Source: Escherichia coli (GTDB lineage Bacteria > Pseudomonadota > Gammaproteobacteria > Enterobacterales > Enterobacteriaceae). From it: a stretch of 64,000 nucleotides of DNA. The first letter of the stretch is position 1. The number at the start of each line of letters is the position of its first letter. A program made the translations under genes and the position numbers. Below the pieces are notes generated by a model that ran no database searches, had not been told where the DNA came from, and saw nothing but the letters and a program-made list of their open reading frames with translations. Where the stretch lies: the NCBI RefSeq assembly GCF_001677475.2, contig NZ_CP015229.1; one strand, 5' to 3'. This document shows, one piece after another, positions 1 through 64,000 of the stretch.

Positions 1-464
1 AGCGAAATGGCTGTCGGTAAACCTGCCGCCAGTTCTTTCGCAAACGTTGGGCCAGAGATAACCGCCAGCGGAATTTGATCGCCTAACGCCTCGCGCGCCA
101 CGTCCTGTAACAGACGTCCGGTTTCCGCTTCCAGCCCTTTGGTCGCCCACACCAGACGCGCATCAGGACGCATCAGCGGTTTAATCTGACGCAGCACTTC
201 ACCAAAGACATGGCTGGGTACGACGACGAGAATATTACGGCTGGCTGCCAGCGCAGTGGCGAGATCGCTTTCAAGATGGAGCGTATCGGGAAAAGGCACA
301 TCGGGGAGAAACGCGGCGTTACAGCGGTCGCGTTCAAGCGTTGCGATATGTTCAGGGTCATGGCCCCAGAGGACAACCTCGTGGCCATTTCTTGCCAGGG
401 TGATGGCAAGAGCGGTGCCGTACGAGCCGGCACCGATCACAGTCATTGAAGCATTACGTTGGTT
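1..464 (-). CDS. gpsA: glycerol-3-phosphate dehydrogenase [NAD(P)+], N-terminal part (3' end lies outside window)
   Basis: Minus-strand reading from ATG at 462-464 gives [21 protein letters not shown] (Rossmann GxGxxG); frame runs off window start so it is absent from the ORF track. Confidence 0.85.
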
Positions 465-466
465 CA

Positions 467-934
467 TCAGGCATCCTGATGTTCTTCAGTACCTTCGCCA
501 GCCTGCTGCTGCAAATAGTTCATGAACAGCGCATCGAAGTTAACCGGCGCAAGGTTCAGTTGCGGGAATGTACCGCGGGATACCATGCTGGTGATGCACT
601 CACGAGCATACGGGAACAGAATGTTCGGGCAGTATGCGCCCAGGCAATGTGCCATCTGGGTGCCTTCGATACCCGCGATGGAGAAAATACCGCCCTGCTG
701 AACTTCACACAGGAACGCGGTTTCTTCGCCCAGGGAGGCCGTTACGGTAACACGCAGTACCACTTCGTAAACGTCATCTGCCAGTTGAGTAGATGCCGTA
801 TCCAGATCAAGTTTAACTTCTGGCTGCCAATCTTTCTGGAAAACGTGCGGCGCGTTCGGCGCTTCGAAAGAAATATCCTTGGTATAAATACGTTGGATCT
901 GGAAAGTCATTTCGGTGTTGTTTTGTTCTGACAT
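467..934 (-). CDS. secB: protein-export chaperone SecB
   Basis: 155 aa [32 protein letters not shown], recognised as SecB; position between gpsA and grxC. Confidence 0.95.
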
Positions 935-996
935 GTGTAGAAAACCCTTAAGTGTTGTCCTTAAATACTGCGCAATGTAATGCCAACGTTCGCACG

Positions 997-1248
997 TTAT
1001 TTCAGCAGGGGATCCAGTCCACCACGTGCATCCAATGCATACAAGTCATCACAGCCGCCAATGTGCTGTGCGTCAATAAAAATCTGGGGAACCGTGGTGC
1101 GACCGCTGCGTTTGATCATCTCTTCACGCTTAGCGGCGTTGCCATCGATCGGCAACTCCTGAAAACTCACACCCTTGCTGCTCAGCAGTGCTTTCGCACG
1201 ATGGCAATACGGGCAGGTTTCTTTGGTATAGATTTCAACATTGGCCAT
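997..1248 (-). CDS. grxC: glutaredoxin 3
   Basis: 83 aa ORF with CPYC active-site motif (TCPYCHRAK). Confidence 0.95.
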
Positions 1249-1389
1249 AAATTAGCTCCTGTTTTTTTACCCTGAAATTTCATGTTGCAGGGCGGCAGCA
1301 AAATGGAGTGTCCCCAGAAGCTTATAACAATAAGTCGCTGGGGGCCTAATTGCAGCTAACGGCCTGCATCATGAAAGACGACAGGTAAA

Positions 1390-1821
1390 TTATTTGCCGC
1401 GCACCAAAGGCAAGTTTTCGCCAGCCCAGCCAGCAACGCCCTCTTTCAGCACGAATACTTGCGCAAAACCCGCTTTCGTCAGTGCGTTTGCAGGCTCCTG
1501 GCACTGCATGCCAGAACCGTCTACCACGATAACTGGTTTGTCTTTGTGCTTCTCAAGCTCACCAACATTGTTGGCTTTGATTTCGCTCGGCAACAGGTTG
1601 ATAGAACCTGCGATATGGCCTTTACGGAAGTCATCACGCTGACGTAAATCCACAACCACAGCATCTTCTTTGTTGATCAGACGCGTAGCTTCACCACGAG
1701 TAATCACCTTCACTTTCGAGGTCAGGCTCTTAAACGTAGTCACAATAACCGCCACCAGTAACGCGATCCAGGCGATACTCAGTATGGGATGACGGCCAAC
1801 AAATTGCATAATTTCTTGCAT
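1390..1821 (-). CDS. yibN: rhodanese-domain inner membrane protein YibN
   Basis: ORF 1390-1833; likely start at internal Met (MQEIMQ) giving 143 aa; N-terminal TM helix plus rhodanese-like domain. Confidence 0.8.
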
Positions 1822-2063
1822 GGGGGGTAACAACTCCCGACGTAGTGATTAAAAACCAGGGAAGGAGTATACCTGCGCGTTGCGGCAAATACAGCCAGCG
1901 CGTGCACCGGAATGCAATTTTGCGGCACGCTACGAAAAAAAATCGCAAATCTGGCATCGGCTTGCCGCGAGCGGTCGTATATTTTGATCTTCAGAGGCTA
2001 TTTTATCGATTCAGCTGTAGTAAAATTACGCAAATTTTGACTCTTGAGTATGAGGTTGTCGCA

Positions 2064-3608
2064 ATGTCGGTTTCTAAAAAACCTATGGTACTGGTGATTC
2101 TGGATGGCTATGGCTATCGTGAAGAACAACAGGATAACGCCATTTTTAGTGCTAAAACCCCGGTAATGGATGCACTGTGGGCCAATCGTCCGCATACCCT
2201 GATCGACGCTTCCGGTCTGGAAGTCGGTCTGCCTGACCGTCAGATGGGTAACTCCGAAGTAGGCCACGTTAACCTGGGTGCCGGCCGCATCGTGTATCAG
2301 GACCTGACTCGTCTGGACGTTGAAATCAAAGATCGCGCTTTCTTTGCTAATCCGGTGCTGACTGGCGCGGTAGATAAAGCGAAAAACGCAGGCAAAGCAG
2401 TTCACATTATGGGTCTGCTCTCCGCAGGCGGCGTACACAGCCACGAAGATCACATCATGGCGATGGTAGAACTGGCAGCTGAACGCGGCGCAGAAAAAAT
2501 CTACCTGCACGCATTCCTTGACGGTCGCGACACTCCGCCGCGCAGTGCTGAATCCTCGCTGAAAAAATTCGAAGAGAAATTTGCCGCACTGGGCAAAGGC
2601 CGCGTAGCGTCCATCATTGGTCGTTACTACGCGATGGACCGCGATAACCGTTGGGATCGCGTTGAAAAAGCTTATGACCTGCTGACTCTGGCGCAGGGCG
2701 AGTTCCAGGCCGATACCGCCGTTGCTGGTTTGCAGGCTGCTTATGCTCGCGACGAAAACGACGAATTCGTGAAAGCGACCGTTATTCGTGCAGAAGGTCA
2801 GCCAGACGCGGCAATGGAAGACGGCGATGCGCTGATTTTCATGAACTTCCGTGCTGACCGCGCGCGTGAAATCACTCGTGCATTCGTGAACGCTGATTTC
2901 GATGGCTTCGCGCGTAAGAAAGTGGTTAACGTCGATTTCGTGATGCTGACCGAATACGCCGCTGACATCAAAACTGCGGTTGCTTACCCACCCGCTTCCC
3001 TGGTTAACACCTTCGGCGAGTGGATGGCGAAAAACGACAAAACTCAGCTGCGTATTTCCGAAACCGAAAAATATGCCCACGTCACTTTCTTCTTTAACGG
3101 TGGCGTAGAAGAGTCGTTCAAAGGCGAAGATCGCATTCTGATCAACTCACCGAAAGTGGCTACCTACGATCTGCAACCGGAAATGAGCTCCGCAGAGCTG
3201 ACCGAAAAACTGGTTGCGGCAATCAAGAGCGGCAAATACGACACCATTATCTGTAACTATCCGAACGGCGACATGGTAGGTCACACCGGGGTGATGGAAG
3301 CGGCGGTTAAAGCGGTTGAAGCGCTGGATCACTGCGTGGAAGAAGTCGCGAAAGCGGTTGAGTCCGTGGGTGGACAACTGCTGATCACCGCTGACCACGG
3401 TAACGCTGAGCAGATGCGCGATCCGGCAACGGGTCAGGCACACACGGCACACACCAACCTGCCAGTTCCGCTGATTTACGTTGGTGATAAGAACGTGAAA
3501 GCGGTTGAAGGCGGCAAACTTTCTGACATCGCGCCGACCATGTTGTCGCTGATGGGTATGGAAATCCCGCAAGAGATGACTGGTAAGCCGCTGTTCATCG
3601 TGGAATAA
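2064..3608 (+). CDS. gpmM: 2,3-bisphosphoglycerate-independent phosphoglycerate mutase
   Basis: ORF track starts at an upstream alternative start; true start at ATG 2064 ([19 protein letters not shown]) gives 514 aa matching the iPGM family. Confidence 0.93.
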
Positions 3609-3641
3609 TCCCTCCCCATGAGGGGAAAGGCGATTAATACC

Positions 3642-4901
3642 ATGACACGGGCCGTGAAACCGCGCAGGTTTGCAATCAGGCCCATCATCTACGCCAGCGT
3701 TCTGAGCGCTGGCGTATTGTTGTGCGCCTTTTCCGCCCACGCGGATGAGCGTGACCAACTCAAATCCATTCAGGCTGACATCGCCGCGAAAGAGCGCGCG
3801 GTACGCCAAAAGCAACAACAACGCGCAAGCCTGCTCGCACAATTGAAAAAGCAGGAAGAAGCGATCTCTGAAGCCACCCGTAAACTGCGCGAAACGCAAA
3901 ACACGCTCAATCAACTGAATAAACAGATTGATGAGATGAACGCGTCGATTGCCAAACTGGAGCAGCAAAAAGCCGCCCAGGAGCGCAGCCTCGCCGCACA
4001 ACTGGATGCCGCATTCCGTCAGGGCGAGCATACCGGTATTCAGCTAATTCTCAGCGGTGAAGAAAGCCAGCGTGGTCAGCGTTTACAGGCTTATTTCGGC
4101 TATCTCAACCAGGCGCGACAAGAAACCATTGCTCAGTTGAAACAAACGCGTGAAGAAGTCGCTATGCAGCGTGCCGAACTGGAAGAGAAACAGAGCGAGC
4201 AACAAACGCTTTTATATGAGCAGCGCGCCCAACAGGCGAAGCTGACCCAGGCGTTGAGCGAGCGTAAAAAGACGCTGGCAGGGCTGGAGTCTTCCATCCA
4301 GCAAGGTCAGCAACAGTTGAGCGAGCTGCGCGCCAACGAATCCCGTCTGCGTAACAGCATTGCCCGTGCGGAAGCCGCGGCGAAAGCGCGTGCTGAACGT
4401 GAAGCGCGCGAAGCCCAGGCGGTTCGCGACCGCCAGAAAGAAGCGACGCGCAAAGGCACCACCTACAAACCGACCGAAAGCGAAAAATCGCTGATGTCCC
4501 GAACTGGTGGCCTGGGTGCGCCGCGTGGTCAGGCATTCTGGCCGGTTCGCGGGCCGACGTTGCATCGCTATGGCGAGCAGCTACAGGGTGAATTACGCTG
4601 GAAAGGGATGGTTATCGGTGCCTCTGAAGGTACTGAAGTTAAAGCGATTGCCGACGGTCGGGTGATTCTGGCTGACTGGCTGCAAGGCTACGGTCTGGTG
4701 GTGGTGGTTGAGCATGGTAAAGGCGACATGAGTCTTTACGGCTATAATCAGAGCGCACTGGTGAGCGTTGGTTCGCAGGTTCGCGCGGGCCAGCCAATTG
4801 CACTGGTGGGCAGCAGTGGCGGTCAGGGTCGGCCTTCACTCTATTTCGAAATTCGCCGCCAGGGTCAGGCGGTCAATCCACAGCCGTGGTTGGGAAGATA
4901 A
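3642..4901 (+). CDS. envC: murein hydrolase activator EnvC (coiled-coil plus LytM/M23 domain)
   Basis: Signal peptide MTRAVKPRRFAIRPIIYASVLSAGVLLCAFSAHA, Q/E-rich coiled coil, C-terminal M23-like domain; 419 aa from ATG 3642. Confidence 0.92.
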   Translation: MTRAVKPRRFAIRPIIYASVLSAGVLLCAFSAHADERDQLKSIQADIAAKERAVRQKQQQRASLLAQLKKQEEAISEATRKLRETQNTLNQLNKQIDEMNASIAKLEQQKAAQERSLAAQLDAAFRQGEHTGIQLILSGEESQRGQRLQAYFGYLNQARQETIAQLKQTREEVAMQRAELEEKQSEQQTLLYEQRAQQAKLTQALSERKKTLAGLESSIQQGQQQLSELRANESRLRNSIARAEAAAKARAEREAREAQAVRDRQKEATRKGTTYKPTESEKSLMSRTGGLGAPRGQAFWPVRGPTLHRYGEQLQGELRWKGMVIGASEGTEVKAIADGRVILADWLQGYGLVVVVEHGKGDMSLYGYNQSALVSVGSQVRAGQPIALVGSSGGQGRPSLYFEIRRQGQAVNPQPWLGR

Positions 4902-4904
4902 GTT

Positions 4905-5864
4905 TTGTTTCCATTTCGTCGTAACGTTCTTGCATTTGCCGCTCTGTTGGCGCTCTCCTCCCCCGTAATTGCTGGCAAACTTGCCATCGTCATTGATGAT
5001 TTTGGGTATCGCCCGCACAACGAAAACCAGGTGCTGGCGATGCCTTCCGCTATCTCCGTCGCTGTATTACCCGATTCACCGCACGCCAGAGAGATGGCAA
5101 CCAAAGCGCATAACAGCGGTCACGAAGTGTTGATTCATCTACCGATGGCACCACTGAGTAAACAGCCGCTGGAGAAAAATACGCTACGCCCGGAGATGAG
5201 CAGCGACGAAATTGAGCGCATTATTCGTAGTGCGGTCAATAATGTGCCCTATGCCGTGGGGATCAACAACCACATGGGCAGCAAGATGACCTCTAACCTG
5301 TTTGGTATGCAGAAAGTGATGCAGGCGCTGGAGCGTTACAATCTTTACTTCCTCGACAGCGTAACCATTGGTAATACCCAGGCGATGCGCGCCGCGCAAG
5401 GCACTGGCGTGAAGGTGATCAAACGGAAGGTGTTCCTCGACGATTCACAGAACGAAGCGGACATCCGTGTGCAGTTCAATCGCGCAATTGATCTGGCGCG
5501 TCGCAACGGTTCGACCATTGCCATTGGGCATCCTCACCCTTCCACGGTACGCGTGTTACAACAGATGGTTTATAACCTGCCGCCAGACATTACGCTGGTG
5601 AAAGCCAGCAGCTTGCTGAATGAACCGCAGGTTGATACGTCTACACCGCCGAAAAACACTGTGCCCGACACACCGCGTAATCCGTTCCGTGGCGTGAAGC
5701 TCTGCAAACCGAAGAAACCGATAGAACCTGTTTATGCTAATCGCTTCTTTGAAGTATTAAGCGAAAGCATCAGCCAGAGCACGCTGATCGTTTACTTCCA
5801 ACATCAGTGGCAAGGCTGGGGCAAACAGCCCGAAGCGGCAAAACTTAACGCTAGCGCAAATTAA
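4905..5864 (+). CDS. yibQ: divergent polysaccharide deacetylase family protein YibQ
   Basis: 319 aa ORF with TTG start 3 nt after envC stop; signal peptide; synteny. Confidence 0.85.
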   Translation: MFPFRRNVLAFAALLALSSPVIAGKLAIVIDDFGYRPHNENQVLAMPSAISVAVLPDSPHAREMATKAHNSGHEVLIHLPMAPLSKQPLEKNTLRPEMSSDEIERIIRSAVNNVPYAVGINNHMGSKMTSNLFGMQKVMQALERYNLYFLDSVTIGNTQAMRAAQGTGVKVIKRKVFLDDSQNEADIRVQFNRAIDLARRNGSTIAIGHPHPSTVRVLQQMVYNLPPDITLVKASSLLNEPQVDTSTPPKNTVPDTPRNPFRGVKLCKPKKPIEPVYANRFFEVLSESISQSTLIVYFQHQWQGWGKQPEAAKLNASAN

Positions 5865-6885
5865 AGGCGCTGCGCGTAATGCGATGGTGCGACCGCGTTT
5901 TGTCGCGCCATTGCCATAAGCGGAAAGACCACAGTAACGCCTGATAACCCACCTTCACGCTGCGCACATTGGTAATCAGGCGCTTATACATACCGGAAGT
6001 AAATATCTCGGCAATCATCCGTTGGCGGGTAATAATATCCGGCTCTTTACGCACCGCATGGCAAACACGCAATGCTTCGTAAGTTATTTGCTGATGAAAT
6101 TCCGGGTAAATCGTAATTTTGTCGGCATAATTTCGATTTAATTTCTCCAGCAGGCGGGTAATCTTAATATAGTGACGTTGATAATTAAGGTTTTTATTCC
6201 CTTGTCTATTCAACCGACTCACTGACGTATTATGCAGATAATATTTATATAACGATTGCTCGGTATATCGCGCACGCAAAGCGTTAAACATGAATTCTGT
6301 TGTCCAGACAATATCCTGATGATGTAATCCGGCTATAAATTTAATGTTATTTTTAACAATAACATCGCGGCGATAAACCCCCATCCAGACAACGTGAGTC
6401 CAACGGCGCGAAGAAAGCCCCATCCGCAGCCAGTCCGGGCCGGTTAATACGCCGGTTGAGCGAAGGCGATCGGTGGGGATGGATTGCCAGGTTTCTCCCG
6501 TTTCACGAAAACACCAATCAGCGTTGCACTGCGCCACGTCGAGGTCGTCCTCTAACGCCATGGTCATCAGCGTTTCGTACATGGTGGGATAGACCTCATC
6601 GTCAGCATCGACAAAAGCGACATATTTTCCCGTTGCCACTTCAATCCCACGATTACGCGCCACCGATGCGCCAGCATTCGCCTGATGCAACAAACGAACG
6701 TGCGGATAGTTTTCTGCGTAATACTTTGCTATTTCAACAGAATTATCCGTTGAACCATCGTTAATAATAATGATTTCCAGAGCAGTCCAGGTTTGCGTAA
6801 TTAAAGATTCCATACAAGTGCGGAAATCATCGCCCGCATTATATAACGGAATAATAACACTAAGTTTATTGGTGCTGTTCATCAT
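5851..6885 (-). CDS. waaH: family 2 glycosyltransferase (LPS core glucuronic acid transferase WaaH)
   Basis: 344 aa; N-terminal GT2 motifs (LSVIIPLYNAGDDF, DGSTDNS, DADDE); position next to tdh. Confidence 0.85.
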   Translation of the reverse strand: MMNSTNKLSVIIPLYNAGDDFRTCMESLITQTWTALEIIIINDGSTDNSVEIAKYYAENYPHVRLLHQANAGASVARNRGIEVATGKYVAFVDADDEVYPTMYETLMTMALEDDLDVAQCNADWCFRETGETWQSIPTDRLRSTGVLTGPDWLRMGLSSRRWTHVVWMGVYRRDVIVKNNIKFIAGLHHQDIVWTTEFMFNALRARYTEQSLYKYYLHNTSVSRLNRQGNKNLNYQRHYIKITRLLEKLNRNYADKITIYPEFHQQITYEALRVCHAVRKEPDIITRQRMIAEIFTSGMYKRLITNVRSVKVGYQALLWSFRLWQWRDKTRSHHRITRSAFNLR

Positions 6886-7090
6886 AAATTACCGACGACC
6901 TCTGAAGTTATCCTGACGTTTTACAGGCTTTGTATTAAGAAACTATTAAGCCTGTGAGATATTATTTTTACAGGTGAGAGAGTCACTTCAGAGTAGAGAG
7001 ATAATGAGAGCAGCTATATAAGAGATCAGCGCAATTACGATATCTTTATTACACTGACAGGATTTTACATATTTAACGGATTATCCTCAG

Positions 7091-7116
7091 GCAAAAGGGC
7101 TGGAATACCAGCCCTT
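7091..7116 (-). terminator. hairpin terminator downstream of tdh (kbl-tdh operon)
   Basis: Perfect 9 bp stem AAGGGCTGG/CCAGCCCTT with 4 nt loop, followed on the minus strand by TTTTGCC, just after the tdh stop. Confidence 0.55.
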
Positions 7117-7123
7117 GTTCGTG

Positions 7124-8149
7124 TTAATCCCAGCTCAGAATAACTTTCCCGGACTGGCCCGAACGCATGGCGTCAAAGCCCTTCTGGAAATCATCGATAG
7201 AGAAACGATGGGTAATGATCGGCGAGAGATCGAGGCCAGACTGAATCAGCGCCGCCATCTTGTACCAGGTTTCAAACATCTCACGACCGTAAATACCTTT
7301 AATGAACAAGCCTTTAAAGATCACTTTGGTCCAGTCGATAGACATATCAGACGGTGGAATACCCAGCATCGCAATGCGACCGCCGTGGTTCATGGTGTCG
7401 AGCATGGTACGAAACGCTGGCGGCGCACCGGACATTTCCAGACCGACATCAAAGCCTTCGGTCATGCCTAGCTCCGCCATCACGTCATTGAGATTTTCTT
7501 TCGCGACGTTAACCGCACGGGTGATACCCATTTTGCGCGCCAGCTCAAGGCGGTATTCGTTAACATCAGTAATCACCACGTTACGTGCACCAACGTGTTT
7601 CGCCACCGCCGCCGCCATAATACCAATCGGGCCTGCACCAGAGACCAGCACATCCTCGCCCACCAGATCAAACGACAGCGCGGTATGCACGGCGTTACCG
7701 AAGGGATCAAAAATGGAAGCCAGATCATCGGAGATATTGTCGGGGATTTTGAAAGCGTTGAACGCCGGAATCACCAGATACTCGGCGAAGCAGCCCGGAC
7801 GGTTAACGCCGACGCCGATCGTGTTGCGGCACAGATGGGTACGACCGCCACGACAGTTGCGACAGTGACCGCAGGTGATATGGCCTTCGCCAGAAACGCG
7901 ATCGCCAATCTTGAAGCCTTTCACTTCCTGACCAATACCTACCACTTCACCGACATATTCATGGCCCACGACCATCGGCACCGGGATGGTTTTTTGCGAC
8001 CACTCATCCCAGTTATAGATGTGAACGTCAGTCCCGCAGATGGCTGTTTTACGGATTTTAATCAGCAGATCGTTATGCCCGAGTTCCGGTACAGGAACGT
8101 CGGTCATCCAGATGCCCTCTTCCGCTTTCAGTTTGGATAACGCTTTCAT
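7124..8149 (-). CDS. tdh: L-threonine 3-dehydrogenase (zinc ADH family)
   Basis: 341 aa; [43 protein letters not shown], zinc-binding ADH motifs. Confidence 0.95.
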
Positions 8150-8158
8150 CTCACATCC

Positions 8159-9355
8159 TCAGGCGATAACGCCCAGTTGTTTACCAATACGCGTGAATGC
8201 TTCTACTGCACGCGTAATTTGCTCAGGGGTATGCGCCGCAGACATCTGGGTACGAATACGCGCCTGACCTTTCGGAACGACCGGATAGAAGAAACCGGTG
8301 ACGTAAATGCCCTCTTTTTGCAGCTCACGGGCAAATTTCTGCGCCACTACTGCATCACCAAGCATGACCGGAATAATGGCGTGATCGGCTCCCGCCAGGG
8401 TAAAGCCCGCCGCCGACATTTGCTCACGGAACTGACGCGCGTTCGCCCAGAGACGGTCACGCAGCTCGCTACCCGCTTCAACCATCTCCAGCACTTTGAT
8501 GGACGCGGCAACAATGGCCGGTGCCAGCGAGTTGGAGAACAGGTACGGACGAGAACGCTGGCGCAGCCACTCAACCACTTCTTTGCGCGCCGCGGTATAA
8601 CCACCAGAAGCCCCGCCCAGCGCTTTACCGAGCGTGCCGGTGATAATATCGACCCGGCCCATCACATCGCAGTATTCATGGGAACCACGACCGTTTTCAC
8701 CGACAAAACCTACCGCGTGGGAGTCGTCTACCATCACCAGGGCATCATATTTATCTGCCAGATCGCAAACGCCCTTCAGGTTGGCAATCACGCCGTCCAT
8801 CGAGAACACACCATCGGTGGCAATCAGCACATGACGCGCACCGGCTTCACGCGCTTCTTTCAGACGTGCTTCCAGCTCCTGCATATCGTTGTTGGCATAG
8901 CGATAGCGTTTAGCTTTGCACAGACGCACACCATCAATAATAGACGCGTGGTTCAGTGCGTCGGAGATAATGGCGTCCTCCGCGCCTAACAGCGTTTCGA
9001 ACAGGCCACCGTTAGCATCAAAGCAGGAAGAGTAGAGAATCGCATCTTCCATCCCCAGGAAGGCCGCCAGTTTTTGTTCAAGCTCTTTATGGCTGTCCTG
9101 AGTGCCGCAAATAAAACGCACCGAAGCCATGCCGAAACCGTGAGAATCCATTCCCGCCTTTGCTGCCGCAATCAGATCCGGATGATTCGCCAGCCCGAGA
9201 TAGTTGTTGGCACAAAAGTTAATGACGTGGCTTCCATCAGCCACAGTGATATCTGCTTGCTGCGCAGACGTAATAATGCGCTCTTCTTTAAACAACCCTT
9301 CCGCCCGTGCGGTTTCCAGATCGTTGGTTAACTGCTGATAAAATTCTCCACGCAT
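8159..9355 (-). CDS. kbl: 2-amino-3-ketobutyrate CoA ligase (glycine C-acetyltransferase)
   Basis: 398 aa PLP-dependent class II aminotransferase fold; adjacent to and co-oriented with tdh. Confidence 0.95.
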
Positions 9356-9568
9356 TGCGATTCTCCAGACAGGGCAAATTCCAGCACATATTACCCAAAC
9401 TTATAGGTCGCGACGAGATGACGCGTTAACACTTCTGCAAAATTCAGGATAAATAACGTCCATCAATCTCACTTTTGGCGAATGGCTGAAGCCAACGCCG
9501 TGTAGTGATATGATAGAAGTATTCGTGTCTGAGATTGTCTCTGACTCCATAATTCGAAGGTTACAGTT

Positions 9569-10501
9569 ATGATCATCGTTACCGGCGGCGCGGGCTTTAT
9601 CGGCAGCAACATCGTTAAGGCCCTGAATGATAAAGGCATCACCGATATTCTGGTGGTGGACAACCTGAAAGACGGCACCAAGTTTGTGAACCTGGTGGAT
9701 CTGAATATCGCGGACTATATGGATAAGGAAGACTTCCTGATCCAGATTATGGCTGGCGAAGAGTTCGGTGATGTCGAAGCGATTTTCCACGAGGGCGCAT
9801 GCTCTTCCACCACCGAGTGGGATGGCAAGTATATGATGGATAACAACTATCAATACTCCAAAGAGCTGTTGCACTACTGTCTGGAGCGCGAAATCCCGTT
9901 CCTGTATGCCTCTTCCGCAGCCACCTACGGCGGACGCACCTCCGACTTTATTGAATCCCGCGAATACGAAAAACCACTGAACGTCTACGGTTACTCAAAA
10001 TTCCTGTTTGATGAATATGTTCGTCAAATTCTGCCGGAAGCAAACTCACAGATTGTTGGCTTCCGTTATTTCAACGTTTATGGACCGCGTGAAGGCCATA
10101 AAGGCAGCATGGCGAGCGTCGCTTTCCATCTCAACACCCAGCTTAACAACGGTGAATCGCCAAAACTGTTCGAAGGTAGCGAGAACTTCAAACGCGACTT
10201 CGTCTATGTGGGCGACGTGGCAGATGTAAACCTGTGGTTCCTGGAAAATGGCGTTTCCGGCATCTTCAACCTCGGCACCGGTCGTGCGGAATCCTTCCAG
10301 GCTGTAGCTGATGCTACGCTGGCTTATCACAAGAAAGGCCAGATCGAATACATTCCGTTCCCGGATAAGCTGAAAGGCCGCTACCAGGCGTTCACTCAGG
10401 CAGATCTGACAAATCTGCGCGCGGCGGGTTACGACAAACCGTTCAAAACCGTTGCTGAAGGTGTAACGGAATACATGGCCTGGCTGAATCGCGACGCGTA
10501 A
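9569..10501 (+). CDS. hldD: ADP-L-glycero-D-manno-heptose 6-epimerase
   Basis: 310 aa; [26 protein letters not shown]-binding motif; leads the waaFCL operon. Confidence 0.95.
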
Positions 10502-10503
10502 CT

Positions 10504-11550
10504 ATGAAGATTTTGGTGATAGGCCCGTCTTGGGTTGGCGACATGATGATGTCGCAAAGTCTCTATCGCACGCTCCAGGCGCGCTATCCCCAGGCGATAA
10601 TCGACGTGATGGCACCGGCATGGTGCCGTCCGTTATTATCGCGGATGCCGGAAGTTAACGAAGCTATCCCTATGCCTCTCGGTCACGGAGCGCTGGAAAT
10701 CGGCGAACGCCGCAAACTGGGTCATAGTCTGCGTGAAAAGCGCTACGACCGCGCCTACGTCTTACCTAACTCCTTCAAATCCGCATTAGTGCCTTTCTTC
10801 GCGGGTATTCCTCATCGCACCGGCTGGCGCGGCGAGATGCGCTACGGTTTACTCAACGATGTACGCGTGCTCGATAAAGAAGCCTGGCCGCTAATGGTGG
10901 AACGCTATGTCGCGCTGGCCTATGACAAAGGCGTTATGCGTACCGCACAAGATCTGCCGCAACCATTGTTATGGCCGCAGTTGCAGGTGAGCGAAGGTGA
11001 AAAATCATATACCTGTAATCAATTTTCGCTTTCATCAGAACGTCCGATGATTGGTTTTTGCCCGGGGGCGGAGTTTGGTCCGGCAAAACGCTGGCCACAC
11101 TACCACTATGCTGAGCTGGCAAAGCAGCTGATTGATGAAGGTTATCAGGTGGTTCTGTTTGGTTCGGCGAAAGATCATGAGGCGGGCAATGAGATACTCG
11201 CCGCACTGAATACTGAGCAGCAGGCATGGTGTCGGAACCTGGCGGGGGAAACACAGCTTGATCAAGCGGTTATCCTGATTGCAGCCTGTAAAGCCATTGT
11301 CACTAACGATTCTGGCCTGATGCACGTTGCGGCGGCGCTCAATCGTCCGCTGGTTGCCCTGTATGGTCCGAGTAGCCCGGACTTCACACCGCCACTATCC
11401 CATAAAGCGCGCGTGATCCGCCTGATTACCGGCTATCACAAAGTGCGTAAAGGTGACGCTGCGGAGGGTTATCACCAGAGCTTGATCGACATTACTCCCC
11501 AGCGCGTACTGGAAGAACTCAACGCGCTATTGTTACAAGAGGAAGCCTGA
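10504..11550 (+). CDS. waaF: ADP-heptose:LPS heptosyltransferase II
   Basis: 348 aa GT9 family; MKILVIGPSWVGDMMMSQSLY. Confidence 0.93.
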   Translation: MKILVIGPSWVGDMMMSQSLYRTLQARYPQAIIDVMAPAWCRPLLSRMPEVNEAIPMPLGHGALEIGERRKLGHSLREKRYDRAYVLPNSFKSALVPFFAGIPHRTGWRGEMRYGLLNDVRVLDKEAWPLMVERYVALAYDKGVMRTAQDLPQPLLWPQLQVSEGEKSYTCNQFSLSSERPMIGFCPGAEFGPAKRWPHYHYAELAKQLIDEGYQVVLFGSAKDHEAGNEILAALNTEQQAWCRNLAGETQLDQAVILIAACKAIVTNDSGLMHVAAALNRPLVALYGPSSPDFTPPLSHKARVIRLITGYHKVRKGDAAEGYHQSLIDITPQRVLEELNALLLQEEA

Positions 11551-11553
11551 CGG

Positions 11554-22643: not shown

Positions 22644-23710
22644 AATTGTGCATTCCTGTCAGCTGAAGGGGCATCTTCTGGCAACAGCTTTTCCGTAGCG
22701 GCAATGACATCTTCCGCTGGAATAACAGAAAGATATTTTTTGTTGCGGTCAAGTTCGTGCCGGGTAGGCATTTTTTGATAATTCCCCGCCCAGAACTGAA
22801 TAATATTCTCGGTCCATGGACGCCAGAATACATGATCAGTAGCCCCAAACAGGCTAATAACTGGCGTGTTCACCGCCGCCGCAATATGCCCCGGCGCAGA
22901 ATCCACACCAATAAAGAGCACTGCATGATCAATTAATGCGCCCAGTTCAGGAAAACGTGTTTTACCGGCAAGGCCGGTAATAGGTTTTGTTTGGCAGCCT
23001 CGTGCAATTTCATCTACGCAAGCGAGATCATCTGCCGAAGGGCCACAAGTCAGCACAACCTGATAACCACGATGTTGCAACGCATCGATAACCATAGAAA
23101 ATTTATCGTTATCCCAGCACTTAAATAGCTGTCGGGCTGTCGGCTGGATGACGACATAATGATCTTTCACGCCCAGTGCATCTAATTCCTGGCGCATTTT
23201 CTTCCAGCAATCATCAGCATAACTCATTGTTGTTTCAGTATAAAAATCGGTAATACCTAATGACTCAAGGACCGACAAATTACGCTCAACAATATGTGTA
23301 CCGTGTATAGGCGCTAAGTGTGTAAAGCTTTTTTTCCAAATGCCATGCTGCCGATGAGCATAAAGCTGCGATATTTTCATCCGTGCAGGTAAACAACGTA
23401 CCAGCAGGGCCACCATCCACTGATCCGTAAGATTAATGACCAGGTCGTAATTATTCGCACGCAGAGTTTTTATCAGTGAAAGTGCATTTTTAATTTTATC
23501 GAATGTTCCCGCACCTTTATTGCTTATACCATAGAGTGCATTAATTTCTGGGTTTTCAGATAAAATCGGAATTGTATCCTGGTAAAGCAGCATATCGATT
23601 TTAGCATTGGGATAATTCTGCTTGAGTGTACTGATTACAGGAGTAGTTAATAACATATCTCCGTGATATCGCATCTTTATGACCAGGATTTTTCGAAATG
23701 GCTTTTCCAC
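22640..23710 (-). CDS. waaQ: LPS heptosyltransferase III (GT9)
   Basis: ORF from GTG at 23710 (356 aa) or internal Met at 23674 (344 aa); N-terminus ILVIKMRYHGDMLLTTP aligns with WaaC/WaaF N-termini. Confidence 0.85.
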   Translation of the reverse strand: MEKPFRKILVIKMRYHGDMLLTTPVISTLKQNYPNAKIDMLLYQDTIPILSENPEINALYGISNKGAGTFDKIKNALSLIKTLRANNYDLVINLTDQWMVALLVRCLPARMKISQLYAHRQHGIWKKSFTHLAPIHGTHIVERNLSVLESLGITDFYTETTMSYADDCWKKMRQELDALGVKDHYVVIQPTARQLFKCWDNDKFSMVIDALQHRGYQVVLTCGPSADDLACVDEIARGCQTKPITGLAGKTRFPELGALIDHAVLFIGVDSAPGHIAAAVNTPVISLFGATDHVFWRPWTENIIQFWAGNYQKMPTRHELDRNKKYLSVIPAEDVIAATEKLLPEDAPSADRNAQL

Positions 23711-23757
23711 TAGCGACTCTTTTGTGTGATTGTCTGGTTAAGTTAAGCAGAAAAAAG

Positions 23758-23769
23758 CACGCTACCGCC
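23758..23769 (-). promoter_or_regulatory. ops element (RfaH recruitment site) in the waaQ operon leader
   Basis: Minus strand reads GGCGGTAGCGTG, matching the ops consensus GGCGGTAGnnTG, about 50-85 nt upstream of the waaQ start. Confidence 0.8.
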
Positions 23770-24114
23770 CCAGGCTCAACAGCTACCCGAATACTGATAA
23801 CGCACTTACTTTGACGCGCTAGTGTATCATTTCTTTCGCAGCAATCCGACCCGAATGATTTTTATACACAAAATATGATTTAACCATAAAAATCATATAG
23901 ATAAAATTTTGCATACAGAGAATCCAGATATTGTCTATGTAAAGTTGCAATCCTGGCTGAAATTCAATGAATCGCATAAAAATACAAAAAAATGAAGATT
24001 TAGCAGCAGATCAGCTCAAACAGAGACTATTTAAGTCAAAAACGGGAAAAGTAATGGTAAAGCCACAGCTAAATACATAGAATCCCCAGCACATCCATAA
24101 GTCAGCTATTTACT

Positions 24115-25879
<1,765 letters not shown>

Positions 25880-25917
25880 CGTTTATGCCGGATGGTATGC
25901 CATCCGGCTCGCATCAA

Positions 25918-26727
25918 TTACTTCTGGCACTGCCGACAATAAAACGTTGCCCGCTGCGCATGTTTAGTCGCCACAATCGGCGTACCGCACACCCGACACG
26001 GCTCGCCTTTTCGCCCGTAAACCTGCAATTCCTGCGCGAAATAGCCCGGTTTACCATCACTTTGCAGAAAATCTTTCAGAGTTGTACCACCCTGCTCAAT
26101 CGAACGCAGCAACACCGCTTTAATCACCCGAGCTAACAATTCACACTCTGCCAGCGACAGTGATGACGCCAGCCGATCCGGATGGATCCCCGCCGCAAAC
26201 AGTGATTCGCTGGCATAGATATTCCCTACCCCTACCACCAGCTTGTTATCCATCAGCCACGGTTTAATCGCCGTTTTTTTCTTCTCGCACTTCTGATGCA
26301 GGTACTCACCGTTGAAATCGTCGCTAAGCGGCTCCGGTCCAAGATGGGCCAGCACGTTGTGCCCTTCCAGCTCTTTGGTCCACAGCCAGGCACCAAAGCG
26401 GCGCGGATCGGTGTAGCGCAGCACTTTACCGTTGCTCATCACCAAATCAACATGGTCATGCTTTTCAGGGGGAAGTTCTTCTGGAAGGATGCGCAGGCTG
26501 CCAGACATCCCCAAATGAATGATAATCCAGCCCTCAGGCAGCTCCAGCAGCAGATATTTAGCCCGCCGCTGCACGCTAAGCACTGGTTGGTCGCTTAAAC
26601 GGTAGATCTCTTCTGAAACCGGCCAGCGCAAGCGTCCGTTGCGCACCACCGCATGAAGAATGGTTGCACCAACGAGATGCGGTTCTATGCCGCGACGGCT
26701 GGTTTCAACTTCGGGTAATTCAGGCAT
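25918..26727 (-). CDS. mutM: formamidopyrimidine-DNA glycosylase
   Basis: 269 aa; N-terminal MPELPEVE catalytic motif, C-terminal zinc finger [26 protein letters not shown]. Confidence 0.95.
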
Positions 26728-26779
26728 AGCATCTCCAGGAATGAACAGATGCAGTCAATATGGGGGCAGGCAGATAACA

Positions 26780-26805
26780 AAAAACCCCGCCGGGGCGAGG
26801 TTTTT
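26780..26805 (-). terminator. rho-independent terminator after rpmBG
   Basis: GC-rich palindrome CCCCGCCGGGGCGAGG flanked by A5/T5 runs immediately downstream of the rpmG stop. Confidence 0.6.
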
Positions 26806-26823
26806 CGTTACATCAAAGCAAAA

Positions 26824-26995
<172 letters not shown>

Positions 26996-27012
26996 TTATT
27001 TCCTCTAAGTAC

Positions 27013-27270
<258 letters not shown>

Positions 27271-27465
27271 TTAGCTCGAGCTTCGTATGGGGTATTGGCG
27301 CCTCGTCAGGCTTTACAGCCCGGTCATCGCAGTTCTATGTGAACTCTCGATTGCCAGGCCCAAATGCCAAACCCGAGATTCTCAAAGGTGGCGTAGTATA
27401 CGCTGACTCAGCGATGTGCTCAAGTCCCGAACAGACAAAGATCCCGAAGGATCGCGCATAGCGGG

Positions 27466-28140
27466 TTAAATCCAGCCGCGTTCGGCAAAAGAAACATACT
27501 CTCCACGCCCAATCACGATATGGTCGAGCACGCGTAAATCCATGAACTGACAACTCTTTATTATCCGTTCAGTAATGAGTTTATCCGCTTTACTGGGTTC
27601 AGCACAACCCGAAGGGTGATTATGTGCAAGGATCAGCGCCGAGGCGTTTATTTTTATCGCTTCGCGGATAATTTCCCGAGGATGGACTTCAACATGGTTT
27701 AGCGTGCCGGAAAAAAGACGGCTATGCGTTATAACCCGGTGTTGGGAGTCGAGAAAGATCACCATAAAGATCTCCCGCTCCTCGCCCGTAAGCTGGCTTT
27801 GTAAAAATTCCCTCGTCATCTCCGGGCTGAGTAAAGGGCTTTCTTCACGCATCCGCACGTTGTAGTAACGCCGCGCCAGTTCAGCAATCCCCTTTAACTG
27901 GGCAAATTTCGCCACGCCAATTCCATGAACGCCACTAAATTGTTCATATTCAGAGGTTAACAAGCCATAAAGAGAGCCGAAATTCTCCAGCATCTCTTTT
28001 GCCAGGGTTAATACATCTTTACCGCGCGTTCCGGTACGCAGAAATAGCGCCAGCAGCTCGACATCCGTTAAGGCGCTAATACCAAACTTCAGCATTTTTT
28101 CGCGCGGCATCAACAGCTGTGCATTATTTTTCACCTTCAC
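27466..28140 (-). CDS. yicR: UPF0758/RadC-like JAB-domain protein
   Basis: 224 aa; JAMM-like motif region (HNHPSG); position upstream of rpmBG. Confidence 0.85.
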
Positions 28141-28305
28141 CTCCTTTGTGGTGCTCGCATCCTGTCATAGCCGTTCCGTTAAATCGACGGCCAGTTTTCA
28201 ATCCTGGAAAGCGCCTCGCAAAGTGATTCTCAGGTGAAGGCACGACAACAAAAGTATTGTGATAAAATCGCCAACTTCTGGTGTCACCCAACAGGAAAAA
28301 TCATC

Positions 28306-29526
28306 ATGAGCCTGGCCGGTAAAAAAATCGTTCTCGGCGTTAGCGGCGGTATTGCTGCCTATAAAACCCCTGAACTGGTGCGTCGTTTGCGCGATCGCGG
28401 GGCCGACGTCCGCGTAGCCATGACCGAAGCGGCAAAAGCCTTTATCACCCCACTTAGCTTGCAGGCGGTTTCTGGTTATCCCGTTTCCGACAGTCTGCTG
28501 GACCCGGCAGCCGAAGCCGCTATGGGCCATATTGAGCTGGGTAAATGGGCTGATTTAGTGATTCTCGCCCCTGCCACGGCAGATTTGATTGCCCGTGTTG
28601 CTGCCGGAATGGCGAATGATCTGGTATCGACGATTTGTCTGGCCACACCTGCGCCTGTAGCCGTGCTCCCCGCCATGAACCAGCAGATGTACCGTGCCGC
28701 TGCCACGCAGCATAATTTAGAGGTGCTTGCTTCCCGTGGTTTGCTCATCTGGGGGCCAGACAGTGGCAGTCAGGCTTGTGGTGATATCGGCCCTGGGCGA
28801 ATGCTCGATCCGTTAACCATTGTTGATATGGCGGTAGCGCATTTTTCGCCCGTCAACGACCTGAAACATCTGAACATTATGATTACCGCCGGCCCGACGC
28901 GTGAACCGCTCGATCCGGTGCGTTATATCTCTAATCACAGCTCAGGCAAGATGGGTTTTGCTATCGCCGCCGCCGCTGCCCGTCGTGGCGCGAACGTCAC
29001 GCTGGTATCAGGTCCGGTTTCACTACCGACGCCACCGTTTGTTAAACGTGTTGATGTGATGACTGCGCTGGAAATGGAAGCGGCCGTGAATGCTTCTGTA
29101 CAGCAGCAAAATATTTTTATCGGTTGCGCCGCCGTGGCGGATTATCGCGCAGCTACCGTGGCCCCAGAGAAAATCAAAAAGCAGGCCACGCAGGGTGATG
29201 AATTAACAATAAAAATGGTTAAAAACCCCGATATCGTCGCAGGCGTTGCCGCACTAAAAGACCATCGACCCTACGTCGTTGGATTTGCCGCCGAAACAAA
29301 TAATGTGGAAGAATACGCCCGGCAAAAACGTATCCGTAAAAACCTTGATCTGATCTGCGCGAACGATGTTTCCCAGCCAACTCAAGGATTTAACAGCGAC
29401 AACAACGCATTACACCTTTTCTGGCAGAACGGAGATAAAGTCTTACCGCTTGAGCGCAAAGAGCTCCTTGGCCAATTATTACTCGACGAGATCGTGACCC
29501 GTTATGATGAAAAAAATCGACGTTAA
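28306..29526 (+). CDS. dfp: bifunctional phosphopantothenoylcysteine decarboxylase / phosphopantothenate-cysteine ligase
   Basis: True start ATG 28306 ([20 protein letters not shown] flavoprotein motif), 406 aa. Confidence 0.93.
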
Positions 29527-29962
29527 GATTCTGGACCCGCGCGTTGGGAAGGAATTTCCGCTCCCGACTTATGCCACCTCTGGCTCTGCCGGACTTGACC
29601 TGCGCGCCTGTCTCGACGACGCCGTAGAACTGGCTCCGGGTGACACTACGCTGGTTCCGACCGGGCTGGCGATTCATATTGCCGATCCTTCACTGGCGGC
29701 AATGATGCTGCCGCGCTCCGGATTGGGACATAAGCACGGTATCGTGCTTGGTAACCTGGTAGGATTGATCGATTCCGACTATCAGGGCCAGTTGATGATT
29801 TCCGTGTGGAACCGTGGTCAGGACAGCTTCACCATTCAACCTGGCGAACGCATCGCCCAGATGATTTTTGTTCCGGTAGTACAGGCTGAATTTAATCTGG
29901 TGGAAGATTTCGACGCCACCGACCGCGGTGAAGGCGGCTTTGGTCACTCTGGTCGTCAGTAA
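29507..29962 (+). CDS. dut: dUTP diphosphatase
   Basis: 151 aa; [34 protein letters not shown]; overlaps the dfp 3' end. Confidence 0.95.
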
Positions 29963-30068
29963 CACATACGCATCCGAATAACGTCATAACATAGCCGCAA
30001 ACATTTCGTTTGCGGTCATAGCGTGGGTGCCGCCTGGCAAGTGCTTATTTTCAGGGGTATTTTGTAAC

Positions 30069-30665
30069 ATGGCAGAAAAACAAACTGCGAAAAGGAACCG
30101 TCGCGAGGAAATACTTCAGTCTCTGGCGCTGATGCTGGAATCCAGCGATGGAAGCCAACGTATCACGACGGCAAAACTGGCCGCCTCTGTCGGCGTTTCC
30201 GAAGCGGCACTGTATCGCCACTTCCCCAGTAAGACCCGCATGTTCGATAGCCTGATTGAGTTTATCGAAGATAGCCTGATTACTCGCATCAATCTGATTC
30301 TGAAAGATGAGAAGGACACCACAGCGCGCCTGCGTCTGATTGTGTTGCTGCTTCTCGGTTTTGGTGAGCGTAATCCTGGCCTGACCCGCATCCTCACTGG
30401 TCATGCACTAATGTTTGAACAGGATCGCCTGCAAGGGCGCATCAACCAGCTGTTCGAGCGTATTGAAGCGCAGTTGCGTCAGGTATTGCGCGAAAAGAGA
30501 ATGCGTGAGGGTGAAGGTTACACCACCGATGAAACCCTGCTGGCAAGCCAGATCCTGGCCTTCTGTGAAGGTATGCTGTCACGTTTTGTCCGCAGCGAGT
30601 TTAAATACCGCCCGACGGATGATTTTGACGCCCGCTGGCCGCTAATTGCCGCGCAGTTGCAGTAA
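30069..30665 (+). CDS. slmA: nucleoid occlusion factor SlmA (TetR family)
   Basis: True start ATG 30069 ([17 protein letters not shown]), 198 aa, TetR-like HTH. Confidence 0.92.
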
Positions 30666-30701
30666 TATGACGCCGGATGACTTTTCATCCGGCGAGTTTC
30701 T

Positions 30702-31343
30702 TTAAACGCCAAACTCTTCGCGATAGGCCTTAACCGCCGCCAGATGTTCCGCCATTTCCGGCTTCTCTTCCAGGTAAGCAATCAGGTCTTTCAGGGTGAT
30801 GATAGAGATCACTTTGCAGTTGTAATCACGCTCAACTTCCTGAATTGCCGAAATCTCGCCGCGCCCCCGTTCCTGACGATCGAGCGAAATCAATACGCCA
30901 GCAAGCGTCGCGCCATTGGCCTGAATAATTTCCATCGACTCGCGGATCGCCGTTCCGGCGGTGATCACATCATCCACCAGCATTACGCGTCCTTGTAACG
31001 CGCTACCGACCAGATTGCCACCTTCACCATGGTCTTTTGCTTCTTTGCGGTTAAAGCAGTACGGCAGGTCCAGGTAATGATGCTCCGCCAGCGCCACGGC
31101 AGTTGTGGTGGCAATCGGGATCCCTTTGTAAGCAGGGCCAAACAGCAGATCGAACTCAATGCCGGAATCCACCAATGCTTCAGCGTAAAAACGGCCTAAC
31201 AGTGCCAGATCGCGCCCGGTATTAAACAGCCCGGCGTTGAAGAAATAGGGGCTTTTGCGCCCGGACTTCAGCGTAAACTCGCCAAACTTTAACACCTGCT
31301 TGCTAAGCGCAAATTCAATAAACTGGCGCTGATATGGTTTCAT
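30702..31343 (-). CDS. pyrE: orotate phosphoribosyltransferase
   Basis: Start at Met of [38 protein letters not shown]; 213 aa. Confidence 0.95.
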
Positions 31344-31371
31344 GCCTTCGCTCCTCATCTTACTTTTCTAC

Positions 31372-31403
31372 AGACAAAAAAAAGGCGACTCATCAGTCGC
31401 CTT
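31372..31403 (-). terminator. pyrE attenuator (intrinsic terminator between rph and pyrE)
   Basis: Minus strand reads AAGGCGACTGATGAGTCGCCTT followed by a T8 run, between the rph stop and the pyrE start. Confidence 0.8.
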
Positions 31404-31408
31404 AAAAA

Positions 31409-32125
31409 TCAGTTTGCCAGCGCCGCCTTCTGCGTCGCTACAATGGATTCGATTCCCCCTCGGGCCAGCGCCAACAAGGTGAGTAACTCTTCATGGGTGA
31501 ACGGCTCGCCTTCTGCCGTCCCCTGCACTTCAATGATGCGCCCGTCTTCGGTCATCACTACGTTCATGTCGGTCTCTGCGGCTGAGTCTTCAACGTATTC
31601 CAGATCGCAAACCGCTTCGCCGTTCACAATTCCGACAGAAACTGCGGCTACCATCCCTTTCATCGGGTTGGTTTTCAGCTTGCCGTTTTCCACCAGCTTC
31701 TGTAGCGCATCTGCCAGCGCCACGCAGGCACCCGTAATCGACGCGGTACGCGTGCCACCATCAGCCTGAAGCACGTCGCAGTCCAGCGTAATGGTGAACT
31801 CACCCAGCGCTTTCAAATCTACTGCCGCACGAAGAGCACGGGCGATCAGACGCTGGATTTCCATGGTGCGTCCACCCTGCTTACCTTTCGCCGCTTCACG
31901 CGCGTTACGGGTGTGGGTAGAACGTGGCAGCATGCCGTACTCTGCGGTGATCCAGCCCTGGCCCTGACCTTTCAGGAAGCGCGGCACGCCTTCTTCAATA
32001 GAGGCGGTACACAACACTTTGGTATCGCCAAATTCGACCAGCACCGAGCCTTCTGCATGTTTTGTATAGTTACGAGTCAGGGTAACGGGACGCACCTGAT
32101 TATTGCTACGGCCTGCTGGACGCAT
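31409..32125 (-). CDS. rph: ribonuclease PH (intact)
   Basis: Start at [32 protein letters not shown] gives 238 aa with intact C-terminus. Confidence 0.93.
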
Positions 32126-32251
32126 ATTGAAATCTCCGGCTTGAAACAAATGTGGCTGCGCATTATACGGACTTCCGGCGGTTATTCCTATCCTGACAAG
32201 GCATCGATGGCTATAATCCTTCCACCTCTCCTTTTATAAACAGGAACGTCT

Positions 32252-33115
32252 ATGATCCGCAGTATGACCGCCTACGCCCGGCGTGAAATCAAGGGTGAAT
32301 GGGGGAGCGCAACCTGGGAAATGCGCTCGGTAAACCAGCGTTATCTGGAAACTTACTTTCGTCTGCCGGAGCAGTTCCGTAGCCTTGAACCTGTCGTTCG
32401 TGAGCGTATTCGTTCTCGCCTGACGCGCGGTAAAGTGGAATGTACCCTGCGCTATGAGCCAGATGTTAGCGCACAAGGTGAGCTGATCCTCAACGAAAAA
32501 CTGGCTAAACAGCTGGTAACTGCCGCGAACTGGGTGAAAATGCAGAGTGACGAAGGGGAAATCAACCCGGTTGATATTCTGCGCTGGCCAGGCGTGATGG
32601 CAGCCCAGGAGCAGGATCTCGACGCGATTGCCGCTGAAATTCTCGCGGCGTTGGATGGTACGCTGGACGACTTTATCGTCGCGCGCGAAACCGAAGGTCA
32701 GGCGCTGAAAGCATTGATCGAGCAGCGTCTGGAAGGCGTCACCGCCGAAGTGGTCAAAGTCCGCGCCCATATGCCGGAAATCCTGCAATGGCAGCGTGAG
32801 CGTCTGGTCGCGAAGCTGGAAGATGCTCAGGTGCAACTGGAAAACAACCGTCTGGAGCAGGAGTTGGTTCTGCTGGCACAACGAATTGACGTTGCCGAAG
32901 AACTGGACCGCCTCGAAGCGCATGTCAAAGAGACCTACAACATTCTGAAGAAAAAAGAAGCGGTTGGCCGTCGTCTGGACTTTATGATGCAGGAGTTCAA
33001 CCGCGAGTCGAACACTCTTGCTTCGAAGTCTATCAATGCCGAAGTGACAAACTCCGCCATCGAGCTGAAAGTGTTGATTGAGCAGATGCGCGAGCAGATT
33101 CAGAATATTGAGTAA
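32252..33115 (+). CDS. yicC: YicC family stress-induced protein
   Basis: 287 aa; MIRSMTAYARREIKGEWGSATWEMRSVNQRYLE. Confidence 0.9.
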   Translation: MIRSMTAYARREIKGEWGSATWEMRSVNQRYLETYFRLPEQFRSLEPVVRERIRSRLTRGKVECTLRYEPDVSAQGELILNEKLAKQLVTAANWVKMQSDEGEINPVDILRWPGVMAAQEQDLDAIAAEILAALDGTLDDFIVARETEGQALKALIEQRLEGVTAEVVKVRAHMPEILQWQRERLVAKLEDAQVQLENNRLEQELVLLAQRIDVAEELDRLEAHVKETYNILKKKEAVGRRLDFMMQEFNRESNTLASKSINAEVTNSAIELKVLIEQMREQIQNIE

Positions 33116-33274
33116 CTCGTAACACTAATTCTTACTTTTCAGCCTTCACAAATGCCGCCCACTCAAACAGAGCGGCATTTTTCTTCCCCGCAACTTCAAT
33201 TCTGTTTTGCGTGCCTGCTCCAGATTTTGCGATGTTTTTTTGCCCAGCACACTGAGAACGTGAGATACTCACAG

Positions 33275-33290
33275 CTGTATATAAATACAG
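33275..33290 (+). promoter_or_regulatory. LexA (SOS) box upstream of dinD
   Basis: CTGTATATAAATACAG, a perfect CTGT-N8-ACAG palindrome 46 nt upstream of the dinD ATG. Confidence 0.8.
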
Positions 33291-33335
33291 TTACAGATTT
33301 ACTTTCTTTGCAATCGATATCACATGGAGTGGGCA

Positions 33336-34160
33336 ATGAACGAACATCATCAACCTTTTGAAGAAATACGGCATTATGGCACTGAAGGGCAAGAATTTTG
33401 GTCAGCGAGAGAATTGGCACCGTTACTGGATTATCGGGACTGGCGCAATTTTCAAAAGGTACTTACCCGCGCGACTCAAGCGTGCGAAGCCAGCAATCAA
33501 GCTGCATCTGACCATTTCGTTGAAACCACCAAAATGGTTGTATTAGGTTCAGGGGCTCAACGAGAACTTGAAGATGTTCATCTCTCCCGCTATGCCTGTT
33601 ACCTGGTAGTACAAAACGGCGACCCTGCGAAACCGGTTATTGCGGCAGGGCAAACTTATTTTGCTATCCAGACCCGACGGCAGGAGCTGGCTGACGATGA
33701 AGCTTTCAAGCAACTTCGTGAAGACGAAAAGCGTCTTTTTCTGAGAAATGAGTTGAAAGAACATAACAAACAATTAGTTGAGGCAGCGCAGCAAGCTGGG
33801 GTAGCGACAGCTATCGATTTCGCCATATTTCAGAATCATGGTTACCGGGGACTGTATGGTGGATTAGATCAGAAAGCCATCCATCAGCGGAAGGGGCTGA
33901 AAAAGAGTCAGAAGATCCTGGATCATATGGGTTCAACAGAACTGGCGGCTAATCTCTTTCGAGCTACCCAAACAGAAGAAAAACTCAAGCGGGATGGCGT
34001 GAATTCAAAACAGCAAGCTAACACCACACACTTTGACGTGGGTCGCAAGGTGAGGCAAACCATTCAGGAACTTGGCGGAACCATGCCTGAGGAGTTGCCG
34101 ACCCCGCAGGTCAGCATCAAGCAGTTGGAAAACAGTGTAAAAATTACAGAGAAAAAATAG
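33336..34160 (+). CDS. dinD: DNA damage-inducible protein D
   Basis: Start at MNEHHQPFEEIRHYGTEGQEFWSARELAP; 274 aa; preceded by LexA box. Confidence 0.9.
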   Translation: MNEHHQPFEEIRHYGTEGQEFWSARELAPLLDYRDWRNFQKVLTRATQACEASNQAASDHFVETTKMVVLGSGAQRELEDVHLSRYACYLVVQNGDPAKPVIAAGQTYFAIQTRRQELADDEAFKQLREDEKRLFLRNELKEHNKQLVEAAQQAGVATAIDFAIFQNHGYRGLYGGLDQKAIHQRKGLKKSQKILDHMGSTELAANLFRATQTEEKLKRDGVNSKQQANTTHFDVGRKVRQTIQELGGTMPEELPTPQVSIKQLENSVKITEKK

Positions 34161-34451
34161 CAGAAACTAAAAACTCTTTTTGTTGATTGAGACACCCGAT
34201 GCGTAAGCCAAAGTCCAGGTGCGGTGAACACAATGGCTAAACATTGCACCTTTCTTTTCCACCCCTCAATTTTAACCTATTTTTTCTTATGCATTTTCTC
34301 AGACAAGTAGTCAGAAGAATGCATCTACGCTACAGAAAATAGCGATTTCACATAACTACAAGTTATCAATTTCCTCTCACCTTAAAAAATCTCAATCGTG
34401 ACAATGCGCACAAATCGCTACCCTGCCAGACAGATTTTTAGGGAGAGAACC

Positions 34452-36840
<2,389 letters not shown>

Positions 36841-36864
36841 GAATCGTCTTTATTGCAGTGAATC

Positions 36865-37629
<765 letters not shown>

Positions 37630-37683
37630 ACCTGATTTCAGTATCATGCCCAGTCATTTCTTCACCTGTGGAGCTTTTTAAGT

Positions 37684-37959
37684 ATGGCACGCGTAACTGT
37701 TCAGGACGCTGTAGAGAAAATTGGTAACCGTTTTGACCTGGTACTGGTCGCCGCGCGTCGCGCTCGTCAGATGCAGGTAGGCGGAAAGGATCCGCTGGTA
37801 CCGGAAGAAAACGATAAAACCACTGTAATCGCGCTGCGCGAAATCGAAGAAGGTCTGATCAACAACCAGATCCTCGACGTTCGCGAACGCCAGGAACAGC
37901 AAGAGCAGGAAGCCGCTGAATTACAAGCCGTTACCGCTATTGCTGAAGGTCGTCGTTAA
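37684..37959 (+). CDS. rpoZ: DNA-directed RNA polymerase subunit omega
   Basis: 91 aa; [29 protein letters not shown]. Confidence 0.95.
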
Positions 37960-37977
37960 TCACAAAGCGGGTCGCCC

Positions 37978-40086
37978 TTGTATCTGTTTGAAAGCCTGAA
38001 TCAACTGATTCAAACCTACCTGCCGGAAGACCAAATCAAGCGTCTGCGGCAGGCGTATCTCGTTGCACGTGATGCTCACGAGGGGCAAACACGTTCAAGC
38101 GGTGAACCCTATATCACGCACCCGGTGGCGGTTGCCTGCATTCTGGCCGAGATGAAACTCGACTATGAAACGCTAATGGCGGCACTGCTGCATGACGTGA
38201 TTGAAGATACTCCCGCCACCTACCAGGACATGGAACAGCTTTTTGGTAAAAGCGTCGCCGAGCTGGTAGAGGGGGTGTCGAAACTTGATAAGCTCAAGTT
38301 CCGCGATAAGAAAGAGGCGCAGGCCGAAAACTTTCGCAAGATGATTATGGCGATGGTGCAGGATATCCGCGTCATCCTCATCAAACTTGCCGACCGTACC
38401 CACAACATGCGCACGCTGGGCTCACTTCGCCCGGACAAACGCCGCCGCATCGCCCGTGAAACTCTCGAAATTTACAGCCCGCTGGCGCACCGTTTAGGTA
38501 TCCACCACATTAAAACCGAACTCGAAGAGCTGGGTTTTGAAGCGCTGTATCCCAACCGTTATCGCGTAATCAAAGAAGTGGTGAAAGCCGCGCGCGGCAA
38601 CCGTAAAGAGATGATCCAGAAGATTCTTTCTGAAATCGAAGGGCGTTTGCAGGAAGCGGGAATACCGTGCCGCGTCAGTGGTCGCGAAAAGCATCTTTAT
38701 TCGATTTACTGCAAAATGGTGCTCAAAGAGCAGCGTTTTCACTCAATCATGGACATCTACGCTTTCCGCGTGATCGTCAATGATTCTGACACCTGTTATC
38801 GCGTGCTGGGCCAGATGCACAGCCTGTACAAGCCGCGTCCGGGCCGCGTGAAAGACTATATCGCCATTCCAAAAGCGAACGGCTATCAGTCTTTGCACAC
38901 CTCGATGATTGGCCCGCACGGCGTGCCGGTTGAGGTCCAGATCCGTACCGAAGATATGGATCAGATGGCGGAGATGGGTGTTGCCGCGCACTGGGCTTAT
39001 AAAGAGCACGGCGAAACCAGTACTACCGCACAAATCCGCGCCCAGCGCTGGATGCAAAGCCTGCTGGAGCTGCAACAGAGTGCCGGTAGCTCGTTTGAAT
39101 TTATCGAGAGCGTTAAATCCGATCTCTTCCCGGATGAGATTTACGTTTTCACACCGGAAGGGCGAATTGTCGAACTGCCTGCCGGTGCAACGCCCGTCGA
39201 CTTCGCTTATGCGGTGCATACCGATATCGGTCATGCCTGCGTGGGCGCACGCGTCGACCGCCAGCCTTACCCGCTGTCGCAGCCGCTTACCAGCGGTCAA
39301 ACCGTTGAAATTATTACCGCACCGGGCGCTCGCCCGAATGCCGCTTGGCTGAACTTTGTCGTTAGCTCGAAAGCGCGCGCCAAAATTCGTCAATTGCTGA
39401 AAAACCTCAAGCGTGATGATTCTGTAAGCCTGGGCCGTCGTCTGCTCAACCATGCGTTGGGTGGCAGCCGCAAGCTCAATGAAATCCCGCAGGAAAATAT
39501 TCAGCGCGAGCTGGACCGCATGAAGCTGGCAACGCTTGACGATCTGCTGGCTGAAATCGGCCTTGGTAACGCAATGAGCGTGGTGGTCGCGAAAAATCTG
39601 CAACATGGGGACGCCTCCATTCCACCGGCAACCCAAAGTCACGGACATCTGCCCATTAAAGGTGCCGATGGCGTGCTGATCACCTTTGCGAAATGCTGTC
39701 GCCCTATTCCTGGCGACCCGATTATCGCCCACGTCAGCCCCGGTAAAGGTCTGGTGATCCACCATGAATCCTGCCGTAACATCCGTGGCTACCAGAAAGA
39801 GCCAGAGAAGTTTATGGCTGTGGAATGGGATAAAGAGACGGCGCAGGAGTTCATCACCGAAATCAAGGTGGAGATGTTCAATCATCAGGGCGCGCTGGCA
39901 AACCTAACAGCGGCAATTAACACCACCACCTCGAATATTCAAAGTTTGAATACGGAAGAGAAAGATGGTCGCGTCTACAGCGCCTTTATTCGTCTGACCG
40001 CCCGTGACCGTGTGCATCTGGCGAATATCATGCGCAAAATCCGCGTGATGCCAGACGTGATTAAAGTCACCCGAAACCGAAATTAA
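37978..40086 (+). CDS. spoT: bifunctional (p)ppGpp synthetase II / ppGpp pyrophosphohydrolase
   Basis: 702 aa from TTG start codon at 37978; HD hydrolase and RelA/SpoT synthetase domains, TGS and ACT regions. Confidence 0.95.
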   Translation: MYLFESLNQLIQTYLPEDQIKRLRQAYLVARDAHEGQTRSSGEPYITHPVAVACILAEMKLDYETLMAALLHDVIEDTPATYQDMEQLFGKSVAELVEGVSKLDKLKFRDKKEAQAENFRKMIMAMVQDIRVILIKLADRTHNMRTLGSLRPDKRRRIARETLEIYSPLAHRLGIHHIKTELEELGFEALYPNRYRVIKEVVKAARGNRKEMIQKILSEIEGRLQEAGIPCRVSGREKHLYSIYCKMVLKEQRFHSIMDIYAFRVIVNDSDTCYRVLGQMHSLYKPRPGRVKDYIAIPKANGYQSLHTSMIGPHGVPVEVQIRTEDMDQMAEMGVAAHWAYKEHGETSTTAQIRAQRWMQSLLELQQSAGSSFEFIESVKSDLFPDEIYVFTPEGRIVELPAGATPVDFAYAVHTDIGHACVGARVDRQPYPLSQPLTSGQTVEIITAPGARPNAAWLNFVVSSKARAKIRQLLKNLKRDDSVSLGRRLLNHALGGSRKLNEIPQENIQRELDRMKLATLDDLLAEIGLGNAMSVVVAKNLQHGDASIPPATQSHGHLPIKGADGVLITFAKCCRPIPGDPIIAHVSPGKGLVIHHESCRNIRGYQKEPEKFMAVEWDKETAQEFITEIKVEMFNHQGALANLTAAINTTTSNIQSLNTEEKDGRVYSAFIRLTARDRVHLANIMRKIRVMPDVIKVTRNRN

Positions 40087-40092
40087 TGTTTT

Positions 40093-40782
40093 ATGAACCC
40101 AACACGTTATGCACGTATCTGCGAAATGCTCGCCAGGCGGCAGCCTGATCTGACCGTCTGCATGGAGCAGGTCCACAAACCTCATAACGTTTCTGCGATT
40201 ATTCGTACCGCAGATGCCGTTGGCGTACATGAAGTTCATGCCGTCTGGCCTGGCAGCCGGATGCGCACCATGGCTTCGGCAGCTGCGGGTAGTAACAGCT
40301 GGGTACAGGTGAAAACGCACCGCACCATTGGCGATGCCGTCGCTCATCTGAAAGGCCAGGGCATGCAGATTCTGGCAACCCATCTTTCTGATAACGCTGT
40401 CGATTTCCGCGAAATTGATTACACTCGCCCGACCTGTATTTTGATGGGACAGGAGAAAACAGGCATCACGCAGGAAGCGTTGGCCCTGGCGGATCGGGAC
40501 ATCATCATTCCGATGATTGGCATGGTGCAATCGCTGAATGTTTCCGTTGCCTCAGCCCTCATTCTTTACGAAGCCCAGCGCCAGCGGCAAAATGCGGGCA
40601 TGTACCTGCGTGAAAACAGCATGTTGCCGGAAGCAGAGCAACAACGCCTGTTGTTTGAAGGCGGCTATCCGGTGCTGGCGAAAGTCGCAAAACGCAAAGG
40701 CCTGCCTTATCCCCACGTAAATCAGCAAGGCGAGATCGAAGCTGATGCCGACTGGTGGGCTACTATGCAGGCTGCAGGGTAA
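40093..40782 (+). CDS. trmH: tRNA (guanosine18-2'-O)-methyltransferase
   Basis: 229 aa SpoU-family methyltransferase; position after spoT. Confidence 0.92.
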   Translation: MNPTRYARICEMLARRQPDLTVCMEQVHKPHNVSAIIRTADAVGVHEVHAVWPGSRMRTMASAAAGSNSWVQVKTHRTIGDAVAHLKGQGMQILATHLSDNAVDFREIDYTRPTCILMGQEKTGITQEALALADRDIIIPMIGMVQSLNVSVASALILYEAQRQRQNAGMYLRENSMLPEAEQQRLLFEGGYPVLAKVAKRKGLPYPHVNQQGEIEADADWWATMQAAG

Positions 40783-40787
40783 GTGCC

Positions 40788-42869
40788 ATGAAAGGTCGCC
40801 TGTTAGATGCTGTCCCACTCAGTTCCCTAACGGGCGTTGGCGCAGCACTTAGTAACAAACTGGCGAAAATCAACCTGCATACCGTGCAGGATCTACTGTT
40901 ACACCTTCCCCTGCGCTACGAAGATCGCACCCATCTCTACCCCATCGGAGAACTACTGCCGGGCGTTTATGCCACGGTGGAAGGCGAAGTGCTGAACTGC
41001 AATATCTCCTTCGGCGGTCGGCGGATGATGACCTGCCAGATCAGCGACGGTTCCGGCATTCTCACCATGCGCTTTTTCAACTTCAACGCGGCAATGAAAA
41101 ATAGCCTGGCGACGGGCCGCCGTGTACTGGCCTATGGTGAAGCAAAGCGCGGTAAATATGGTGCGGAGATGATCCACCCGGAATACCGCGTGCAAGGCGA
41201 TCTCAGCACGCCAGAGTTACAGGAAACGCTCACGCCGGTTTACCCAACTACGGAAGGCGTAAAGCAGGCCACGCTGCGTAAATTAACCGACCAGGCGCTG
41301 GATCTGCTCGACACCTGCGCCATTGAAGAACTCCTGCCGCCGGAACTGTCACAAGGAATGATGACGCTGCCGGAAGCGTTGCGCACTTTGCACCGCCCGC
41401 CGCCGACGCTACAGCTTAGCGATCTGGAAACCGGCCAGCATCCGGCACAACGCCGTCTGATTCTGGAAGAACTGCTGGCGCACAACCTCAGCATGTTAGC
41501 CTTACGTGCCGGAGCACAGCGTTTTCATGCCCAGCCACTGAGCGCCAATGACGCGCTGAAAAATAAACTCCTCGCAGCCTTACCGTTCAAGCCAACGGGC
41601 GCACAGGCACGCGTAGTGGCGGAGATCGAGCGCGATATGGCGCTGGATGTGCCGATGATGCGCCTGGTACAGGGCGATGTAGGTTCCGGTAAAACGCTGG
41701 TCGCCGCCCTCGCCGCGCTGCGTGCGATTGCCCACGGCAAACAGGTGGCATTAATGGCACCAACCGAATTACTCGCCGAGCAGCACGCCAATAACTTCCG
41801 CAACTGGTTTGAACCGCTCGGTATCGAAGTGGGCTGGCTCGCCGGTAAGCAGAAAGGTAAAGCGCGACTGTCTCAGCAGGAAGCCATTGCCAGCGGTCAG
41901 GTGCAGATGATTGTTGGTACGCACGCCATCTTCCAGGAACAGGTGCAGTTTAACGGCCTGGCGCTGGTGATTATCGACGAACAGCATCGCTTTGGCGTGC
42001 ATCAGCGTCTGGCATTGTGGGAGAAAGGCCAGCAGCAAGGCTTCCATCCGCATCAGCTGATCATGACCGCGACACCCATCCCACGCACGTTGGCAATGAC
42101 CGCCTATGCCGACCTTGATACCTCGGTGATAGATGAACTGCCGCCAGGCCGCACGCCAGTGACTACGGTCGCTATTCCTGATACCCGCCGTACCGACATT
42201 ATTGACCGCGTGCGCCATGCCTGCATCACCGAAAAGCGTCAGGCGTACTGGGTGTGCACACTCATTGAAGAGTCAGAGTTACTGGAAGCGCAGGCAGCTG
42301 AAGCTACCTGGGAAGAGTTGAAACTGGCGCTACCAGAGTTGAATGTTGGCCTGGTACACGGACGGATGAAACCAGCCGAGAAACAGGCGGTGATGGCGTC
42401 GTTTAAACAAGGTGAACTACACCTGCTGGTTGCCACTACCGTTATTGAAGTCGGCGTTGATGTGCCTAACGCCAGTCTGATGATTATCGAAAACCCGGAG
42501 CGTCTGGGTCTGGCGCAGTTACACCAGCTGCGCGGGCGTGTAGGTCGTGGCGCGGTGGCTTCTCACTGCGTGCTGCTCTACAAAACACCGCTCTCTAAAA
42601 CGGCGCAAATTCGCCTGCAAGTGCTGCGCGACAGCAACGACGGGTTTGTGATTGCACAAAAAGATCTGGAGATTCGCGGCCCTGGCGAATTGTTAGGCAC
42701 TCGTCAGACGGGTAATGCTGAATTTAAAGTGGCGGATTTACTGCGCGATCAGGCGATGATCCCGGAAGTTCAGCGCCTGGCGCGACATATTCACGAACGT
42801 TACCCACAACAAGCAAAAGCCCTGATAGAACGCTGGATGCCAGAAACAGAACGTTACTCCAACGCGTAA
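40788..42869 (+). CDS. recG: ATP-dependent DNA helicase RecG
   Basis: True start at MKGRLLDAVPLSSLTGVGAALSNKLAKI; 693 aa; Walker A GDVGSGKT, DEQH box. Confidence 0.95.
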   Translation: MKGRLLDAVPLSSLTGVGAALSNKLAKINLHTVQDLLLHLPLRYEDRTHLYPIGELLPGVYATVEGEVLNCNISFGGRRMMTCQISDGSGILTMRFFNFNAAMKNSLATGRRVLAYGEAKRGKYGAEMIHPEYRVQGDLSTPELQETLTPVYPTTEGVKQATLRKLTDQALDLLDTCAIEELLPPELSQGMMTLPEALRTLHRPPPTLQLSDLETGQHPAQRRLILEELLAHNLSMLALRAGAQRFHAQPLSANDALKNKLLAALPFKPTGAQARVVAEIERDMALDVPMMRLVQGDVGSGKTLVAALAALRAIAHGKQVALMAPTELLAEQHANNFRNWFEPLGIEVGWLAGKQKGKARLSQQEAIASGQVQMIVGTHAIFQEQVQFNGLALVIIDEQHRFGVHQRLALWEKGQQQGFHPHQLIMTATPIPRTLAMTAYADLDTSVIDELPPGRTPVTTVAIPDTRRTDIIDRVRHACITEKRQAYWVCTLIEESELLEAQAAEATWEELKLALPELNVGLVHGRMKPAEKQAVMASFKQGELHLLVATTVIEVGVDVPNASLMIIENPERLGLAQLHQLRGRVGRGAVASHCVLLYKTPLSKTAQIRLQVLRDSNDGFVIAQKDLEIRGPGELLGTRQTGNAEFKVADLLRDQAMIPEVQRLARHIHERYPQQAKALIERWMPETERYSNA

Positions 42870-42969
42870 AAGACGGCGGTGAGAAGACCGCCGCTTCAGG
42901 TTGTTCTACCTTCCTGCCGGATGTGCTTCGTCCTACAAAAACTTATAAATTCAATAAATTGTGAATCAA

Positions 42970-43003
42970 TACGTAGGCTTGATAAGCGAAGCGTATCAGG
43001 CAT
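42970..43003. repeat. REP (repetitive extragenic palindromic) element
   Basis: Minus strand reads GCCTGATACGCTTCGCTTATCAAGCCTAC, matching the REP pattern GCC(T/G)GAT.CG...CTTATC.GGCCTAC, between convergent recG and gltS. Confidence 0.6.
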
Positions 43004-43044
43004 TTGTCTTTGTTGCGGCGGCACTTCTACCGCCGCTTCATCGG

Positions 43045-44250
43045 TTAACCCGCAAAAATCGGCAACATCAAATACAACTTAATTACCAGCGCGTTAACGA
43101 TATCGATAAAGAACGCACCGACCATCGGCACTACCAGGAAGGCCATGTGCGACGGGCCAAAACGTTCAGTGATCGCCTGCATGTTGGCGATTGCCGTTGG
43201 CGTTGCACCGAGGCCAAAACCACAGTGACCCGCAGCAAGCACTGCCGCATCGTAGTTTTTGCCCATCATGCGCCAGGTAACGAAGATGGCATACAACGCC
43301 ATGAAGATGGTCTGTACCACCAGAATCGCCAGCATCGGCAGCGCCAGCGAAGCCAGCTCCCACAGTTTCAGCCCCATCAGCGCCATCGCCAGGAACAACG
43401 ACAGGCTTACGTTACCCAGCACGGATACCGCACGCTCAAAGACGCGGTAAAAGCCCATCATTGACAGACCGTTGCTCAGAATCACGCCAACAAACAGTAC
43501 ACAGACGAAGGTCGGCAGTTCAAAAGCAGTGCCAGCCAAAAGTTGCGCAACAATTTTCCCCACCGTCAGGCAGATAGCAATCAGCGCGATAGTTTCAATC
43601 AGCACCAACGAGGTGATCATGCGGCCCACATCCGGCTTTTCGAACGCCGTCGGGACTTCCTGGTCATCCGGAATACCGTTCGGCGTGGTGGAGTGTTTCA
43701 CCAGATAGCGCGCCACCGGACCGCCAATCAAGCCGCCCAGCACCAAACCGAACGTTGCACAGGCCATCGCCACTTCCGTCGCATTGGTGAAGCCATAACG
43801 TTCAATGAACAATTTACTCCATGCAGCTCCCGTACCGTGACCGCCGGAAAGCGTAATAGAACCGGCCAGCAACCCCATCAGCGGATCAAGCCCTAACAGG
43901 CTAGCCATACCAATGCCAATGGCATTTTGCATCACCAACAGACCAACAACCACAATCAGGAAGATGCCAACCACACGCCCACCGGCACGCAAACTGGCAA
44001 TGTTGGCGTTCAGGCCAATGGTGGCGAAGAAAGCCAGCATTAACGGATCGCGTAGGGACATATCAAAGTTGACTTCCCAGCCCATGCTTTTTTTCAGTAC
44101 CAGTAGCGCCAGCGCCACCAACAAACCACCCGCAACAGGTTCCGGTATGGTGTATTTCTTCAAAAAGGAGACGGAATGGACCAACTTACGCCCGAGCAGC
44201 AACGTCAGCGTTGCGGCAACAAGCGTTGCTAAAGTATCGAGATGAAACAT
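43045..44250 (-). CDS. gltS: sodium/glutamate symporter
   Basis: 401 aa polytopic membrane protein; MFHLDTLATLVAATLTLLLGRKLV. Confidence 0.92.
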   Translation of the reverse strand: MFHLDTLATLVAATLTLLLGRKLVHSVSFLKKYTIPEPVAGGLLVALALLVLKKSMGWEVNFDMSLRDPLMLAFFATIGLNANIASLRAGGRVVGIFLIVVVGLLVMQNAIGIGMASLLGLDPLMGLLAGSITLSGGHGTGAAWSKLFIERYGFTNATEVAMACATFGLVLGGLIGGPVARYLVKHSTTPNGIPDDQEVPTAFEKPDVGRMITSLVLIETIALIAICLTVGKIVAQLLAGTAFELPTFVCVLFVGVILSNGLSMMGFYRVFERAVSVLGNVSLSLFLAMALMGLKLWELASLALPMLAILVVQTIFMALYAIFVTWRMMGKNYDAAVLAAGHCGFGLGATPTAIANMQAITERFGPSHMAFLVVPMVGAFFIDIVNALVIKLYLMLPIFAG

Positions 44251-44529
44251 AGTTACTCCTTTGTATCCGCATCACTCTTTCATACTCGTCATACTTCATC
44301 GCGCAGTGGCAACTTCATGAACTATGACGGGTATCGAGTTATGCTTTCCTGGGTCAAATTCTCAGCTGTTAATGAACAAATGGCATGGATTTTAAGCAGA
44401 AAAATACCAAAAGTTATATAAAAAAGTGCATTTATCTCATTTAAATATTTAGATGAGGATGTGGCAAACGTTTGCTTTTCTCTTTCGGTCAGCTAAAATG
44501 CCCGCTTTGCTACCACGGGATTGTTTTCG

Positions 44530-45921
44530 ATGTCTGTTTCCACCCTCGAGTCAGAAAATGCGCAACCGGTTGCGCAGACTCAAAACAGCGAACTGATTTA
44601 CCGTCTTGAAGATAGTCCGCCGCTTCCTCAAACCTTGTTTGCCGCCTGTCAGCATCTGCTGGCGATGTTCGTTGCGGTGATCACGCCAGCGCTATTAATC
44701 TGCCAGGCGCTGGGTTTACCGGCACAAGACACGCAACACATTATTAGTATGTCGCTGTTTGCCTCCGGTGTGGCATCGATTATTCAAATTAAGGCCTGGG
44801 GTCCGGTTGGCTCCGGGCTGTTGTCTATTCAGGGCACAAGCTTCAACTTTGTTGCCCCGTTGATTATGGGCGGCACAGCGCTGAAAACCGGAGGTGCTGA
44901 TGTTCCTACCATGATGGCGGCTTTGTTCGGCACGTTGATGCTGGCAAGTTGTACCGAGATGGTGATCTCCCGCGTTCTGCATCTGGCGCGCCGCATTATT
45001 ACACCGCTGGTTTCTGGCGTTGTGGTGATGATTATCGGCCTGTCGCTAATTCAGGTGGGGCTGACCTCCATTGGCGGCGGTTACGCAGCCATGAGCGATA
45101 ACACCTTCGGCGCACCGAAAAATCTGCTGCTGGCAGGCGTGGTCTTAGCCTTAATTATCCTGCTTAACCGTCAACGTAACCCTTACTTACGCGTGGCCTC
45201 ACTGGTGATTGCGATGGCGGCCGGATATGCGCTGGCGTGGTTTATGGGCATGTTGCCAGAAAGCAACGAACCGATGACGCAAGAACTGATTATGGTGCCA
45301 ACGCCACTCTATTACGGTCTTGGCATTGAATGGAGTCTGCTGCTGCCGCTGATGCTGGTCTTTATGATCACTTCGCTGGAAACCATTGGCGATATCACGG
45401 CGACCTCTGACGTTTCCGAACAGCCAGTGTCCGGTCCGCTGTACATGAAACGCCTGAAAGGCGGCGTGCTGGCAAACGGTCTGAACTCGTTTGTTTCGGC
45501 GGTGTTTAACACCTTCCCGAACTCCTGCTTCGGGCAGAACAACGGAGTGATCCAGTTGACCGGTGTTGCCAGCCGCTATGTCGGTTTTGTCGTCGCGCTG
45601 ATGTTGATCGTGCTGGGTCTGTTCCCGGCAGTGAGCGGTTTTGTACAACACATTCCAGAACCGGTTCTGGGCGGCGCAACGCTTGTAATGTTTGGCACTA
45701 TCGCCGCTTCCGGTGTGCGCATTGTGTCTCGTGAGCCGCTGAACCGTCGGGCGATTCTGATTATCGCGCTGTCGCTGGCGGTCGGTCTGGGCGTCTCTCA
45801 GCAGCCGCTGATTTTGCAGTTTGCCCCTGAGTGGCTGAAAAACCTGCTCTCCTCCGGGATTGCCGCGGGCGGTATTACTGCCATCGTGCTGAATCTGATT
45901 TTCCCACCAGAAAAACAGTAA
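44530..45921 (+). CDS. xanP: xanthine permease (NCS2 family)
   Basis: Start at [24 protein letters not shown]; 463 aa; NCS2 motifs. Confidence 0.9.
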
Positions 45922-46041
45922 TTCACTGGCGGCGGTAAGATAATTACCGCCGCAGTCTCACCTCTTTCACCATTCCCGCCTTGAGGATTGCGCGTAAATC
46001 GTGCATAACTCCCTTATGTGCATTTCACGGGATGGAAGACC

Positions 46042-47751
46042 ATGAAATTTATTGGGAAGCTGCTTCTCTACATTCTCATCGCTCTGTTAGTGGCGATCGC
46101 TGGCCTCTATTTTCTTCTGCAAACTCGCTGGGGAGCAGAACATATCAGCGCATGGGTTTCCGAGAATAGCGACTATCATCTGGCCTTCGGGGCGATGGAT
46201 CACCGTTTTTCCGCGCCATCTCATATCGTGCTGGAGAACGTCACGTTTGGCCGTGATGGCCAGCCCGCGACCCTGGTGGCAAAAAGTGTCGACATTGCGC
46301 TAAGCAGTCGGCAACTGACCGAACCACGCCATGTCGATACCATCCTGCTGGAAAACGGGACGCTGAATCTCACCGACCAGACCGCGCCGCTACCGTTCAA
46401 AGCCGATCGTCTGCAACTGCGTGATATGGCGTTTAATAGCCCGAATAGCGAATGGAAACTGAGCGCGCAGCGGGTAAATGGCGGCGTGGTTCCGTGGTCA
46501 CCAGAAGCCGGTAAAGTGCTGGGTACGAAGGCGCAGATTCAGTTTAGTGCCGGATCGCTTTCGCTCAATGATGTTCCTGCCACCAATGTACTGATTGAAG
46601 GCAGTATTGATAACGATCGCGTTACGCTGACTAACCTGGGTGCCGACATCGCCCGCGGGACATTAACCGGAAACGCGCAGCGTAACGCCGACGGCAGCTG
46701 GCAAGTGGAAAACCTGCGCATGGCGGATATACGTCTACAAAGCGAAAAATCGCTAACCGACTTCTTTGCGCCATTACGCTCTGTCCCGTCGTTGCAGATT
46801 GGTCGCCTGGAAGTCATCGACGCTCGCCTACAAGGTCCGGACTGGGCGGTGACCGACCTCGATCTCAGCTTGCGCAACATGACCTTCAGTAAAGATGACT
46901 GGCAGACACAAGAAGGCAAACTGTCGATGAACGCTAGCGAGTTCATTTATGGTTCGCTGCATTTATTTGACCCGATTATAAATGCGGAATTTTCCCCGCA
47001 GGGCGTAGCGCTGCGCCAGTTCACCAGCCGCTGGGAAGGGGGTATGGTCAGAACGTCAGGGAACTGGCTGCGTGACGGGAAAACGTTGATCCTTGATGAT
47101 GCGGCAATTGCCGGGCTGGAATATACCTTGCCGAAAAACTGGCAACAGTTGTGGATGGAAACGACACCCGGTTGGTTAAACAGCCTGCAACTGAAGAGAT
47201 TTAGCGCCAGCCGCAATCTGATCATTGATATCGACCCTGACTTTCCGTGGCAGCTCACCGCGCTCGATGGTTACGGTGCCAATCTGACGCTGGTTACCGA
47301 TCATAAATGGGGCGTCTGGAGTGGCTCGGCGAATCTGAATGCCGCCGCCGCGACGTTTAATCGTGTTGATGTTCGTCGCCCATCGCTGGCGCTAACCGCC
47401 AACAGCAGCACGGTGAATATCAGCGAACTGAGTGCATTTACTGAAAAAGGCATTCTGGAAGCCACCGCCAGTGTTTCACAAACGCCACAACGTCAGACAC
47501 ATATCAGCCTGAATGGACGCGGTGTGCCGGTGAATATTTTGCAACAGTGGGGATGGCCTGAATTACCGTTGACTGGCGACGGCAATATTCAGCTTACCGC
47601 CAGTGGCGATATTCAGGCCAATGTCCCGCTGAAACCTACGGTTAGCGGGCAATTGCATGCCGTGAACGCCGCAAAGCAGCAAGTGACTCAAACCATGAAT
47701 GCGGGCGTCGTTTCCAGTAGCGAAGTTACATCGACAGAGCCGGTGCAGTAA
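46042..47751 (+). CDS. yicH: AsmA family protein YicH
   Basis: Start at MKFIGKLLLYILIALLVAIAGLYFLL (N-terminal TM anchor); 569 aa. Confidence 0.88.
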   Translation: MKFIGKLLLYILIALLVAIAGLYFLLQTRWGAEHISAWVSENSDYHLAFGAMDHRFSAPSHIVLENVTFGRDGQPATLVAKSVDIALSSRQLTEPRHVDTILLENGTLNLTDQTAPLPFKADRLQLRDMAFNSPNSEWKLSAQRVNGGVVPWSPEAGKVLGTKAQIQFSAGSLSLNDVPATNVLIEGSIDNDRVTLTNLGADIARGTLTGNAQRNADGSWQVENLRMADIRLQSEKSLTDFFAPLRSVPSLQIGRLEVIDARLQGPDWAVTDLDLSLRNMTFSKDDWQTQEGKLSMNASEFIYGSLHLFDPIINAEFSPQGVALRQFTSRWEGGMVRTSGNWLRDGKTLILDDAAIAGLEYTLPKNWQQLWMETTPGWLNSLQLKRFSASRNLIIDIDPDFPWQLTALDGYGANLTLVTDHKWGVWSGSANLNAAAATFNRVDVRRPSLALTANSSTVNISELSAFTEKGILEATASVSQTPQRQTHISLNGRGVPVNILQQWGWPELPLTGDGNIQLTASGDIQANVPLKPTVSGQLHAVNAAKQQVTQTMNAGVVSSSEVTSTEPVQ

Positions 47752-47762
47752 AAATCAATCTC

Positions 47763-47789
47763 GCCGGGTACGACTCAGACGTACCCGGC
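47763..47789. terminator. bidirectional hairpin between convergent yicH and yicI
   Basis: Perfect 9 bp stem GCCGGGTAC/GTACCCGGC with 9 nt loop; modest T-run on the minus side. Confidence 0.45.
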
Positions 47790-47803
47790 ATTCCATCAAT
47801 AGA

Positions 47804-64000: not shown

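Follow-up and report, generated by a model that had tools for sequence, protein, structure and literature searches.

The kbl–hldD locus

The window, i.e., the whole stretch of 64,000 nucleotides of Escherichia coli DNA analysed here, carries kbl on the minus strand and hldD on the plus strand as directly adjacent, divergent genes. Their start codons (CAT on the plus strand at 9353–9355 for kbl, and ATG at 9569–9571 for hldD) enclose a spacer of exactly 213 bp (Table 1), and the ORF coordinates thereby confirm the distance given in the first-pass annotation of this DNA. Kbl and HldD are each ~100% identical to the corresponding K-12 proteins (tblastn). The ORF list contains no HtrL-like ORF within 9356–9568, and a tblastn search of the entire 64-kb window with K-12 HtrL as query gave no match (best E = 5.5).

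The 213-bp spacer is identical, base for base, in two independent assemblies, GCA_016118615.1 (NCBI) and Logan ERR3309125, and the window as such matches GCA_016118615.1 with 100% identity over 13.3 kb. Because of the agreement between the two assemblies, we regard the spacer as real sequence. That the short distance would instead be an artefact of sequencing or assembly, produced by a collapsed region, has a vanishingly small likelihood, since the same kbl–hldD arrangement is also shared by 3465 complete E. coli genomes.

Table 1. Genes and sequence elements at the kbl–hldD locus, given as positions in the window
Feature	Position	Strand	Basis or remark
kbl (glycine C-acetyltransferase), first gene of the kbl-tdh operon	8159–9355	−	ORF list; Pfam Aminotran_1_2, E = 1.6e-78
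Divergent kbl–hldD intergenic region; very probably the ancestral compact form, without htrL	9356–9568		Collinear with spacers of 202–229 bp in 67/78 Enterobacteriaceae species loci; two assemblies identical
kbl-proximal half, shared with K-12; kbl Shine-Dalgarno and presumed kbl-tdh promoter/regulator region	9356–9459	−	Conservation 0.85–0.98 over most 10-bp bins
kbl Shine-Dalgarno GGAGA	9362–9366	− (reverse complement)	
Candidate kbl −10 hexamer TAATAT	9388–9393	−	ATATTA exact in 56/68 spacers; bin 9386–9395 conservation 0.98
Conserved motif ACGAGATGAC	9413–9422		Alignment of 68 spacers
Highly conserved block AGGATAAATAACGT (family consensus AGCATAAATCACGT), just left of the insertion site	9446–9459		Bin 9446–9455 conservation 0.98
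Least conserved spacer segment; site of htrL, a WaaB-like GT4 gene and presumed ERIC-like ~125-bp inserts elsewhere	9460–9484		Conservation 0.50 for 9466–9475; junction alignments
Candidate core hldD promoter: weak −35 CTGAAG (9486–9491), 17-nt spacer, extended −10 TGaTATGAT (9506–9514)	9486–9514	+	Conservation
Small hairpin in the predicted hldD 5′ leader: arms 9527–9534 and 9538–9545, loop 9535–9537	9527–9545	+	U-U mismatch in the window sequence
hldD Shine-Dalgarno GAAGG, 8 nt before ATG	9556–9560	+	Read from sequence; AAGG nearly invariant in alignment
hldD	9569–10501	+	ORF list; Pfam Epimerase, E = 3.1e-45

Comparison with E. coli K-12

In K-12 MG1655, the gene order is tdh, kbl, htrL (b3618, on the minus strand) and rfaD (b3616–b3619), and the window shares the flanking genes and their orientation. 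The interval between kbl and rfaD/hldD is 1435 bp in K-12 and harbours htrL, which encodes a protein of 285 residues that scores 436 bits on PF09612, whereas the 213-bp interval in the window contains no gene. The first-pass annotation had placed htrL in this slot of K-12, and had noted that a K-12 spacer of the same 213 bp would speak against that order; no such spacer was seen in MG1655, and the order stands. Accordingly, the window has neither an ORF of the HtrL_YibB type (PF09612/TIGR02192) between kbl and hldD nor a ~1.4-kb interval that includes a low-GC block.

The window and K-12 match with ~99% identity up to position 9459, and the match resumes from 9521. The intervening sequence amounts to 61 bp in the window and 1283 bp in K-12. 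On the kbl side, a match of 204 bp comprises 203 identical positions with a single mismatch at 9420, and the kbl-proximal 104 bp of the spacer lie within it; on the other side, the last 48 bp before hldD are common to the two sequences. Within these 61 bp, the right-hand ~40 bp have diverged from K-12 but are still homologous to it, and both versions contain GGCTGAAG, a 17-nt spacer and TATGAT, which puts the true insertion point at ~9460–9484. The core architecture of the candidate hldD promoter, CTGAAG-17-TATGAT, is thus the same in the two strains. The htrL block in K-12 spans ~1.24 kb and has a GC content of 36%, as compared with 54% for kbl and 51% for rfaD. The AT-rich spacer between htrL and hldD in K-12 coincides with an RpoD-holoenzyme SELEX peak flagged with H-NS (PMC3946193), and this AT-rich, H-NS-flagged spacer is a K-12 feature that is absent from the window.

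A search of the htrL junctions for target-site duplications or terminal repeats that would constitute a signature of mobility gave none. In K-12, htrL lies between the arms of an 11-bp inverted repeat, GATAAATAACG (E = 0.23), which was considered as a possible end of a mobile element, but none of the other three htrL haplotypes has this repeat, and we therefore ascribe it to chance and reject it. The donor of the version of the right junction found in K-12 was sought among 67 short spacers, where the best agreement was 26 of 47 positions and no donor was identified.

Distribution of the short and htrL-bearing forms

The first-pass annotation regarded the absence of htrL as a strain-specific difference, and this view does not agree with the distribution of the two forms. 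The short form is contiguous in 3465 of 5426 complete E. coli genomes (64%), and is thus the majority form, and it also prevails in the family (67 of 78 Enterobacteriaceae species). The K-12 htrL segment is present in 1959 of the complete E. coli genomes, nearly full-length in 1950 of these. The sum of 3465 and 1959 is 5424, which is exactly the number of genomes with any match, and the short and htrL-bearing forms appear to be mutually exclusive in this set. Published work on E. coli isolates describes htrL as an accessory gene of variable presence (PMC8303582).

For the family as a whole, a scan based on Kbl with one genome per species, in which polymorphism within species other than E. coli is invisible, returned 80 Enterobacteriaceae loci, 78 of which have both genes. 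In 67 of the 78 loci, the spacer is 202–229 bp long, most commonly 215–216 bp, a range that includes the 213 bp of the window, and is collinear with the window block by block. The blocks comprise, in order, the kbl Shine-Dalgarno sequence, ATATTA, ACGAGATGAC, AGCATAAATCACG, GGCTGAAG, TGrTATGAT, the leader hairpin and the hldD Shine-Dalgarno sequence (MAFFT alignment of 68 spacers, and motif counts). Among the species with short spacers are Salmonella enterica subsp. arizonae, Citrobacter braakii, and species of Enterobacter, Klebsiella, Kluyvera and Buttiauxella. The spacer of E. albertii is 213 bp and 93% identical to that of the window. Relative to the relatives with short spacers (Salmonella, E. 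albertii, C. braakii and Enterobacter, as well as E. coli 7/2 and 18KM2445), the same blocks occur in the same order, and the window differs by point substitutions only. For Salmonella Typhimurium, a published table lists kbl and rfaD as an adjacent divergent pair (PMC10268841), and the compact layout is as such ordinary and already known. htrL occupies the slot in only four of the 80 species loci (L003, L014, L017 and L068), which represent one Escherichia sp. and three Citrobacter.

Since 67 of 78 species loci are short and collinear, and htrL is found in only four, we consider it very probable that the short spacer is the ancestral compact form, that htrL was never lost in the lineage of the window, and that the K-12 form is derived from it by insertion of a low-GC segment of ~1.24 kb. 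A descent of the window from an htrL-bearing ancestor followed by secondary deletion of the gene would be in line with the age of htrL in this slot, as it is present in both Escherichia and Citrobacter with a divergence of 25–28% between them, and with the fact that the window has its waa genes laid out as in K-12, a carrier of htrL. A deletion of this kind would nevertheless have to restore the ancestral sequence exactly, given that the spacer aligns collinearly, block by block, with its counterparts in 67 other species and shares 93% identity with the one in E. albertii. Furthermore, no remnant of htrL is present in the spacer or in the rest of the 64-kb window, and even if the short form had been regained by recombination, a short allele must still have persisted. 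On these grounds, we judge secondary deletion to be improbable.

A gene that has been moved rather than lost can also be considered, with htrL residing at another locus of the source genome outside the 64 kb covered by the HtrL search. The HtrL_YibB family is indeed known from other polysaccharide loci in other bacteria (PMC4172580). In the set of 5426 complete E. coli genomes, on the other hand, 1959 match htrL and 1959 are without a contiguous short spacer, and the equal counts leave no room for genomes that combine a short spacer with a K-12-like htrL elsewhere. Every htrL match in the complete genomes also lies on the chromosome, at a median of one site per genome, and another location of htrL in the source genome is therefore very improbable, more so than a deletion.

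Age and probable exchange of the htrL polymorphism

Between K-12 and the Citrobacter loci, the DNA identity of htrL is 72–75%, as compared with 82–86% for kbl and 88% for hldD. The stronger divergence of htrL relative to the flanking genes implies that it has been resident in the slot for a long time. The htrL gene of the other Escherichia species is 96% identical, which is the same level as for its flanks. The ~45 bp that precede the hldD leader occur in a characteristic version common to all four htrL haplotypes. An origin of htrL before the split between Escherichia and Citrobacter, with many subsequent losses, is formally conceivable and counts against an insertion.

Under the preferred reading, i.e., an ancestral short spacer and an inserted htrL, the ~1.24-kb block found in about a third of E. 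coli, including K-12, would consist of htrL together with its own AT-rich upstream region. It would have entered the least conserved ~25 bp, with the kbl-side conserved block on its left and the core promoter of hldD on its right. As an old insertion, it has presumably been kept alongside the short form as a presence/absence polymorphism in both Escherichia and Citrobacter, and homologous recombination in the conserved genes on either side has probably swapped the two forms.

Genomic context and the waa cluster

The window follows K-12 in the layout of its waa cluster (waaL, waaU, waaZ, waaY, waaJ, waaO, waaB, waaS, waaP, waaG and waaQ), where the sequence identity to K-12 is only 93.8%. Over 5000–25000, the identity to any complete E. 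coli genome is at most 98.8%, and for 1.1 kb centred on the spacer at most 98.9%. The region 26000–50000, which covers 24 kb of housekeeping genes, reaches a best identity of 97.8% among the 5426 complete E. coli genomes. By these identities, the window is unusually remote from all of the 5426 genomes, and its lineage, which may be a Shigella or a deep-branching E. coli, has no representative among them.

The polymorphism of the waa core types (K-12 and R1–R4) offers a parallel, as htrL is likewise of low GC content, variably present, and located at the edge of the waa cluster. In a sample of a handful of genomes, htrL accompanies clusters of the K-12 type and the R3 type, and is absent from a cluster of the R1 type. 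The window and its eight closest relatives combine the K-12 waa layout with the absence of htrL. Because the window has this layout without the gene, the layout of the core cluster does not determine whether htrL is present.

Several other features of the region were observed. Compared with both K-12 and the nearest E. coli genome, the waaS gene (19768–20692) lacks 11 bp near 20058, a deletion that apparently breaks the gene and splits its frame into three ORF fragments (19768–20085, 20045–20275 and 20291–20692). The distance from the hldD stop codon to the waaF start codon (10501–10504) is 7 bp shorter than in K-12 and the nearest E. coli genome, which leaves a gap of 2 nt as opposed to 9 nt, and two independent assemblies agree on the shortening. 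The waaZ gene carries a 5-bp insertion (TCTTA) close to its 3′ end (14965–14970) relative to the nearest E. coli genome, and the called product has 271 residues versus 285. A JUMPstart element (Rfam, 53 bits) is located upstream of waaQ at 23758–23796 on the minus strand, and selC, the gene for selenocysteine tRNA (Rfam, 84 bits), is located at 51807–51897 on the plus strand; both are expected features of the region.

Conserved elements and candidate promoters

Conservation within the spacer was evaluated in 10-bp bins in a MAFFT alignment of 68 sequences. On the kbl side, the position of the candidate −10 hexamer would place the transcription start of kbl near 9381. The conserved block immediately to the left of the insertion site is retained in the htrL haplotypes of K-12, L003 and L017, and presumably represents the binding site of a regulator. 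On the hldD side, the extended −10 element is found as TG(A/G)TATGAT in 66 of the 68 spacers, with the 17-nt spacing in 39, and the architecture of the candidate promoter is maintained in all four htrL-bearing haplotypes. This promoter would initiate transcription of hldD near 9521.

A strict scan for the sigma-70 consensus and a scan for terminators returned nothing within 9250–9700, and the promoter assignments consequently derive from conservation only. The assumption in the first-pass annotation that both promoters have to be accommodated in the short spacer appears plausible, considering that the spacer shares 99% identity with K-12 over its kbl-proximal 104 bp, and that the extended −10 element of hldD is found in both forms. 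In the short form, the ~100 bp beside kbl would then serve the control of kbl-tdh, and the ~80 bp beside hldD would accommodate an extended −10 promoter for the operon hldD-waaFCL and, downstream of it, a short leader containing the hairpin.

No mapped start of transcription for kbl or hldD emerged from searches of the literature; the promoters of htrM/rfaD were reportedly mapped by Raina and Georgopoulos in 1991. According to the statement in PMC8745692 that cites Raina and Georgopoulos 1991, the hldD operon is induced at elevated temperature. A possible sigma-32 motif was considered at 9545–9552, where CTCCATAA resembles CCCCATnT, but it lacks an acceptable −35 element and would leave almost no leader, and was rejected upon inspection by eye. 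Inside the hldD coding region, GCCCTGAATGATAAA at 9621–9635 is identical to the marbox predicted for Salmonella Typhimurium where a ChIP peak of Rob lies at kbl–rfaD (PMC10268841).

The hldD leader hairpin

The predicted 5′ leader of hldD contains a small hairpin that occurs at the same place in all 63 distinct leaders, with differing stem sequences, and its position is conserved across 67 Enterobacteriaceae species. A covariance model of the hairpin was built, and 80 sequences were aligned to it. In this alignment, six of the eight base pairs have changed on both sides. The number of cells with double changes is 78, as compared with 21.4 ± 4.8 in shuffles, none of which (0/500) reaches 78, and the covariation score is 0.36 versus 0.18, with slid controls at 0.22 or lower. 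As the alignment was fitted to the hairpin structure, the covariation test favours the structure, and the values should be read accordingly.

Measured against dinucleotide shuffles, the hairpin has a median z of −2.34 across species. The hairpin of the window is itself the weakest, with −6.4 kcal/mol and z = −1.13, and the fold of the whole hldD leader, evaluated for a single sequence, is unexceptional (z = +1.0). With Rfam 15 at gathering thresholds, tRNA-Sec and JUMPstart are the only matches in the window and none falls in the spacer, and a permissive search of 9300–9650, up to E = 1, gave no match to the leader hairpin. Assignment to the RNA thermometers of the ROSE or fourU type was considered and rejected: the Shine-Dalgarno sequence is situated outside the hairpin, which for that reason is not a classical thermometer, and the z-score of the leader fold does not suggest one, so that a thermometer is at most a remote prospect. 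If the hairpin is functional, it could stabilise the 5′ end of the hldD mRNA or contribute to the heat induction of the operon; stabilisation is our best guess, held with low confidence.

Reuse of the insertion point

The slot occupied by htrL in K-12 contains other DNA elsewhere in the family. In Citrobacter youngae and two other Citrobacter loci (L006 at 3696–4847, L007 and L008), it holds a gene for a GT4 glycosyltransferase of 383 residues, and not htrL. Against the model for WaaB, a lipopolysaccharide 1,6-galactosyltransferase, the Citrobacter protein scores 383 bits, as compared with a cut-off of 385. An imperfect palindrome of ~125 bp, with the core AATCCCCGGGAGCATAGATAACTATGTGACCGGGGT, which we take to be ERIC-like, is found at the same variable point in five loci, with spacers of 340 bp (L025, L026, L031 and L036) or 329 bp (L044). 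Two of these loci are labelled Lelliottia or Enterobacter sp., one is from an Enterobacteriaceae bacterium, and the others are from Huaxiibacter and Pseudenterobacter. The kbl–hldD interval of Citrobacter freundii M-21 (L068, 2291–5000) is 2710 bp long and contains, in addition to htrL, ~1.5 kb between htrL and kbl that has no convincing ORF; the kbl-proximal part of the spacer is rearranged as well.

It is possible, if rather doubtful, that the central ~25 bp serve as a recurrent landing site for accessory DNA related to lipopolysaccharide in Enterobacteriaceae, and that the leader hairpin is at the same time a functional cis-acting RNA of the heptose/inner-core operon.

Implications

For E. 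coli, the distribution of the two forms means that a missing htrL should not be read as a loss, whether by annotation pipelines or by readers, and that htrL is to be treated as an accessory gene. It is the reference strain K-12 that very probably carries the derived form, and an expectation centred on K-12 is corrected in this respect. As the majority form is without the AT-rich, H-NS-flagged spacer, findings made in K-12 on regulation upstream of hldD may not transfer to it. The conserved blocks in the spacer and the leader hairpin, on the other hand, provide concrete targets for mapping the control of the heptose/inner-core operon.

Follow-up and report, generated by a model that had tools for sequence, protein, structure and literature searches.

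An ops/JUMPstart element with an exact ops sequence in the 5' leader of the Escherichia coli waaQ operon

Introduction

In several systems, RNA polymerase is made resistant to termination over a long operon by a cis-acting 5' leader signal. Examples include N-nut and Q-qut of phage lambda, the put RNA of HK022, the Nus complex of rrn, LoaP, and EAR RNA. The ops/RfaH system shares this logic, but RfaH, which is a paralog of NusG, reads the non-template DNA in a paused complex. In contrast, the signal is read as nascent RNA for nut, put, and EAR, and at the promoter for qut.

While the complex is paused, ops forms a small hairpin in the non-template DNA (with a C3:G8 pair), and T6 is flipped into a pocket of the N-terminal domain of RfaH (PMC5995543). 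G4, G5, A7, and G8 are essential for the recruitment of RfaH, and T11-G12 cause the pause (PMC5995543). The JUMPstart operons rfb/wzx, kps, hly, and tra depend on RfaH, as do operons of the waaQ type. For the rfa/waaQ operon, RfaH-dependent antitermination from a single ops in the leader has been demonstrated experimentally in E. coli K-12 and in the uropathogenic strain CFT073 (PMC9765446, PMC5995543). For both strains, the data include ChIP of RfaH and traveling ratios of RNA polymerase (PMC9765446). In CFT073, the ChIP signal for RfaH begins at this single leader ops of rfa, and in the delta-rfaH strain the occupancy of RNA polymerase 5.4 kb downstream falls to 0.1-0.34 of wild type or less (PMC9765446). 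All of the RfaH targets in CFT073 are coated by H-NS/StpA (PMC9765446).

The leader also has a second described role. In K-12, its 5' part is annotated as rirA, which encodes a 73-nt RNA whose 5' end is common to the waaQ mRNA. RirA binds RfaH together with RNA polymerase in an ops-dependent manner, and overexpression of RirA mimics delta-rfaH (PMC5736990, PMC6358824, PMC8745692).

Here we describe the corresponding region in a 64-kb stretch of E. coli DNA ("the window"; all positions below refer to it unless another genome is named). The region is almost certainly the promoter and the 104-nt 5' leader of the waaQ lipopolysaccharide (LPS) core operon, with RfaH boarding at the ops/JUMPstart. 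Our analysis shows the sequence, position, strand, family membership, and conservation of the element; for the binding of RfaH, the pause, antitermination, and the activity of RirA, we draw on publications about orthologous loci. (The rfaH gene itself lies outside the window.)

Results

The waaQ-waaA region

The ops element lies between two divergent genes, waaQ and waaA. The features that we refer to are:

13814-23710 (-): the waaQ operon, about 10 kb, waaQ-G-P-S-B-O-J-Y-Z-U, a gene set of the K-12 core type
22640-23710 (-): waaQ (rfaQ), heptosyltransferase III, 356 amino acids from a GTG start, by open reading frame and annotation of the closest genome
23711-23757 (-): distal leader, 47 nt; AAAGAG (23722-23717), a weak Shine-Dalgarno-like site, is 6 nt ahead of the GTG
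23751-23757 (-): C followed by a T6 tract, directly after ops, as read in the sequence
23758-23769 (-): ops element GGCGGTAGCGTG, an exact match, with G1 at 23769, the pause position T11 at 23759, and G12 at 23758
23758-23796 (-): JUMPstart, 39 nt (Rfam RF01707), with ops as its 3' end
23771-23789 (-): 5-bp stem of JUMPstart, with arms 23789-23785 (CGGGU) and 23775-23771 (GCCUG) and a 9-nt loop; ops is the single-stranded 3' tail
23796-23807 (-): conserved segment AAGUGCGUUAUC, which can pair with 23766-23755 to form an outer stem around the JUMPstart hairpin
23742-23814 (-): homolog of rirA (the 5' part of the waaQ leader), a 73-nt RfaH-interacting RNA in K-12; 72/73 identity
23821-23849 (-): probable waaQ promoter, with an extended -10 of TGaTACACT (23829-23821) and TCGGAT (23849-23844) 17 nt upstream
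24055-24083 (+): candidate waaA promoter TGGTAA-17-TAGAAT, with TGGTAA at 24055-24060 and TAGAAT at 24078-24083
24115-25392 (+): waaA (Kdo transferase), divergent from waaQ, by open reading frame and annotation

Given the GTG of waaQ at 23710 and the start of waaA at 24115, which are supported by the open reading frames and by PGAP, the first-pass annotation had correctly delimited the spacer between the two genes (23711-24114, 404 bp). The GC content of waaL and the waaQ operon (12000-24000) is 33-43%, versus 50-55% in the flanks. Low GC is what would be expected for LPS core genes that are exchanged horizontally and bound by H-NS, and it fits with the RfaH targets being H-NS-bound.

The locus is orthologous to the waaQ locus of K-12, with the same promoter and the same gene order (the waaQ operon is divergent from waaA-coaD). 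The ops, the T-tract, and the distal leader are identical to those of K-12. The differences are a single nucleotide in rirA, the center of the spacer (about 83% identical), and the annotated start of waaQ, which is GTG here and in PGAP annotations but a downstream ATG in the MG1655 record.

The start codon of waaQ

In its annotations of K-12 BW2952 and of the closest complete genome, PGAP starts waaQ at the GTG that is at 23710 here. In the MG1655 record, waaQ starts at an ATG 36 nt downstream (position 23674 in the window), which gives a protein of 344 amino acids. We favor the GTG because the profile for RfaQ (NCBIfam equivalog NF007742; 676 bits) aligns from the first residue (residues 1-350 on profile positions 1-350) and because AAAGAG-N6-GTG is conserved across genera. 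(The alignment to the heptosyltransferase-III profile begins at residue 7.) No longer reading frame for waaQ is possible: the frame is closed by a TAA that precedes the GTG by 10 codons, and the GTG is the first possible start after this stop. Reviews describe the waaQ operon as lacking a ribosome-binding site. AAAGAG is a weak site, so this is not a contradiction.

The promoter and the leader

The probable 5' end of the leader comes from comparison to K-12. In MG1655, rirA (b4760) is annotated as a 73-nt ncRNA at 3808238..3808166 (-). In the window, 23814..23742 (-) is at the syntenic position and is identical to rirA at 72 of 73 nucleotides. The only difference is A to G at 23788, which changes an A-U pair in the JUMPstart stem to G-U. 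Given the annotation of rirA in K-12 and the conservation of the promoter, transcription of waaQ probably starts at about 23814. The extended -10 ends 6 nt ahead of the annotated 5' end of rirA, and 9 genera share both TGnTACACT and TCGGAT. We assign the waaQ promoter of this strain by homology.

A generic scan for promoters and terminators did not pick up the waaQ promoter, because its -35 is weak. (The scan gave one weak match on the plus strand, at 23880-23907, which did not exceed the expectation from shuffled sequences.) We also considered the hexamers that were predicted for the waaQ-waaA spacer from SELEX (PMC3946193), but these are in the non-conserved center and do not fit the annotated 5' end of rirA, and we left them aside.

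With a start at 23814, the leader is 104 nt long (up to the GTG at 23710). The ops would occupy +46 to +57 of the transcript, with 45 nt between it and the start. It lies on the waaQ strand in the untranslated leader, 47 nt before the GTG. This distance falls within the 40-67 nt that were reported between ops and the start codon in the wzx, kps, and rfa leaders (PMC9765446). The sense strand of waaQ is the non-template strand, which fits with a role for RfaH because its recruitment requires ops to be on that strand.

An exact ops sequence

In a motif scan of the 64-kb window, 23769..23758 on the minus strand was GGCGGTAGCGTG, with 0 mismatches to ops. The first-pass annotation had claimed an exact match at 23758-23769 (-), and we read the same letters. 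The sequence satisfies the 12-nt consensus for ops (GGCGGTAGnnTG), and all of the critical bases (C3, G4, G5, T6, A7, G8, T11, and G12) are present (see PMC5995543 for the roles of these bases). Nothing else in the window matches either the exact 12-mer or the degenerate consensus GGCGGTAGNNTG.

How surprising is such a match? In 100 dinucleotide shuffles of the 64-kb window, the chance expectation for GGCGGTAGNNTG was 0.08 matches per window, and a match was present in 8 of the shuffles. By itself, the 12-mer is only modestly improbable. We consider the match to be more than chance because of its context (the complete JUMPstart and the locus), not because of the rarity of the 12-mer.

The 8-mer GGCGGTAG occurs 4 times in the window, versus 1.07 expected. 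We rejected the other three occurrences (28830 (+), 34657 (-), and 43027 (-)) as ops sites: they are intragenic and lack T11-G12. Similarly, a 12-mer with 1 mismatch (22277-22288 (+)) was rejected, as it is antisense within waaG and a critical base is altered (G5A).

A full JUMPstart

The first-pass annotation had proposed a scan for the full 39-bp JUMPstart, and this was positive. The Rfam covariance model RF01707 matches 39 nt at 23796..23758 (-), with a score of 53.1 bits (the gathering score is 35) and E = 2.6e-9. The alignment is full-length (model positions 1-38 of 38), and the 10-gene waaQ LPS-core operon follows directly.

Across the 22 waaQ leaders described below, 97% of cells in the JUMPstart stem are paired. 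One pair (columns 28-44) is A-U in 15 leaders, G-U in 6 (including the one in this window), and G-C in 1. In Kluyvera, a U-G pair is changed to C-G and a G-C pair is changed to G-U. This provides modest support for the stem being maintained by compensatory change, with a two-sided change in a single pair.

The JUMPstarts of rfb/wzx, kps, hly, and tra that belong to RF01707 have the same arrangement: a 5-bp hairpin and then GGGGCGGTAGCGTG, on the sense strand, in a long leader. Compared to the family consensus, the loop in JUMPstarts of the waaQ type is longer by one U, and AGG/GGG-CCU takes the place of UGG-CCA. Right behind ops, leaders of the waaQ type have a tract of 5-8 T, and they share a conserved 5' segment (AAGUGCGnUAUC); the rfb leader has neither.

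Conservation in E. coli and in other genera

Within E. coli, the leader is conserved but the adjacent spacer is not. Of 5,426 complete E. coli genomes, 5,422 carry the 88 nt that comprise the -10 and rirA at an identity of at least 90%. In contrast, the central 201 nt of the spacer are just 60-80% identical in 3,880 complete genomes and are undetectable in about 586. A three-way alignment of the spacer has the same pattern: an invariant block near waaA, a variable AT-rich center, and a conserved promoter and leader.

To compare species, we scanned one genome per species for ops plus CTTTT. This yielded 56 loci. In 22 of them, the site is in a waaQ leader: waaQ follows after 47-49 nt, and waaA is divergent. 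These 22 are from Escherichia species, Citrobacter, Salmonella arizonae and diarizonae, Kluyvera, Pluralibacter, Cedecea, Silvania, and Intestinirhabdus. The ops, the hairpin, the T-tract, and the context of the start codon are retained in these 22 leaders from about 9 genera. Thus, beyond E. coli, the waaQ leaders of eight or more other genera of enterobacteria have kept the element. (The tract after ops has 5-8 T in 22/22 leaders, but 4 of those T were imposed by the search pattern.) All 16 of the waaQ leaders that we tested passed the threshold of RF01707 (35.4-55.2 bits), and 0 of 17 matches to ops plus CTTTT outside of waaQ did.

Some of the loci outside of waaQ have the ops-like sequence GGGGCGGTAGCGTGCTTTT in what appear to be intergenic regions: two in Serratia, two in Vreelandella, and two in Billgrantia and Halomonas. 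Their flanks are conserved within each genus, and they failed the JUMPstart model. They may be RfaH/ops sites that lack the JUMPstart hairpin.

RNA 3' ends in the leader

Adams et al. (2021) mapped 3' ends in MG1655 by Term-seq. On the minus strand, in the waaQ leader, they reported a 3' end at 3808184 (62,669 reads; LB, OD600 0.4) and, in a second growth condition, at 3808183 (116,952 reads). For the end at 3808184, they gave a Rho score of 1.04 and an intrinsic-terminator score of 6.28, and noted no regulatory element. In our mapping, these ends are at transcript positions 55/56, which are G10/U11 of ops (23760/23759 in the window), and coincide with the pause site of ops as established biochemically. 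Across three conditions in K-12, Term-seq had no end at nucleotide 73, which is the annotated 3' end of RirA. The JUMPstart of the K-12 rfb leader behaves like that of waaQ: it also has a 3' end at G10 of ops (2113139, minus strand), and no U-tract follows the rfb ops.

A predicted outer hairpin

In the RNA of the leader, AAGUGCGUUAUC (23807-23796) is predicted to pair with GGUAGCGUGCUU (23766-23755, which is G4-G12 of ops plus CUU), and U-rich sequence follows. This outer stem is present in the minimum free energy (MFE) fold, the centroid fold, and the RNAalifold consensus. Across the 22 leaders, it is 91.6% paired; in the shuffle control the result was 179/500, with an invariant 3' arm. The predicted nested hairpin contains four G-U pairs and ends in GUGC, followed by U6. 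The z-scores for folding range from -1.3 to -2.6.

Other explanations for the element

We considered four other explanations for the element. Could the ops be a functionless chance match in intergenic DNA? The shuffles do produce a match to GGCGGTAGNNTG in 8 cases out of 100, and the other three GGCGGTAG 8-mers are inside genes. But this explanation does not account for the full match to the JUMPstart model (E = 2.6e-9), for the position being syntenic with rirA of K-12, or for the element being near-universal in E. coli and retained in other genera while the adjacent spacer diverged. We give it practically no chance of being correct; as judged from sequence comparisons, conservation and family membership already rule it out. 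We also consider it vanishingly unlikely that ops is inside the coding sequence of waaQ, with the true start farther upstream. Apart from the disagreement between annotations (with the ATG in MG1655 being 36 nt downstream of the GTG), nothing favors this. The in-frame TAA makes the GTG at 23710 the first possible start, the alignment to the RfaQ profile already includes residue 1, different genera share the GTG together with AAAGAG, and ops is upstream of both of the published starts. The first-pass annotation had named a motif within the waaQ coding sequence as the outcome that would overturn its reading, and the reading frame settles this in its favor.

The other two explanations concern the RNA. 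In one, the element is chiefly the gene for a trans-acting sRNA, RirA, that titrates RfaH, and ops acts at the DNA level only secondarily. It is true that rirA is annotated at the homologous position in K-12, that RirA binds RfaH with RNA polymerase in an ops-dependent way, and that overexpressing it mimics delta-rfaH. However, the phenotypes of RirA derive from overexpression, its annotated 3' end at 73 nt was not detected by Term-seq, and ChIP and biochemistry show that ops acts in cis via the non-template DNA (PMC9765446, PMC5995543). We think that the RNA-first explanation is very unlikely. The two roles are not exclusive, as the role of RirA RNA would be an additional layer and not a replacement for the DNA role of ops. 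In the other explanation, the leader is an attenuator: the AAGUGCGUUAUC:GGUAGCGUGCUU outer stem and U6 would form an intrinsic terminator, so that unmodified polymerase stops (giving short RNAs that resemble RirA) and RfaH-modified polymerase reads through. Both the MFE and the centroid structure are this nested hairpin, and it was recovered independently in the RNAalifold consensus. Of further note, the outer stem is 91.6% paired in the 22 leaders, with several one-sided changes that maintain pairing; the 5' arm is nearly invariant even though it is outside of JUMPstart; the T-tract exceeds what the search pattern required in every leader; and the 3' end in the K-12 leader has an intrinsic-terminator score of 6.28 with a Rho score of 1.04 (Adams et al.). 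On the other hand, the 3' arm is invariant, so covariation is untestable and the shuffle control (179/500) is uninformative. Of the 22 leaders, 16 lack the pair of columns 16-54, the z-scores are modest (-1.3 to -2.6), the search pattern forced CTTTT, and the terminator scan found no terminator. Furthermore, Term-seq in three conditions places the 3' ends solely at G10/U11 of ops, with none in the U-tract or beyond it. The rfb leader gives the same end at G10 with neither a U-tract nor a matching 5' arm, and because of this comparison we downgraded the attenuator, which we now consider unlikely. We are similarly doubtful about a related proposal: that ops RNA in waaQ leaders is sequestered in the outer hairpin, forming an RfaH-sensitive attenuator with the U-tract, and, relatedly, that the abundant leader RNA in vivo is a species of 55/56 nt with its 3' end at the ops pause, instead of the 73-nt RirA.

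We found no evidence that contradicts the model of a waaQ leader with RfaH boarding at ops in the data that we gathered. By every feature that can be assessed from its sequence, the element is an already known one: it is the ortholog of the K-12 waaQ leader and belongs to the ops and JUMPstart family. The first-pass annotation had proposed that ops is a recruitment signal for RfaH in the waaQ leader. This is supported by the full JUMPstart, by its position in a transcribed but untranslated region, and by the RfaH dependence in K-12 and CFT073 (PMC9765446, PMC5995543).

The waaA promoter and the center of the spacer

The divergent geometry requires a promoter for waaA in or near the spacer. The TAGAAT of our candidate is 31 nt upstream of the ATG of waaA. 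The 85 bp before this ATG are strongly conserved across genera, and the sole variable patch is inside the 17-nt spacer between the hexamers. Also, the sigma-70 holoenzyme binds the waaQ-waaA spacer in genomic SELEX, as does H-NS (PMC3946193). It is plausible that the spacer contains the waaA promoter, as the first-pass annotation had stated: the geometry, the conserved TGGTAA-17-TAGAAT on the plus strand, and the SELEX results for sigma-70 all fit.

The spacer is a mosaic. Its center (23830-24030) is at least 99% identical to just one complete E. coli genome. It is about 83% identical to K-12, and elsewhere it is 60-80% identical or absent, with the flanking leader and the waaA-proximal block being near-universal. 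The center is similar to the one in Escherichia sp. MOD1-EC7003, where waaQ has an identity of just 71%. This suggests recombination breakpoints that adjoin the conserved leader.

Amid this variable AT-rich sequence, Escherichia, Citrobacter, Salmonella, and Pluralibacter share a conserved 29-bp block (TCAATGAATCGCATAAAAATACAAAAAAA, 23964-23992 (+)). There are no convincing promoter hexamers in it, and it may be the binding site of a regulator. A 52-codon open reading frame (23819-23977 (-)) starts in this block and ends at a TAG inside the -10 of waaQ. It has 52-54 codons in six lineages of Escherichia, despite many substitutions and one in-frame indel, but it is broken in the majority type of E. 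coli spacer, in Escherichia E1V33, and in all of the other genera. Therefore, it is probably not a gene.

Other parts of the window

Over the waa region, the closest genome is NZ_CP116067.1 (98.7% identity over 33 kb). This genome has an insertion of about 7 kb between yicH and yicI, with PTS-fructose, aldolase, and BglG-family genes, which is missing here (at about 47755-47780). In the window, waaL (O-antigen ligase, 421 amino acids) is intact at 12523-13788 (+). For the waaL stretch, the annotation of the closest RefSeq genome is limited to two short hypothetical CDSs, both on the opposite strand.

Farther along, selC (tRNA-Sec) is at 51807-51897 (+), followed by an AT-rich island (51900-64000). 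The E. coli genomes that match best, at an identity of only 97.2%, have the island annotated with eilA (a HilA-family regulator), setC, a needle-tip protein of the IpaD/SipD family, and a translocon subunit of the YopB/SipB family. Going by these annotations, it is the selC-linked eip/eilA island that is associated with type III secretion.

Discussion

If this leader works like its orthologs, then RNA polymerase would start at about 23814, from the extended -10, and transcribe the JUMPstart. It would pause 56 nt into the transcript, at U11 of ops (23759). During this pause, the DNA of the non-template strand (GGCGGTAGCGTG) would fold into a small hairpin, with C3 paired to G8 and T6 flipped out, and the N-terminal domain of RfaH would read this hairpin. 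RfaH would then open and ride with the polymerase across the roughly 10-kb AT-rich operon, with NusG excluded. While bound to the polymerase, it would suppress pausing as well as termination that is assisted by Rho or H-NS, and it would recruit the ribosome to the weak start site of waaQ, 47 nt downstream. The leader RNA (RirA in K-12) could also bind RfaH together with RNA polymerase, and an excess of it would lower the activity of RfaH. If either the attenuator or the 55/56-nt species were real, each would revise the origin of this RirA feedback loop.

The identification is also useful for annotation. Except for MG1655, RefSeq records carry nothing under this leader, and the calls for the start codon of waaQ conflict. 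The biology at the orthologous loci of K-12 and uropathogenic E. coli has been established for decades, and what we find here is the standard arrangement, confirmed in this strain. The element would explain how a roughly 10-kb, AT-rich, and H-NS-prone operon for the LPS core is transcribed in full, which matters for the integrity of the outer membrane and for virulence.

Follow-up and report, generated by a model that had tools for sequence, protein, structure and literature searches.

Intact rph and the rph-pyrE attenuator in an Escherichia coli strain distinct from MG1655 and W3110

The 64,000-nucleotide (nt) stretch of Escherichia coli DNA analyzed here (the window) carries a full-length rph gene, an intrinsic terminator directly behind it, and pyrE, and we are highly confident that together these form the wild-type E. 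coli rph-pyrE bicistronic operon with its intercistronic, translation-coupled attenuator. The rph-1 allele of K-12 strains MG1655 and W3110 is absent from the window, which has five G's and not four at the site of that mutation. The wild-type operon and its attenuator are already known, and there is nothing new in their presence in the window. Our own evidence concerns the anatomy of the site, its identity with the K-12 element, the stability of the hairpin, its covariation across species, and the conserved spacing between the rph stop codon and the stem.

The rph reading frame and the rph-1 allele

The following features of rph are referred to below.

31409..32125, minus strand: rph, encoding RNase PH, 238 codons plus TGA, wild-type allele (open reading frame, translation, TIGR01966, and WP_001247093.1)
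31409..31411, minus strand: TGA, the rph stop codon (sequence)
31455..31459, minus strand: G5 run, shortened to G4 in MG1655 and W3110 by the one-base rph-1 deletion (alignment to NC_000913.3)
31438..31440, minus strand: TAG, at which the rph-1 frame ends prematurely; not in frame in the window, where it is silent (MG1655 translation)

On the minus strand, rph runs from an ATG at 32125 to a TGA at 31411..31409, with an uninterrupted translation of 238 amino acids. The product scored 380.8 bits against the RNase PH equivalog TIGR01966 (NCBIfam), for which the cutoff is 141.5 bits, with residues 2 to 236 matching profile positions 1 to 235 of 236. All 238 residues, including an intact C terminus, are identical to RefSeq WP_001247093.1, which is the common and widespread RNase PH of E. 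coli. The original prediction, made from the letters of the DNA, had proposed a full-length protein of 238 amino acids in a region at 31372-32125, and both the length of the protein and the limits of the region, from the start codon of rph to a point shortly beyond the T run that follows the gene, proved accurate. No rph promoter stood out convincingly in a consensus scan; the TATAAT at 32167..32162 is perfect but is accompanied by only a weak -35 element and was not taken as part of one.

The reference for comparison was MG1655 (NC_000913.3), in which rph is annotated as "truncated RNase PH." Over 840 nt, the alignment of rph to this reference contained 12 substitutions and a single indel, an extra G in the window that lies in the G run and reads GAGGGGGAA (G5, 31459..31455) in the window and GAGGGGAA (G4) in MG1655. 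The G missing from the MG1655 run is the rph-1 frameshift. The MG1655 coding sequence translates into 228 amino acids ending in ...ARGESNPL*, and the TAG at which the rph-1 frame stops (31440..31438) lies 34 nt upstream of the attenuator hairpin. The alignment to K-12 rph, which had been suggested as a check, thus revealed no frameshift in the gene of the window, and the predicted difference from the rph-1 allele came down to exactly one G. A homopolymer assembly error was considered as the origin of the fifth G and rejected, since G5 is implied in more than 5,000 genomes and since translation with G5 gives the common RefSeq protein.

The same part of the window contains a 10-bp direct repeat, GCAGAAGGCG, at 31507-31516 and 31424-31433, with a distance of 83 bp between the copies (82 bp in MG1655). 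A recurrent 82-bp rph-pyrE deletion in laboratory-evolved MG1655 has been blamed on it (PMC2784333).

The attenuator and its predicted action on pyrE

Downstream of rph, the elements of the attenuator and the gene that it controls are arranged as follows.

31404..31408, minus strand: U5 spacer, from the end of rph to the hairpin (sequence)
31382..31403, minus strand: hairpin of the attenuator, an intrinsic terminator with a 9-bp stem closed by a 4-nt loop, AAGGCGACU-GAUG-AGUCGCCUU (fold, terminator scan, and MG1655 identity)
31376..31383, minus strand: terminator T8 (U8) run, which overlaps the end of the stem by two bases (sequence and terminator scan)
31351..31356, minus strand: GAGGAG, putative pyrE Shine-Dalgarno sequence, 7 nt before the ATG (inferred from the consensus; same in MG1655)
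30702..31343, minus strand: pyrE, encoding orotate phosphoribosyltransferase, 213 amino acids, the attenuator-controlled gene (open reading frame and TIGR00336)

In the RNA, rph is followed by UGA-UUUUU-AAGGCGACU-GAUG-AGUCGCCUU-UUUUUU, with the hairpin at 31403..31382. The hairpin folds with -14.3 kcal/mol compared to -4.3 ± 1.8 kcal/mol for 200 dinucleotide shuffles (z = -5.62; none of the 200 was as good), and a terminator scan picked it up independently. The predicted GC-rich hairpin with a T8 run between rph and pyrE was therefore found, and its folding survived the test; five of the nine pairs are G-C, which makes "GC-rich" a fair description of the core, and the first two T's of the T8 run pair with AA at the base of the stem. 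Since a wider stretch of 171 nt gave no significant global fold (z = -1.09), the attenuator signal is the local hairpin. A search of 30000-33500 against Rfam in a permissive E-value mode returned no family for the pyrE attenuator, and the single match, to a mammalian long noncoding RNA (lncRNA) model (E = 0.67), was discarded as a chance hit.

The spacer between rph and pyrE is 65 nt long, with 38 nt from the stem to the pyrE ATG, and all 65 positions are the same as in MG1655. The hairpin is therefore the experimentally studied attenuator of K-12 itself, beyond mere similarity to it. The protein encoded downstream scored 238.6 bits against TIGR00336 (cutoff, 106.8 bits). It carries Y90 in place of the D90 found in both MG1655 and WP_000806177.1 (codon 90, 31074-31076), which is the sole residue difference. 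Beyond pyrE, between the convergent genes slmA and pyrE, lies a 10-bp G+C-rich hairpin, CGCCGGATGA-CTTT-TCATCCGGCG, at 30671-30694, which is probably a bidirectional terminator shared by the two.

The regulation that these elements would bring about can be described from the K-12 work, as both the UTP dependence and the ribosome masking are inferred from published K-12 experiments. Transcription would begin upstream of rph and pass through the gene into the 65-nt spacer, where the 9-bp hairpin with its U8 run, 5 nt past the rph stop, would act as an intrinsic terminator and halt most transcripts before pyrE. When UTP is plentiful, RNA polymerase would outrun the first ribosome, so that the hairpin forms and transcription ends. 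When UTP is scarce, polymerase would lag on the U-rich stretch (U5 and then U8), the leading ribosome would get to the rph stop, and its footprint over the 5' arm of the stem would block the hairpin and allow read-through into pyrE. With just 5 nt (UUUUU) from the stop codon to the stem, the spacer is short enough that a terminating ribosome should cover the 5' arm, judged from the usual ribosome footprint. The G5 run would hold rph in frame to its natural stop and thereby keep the coupling intact; in rph-1, ribosomes would terminate 34 nt short of the stem and could not mask the hairpin, leaving pyrE underexpressed.

The literature on K-12 agrees with such a scheme. Passages of PMC2784333 that cite Jensen 1993 and Bonekamp 1984 describe that a 1-bp deletion in rph lowers pyrE expression and that regulation is restored when the rph stop codon is moved nearer the attenuator loop. 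Regulation by pyrimidine supply is explained there as needing an rph stop near the attenuator loop because the attenuation is coupled to translation. Passages in PMC2784333 and PMC5933015 attribute the demonstration of UTP-modulated, translation-coupled attenuation at K-12 pyrE to Bonekamp 1984 and Jensen 1993, and pyrE is likewise presented, in a passage of PMC10087573, as being under transcriptional attenuation that responds to the UTP pool. The earlier description of the site as the classic UTP-sensitive attenuator accordingly stands, with the spacer matching the K-12 element at 65 of 65 positions and the UTP response taken from the K-12 literature. The strain should not show the pyrimidine limitation or the RNase PH deficiency of MG1655-type laboratory strains.

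Conservation of the stop-to-stem spacing and alternative readings of the hairpin

A DNA-pattern scan for the PyrE N terminus yielded at least 120 loci from different species, of which we used the 111 in which rph lies directly upstream of pyrE and its C terminus could be aligned. These 111 species are other gammaproteobacteria, namely, Enterobacterales, Vibrionales, Aeromonadales, and relatives. A hairpin followed by a T run was present in 101 of them, in 87 distinct sequences; no hairpin was detectable in the other 10 of the 111 species sampled, and the arrangement is therefore not universal. Among the 101 species with the hairpin, 96 (95%) had the start of the stem 0 to 10 nt behind the rph stop codon, with a median of 6 nt. 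As a control, 141 terminator-like sites that follow other long open reading frames in the same loci had a median distance of 25 nt from the stop, and only 13% of them started within 0 to 10 nt. The distance from the hairpin to the pyrE ATG varied from 32 to 363 nt across the sampled species. When 52 distinct Enterobacterales sequences were aligned, the stem of the window was paired in 95% of cells, compared to 26 to 68% in slid controls; compensatory changes occurred at four of the nine stem pairs, and the covariation score was reached by none of 500 shuffles.

These data, together with the anatomy of the site, bear on two other readings of the hairpin. According to the first, the hairpin and T8 run would be the constitutive terminator of a monocistronic rph, and pyrE would be expressed from a promoter of its own without any regulatory coupling. 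The site does have the generic form of an intrinsic terminator, terminators just past stop codons are common, and in species where the hairpin lies as far as 363 nt from pyrE there is room for a separate promoter. In the window, however, the stem is only 38 nt from the ATG, and a crude consensus scan gave no promoter-like site between the hairpin and pyrE (31343-31382), although a weak pyrE-proximal promoter could escape such a scan. Ordinary terminators in the same genomes also do not share the tight placement behind the stop codon (13% compared to 95%). Furthermore, as the original prediction had noted, rph-1 is polar on pyrE in K-12 (PMC2784333 and PMC9997739), its frameshift lying 45 to 50 nt upstream of the hairpin, and a plain terminator combined with an independent pyrE promoter would not explain this polarity. 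Finally, contiguity of the rph-pyrE mRNA and a read-through that varies with UTP have already been reported for K-12. We therefore regard a constitutive terminator as very unlikely.

According to the second reading, the hairpin would mainly be a 3'-end stabilizer or processing site of a dicistronic mRNA and not a regulated terminator. Stable 3' hairpins commonly protect mRNA, and work from 1992, as cited in a passage of PMC10087573, favors such a role. It is, however, compatible with attenuation and does not exclude it, and taken by itself it leaves the stop spacing of 0 to 10 nt, the conserved U run, and the polarity of rph-1 unexplained. That this would be the main function of the hairpin seems to us extremely improbable. 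Translation-coupled attenuation is the reading that we retain, and we found no sequence evidence that contradicts it.

Across orders, the cores of the hairpins are unrelated (GGCGAC, ATAGCTCC, ACGCGGC, and AGCGGYTCC), and the placement of the stem 0 to 10 nt behind the stop is kept in about 86% of the 111 sampled species. Because the tight spacing has been kept despite unrelated hairpin sequences, we lean toward the view that ribosome-masked attenuation of pyrE may be ancestral to, and selected across, the whole branch that comprises the Enterobacterales, Vibrionales, Aeromonadales, and relatives, beyond E. coli and Salmonella. The cross-species spacing statistic can be seen as a modest corroboration of the ribosome-masking model that comes purely from sequence. 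Individual species deviate: in Aeromonas popoffii and in an Aeromonas metagenome-assembled genome (MAG), about 270 nt lie between the rph stop and an otherwise conserved Aeromonas hairpin, an insertion that breaks the tight stop-to-stem spacing of other Aeromonas species.

Within E. coli, a 91-nt stretch covering the attenuator was found exactly in 4,564 of 5,424 genomes, and about 840 genomes differ from the window at one to four of its positions. One natural variant (NZ_CP026580.3, 51-140, corresponding to window 31384-31389) has GTCGC in place of GTCGCC, and the loss of this C from the 3' arm makes the base of the stem weaker. The 91-nt query was split in 17 E. coli genomes. In NZ_AP045825.1 (2549-3250, corresponding to window position ~31377), an IS200/IS605-family element (tnpA) sits inside the T run directly after the hairpin, and this insertion parts the terminator from pyrE.

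Allele frequency, strain identity, and comparison with known systems

The exact 71-mer of the K-12 rph-1 allele (G4) was present in 167 of 5,426 complete E. coli genomes. Among the 60 of the 167 matches that were listed, all are laboratory K-12 strains or evident laboratory constructs, including MG1655, W3110, BW25113, J53, HMS174, and MFDpir. The 72-mer of the window around the G run occurs exactly in 505 genomes and with at most three differences in 4,749 more, and the 168 genomes in the 90 to 95% band correspond approximately to the rph-1 set. A K-12-type 72-mer with G5 was found exactly in 180 complete genomes, among them DH5alpha, DH10B, DH1, MC4100/BW2952, C600, and NCM3722, and also in eight records labeled "K-12 MG1655." In line with this, rph-1 has been described as common to EMG2, MG1655, and W3110, with WG1 and NCM3722-like K-12 strains lacking it (PMC9997739), and true rph+ revertants have been made from MG1655 (PMC5933015).

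An intact rph can therefore not exclude K-12, or even a derivative of MG1655, by itself, because G5 is the normal state and is also found in K-12 lines. The original prediction had taken the intact gene as confirmation that the strain does not derive from MG1655 or W3110; that conclusion is correct, but the reasoning that led to it is weak in view of the 180 K-12-type genomes with G5. What decides the matter is the divergence over about 56 kb, the 12 substitutions in rph, and an 8-kb island foreign to K-12. Identity to MG1655 is 95.5 to 97.8% over 55.8 kb of the window, short of the near-identity that would be expected of a K-12 strain, and the 8 kb at 56081-64000 are without a counterpart in the syntenic K-12 region. 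For strain typing, this calls for caution: E. coli as a rule carries an intact rph, many K-12 laboratory lines included, and the gene is useless on its own for calling a strain K-12 or not.

For the 25 kb around rph (20000-44999), the best match among complete E. coli genomes was only ~98%. The 1.7-kb rph-pyrE stretch (30600-32300) had a best match of 99.7% and matched only 141 genomes at 99% or more. These comparisons suggest as the source an Escherichia lineage of which few members have been sampled.

Several other differences from K-12 were seen in the window. The 8-kb island follows yicS and encodes EilA (a HilA-family regulator), type III translocon and needle-tip proteins similar to SipB and SipD, and the inverse autotransporter IatC; an island with eilA, the type III secretion system (T3SS) translocon, and iatC is present in 750 of 5,426 E. 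coli genomes (best match, 97.1%). The htrL gene, which occupies about 1.3 kb between kbl and rfaD in K-12, is missing from the window, and a stretch of 61 nt at the htrL joint (9460-9520) is without a match in MG1655. From yicC to the start of dinD, 213 nt (33369-33581) are too diverged from MG1655 for alignment by megablast.

The closest known system is the K-12 rph-pyrE operon itself (Poulsen/Bonekamp/Jensen 1984-1993). The gene order dut-slmA-pyrE-rph-yicC-dinD is the same, and the intercistronic region of 65 nt, with the hairpin, the U8 run, and the pyrE Shine-Dalgarno sequence, is 100% identical. The difference lies in rph: the MG1655/W3110 reference has rph-1 (G4) and the window the wild-type G5, and the RNase PH of the window differs from that of MG1655 at two residues (A138 instead of V and T216 instead of I). 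Compared to the wild-type rph of natural E. coli isolates (WP_001247093.1), the window differs in nothing of substance. A second attenuator with shared logic is that of the E. coli pyrBI leader, which is also UTP sensitive and coupled to translation. There, a U-rich region of pausing lies ahead of an intrinsic terminator, and at low UTP the hairpin is blocked by a ribosome that follows closely. The pyrBI operon uses a dedicated short leader peptide for this, whereas in rph-pyrE, the role of "leader" falls to the 3' end of rph, a full-size, functional gene.

Follow-up and report, generated by a model that had tools for sequence, protein, structure and literature searches.

The LexA operator of Escherichia coli dinD and LexA-type boxes upstream of dinD relatives

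Prophage antirepressors can be placed under LexA control, as in the case of Tum of coliphage 186, a small phage-type regulatory protein that is made on DNA damage. Among chromosomal genes of E. coli, dinD is listed with those that have a known SOS box, and the relief of LexA repression by RecA-stimulated self-cleavage is established SOS biology (PMC6590174). In E. coli K-12, dinD is induced 9.8-fold by AZT with a 12-fold dependence on cleavable LexA (lexA3), and its box, with a heterology index of 2.2, has the third lowest value in the same table (PMC11228462 Table 1). UV induction of dinD was also found to be LexA-dependent by RT-qPCR with lexA3(Ind-) and lexA71(Def) strains, in a study that includes AACTGTATATAAATACAGTT among its SOS boxes (PMC3009722). 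Ciprofloxacin raises both dinD mRNA and DinD protein (PMC11002266), and DinD has been grouped with proteins that act to remove RecA filaments (PMC4849656, citing Uranga et al. 2011).

Here we analyzed a LexA-type site in a 64-kb stretch of E. coli DNA (hereafter the window, meaning the whole stretch) and compared it with these described systems. We are highly confident that the site at 33275-33290 is the LexA operator (SOS box) of dinD, and no observation speaks against it. The presence, score and orthology of the box and the identity of the gene come from the present sequence analysis, and LexA dependence and damage induction come from the published K-12 experiments. Induction of dinD that needs a cleavable LexA, which the original prediction had proposed as a check, was already in print for K-12 with a positive result (PMC11228462, PMC3009722). 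The dinD operator is real, was correctly read and is already known, dinD being a textbook member of the SOS regulon; the annotation confirms this classic member and changes nothing for the field, and the comparative side results reported below are of modest value.

The dinD gene and its operator

The gene downstream of the site occupies 33336-34160 on the plus strand and encodes 274 amino acids plus a stop codon. It had been called dinD from the outset, an identification secured by the NCBIfam equivalog NF008573 (504.7 bits over residues 1-274; cut-off 242) and by synteny with K-12 and strain 536, in both of which the gene is annotated dinD. The gene order in the window is pyrE-rph-yicC-dinD-yicG-ligB, of which rph-yicC-dinD-yicG-ligB matches the annotation of K-12 and strain 536. 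The N-terminus of DinD carries a BRO-N domain (Pfam PF02498, residues 10-105, E = 2.6e-11). An alternative in-frame ATG is present at 33324; the ATG at 33336 is the annotated start in K-12 and strain 536 and agrees with the conserved MNE... start of homologues. A Shine-Dalgarno sequence, GGAG, can be read 5 nt 5' of this ATG (33327-33330, plus strand), and the leader ggagtgagc(a/g)ATGAACGA is kept in the Yersinia, Pectobacterium and Pseudocitrobacter homologues.

Two further features lie outside the operator. Near the 3' end of dinD, 16 nt complementary to tisAB RNA (CAGCATCAAGCAGTTG, 34112-34127, plus strand, exact match) are exactly conserved in the window strain; this complementarity has been described, and an effect on dinD mRNA could not be shown (PMC2577331). 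The rph gene (31409-32149, minus strand) appears intact, its full 238-aa product aligning to those of non-K-12 strains, while K-12 MG1655 carries the truncated rph-1, with 209 residues that align with the window product.

The pattern CTGT-N8-ACAG occurs once in the 64-kb window, as CTGTATATAAATACAG at 33275-33290 read on the plus strand, and forms the core of a 20-bp operator, AGCTGTATATAAATACAGTT, at 33273-33292. The operator is intergenic between yicC and dinD. It had been described as a perfect palindrome lying 46 nt upstream of dinD, a description that needs two adjustments. The motif is where it was said to be and its arms, CTGTAT and ATACAG, are palindromic on either side of an all-A/T spacer, but the central ATAA is not symmetric, and 2 of the 16 positions change on reverse complementation. 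The distance of 46 nt is correct if counted to the A of the ATG at 33336, but the intervening gap is 45 nt. The claim of SOS control was upheld by orthology, as the site aligns with the dinD SOS box of K-12 with 19 of 20 bases identical, within a yicC-dinD intergenic region that shows 99% column identity in an alignment with K-12 and strain 536.

A search of the window with the 20-bp consensus TACTGTATATATATACAGTA, allowing up to three mismatches, returned no match because the window box differs from it at four positions, and matrix scoring was therefore used instead. We built a position matrix from the 17 E. coli SOS boxes of PMC3009722 Table 4 that remain when dinD is excluded. On this leave-dinD-out matrix the 20-mer reaches 22.1 bits (23.0 bits once the matrix is symmetrised), about 9 bits ahead of the runner-up in the window (12-14 bits), which itself equals the mean best score in shuffled sequence (13-14 bits). 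Proven boxes span 12.8-27.7 bits on these matrices, with lexA at 22.3, recA at 21.5 and sulA at 22.7, and the dinD box falls in this range. Elsewhere in the window, matrix matches at 17448-17467 and 17606-17625 (12-14 bits) are probably due to chance, being equal to the mean shuffle maximum; they lie some 160 bp apart, in or between minus-strand genes of an AT-rich waa-like cluster.

The window operator has one departure from K-12, at position 2 of the 20-mer (33274), where A is replaced by G. This flank change is a new observation. A 35-mer centered on the G had 0 matches among 5,426 complete E. coli genomes. With A substituted at that position, as a control for low-complexity masking, the 35-mer matched 4,406 of the 5,426, so that the zero for the G variant is meaningful. 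The 80-nt stretch around the box likewise had no 80/80 match among these genomes. Such a private substitution might weaken LexA affinity and give a higher basal level or earlier induction of dinD than in K-12, which would refine the main reading; we consider this unlikely. The change does cost 1.2-2.1 bits of matrix score and raises the recomputed heterology index by 1.0 to 1.6, from 2.95 to the window value of 4.56 (unsymmetrised) and from 3.73 to 4.74 (symmetrised). However, the G-variant box still equals or outscores the recA, sulA and lexA boxes on these matrices, G is found at the same position in the proven lexA (TGCTGT) and ruvA (CGCTGG) boxes, and the change lies outside the CTGT core. 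It is also a single base in one assembly and could be a sequencing error. The expected effect on the dinD operator, as judged from the matrix, is a modest weakening at most, and the substitution could be used as a naturally occurring variant to measure how much operator position 2 contributes to LexA affinity.

More broadly, the 24 kb from 21000 to 45000 of the window show 97-98% identity to the closest of the 5,426 complete genomes and 90-95% to most of them, which indicates a source lineage that is either unrepresented in the genome collection or mosaic. For the dinD region taken by itself, identity to B2 strains such as 536 is 99.1%.

It is very improbable that the site is a chance AT-rich near-palindrome, or merely a TATA-like part of a promoter, with LexA playing no role in the window strain. 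The bare 16-mer pattern is indeed weak evidence, with a mean of 0.51 matches per window in dinucleotide shuffles and at least one match in 41 of 100 shuffles, and TATAAA-like hexamers can be found within the spacer. The significance of the site comes from the score of the full 20-mer and not from the 16-mer pattern: by the exact tail probability of the matrix score, sites at the level of the dinD box are expected 1-2e-3 times per window. Position weight matrix scoring, another check named in the original prediction, thus came out in favor of the operator, at 22-23 bits and about 0.002 such sites per window. The TATA-like hexamers lack a good -35 at the right spacing, and the K-12 orthologue of the site is an operator validated by experiment. 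Its CTGT and ACAG arms are moreover kept at the same position in the divergent dinD allele of E. coli KE47, whose box, AACTGTATATAAACACAGTT (2938-2957 of locus L003), has changes in nearby bases.

Equally improbable is a palindrome that acts without LexA, for instance by forming a hairpin in RNA or DNA or by binding another dimeric regulator such as a prophage repressor. A BRO-N/antirepressor-like protein from a mobile gene family does make a phage-type regulator conceivable, but a hairpin with 6-bp arms of A/T-rich pairing around a 4-nt center would be weak, all informative positions of the sequence agree with the LexA matrix, and the published lexA3 dependence explains the regulation.

Promoter context and a proposed mechanism of dinD repression

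Taking the site as a LexA operator, we considered its position relative to signals for transcription. A terminator-like hairpin follows yicC at about 33150-33185 on the plus strand, 5' of the operator, and consists of AAUGCCGCC...AGCGGCAUU with nine pairs and a subsequent U run. Its predicted folding energy is -12.4 kcal/mol (z = -3.18); none of 200 shuffled sequences gave a fold as stable. A consensus terminator scan of 33000-34400 called none, the 13-nt loop of this hairpin being probably above the limit of the scan. Because the hairpin separates yicC from dinD, dinD should have a promoter of its own.

Permissive hexamer scoring of 33190-33335 gave as its top pair a candidate -35, TTGCCC (33240-33245, plus strand), and a candidate extended -10, TGaGATACT (33261-33269, plus strand). 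This putative promoter, TTGCCC-18-TGaGATACT, is weak, with 8 of 12 hexamer matches, and stops 3 nt 5' of the operator. A strict sigma-70 consensus scan of 33000-34400 found no promoter, and a literature search found no mapped dinD transcription start. Both candidate hexamers are unchanged in the KE47 allele, where two substitutions fall within the intervening spacer. From this arrangement we infer a dinD +1 at about 33275-33278, within the left half of the operator.

Together these elements are consistent with the following model. In undamaged cells, a LexA dimer would sit on the 20-bp site with one monomer on each of the CTGT and ACAG half-sites, and, being just 3' of the likely -10 and over the likely +1, would block initiation by RNA polymerase at dinD. 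Upon DNA damage, RecA filaments on single-stranded DNA would stimulate LexA self-cleavage, freeing the operator and allowing dinD to be transcribed. A near-consensus operator of this kind should bind LexA tightly, so that dinD would be well repressed and strongly induced. As DinD removes or inhibits RecA filaments according to the literature, its synthesis could in turn feed back on the SOS signal. Given the single difference between the two 20-mers, the operator of the window strain would be expected to behave like that of K-12.

DinD relatives and predicted LexA boxes beyond E. coli

Within E. coli, strain KE47 (locus L003, NZ_CP141089.1) carries a dinD allele (3001-3822) with only about 85% protein identity to the window DinD, and the products of its flanking yicC and yicG genes are 99.7% and 100% identical to those of the window. 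The KE47 allele suggests an allelic replacement by recombination. Several database records that surfaced in the searches are unusual. NZ_CP141089.1, CP125156.1 (L004) and NZ_CP119140.1 (L007) are entered in PLSDB as "plasmids" of 2.2-5.4 Mb and are evidently whole chromosomes. The record MG065691.1, 'UNVERIFIED: Campylobacter phage A11a', contains at 119935-126756 (L006) an E. coli rph-yicC-dinD-yicG-ligB segment in which the region upstream of dinD is identical to K-12; this segment probably entered the assembly from the host or as a contaminant.

A scan of species-representative genomes yielded at least 80 loci with DinD relatives, 66-89% identical and spread across many phyla, with no Escherichia species (E. 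albertii, E. fergusonii, E. marmotae) among them. Distant hosts include metagenome-assembled genomes labelled Chlamydiae, Spirochaetes, Bacteroidetes, Geobacter and Phycisphaerae. In model searches, DinD hit both PDC-S13, a phage-defence candidate of PADLOC (E = 1e-124), and a model of a type I specificity subunit that includes a DinD-like portion. Among PHROG families, it matched one whose function is unknown, with marginal matches to the antirepressor Ant (E about 3e-4). Among the matches listed, 27 of 80 dinD loci have neighbors that fall in one cluster, represented by a protein with N6_Mtase and Methylase_S domains (type I restriction-modification), and HsdR-type genes then follow in at least seven loci. 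Homologues are also found in Streptococcus satellite phages and on Zymomonas and Thiothrix plasmids. In Burkholderiaceae, dinD lies 3' of mnmE in five loci, three of which have an integrase gene next (again among the matches listed). Judged by these genomic settings, the DinD family is widely transferred and often embedded in type I restriction-modification loci, which is a new point, and the context suggests that E. coli dinD may be a captured mobile gene that was put under SOS control.

We scored the 300 nt upstream of each of these at least 80 dinD loci with the LexA matrix. Strong LexA-type boxes (14.8-23.1 bits) lie upstream of eight dinD loci, two from Citrobacter and six from Burkholderiaceae, and only of these among the matches listed. 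All eight predicted boxes have the form CTGT-N8-(A/C)CAG and are located within about 110 nt upstream of the DinD-family gene; elsewhere in those 6.8-kb loci a single site reaches that score level. The predicted Citrobacter box, CACTGTAAAAA(T/C)ATCCAGTA, is found at 2945-2964 of both ibpB loci (L032 and L037). The predicted box of Burkholderia, Paraburkholderia and Caballeronia, ACCTGTA(T/C)AAAAA(C/G/A)ACAGT(A/G), is placed about 70-110 nt upstream of the gene (L051, L052, L054, L079, L084 and L087). In Citrobacter werkmanii (L037, 2992-3765) the dinD homologue is broken into two ORFs (104 and 141 aa) with the strong predicted LexA box still present, and may be a pseudogene or reflect a sequencing error; the C. 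portucalensis homologue is an intact 276-aa ORF.

Eight loci from seven other Enterobacterales genera (among the matches listed) have dinD directly 3' of yicC, namely those of Pseudocitrobacter, Yersinia massiliensis, Pectobacterium fontis, Rahnella, Photorhabdus, Providencia and two Morganella (L008, L010, L011, L015, L016, L030, L033 and L034). By matrix scoring of 300 nt, none of these eight syntenic loci has a LexA box upstream of dinD. The ribosome-binding leader of E. coli is nevertheless conserved in three of the eight box-less loci (Pseudocitrobacter, Yersinia and Pectobacterium). At ibpB, the intergenic regions of Citrobacter, Klebsiella and Pluralibacter can be aligned, with Citrobacter CACTGTAAAAATATCCAGTA set against Klebsiella CAGTTTAAAAAACAATCATA, and at the homologous position the box is absent or degenerate in Klebsiella and Pluralibacter. 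The dinD homologues on the Thiothrix plasmid and in Neisseria have no LexA box upstream.

LexA control of the DinD family appears to be patchy, with turnover through few point mutations. The presence of a box in Escherichia, Citrobacter and Burkholderiaceae and its absence from the eight syntenic Enterobacterales loci, Klebsiella and Pluralibacter suggest repeated gain or loss. The absence of the box from syntenic Enterobacterales dinD and the different boxes of Citrobacter and Burkholderiaceae are new points, and a strong operator in one genus that is missing from the same gene and locus in its neighbors makes a clean, small example of regulon turnover. With slightly less than even confidence, we propose that LexA control of dinD is not ancestral and that a mobile gene was instead drawn into the SOS regulon in particular lineages. 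If this is true, the "damage-inducible" name would be unearned for most of the hundreds of annotated homologues, and the original role of DinD may lie in defence or mobile-element biology and not in the control of RecA. The product name 'DNA damage-inducible protein D' has been propagated to homologues that give no sign of LexA control.

Comparison with known operators and LexA-controlled proteins

The closest known site is the K-12 dinD (pcsA, b3645) box, which is found at the same locus and the same distance from the ATG and has an identical 16-bp core; the two 20-mers are distinguished by G in the window strain and A in K-12 at position 2. The boxes of umuDC, sbmC and recN, of the TACTGTATATAAAAACAGTA type, share with the dinD box the architecture CTGTATATAAA(A/T)ACAG and a low heterology index. 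These are strongly induced LexA-dependent genes, but they are genes other than dinD, and their boxes have the flanks TA...TA where the window dinD box has AG...TT. Position 14 is T in the dinD box and A in the umuDC and sbmC boxes.

The predicted boxes of Citrobacter (CACTGTAAAAATATCCAGTA) and Burkholderiaceae (ACCTGTATAAAAACACAGTA) resemble that of E. coli in placing a strong LexA-type site before a DinD-family gene, but they differ from it in sequence, and the DNA around them cannot be aligned to the E. coli promoter. The loci differ as well: dinD of E. coli is next to yicC, the Citrobacter homologues follow ibpB, and those of Burkholderiaceae have mnmE on one side and an integrase gene on the other. 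At the level of the protein, DinD is comparable to Tum-type antirepressors in being a phage-type protein (BRO-N) directly under a LexA operator. Unlike them, it is encoded by a chromosomal gene outside any prophage, and its reported target is the RecA filament and not a phage repressor.

Follow-up and report, generated by a model that had tools for sequence, protein, structure and literature searches.

[quoted passage not shown] In E. coli, the starvation signal ppGpp is hydrolysed mainly by SpoT, which can also synthesise it. Through these two roles the amount of SpoT determines the basal ppGpp level, and with it growth rate, persistence, and survival of stress. A start codon which fixes or tunes SpoT relative to co-transcribed omega would be a real piece of ppGpp control.

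The TTG has been described since spoT was sequenced; for E. coli K-12 it was reportedly given by Sarubbi et al. in 1989, in J Biol Chem 264:15074. Published accounts already cover the start, its phylogenetic conservation, and its assignment to the polyamine modulon on the ground that the codon initiates inefficiently. What is added here is quantitative comparative support, both for selection acting on the T of the start codon and for the reach of the non-AUG start, rather than new biology. Its practical use lies in correct annotation, as well as in cloning or expressing spoT where the gene's own initiation signals are to be kept.

The initiation codon and its reading frame

Read from the window sequence, the initiation codon of spoT is TTG at 37978-37980 on the plus strand, and the frame that it opens runs to 40086 (37978-40086, +; 702 aa). 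The gene follows rpoZ (37684-37959, +; 91 aa), whose TAA at 37957-37959 is separated from the TTG by a spacer of 18 nt, TCACAAAGCGGGTCGCCC (37960-37977, +). In the window both genes lie in a common frame, with only the TAA and six sense codons between them. Going back from the TTG, this TAA, at a distance of 21 nt, is the first stop met in frame, so a spoT start upstream of the TTG is impossible; none of the six codons from the rpoZ TAA to the TTG is ATG, GTG, or TTG. The TTG is the sole start-like codon from the in-frame stop to the conserved codon 2. Downstream, the canonical in-frame starts are a GTG at codon 50 (38125-38127, +) and then an ATG at codon 59 (38152-38154, +), both of which were rejected as starts. 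The arrangement is that of a UUG-start gene, in which conserved coding sequence sets in at the start codon and no in-frame alternative lies upstream.

The same TTG is annotated as the spoT start by NCBI PGAP in RefSeq E. coli genomes, and the protein is WP_000280488.1 in E. coli genomes identical or near-identical over the region. NZ_OZ547043 proved to be a better annotation proxy for the window than NZ_CP076709, which is collinear with it only around spoT and, owing to upstream indels, shows 31,023 mismatches when naively compared. Relative to E. coli K-12 spoT (b3650), we noted the same gene, 702-aa product, TTG 18 nt after rpoZ, and operon order, with nothing substantive that differs; the window's flanks are identical to no complete RefSeq genome. 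In Salmonella, a spoT primer designed from the start codon begins TTGTATCTG (PMC3938759). The N-terminus expected from the TTG would be (f)Met-Tyr-Leu-Phe-Glu-Ser, with (M)YLFESLNQLIQTYLPEDQIK as the predicted tryptic peptide. No entry for SpoT, b3650, or P0AG24 was found in the supplements of the TRAINSPOTTER N-terminomics and tetracycline-profiling studies (PMC13245402, PMC4909307).

Coordinates, RefSeq annotation, and comparative data together bear out the TTG start proposed in the initial annotation. Its description of a 702-aa frame lying 18 nt after the rpoZ stop agrees with the open reading frame and spacer read from the window, and its statement that no in-frame ATG lies near the N-terminus also holds, the first being codon 59. 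On this sequence evidence, the TTG at 37978 is the real start of spoT and not an accident of annotation.

Conservation of the initiation codon

The TTG is kept at the spoT start in all 80 of the Enterobacterales species compared. Elsewhere in the same gene, none of 189 four-fold degenerate sites is invariant in this order, and only one of the 26 four-fold sites with a majority T is without change to A or G. Within E. coli, the exact 30-mer centred on the TTG is present in 5419 of 5426 complete genomes, and the variants sampled carry changes at -1, +27, and +38 which leave the TTG untouched.

The first protein homologue search returned relatives all at ≥90% identity and added no phylogenetic depth; the deeper sampling consists of a representative search and contig look-ups, plus a DNA-pattern scan of metagenomes. 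Among 30 more distant gammaproteobacterial metagenomic contigs, at 59-85% identity, 29 have a TTG or GTG start (TTG 21, GTG 8, ATG 1), and the lineages with TTG include Photobacterium, Shewanella, and Aggregatibacter. Most of these contigs have an AGGTG-like Shine-Dalgarno sequence. Distant homologues share this start position and open with an M-x-x-F-x-x-L pattern; most of them have no in-frame alternative upstream. The comparisons indicate that the T of the TTG is under purifying selection throughout the Enterobacterales, with UUG or GUG used in most related Gammaproteobacteria. Of the SpoT homologues at ≤60% identity, four of eight start with ATG, three with GTG, and one with TTG; since ATG is common at this distance, the weak spoT start appears to be lineage-specific and not universal.

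Shine-Dalgarno element and operon context

A Shine-Dalgarno-like element in the spacer, AAGCGGGT (37965-37972, +), ends 5 nt before the start codon, within the expected spacing of roughly 5-9 nt. Its predicted duplex with the anti-Shine-Dalgarno sequence of 16S rRNA has an energy of -5.4 kcal/mol, compared with -5.6 for rpoZ, and falls within the top ~9% of random window positions. Since spoT pairs no less strongly than rpoZ here, any attenuation of spoT would come mainly from the codon. Across the Enterobacterales the spacer is 17-25 nt long and variable in sequence, and a purine-rich GGG/AGG/GAG tract is kept at a fixed distance from the start.

The surrounding genes are co-oriented in the order gmk (37006-37629, +; annotated in collinear RefSeq genomes), rpoZ, spoT, trmH (spoU; 40093-40782, +), and recG (40788-42869, +), the first and last of the cluster being gmk and recG. 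The gaps between them are 54, 18, 6, and 5 nt, and a simple scan of the plus strand from 36600 to 43200 found no terminator-like sites. Gene order, short gaps, and the lack of an internal intrinsic terminator are those of the spo operon, so that the layout here fits both the initial annotation and the published five-gene gmk-rpoZ-spoT-trmH-recG operon (PMC3938759), for which co-transcription is also stated elsewhere (PMC7700224). A consensus scan located a sigma-70 promoter-like site within the 3' end of gmk, before rpoZ (TTGGCA, 18-nt spacer, TATCAT; 37618-37647, +; 10 of 12 matches), which suggests a candidate additional transcription start ahead of rpoZ; such sites numbered two in the scanned region against 4.4 expected from shuffles, which makes the match weak evidence alone.

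Initiation efficiency and SpoT level

The gene is counted in the polyamine modulon for its 'inefficient initiation codon' UUG (PMC4405209, PMC7177335, PMC4191411). It is itself listed in class 2, that of inefficient UUG or GUG codons (cya, cra, frr, gshA, uvrY, and spoT), and SpoT has been grouped with the members whose Shine-Dalgarno sequence lies at a normal position (PMC7177335). Both marks of this class, a UUG or GUG start and a normally placed Shine-Dalgarno sequence, are found in the window's spoT. Polyamine stimulation of UUG-dependent fMet-tRNA binding and of UUG initiation is described in the secondary literature (PMC4405209, PMC7177335), where the stimulation of translation is also said to disappear once UUG is replaced by AUG (PMC4405209, PMC7177335, PMC4191411).

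In vivo, UUG is in general the weaker start, as measured in other genes. In cyaA, expression from UUG, GUG, and AUG stands at 1:2:6 (PMC5499595), while lacZ with a UUG start falls 2- to 3-fold in vivo (PMC5499595) and a UUG to AUG change in gshA raises basal synthesis 3-fold (PMC4405209). UUG is about as active as AUG in vitro in an optimised initiation region at 20 to 40 °C (PMC5499595), and 'weak' is therefore a context-dependent term. [quoted passage not shown] Conservation of the UUG in spoT has been noted in print, where it was argued that the codon is kept for ppGpp robustness and not for low output (PMC5499595).

Two known systems offer comparisons. Like spoT, cyaA is headed by a conserved gammaproteobacterial UUG, and its product, also scarce, is an enzyme producing a signal of nutritional stress (PMC5499595); its codon swaps have been measured, with the ratios given above, whereas for spoT we infer the attenuation. 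The AUU of infC is likewise a non-AUG start which acts as a regulatory device and not a defect (PMC5499595), although it comes with a demonstrated IF3-discrimination feedback loop and the UUG of spoT does not.

In the explanation that we favour, the UUG at 37978 would be read by initiator tRNA as fMet, the codon lying 5 nt past a moderate Shine-Dalgarno-like element and 18 nt past the rpoZ stop. The non-AUG codon would, as the most likely reason for its retention, keep SpoT synthesis much lower than that of omega, a product that the literature assigns to the same operon. SpoT is scarce, with a few hundred copies in a cell, and its hydrolysis and synthesis of ppGpp have to be kept in balance. 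A second likely benefit would be that SpoT synthesis responds to the condition of the initiation machinery, as in the polyamine stimulation of UUG. That the UUG lowers or tunes SpoT output is thus a reading drawn from the literature and from indirect reasoning, and on the same footing (the UUG class, scarce SpoT, the cyaA ratios, and conservation) the low-level translation of spoT within the operon suggested by the initial annotation is supported.

Alternative explanations

An alternative would place the true start downstream, at the GTG of codon 50 or the ATG of codon 59, leaving the TTG as a chance first start-like triplet of an open frame. ATG is the commonest start codon, but the region so excluded has the character of a gene, and we consider a downstream start very unlikely. 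Over the 57 columns of codons 2-58, the numbers variable at codon positions 1, 2, and 3 in the 80 species are 16, 7, and 55, and amino-acid identity to the window is ≥90% in all 80; these codons evolve as translated coding sequence, under protein-level constraint. Pfam places HD_4 at residues 26-175 (E 7e-54), RelA_SpoT at 235-345, TGS at 388-447, RelA_AH_RIS at 459-541, and ACT_4 at 622-699, which gives the order HD, RelA_SpoT, TGS, and ACT of a long bifunctional RelA/SpoT homologue of the SpoT type. With HD_4 starting at residue 26 and HD at residue 45, and with solved Rel and SpoT structures aligning from residues 6-13 on, an ATG start would remove residues 26-58 from HD_4. By eye, the 20 nt preceding codon 50 and those preceding codon 59 hold no AGGAGG-like element, and in many lineages N-terminal conservation starts precisely at the TTG. 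Codon 2 is Tyr throughout (TAT in 65 species, TAC in 15), and because it is conserved at the protein level, initiation lies upstream of it; near-cognate CTG starts at codons 3, 7, or 10 are ruled out by the same conservation. The common frame of rpoZ and spoT in the window also brings into view an omega-SpoT fusion, made by ribosomes that read through the end of rpoZ. This frame is, however, not conserved: spacers of 17-25 nt break it in most lineages, and many species have extra in-frame stops, for example TAATTAA, or a TAG 6 nt upstream of the TTG. The comparative data effectively refute such a fusion, to which we attach next to no probability.

Two further readings accept the TTG as the start and differ on why it is kept. 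The UUG may be a robustness or regulatory device and not an attenuator, since of the non-AUG codons it would be the one that ppGpp, cold, and nutrient limitation affect least; SpoT could then go on being produced under the very stress that it handles. We hold this possibility only tentatively. In its favour, UUG mRNA was least affected by ppGpp and nutrient limitation, a result tied to UUG conservation in spoT and cyaA (PMC5499595); polyamine-dependent stimulation of UUG initiation, as cited above (PMC4405209, PMC7177335), and the use of TTG over GTG in the Enterobacterales (80/80) and most related lineages point the same way. In the same experiments, however, AUG was at least as ppGpp-robust as UUG (PMC5499595), so robustness alone fails to explain the avoidance of ATG, and GTG replaces TTG in 8 of the 30 distant contigs, which suggests that 'non-AUG' outweighs 'UUG' specifically. 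It is rather unlikely, in our estimation, that translational coupling accounts for the codon, with ribosomes that end at the rpoZ UAA re-initiating 18 nt downstream and the start codon mattering less. The stop-to-start distance is indeed short throughout (17-25 nt in the 80 species, and 18-20 nt in 69 of them), and rpoZ lies directly upstream of spoT in most of the more distant homologues too. Yet TTG or GTG is kept outside the Enterobacterales where the gap is 30-223 nt, and the conserved Shine-Dalgarno-like element at canonical spacing favours ordinary Shine-Dalgarno-directed initiation. Coupling is in any case compatible with attenuation by the UUG, and is not exclusive of it.

A more elaborate and, in our view, improbable proposal, built from sequence features, is that the UUG, the 17-25-nt spacer, and a predicted 6-bp hairpin over spoT codons 7-12 (UGAAUC / GAUUCA, nt +20 to +35; 37997-38012, +) form an Enterobacterales-specific module of translational control. 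The hairpin could, for example, keep a ribosome that re-initiates or binds weakly in place on the poor start codon, so that rpoZ translation together with the state of the initiation machinery (polyamines, IF2-ppGpp, and IF3), and not the codon alone, would set SpoT synthesis. If true, the module would form a feedback loop from the level of ppGpp to the production of SpoT, which itself makes and degrades ppGpp.

Local RNA structure

Sequestration of the Shine-Dalgarno element and start codon in a hairpin was considered and rejected. Minimum-free-energy structures do pair AAGCGGGU with codons 2-4, but shuffled sequence is as structured as this region (z from -0.24 to +1.24), and the pairing partner changes between genera.

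The +20 to +35 hairpin was not found in the sequences from outside the Enterobacterales. Across 71 distinct Enterobacterales sequences, 98.6% of its cells are paired. Two of its codons, 8 (AAT) and 11 (ATT), are among the only four invariant codons in 202 two-fold/Ile columns, and one of its pairs (21-34) covaries between G-C and C-G.

Placement of the spoT start

The 702-codon spoT frame opens at a TTG codon (37978-37980) and ends at 40086. It lies behind an 18-nt spacer, TCACAAAGCGGGTCGCCC (37960-37977), which follows the TAA (37957-37959) of rpoZ (37684-37959). Both the start and its distance from rpoZ had been proposed in the initial annotation, as had the lack of an in-frame ATG near the N-terminus; the first canonical in-frame starts 3' of the TTG are a GTG at codon 50 (38125) and an ATG at codon 59 (38152). 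The PGAP (NCBI) annotation of spoT in RefSeq E. coli genomes uses the same TTG, and the surrounding 801 bases are present at ≥95% identity in 5424 of 5426 complete RefSeq E. coli genomes, reaching 100% in one or several. The gene is E. coli spoT, whose UUG start has long been known: the TTG is explicitly stated in the literature (PMC7593582), appears in a published spoT primer (PMC3938759), and its conservation across phylogeny has been noted in print (PMC5499595).

The proposed gmk-rpoZ-spoT-trmH-recG order likewise holds. From gmk (37006-37629, placed by RefSeq annotation of collinear genomes) through rpoZ, spoT and trmH (40093-40782) to recG (40788-42869), the annotated genes are separated by 54, 18, 6, and 5 nt, the distal genes being packed very tightly. 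A mechanically called recG frame opens at a GTG (40755) that still lies within the 3' end of trmH, while the RefSeq start is the ATG at 40788. Inside the 3' end of gmk, a consensus scan found a promoter-like TTGGCA and TATCAT separated by 18 nt (37618-37647, 10/12 matches); this predicted promoter would give rpoZ-spoT-trmH-recG its own transcription start besides read-through from gmk.

Evidence for initiation at TTG

Four independent lines of comparative evidence agree in indicating that the TTG is the true spoT start. In an alignment of 80 Enterobacterales species, retrieved using the SpoT protein, variable columns within codons 2-58 fall at 55/57 third, 16/57 first, and 7/57 second positions, and amino-acid identity to the window over these codons is at least 90% in every species. 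Codons 2-58 are therefore translated, which places initiation upstream of codon 2. Reading upstream from spoT, the first in-frame stop is the rpoZ TAA, since the two genes share one reading frame in the window (37684-40086). The six sense codons between this stop and the TTG include no ATG, GTG, or TTG, leaving the TTG as sole candidate.

Protein architecture is in keeping with this placement. Pfam HD_4 and HD matches begin at residues 26 and 45, and alignments to solved Rel and SpoT structures begin at residues 6-13; a start at Met59 would cost SpoT part of its hydrolase domain. A Shine-Dalgarno-like AAGCGGGT lies 5 nt before the TTG, with a predicted anti-Shine-Dalgarno (16S rRNA) duplex of -5.4 kcal/mol, comparable to that of rpoZ (-5.6) and within the top ~9% of positions drawn at random from the window. 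More distant SpoT homologues share the start position and a common M-x-x-F-x-x-L N-terminus, most having no other in-frame start upstream, and an AGGTG-like element precedes the start in most metagenome contigs at 59-85% identity. As no direct SpoT record was found in the proteomic and initiation-profiling supplements of the published studies searched, the N-terminus is established here comparatively rather than experimentally.

Two metagenome contigs (L109 and L190; 72-80% identity to SpoT, N-terminus LYLF[ED]DLKTLLSSY) carry an in-frame ATG 24 nt upstream of the conserved TTG, with the end of rpoZ 130 nt away. In this lineage the real start could be the upstream ATG, adding an 8-residue extension.

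The common frame raises the possibility of an omega-SpoT readthrough fusion. This was excluded because frame sharing is not conserved elsewhere (spacers of 17-25 nt) and extra in-frame stops are frequent in other species; the shared frame is accordingly coincidental. Minimum-free-energy folds also show a hairpin that would mask the start and its Shine-Dalgarno element; this idea was likewise dropped, the initiation region being no more structured than shuffled sequence (z-scores -0.24 to +1.24).

Selection on the start codon

At position 1 of the start codon, A or G in place of T would leave the protein unchanged, which makes this position comparable to a synonymous site. All 80 Enterobacterales species have T there. 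In that alignment all 189 four-fold degenerate sites vary, and only one of 26 sites with majority T is without change to A or G; the spacer upstream varies in both sequence and length (17-25 nt). Low divergence by itself thus does not account for the TTG invariance. In 5419 of 5426 complete E. coli genomes, the 30-mer with the TTG at its centre is present without any change, and sampled variant alleles (changes at 37977, 38004, and 38015) keep the TTG.

Scanning metagenome contigs with a DNA pattern for the conserved ARDAHEGQxRSSGEPYI yielded 120 loci. Those at ≥87% identity all start with TTG, as do the 80 species, with no GTG or ATG in either set. The 30 contigs at 59-85% identity divide into 21 TTG, 8 GTG, and one ATG. 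A separate set of eight representative SpoT homologues at ≤60% comprises one TTG, three GTG, and four ATG. Exact-protein cluster look-ups identified three TTG lineages as Photobacterium, Shewanella, and Aggregatibacter, and placed the sole ATG lineage among the 59-85% contigs with Actinobacillus delphinicola. By these counts, the non-AUG start is an old, selectively maintained trait of enteric, vibrio, pasteurella, and shewanella Gammaproteobacteria, and is not universal in the SpoT family.

Approximately 3% of E. coli genes start with UUG, according to the literature. Across a collinear, annotated ~49-kb E. coli stretch (L214), 45 intact genes comprise 40 with ATG, three with GTG (rfaJ, rfaQ, and radC), and two with TTG, the only one besides spoT being yibQ (L214:4899-5858; ~4.9-5.9 kb in the window).

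Possible roles of UUG

The initiator tRNA would decode the spoT UUG as fMet. In most cases AUG outperforms UUG as a start in vivo: cyaA expression with UUG, GUG, and AUG stands at 1:2:6, and lacZ falls 2- to 3-fold with UUG (PMC5499595), while basal gshA synthesis rises 3-fold once its UUG is replaced by AUG (PMC4405209). Jointly, the three codons range over 10-100% of AUG activity in the cited literature. SpoT is scarce, at approximately hundreds of copies per cell (PMC8600398) and roughly one-tenth of Rsd (PMC6055147). The spoT message would be shared with rpoZ. As the spoT Shine-Dalgarno pairing is not weak, the start codon is the obvious place for SpoT output to be restrained. From this literature and the selection signal we infer that UUG restrains or tunes SpoT output. 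The low-level translation suggested in the initial annotation is supported by the UUG literature and SpoT scarcity, as one of two published readings.

The other, a competing emphasis, holds that UUG is kept for a regulatory or robustness role, besides or instead of simple attenuation. In vitro, ppGpp, cold, and poor medium affected UUG less than the other non-AUG codons, behaviour which the authors link to the conservation of UUG in spoT and cyaA (PMC5499595). The Igarashi laboratory places spoT in the polyamine modulon owing to its inefficient UUG, polyamines raising UUG-dependent fMet-tRNA binding (PMC4405209, PMC7177335, PMC4191411). Coupling of spoT translation to that of rpoZ is plausible given the short, bounded spacer (17-25 nt); however, beyond Enterobacterales the two genes lie 30-223 nt apart and TTG or GTG is still kept.

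A hairpin in the early coding region

A 6-bp hairpin (UGAAUC/GAUUCA) is predicted at 37997-38012 (nt +20 to +35), spanning codons 7-12 (CUG AAU CAA CUG AUU CAA). Standard pairs fill 98.6% of its pair cells across 71 distinct Enterobacterales sequences. Only pair 21-34 covaries, switching from G-C to C-G in Erwiniaceae, probably in a single evolutionary event. The mutually paired codons 8 (AAT) and 11 (ATT) belong to a group of just four that never vary among 202 columns (two-fold or Ile codons with a fixed amino acid, whole gene). Selection on the RNA of the initiation region may underlie these patterns, or the hairpin may be a by-product of the self-complementary LNQ-LIQ peptide and the usual A/T-rich 5' codon preference. 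Among the homologues compared, it is absent from Vibrionaceae, Shewanella, and most Pasteurellaceae.

Other features of the window

The rpoZ-spoT junction (37600-38400) reaches 100% identity in several strains, against a best identity of 98.3-98.7% for the waa-to-ligB stretch (12000-36900). No complete RefSeq E. coli genome is identical over the whole window, which would represent either a lineage outside the compared genomes or a mosaic. The segment 51700-64000 is ≥80% covered in only 716 of 5424 genomes (best identity 97.3%). There, tRNA-Sec (selC, 51807-51901) is followed by setC-yicL-nlpA-yicS and then by frames (56384-63346) annotated in related genomes as a SycD/LcrH chaperone, translocon and tip proteins (SipB/YopB-like and IpaD/SipD-like, respectively), and the HilA-like regulator EilA. 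Upstream of rfaQ, on the minus strand, a full-length Rfam JUMPstart (23758-23796; 53 bits, gathering threshold 35) heads the K-12-type LPS core (waa) cluster, an expected and known feature.

Follow-up and report, generated by a model that had tools for sequence, protein, structure and literature searches.

REPs and BIMEs between convergent genes are textbook features of Escherichia coli. BIME-1 (RIB/RIP) is defined by a y and a z1 REP in inverse orientation, joined by a long L linker, often with an IHF site, and occurs in single copy (PMC3333891; PMC2817692); the GTAG tetranucleotide is a conserved REP feature (PMC3333891). The mechanism by which BIMEs spread has been called unknown, and transposition of the IS200/IS605 Y1 type does not generate direct repeats at its flanks (PMC3333891); according to PMC3184786, REPs "do not display MITE signatures". 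Concerning function, REPs in 3' UTRs have been described as terminators and stabilisers, with a model REP acting both as a partly Rho-dependent terminator and as an mRNA stabiliser, and about 30% of convergent gene pairs contain a REP (bioRxiv 10.64898/2026.03.23.713779). In the account of one review, the Yersinia elements YPAL/RU-2 duplicate 3-26 bp of target sequence on insertion, at sites that include or border regions of dyad symmetry (PMC2229807).

The element between recG and gltS is of this known kind. The window analysed here, a stretch of 64 kb of E. coli DNA, is 96-97% identical to K-12 over 40 kb, and the names recG and gltS were taken from the RefSeq annotation of matching E. coli genomes. 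In the ORF tool listing recG extends from 40755 to 42869 on the + strand (the annotated K-12 gene has 2082 nt, which puts the equivalent start at about 40788), and its stop codon TAA lies at 42867-42869 according to both the ORF list and the RefSeq annotation of orthologues. The sodium/glutamate symporter gene gltS occupies 43045-44250 on the - strand with its stop codon at 43045-43047, and its product shares 100% identity with GltS from representatives of three Escherichia species. ORF ends and RefSeq names thus agree with the convergent 175 bp recG/gltS spacer (42870-43044) that an earlier note on this DNA had described. The RefSeq annotation of K-12 contains no repeat feature between recG and gltS; this is uninformative, because the same annotation is also bare at yaaX-yaaA, which we take to be the annotated site of REP1. 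Our preferred reading, to which we give a probability of roughly 0.8, is that the interior of the spacer is a decayed BIME-1 lying between two copies of an ancestral terminator hairpin once shared by recG and gltS, with the insertion history and a role at RNA 3' ends as parts of the same explanation.

To identify the interior, an nhmmer profile was built solely from five paralogues at other E. coli loci (ccmH-narP, ybiA-rhlE, fliA-fliC, sbp-pfkA and pitA-uspB). In the window it gave a single match, at 42899-43012 (E=1.3e-19). The aligned paralogues form a unit consisting of a left external motif, a 35-nt Y REP, a linker with AAATTCAATAAATTG, a 30-nt GTAG-tagged Z REP and a right external motif; Y, L and Z of the spacer were in register with all five. 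The Z REP, GTAGGCTTGATAAGCGAAGCGTATCAGGCA (42973-43002, + strand), carries the GTAG tetranucleotide 5' of the palindrome foot at 42973-42976 and agrees at 27 of 30 positions with the Z consensus of the five paralogues. It was the sole match to this consensus in 64 kb, and 100 shuffles gave none. The earlier note had placed a REP-like sequence at 42970-43003 and had named a formal REP profile scan as the test; the Z REP lies inside that interval and the profile match covers it, so the REP call is borne out.

The remaining parts were more eroded. A truncated Y REP in iREP orientation, TGCCGGATGTG/CTTCGTCCTAC, was found at 42915-42936 (+ strand), where alignment with the paralogues leaves a 13-column gap; the unit has lost 13 of its 35 nt and with them independent folding. 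It is still recognisable at both ends (TGCCGGATG...CCTAC), and Z is intact. A scan for the full Y consensus with up to 3 mismatches had no match in the window, because these 13 internal nt are lost. The L linker (42937-42972, + strand, from alignment with the paralogues) is among the better-conserved parts of the element and contains AATTCAATAAATTG at 42948-42961, a putative IHF site that, read from the sequence, has one mismatch to the IHF consensus WATCAANNNNTTR. On the left lies a remnant of the A motif, GGTTGTTCTACCTTCC (42899-42914, + strand, delimited by the nhmmer alignment and the family termini), which has lost about 12 internal nt compared with the family and with E. whittamii; on the right, alignment with the family identified a B-motif remnant, TTTGTCTTTGTT (43003-43014, + strand), without its outer ~10 nt (CATCAGTCTC). 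There is one BIME-1 unit at the locus and no tandem array. By strict definition, with its broken Y REP and truncated A and B, this copy is a BIME-1 remnant, and interactions with IHF or RAYT may have been lost.

Despite this erosion (Y REP shortened by 13 nt, A and B truncated), the copy resembles described BIME-1 (RIB/RIP) elements in part order and orientation, L-linker sequence and GTAG-tagged Z REP; it is likewise present in single copy at convergent 3' ends and has dispersed paralogues in every E. coli genome. The spacer interior matched a median of 12 places per E. coli genome, and queries with full Y and Z REPs gave at least 40 matches per genome in most genomes. A likeness also exists to REPINs, inverted REP doublets mobilised by RAYT/TnpA-REP: here, too, two inverted REPs and a spacer form one long hairpin, and presence or absence is polymorphic between strains. 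This long hairpin folds with -26 to -27 kcal/mol (z about -3). However, the recG-gltS element and many other BIME-1 copies are flanked by long direct repeats, unlike the products of IS200/IS605-type Y1 transposition (PMC3333891). Taken by itself, the recG-gltS copy is an ordinary, decaying example of a common element.

On both sides the element is bordered by a GC-rich hairpin. Hairpin 1, CGGCGGT-GAGAAG-ACCGCCG (42874-42893, arms 42874-42880 and 42887-42893), has a perfect 7-bp stem; hairpin 3, GCGGCGG-CACTTCTA-CCGCCGC (43015-43036, arms 43015-43021 and 43030-43036), likewise has a perfect 7-bp stem and an 8-nt loop. The repeat finder detected an exact 12-nt direct repeat (100%, spacing 142), ACCGCCGCTTCA, at 42887-42898, where it comprises the 3' arm of hairpin 1 plus its tail, and at 43029-43040 (both + strand). 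The 5' arms of the two hairpins match as well. Judged from this common stem, tail and repeat, hairpins 1 and 3 are two copies of one ancestral hairpin, the left and the right copy of the recG/gltS terminator palindrome. The idea that hairpin 3 is an inverted copy of hairpin 1, by inversion of the loop, found no support, since the sequence in common is just the 5-mer AGAAG, and that in some lineages only. The stem of hairpin 3 is invariant across all Escherichia sequences seen.

RNA folding, which the earlier note had proposed as a check, gave low z-scores for all three structures. Hairpin 1 folds with -15.9 kcal/mol on the + strand (z -3.4) and -18.9 kcal/mol on the - strand, hairpin 3 with -18.7 kcal/mol on the - strand (z -5.3) and -17.1 kcal/mol on the + strand (z -3.6). 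The Z REP, which has an internal mismatch, reached -12.1 kcal/mol on the + strand (z -2.8) and -6.7 kcal/mol on the - strand (z -1.2); its hairpin is stable in recG-direction RNA only. The entire spacer folds as one nested long hairpin (z -5.0 on the + strand, -6.9 on the - strand), for which "nested palindromes", the wording of the earlier note, is accurate. In K-12 hairpin 1 is degraded (z -1.4 and -0.6). The two inverted repeats called in the note are real, and its coordinates are correct to within 1-2 nt. Its picture was nevertheless incomplete: the REP stands, the truncated second REP and the IHF-type linker had been missed, and the "further" hairpins are not independent but copies of one.

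To compare relatives of the locus, GltS was scanned in one genome per species, giving 80 loci. In Salmonella (35 bp) and Citrobacter (39-44 bp) the spacer holds a single hairpin with the same GCGGCGG/CCGCCGC stem, and in Enterobacter, Cedecea and Leclercia it is 0-4 bp long. In the five Escherichia representatives, E. albertii and E. whittamii among them, the arrangement is invariably hairpin-BIME-hairpin (171-200 bp), and their orthologous BIME copies matched the profile with E-values between 1e-19 and 1e-34. Four other Escherichia species retain a complete Y REP, and E. whittamii a complete A motif. Since all five representatives carry the insertion, it is, as read from these alignments, old and precedes the divergence of the sampled Escherichia species, and the window copy has decayed since. 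The Y REP lost 13 nt in the window and 20 nt in K-12, and the Z REP 17 nt in one lineage.

Within E. coli three alleles of the spacer are common. The long allele of the window is carried by about 1865 genomes (about 34%). A 33-bp allele with a single hairpin, TAAAAAGCGGCGGTGAGAAGACCGCCGCTTCATCGGTTA, was found in 1633 of 5426 genomes (30%). In the third, present in about 1900 genomes (about 35%), the spacer is replaced by an unrelated 867-bp ORF, whose 288-aa product had no match in Pfam, NCBIfam or PADLOC. Separate deletions in different lineages, together with total loss in 30% of genomes, argue against strong selection on the BIME part. The three alleles constitute a natural experiment for effects of REP on the expression of recG and gltS.

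The 33-bp allele corresponds to the long allele minus exactly the 142 bp between the direct repeats, and is composed of the 5' arm and loop of hairpin 1, one repeat copy and the right flank; its loop is identical to that of hairpin 1. Short alleles occurred on at least three flank haplotypes, which were also found with the long allele, and always kept the left loop and the right-hand tail, as expected from recombination within the longer (3') repeat segment. Slippage of the Tn10/Tn5 type leads to precise excision of palindromic transposons between their target duplications. At recG-gltS, too, a palindromic insert lies between direct repeats and the excised allele keeps exactly one repeat copy; the difference is that the repeats here are hairpins themselves. 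We regard secondary excision as the likely origin of the short allele, which is favoured by parsimony across Escherichia.

The history that we propose would begin with one GCGGCGG/CCGCCGC hairpin between the stop codons of recG and gltS, serving as a shared terminator. In an Escherichia ancestor BIME-1 would have entered at this palindrome, leaving it on both sides in direct orientation with different loops. Different parts would later have been deleted in different lineages (the Y REP in the window and K-12, the Z REP elsewhere), and in about 30% of E. coli the element would have been lost between the direct repeats together with one hairpin copy, restoring the single hairpin. So read, the locus would be a clean example of a repeat insertion that splits a shared bidirectional terminator into two hairpins.

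The same arrangement was observed at other loci. At ccmH-narP and pitA-uspB a BIME-1 lies between two direct copies of a locus-specific, terminator-like hairpin (spacing 176 and 173-177, respectively), and its presence is polymorphic: ccmH-narP is filled in 1505 of 5425 E. coli genomes, pitA-uspB in 1940 of 5425. The empty alleles (minus 176 bp and minus 173 bp, respectively) equal the filled allele without BIME-1 and one hairpin copy, and the hairpin that survives has the exact sequence of one of the two found in the filled allele. Flanking direct repeats and a matching empty site, a MITE-like feature, are thus both present at recG-gltS, ccmH-narP and pitA-uspB.

These empty alleles bear on another history of the recG-gltS locus, in which E. 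coli has retained the ancestral empty site as the 33-bp allele, the long allele having been derived from it by insertion. The short allele does resemble the outgroup state, one short-allele genome has a recG flank that differs by 5-6% (94-95% identity) from other E. coli haplotypes, and an insertion would directly explain why one hairpin copy equals that of the empty site. However, five non-identical Escherichia representatives, E. albertii among them, share the same insertion with the same junctions, so the empty allele would have had to persist through several speciations. The short alleles stand on the at least three flank haplotypes that the long allele also has, and wherever empty alleles were found (three loci), their hairpin is the expected product of recombination within the longer direct-repeat segment. 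We therefore consider a retained empty site unlikely, although it is the strongest of the competing explanations, and continue with insertion followed by excision.

To survey the duplication more widely, metagenomes were scanned with a BIME-1 pattern, which yielded 120 stretches, 105 of them usable, from 33 distinct loci. For each locus the left flank was aligned to the right flank and the score compared with a cross-locus null (99th percentile 22, maximum 25). A duplicated locus-specific hairpin was detected at a minimum of 9 of the 33 loci, with scores of 23-51 in the top 1% of the null and eight of them above its maximum of 25. At all nine, 28-29 nt separate the end of the left copy from the Y REP, and the distance from the Z REP to the start of the right copy is 22-25 nt at eight loci and 3 nt at the ninth (L116). 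At these eight loci the hairpin copies lie directly outside the element termini (C)AGATTG...CAGTCTC. The duplicated palindromes measure 19-27 nt (19-36 nt counting L116). Stable hairpins are also enriched at the element ends; at the right end 58% had -8 kcal/mol or less, compared with 21% at a distance (p=0.005). Further loci with duplicated flanks were visible by eye among the 33.

Hairpin copies within a locus differ mainly in their loops, and at one locus a compensatory change from C-G to T-A separates the copies. At ccmH-narP, a young insertion, 4 of 7 loop positions differ, compared with 0 of 18 positions in stem and tail. Neutral drift is an unlikely source of the loop differences at recG-gltS, where the copies differ at about 7 of 8 loop positions and at most 2 of 8 have changed since the Escherichia radiation. 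Fold-back synthesis at a break in the loop was rejected as the source of the two hairpins: at pitA-uspB the left copy, which lacks a loop, still has the original G of the T.G pair and is not a perfect complement.

The duplication pattern itself looks real. In a broader interpretation BIME-1 would be a MITE-like element that targets palindromic terminators. Insertion at the foot of a GC-rich hairpin would duplicate the whole palindrome, one copy receiving a rewritten or deleted loop, and the element would be lost when precise excision between these copies leaves a single terminator again. The recG-gltS locus would then represent an old, decayed filled state with the excised state in the E. coli population, and ccmH-narP and pitA-uspB would be young filled/empty pairs. 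As a joint claim, namely that the duplication reflects the insertion mechanism and that the pattern is not yet in the literature, this is tentative, and we are inclined to doubt that both hold together. IS200/IS605-type Y1 transposition does not yield such long duplications. If the interpretation is true, they would suggest either a template switch during replication or staggered cuts at the foot of an extruded hairpin or cruciform. A close parallel for the duplicated palindromes of BIME-1 loci is YPAL/RU-2, as far as the review describes these elements, which belong to a different sequence family and a different genus from E. coli BIME-1. The hairpin duplication may be a hint at how BIME-1 repeats insert and are lost. 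Its recurrence, together with the matching empty sites, offers a testable footprint for insertion and excision of BIME-1/REPINs, and, if undescribed for E. coli BIME-1, a concrete sequence footprint of the REP/BIME insertion mechanism.

Concerning function, the earlier note had suggested that the spacer structures terminate transcription or stabilise mRNA, which we find plausible. In the short allele, the outgroup spacers and the empty site of ccmH-narP, an A-tract, a GC hairpin and a T-tract common to two convergent genes form a unit like the known bidirectional intrinsic terminators; on the gltS strand, the short-allele hairpin combines a stem of 11 bp with UUUUUA directly after it, the canonical features of an intrinsic terminator. 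The long allele differs. There the A-tract stays with the left hairpin copy and the T-rich tail with the right copy, so that the nearest hairpin of each gene is left without its U-tract and the canonical unit lies beyond the BIME. None of the spacer hairpins has a strong U-tract when read on the strand of the gene nearest to it. Hairpin 1 has, on the - strand, the tail UCUUUUA (5 U of 8), derived from the A-run of TAAAAGA at the recG stop, and is a candidate intrinsic terminator for transcripts in gltS direction. Hairpin 3 has no U-tract on this strand (tail AACAAAGACAAA / AACAAAGA) and a weak one, UUCAUCGGUU, on the + strand, where both tails are weak. A terminator consensus scan made no call in the spacer; the - strand form of hairpin 1, a borderline case, probably escaped it because its stem is extended by a G-T pair, which displaces the tail window. 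The strand asymmetry of wobble pairs was tried as a means of assigning hairpins to genes and gave a mixed result, as K-12 hairpin 1 shows A x C on the + strand (G.U on the - strand) and A16 and E. whittamii the opposite signal.

Published K-12 data were also consulted. For recG and gltS the Term-seq tables contain Rho-termination regions, scored in 800-nt windows, but no curated 3' end (PMC7815308). One such region peaks at 3827414 on the + strand (PMC7815308 Supplementary file 2), which corresponds to the 3' foot of the Z REP in the K-12 orthologue. The other, with its peak at 3826980 on the - strand (PMC7815308 Supplementary file 2), lies antisense inside recG, which fits with the degraded hairpin 1 of K-12.

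From tails and folds we infer that transcription from either gene continues into the BIME and is stopped by Rho or at the distal hairpin, the structures acting at the RNA level at the 3' end of each convergent transcript. RNA in gltS direction would meet hairpin 3 without a U-tract, cross the BIME and end at hairpin 1 with UCUUUUA, or continue antisense into recG until Rho acts. RNA in recG direction would pass hairpin 1 with its weak U-tract and end either Rho-dependently near the Z REP or at hairpin 3. The hairpins would then block 3'-exonucleases. With the canonical hairpin and U-tract on the far side of the BIME, overlapping antisense 3' UTRs are predicted.

At the level of DNA, the L linker may bind IHF, by analogy with other BIME-1 copies. 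This could also be the main role of the element, as an IHF and/or gyrase site and topological buffer between the convergent units, with the RNA structures being incidental. BIME-1 L linkers do bind IHF, REPs interact with gyrase and Pol I (PMC3333891, PMC2817692), and the linker is among the parts that are better conserved here. However, the IHF-like site carries a mismatch to WATCAANNNNTTR, the REPs are decaying, and 30% of genomes lack the element and another 35% have a gene in its place, so that we consider a mainly DNA-level role improbable and keep to a role at RNA 3' ends.

Alternatively, the spacer could contain three independent elements, a solitary REP and two unrelated, gene-specific intrinsic terminators. 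Each hairpin does lie 4-8 nt from a stop codon, and hairpins beside BIME-1 ends are common at other loci. Nevertheless, this is highly unlikely: the L linker and the remnants of the Y REP and of A and B accompany the REP in register, the two hairpins share stem, tail and an exact 12-nt repeat, and both the outgroups and the short allele have a single hairpin.

Slightly less credible still is a small RNA encoded by the spacer itself, resembling ES036/CssrF or naRNA. Rfam models of both families reached some score, ES036/CssrF with 27.3 bits at 42939-42980 and naRNA4 with 24.9 bits at 42976-43037 on the - strand, but these remain below the gathering scores of 37.6 and 59.5, respectively, and no Rfam family passed the gathering threshold in the spacer. 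The ES036 consensus corresponds to the L linker and the start of Z, and Rfam has no REP family as such; as the ES036 and naRNA4 families are built on BIME/REP sequence, their matches merely restate the identity of the repeat. A sigma-70-like promoter was not found in 42500-43400 either.

That GC-rich palindromes arose by chance in a short spacer is practically negligible as an explanation, small as the motifs are, given an interior repeated genome-wide (median 12), the profile match of E=1.3e-19, the unique match to the Z consensus, the folding z-scores and an excess of perfect GC-rich hairpins. With stems of at least 7 bp and loops of 3-8 nt, six of these hairpins were counted in the 64-kb window, where a first-order Markov model predicts 1.5, and two of the six lie inside the 175-bp spacer.

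In many loci, the BIME-1 was bracketed, immediately beyond the element termini, by two direct copies of a palindrome (19-27 nt) that resembles a terminator and is specific to the locus. Such pairs were observed at ccmH-narP (L007:322-346 and 498-522) and pitA-uspB (L011:323-345 and 496-522), and among the loci of the metagenome scan at L095, L105, L109, L110, L113, L116, L127, and L136, as well as at L100 and L131. The two copies flanking an element differed chiefly in the loop. The palindrome pairs look like a long target duplication.

At both ccmH-narP and pitA-uspB, the BIME-1 was polymorphic for presence and absence in E. coli, with filled alleles in 28% (L007, compared to the empty L212) and 36% (L011, compared to the empty L213) of genomes, respectively. 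The empty alleles of these two loci each contained a single terminator, bidirectional and with the same sequence as one of the copies that flank the filled allele. For each of the three loci examined, recombination in the longer repeat segment would yield the empty allele that was observed.

In the right hairpin copy of ccmH-narP (within L007:482-522), the altered loop GATAAATCC contains the 7-mer ATAAATC, which is also present 20 nt upstream of this loop, inside an unusual B motif (GTCATAAATCTCA; consensus GTCATCAGTCTCA). The alteration of the right loop may be a templated change. In the right copies of the metagenome loci L110 and L113, substitutions in the 5' arm result in A x C mismatches on the + strand, corresponding to G.U pairs on the - strand. 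This pattern would be expected if each copy were specialised for the transcript of its adjacent convergent gene, although it was seen in only two cases and the evidence from recG-gltS is mixed. In L116, the direct repeat extends to 36 nt and comprises TTGCTTTTGGCGAAAAAA plus a hairpin; one copy lies about 64 nt to the left of the Y REP and the other adjoins the Z REP on its right. The repeat includes B-motif-like sequence on either side of the element, which suggests a more complex history of this locus, for example involving a partial earlier element.

Returning to recG-gltS, substitutions in the K-12 orthologue of hairpin 1 (L004:285-330) remove significant folding (z = -1.4 and -0.6). A Rho-termination region has been reported in K-12 at 3826980 on the - strand, antisense within recG (PMC7815308), and is consistent with read-through from gltS. 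Other perfect GC-rich hairpins (stems of 7 bp or more, loops of 3-8 nt) were found at only four sites in the window: 414-434, 3693-3713, 7097-7114, and 63362-63379.

Of 5426 E. coli genomes, about 1900 have an 867-bp ORF in place of the recG-gltS spacer (42870-43044 in the window). In E. coli DSM 103263 this ORF (L003:3255-4121, - strand in the locus) encodes 288 aa and is annotated as "hypothetical"; the gltS stop lies 2 nt from its start, there is a 16-nt overlap between its end and the recG stop, and searches against Pfam, NCBIfam, and PADLOC returned no matches. Over the last 570 nt of recG (42300-42869 in the window, compared to L001, L002, L003, and L005), the E. coli haplotypes were 3.5-6% apart, the most divergent being that of AVS0171, a short-allele genome. 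Divergence was lower in the adjacent 3' part of gltS (2-3%). The raised divergence at the recG 3' end may reflect recombination or old haplotypes near the polymorphic spacer.

In the outgroup Citrobacter amalonaticus AUH_CA_2023_1 (L017), the match to the RecG C-terminus was split or truncated, and walking to the stop codons gave a 260-bp "spacer" with recG coding sequence still inside, probably owing to a frameshift or an assembly error in the record. A second C. amalonaticus genome had a normal recG-gltS spacer of 44 bp.
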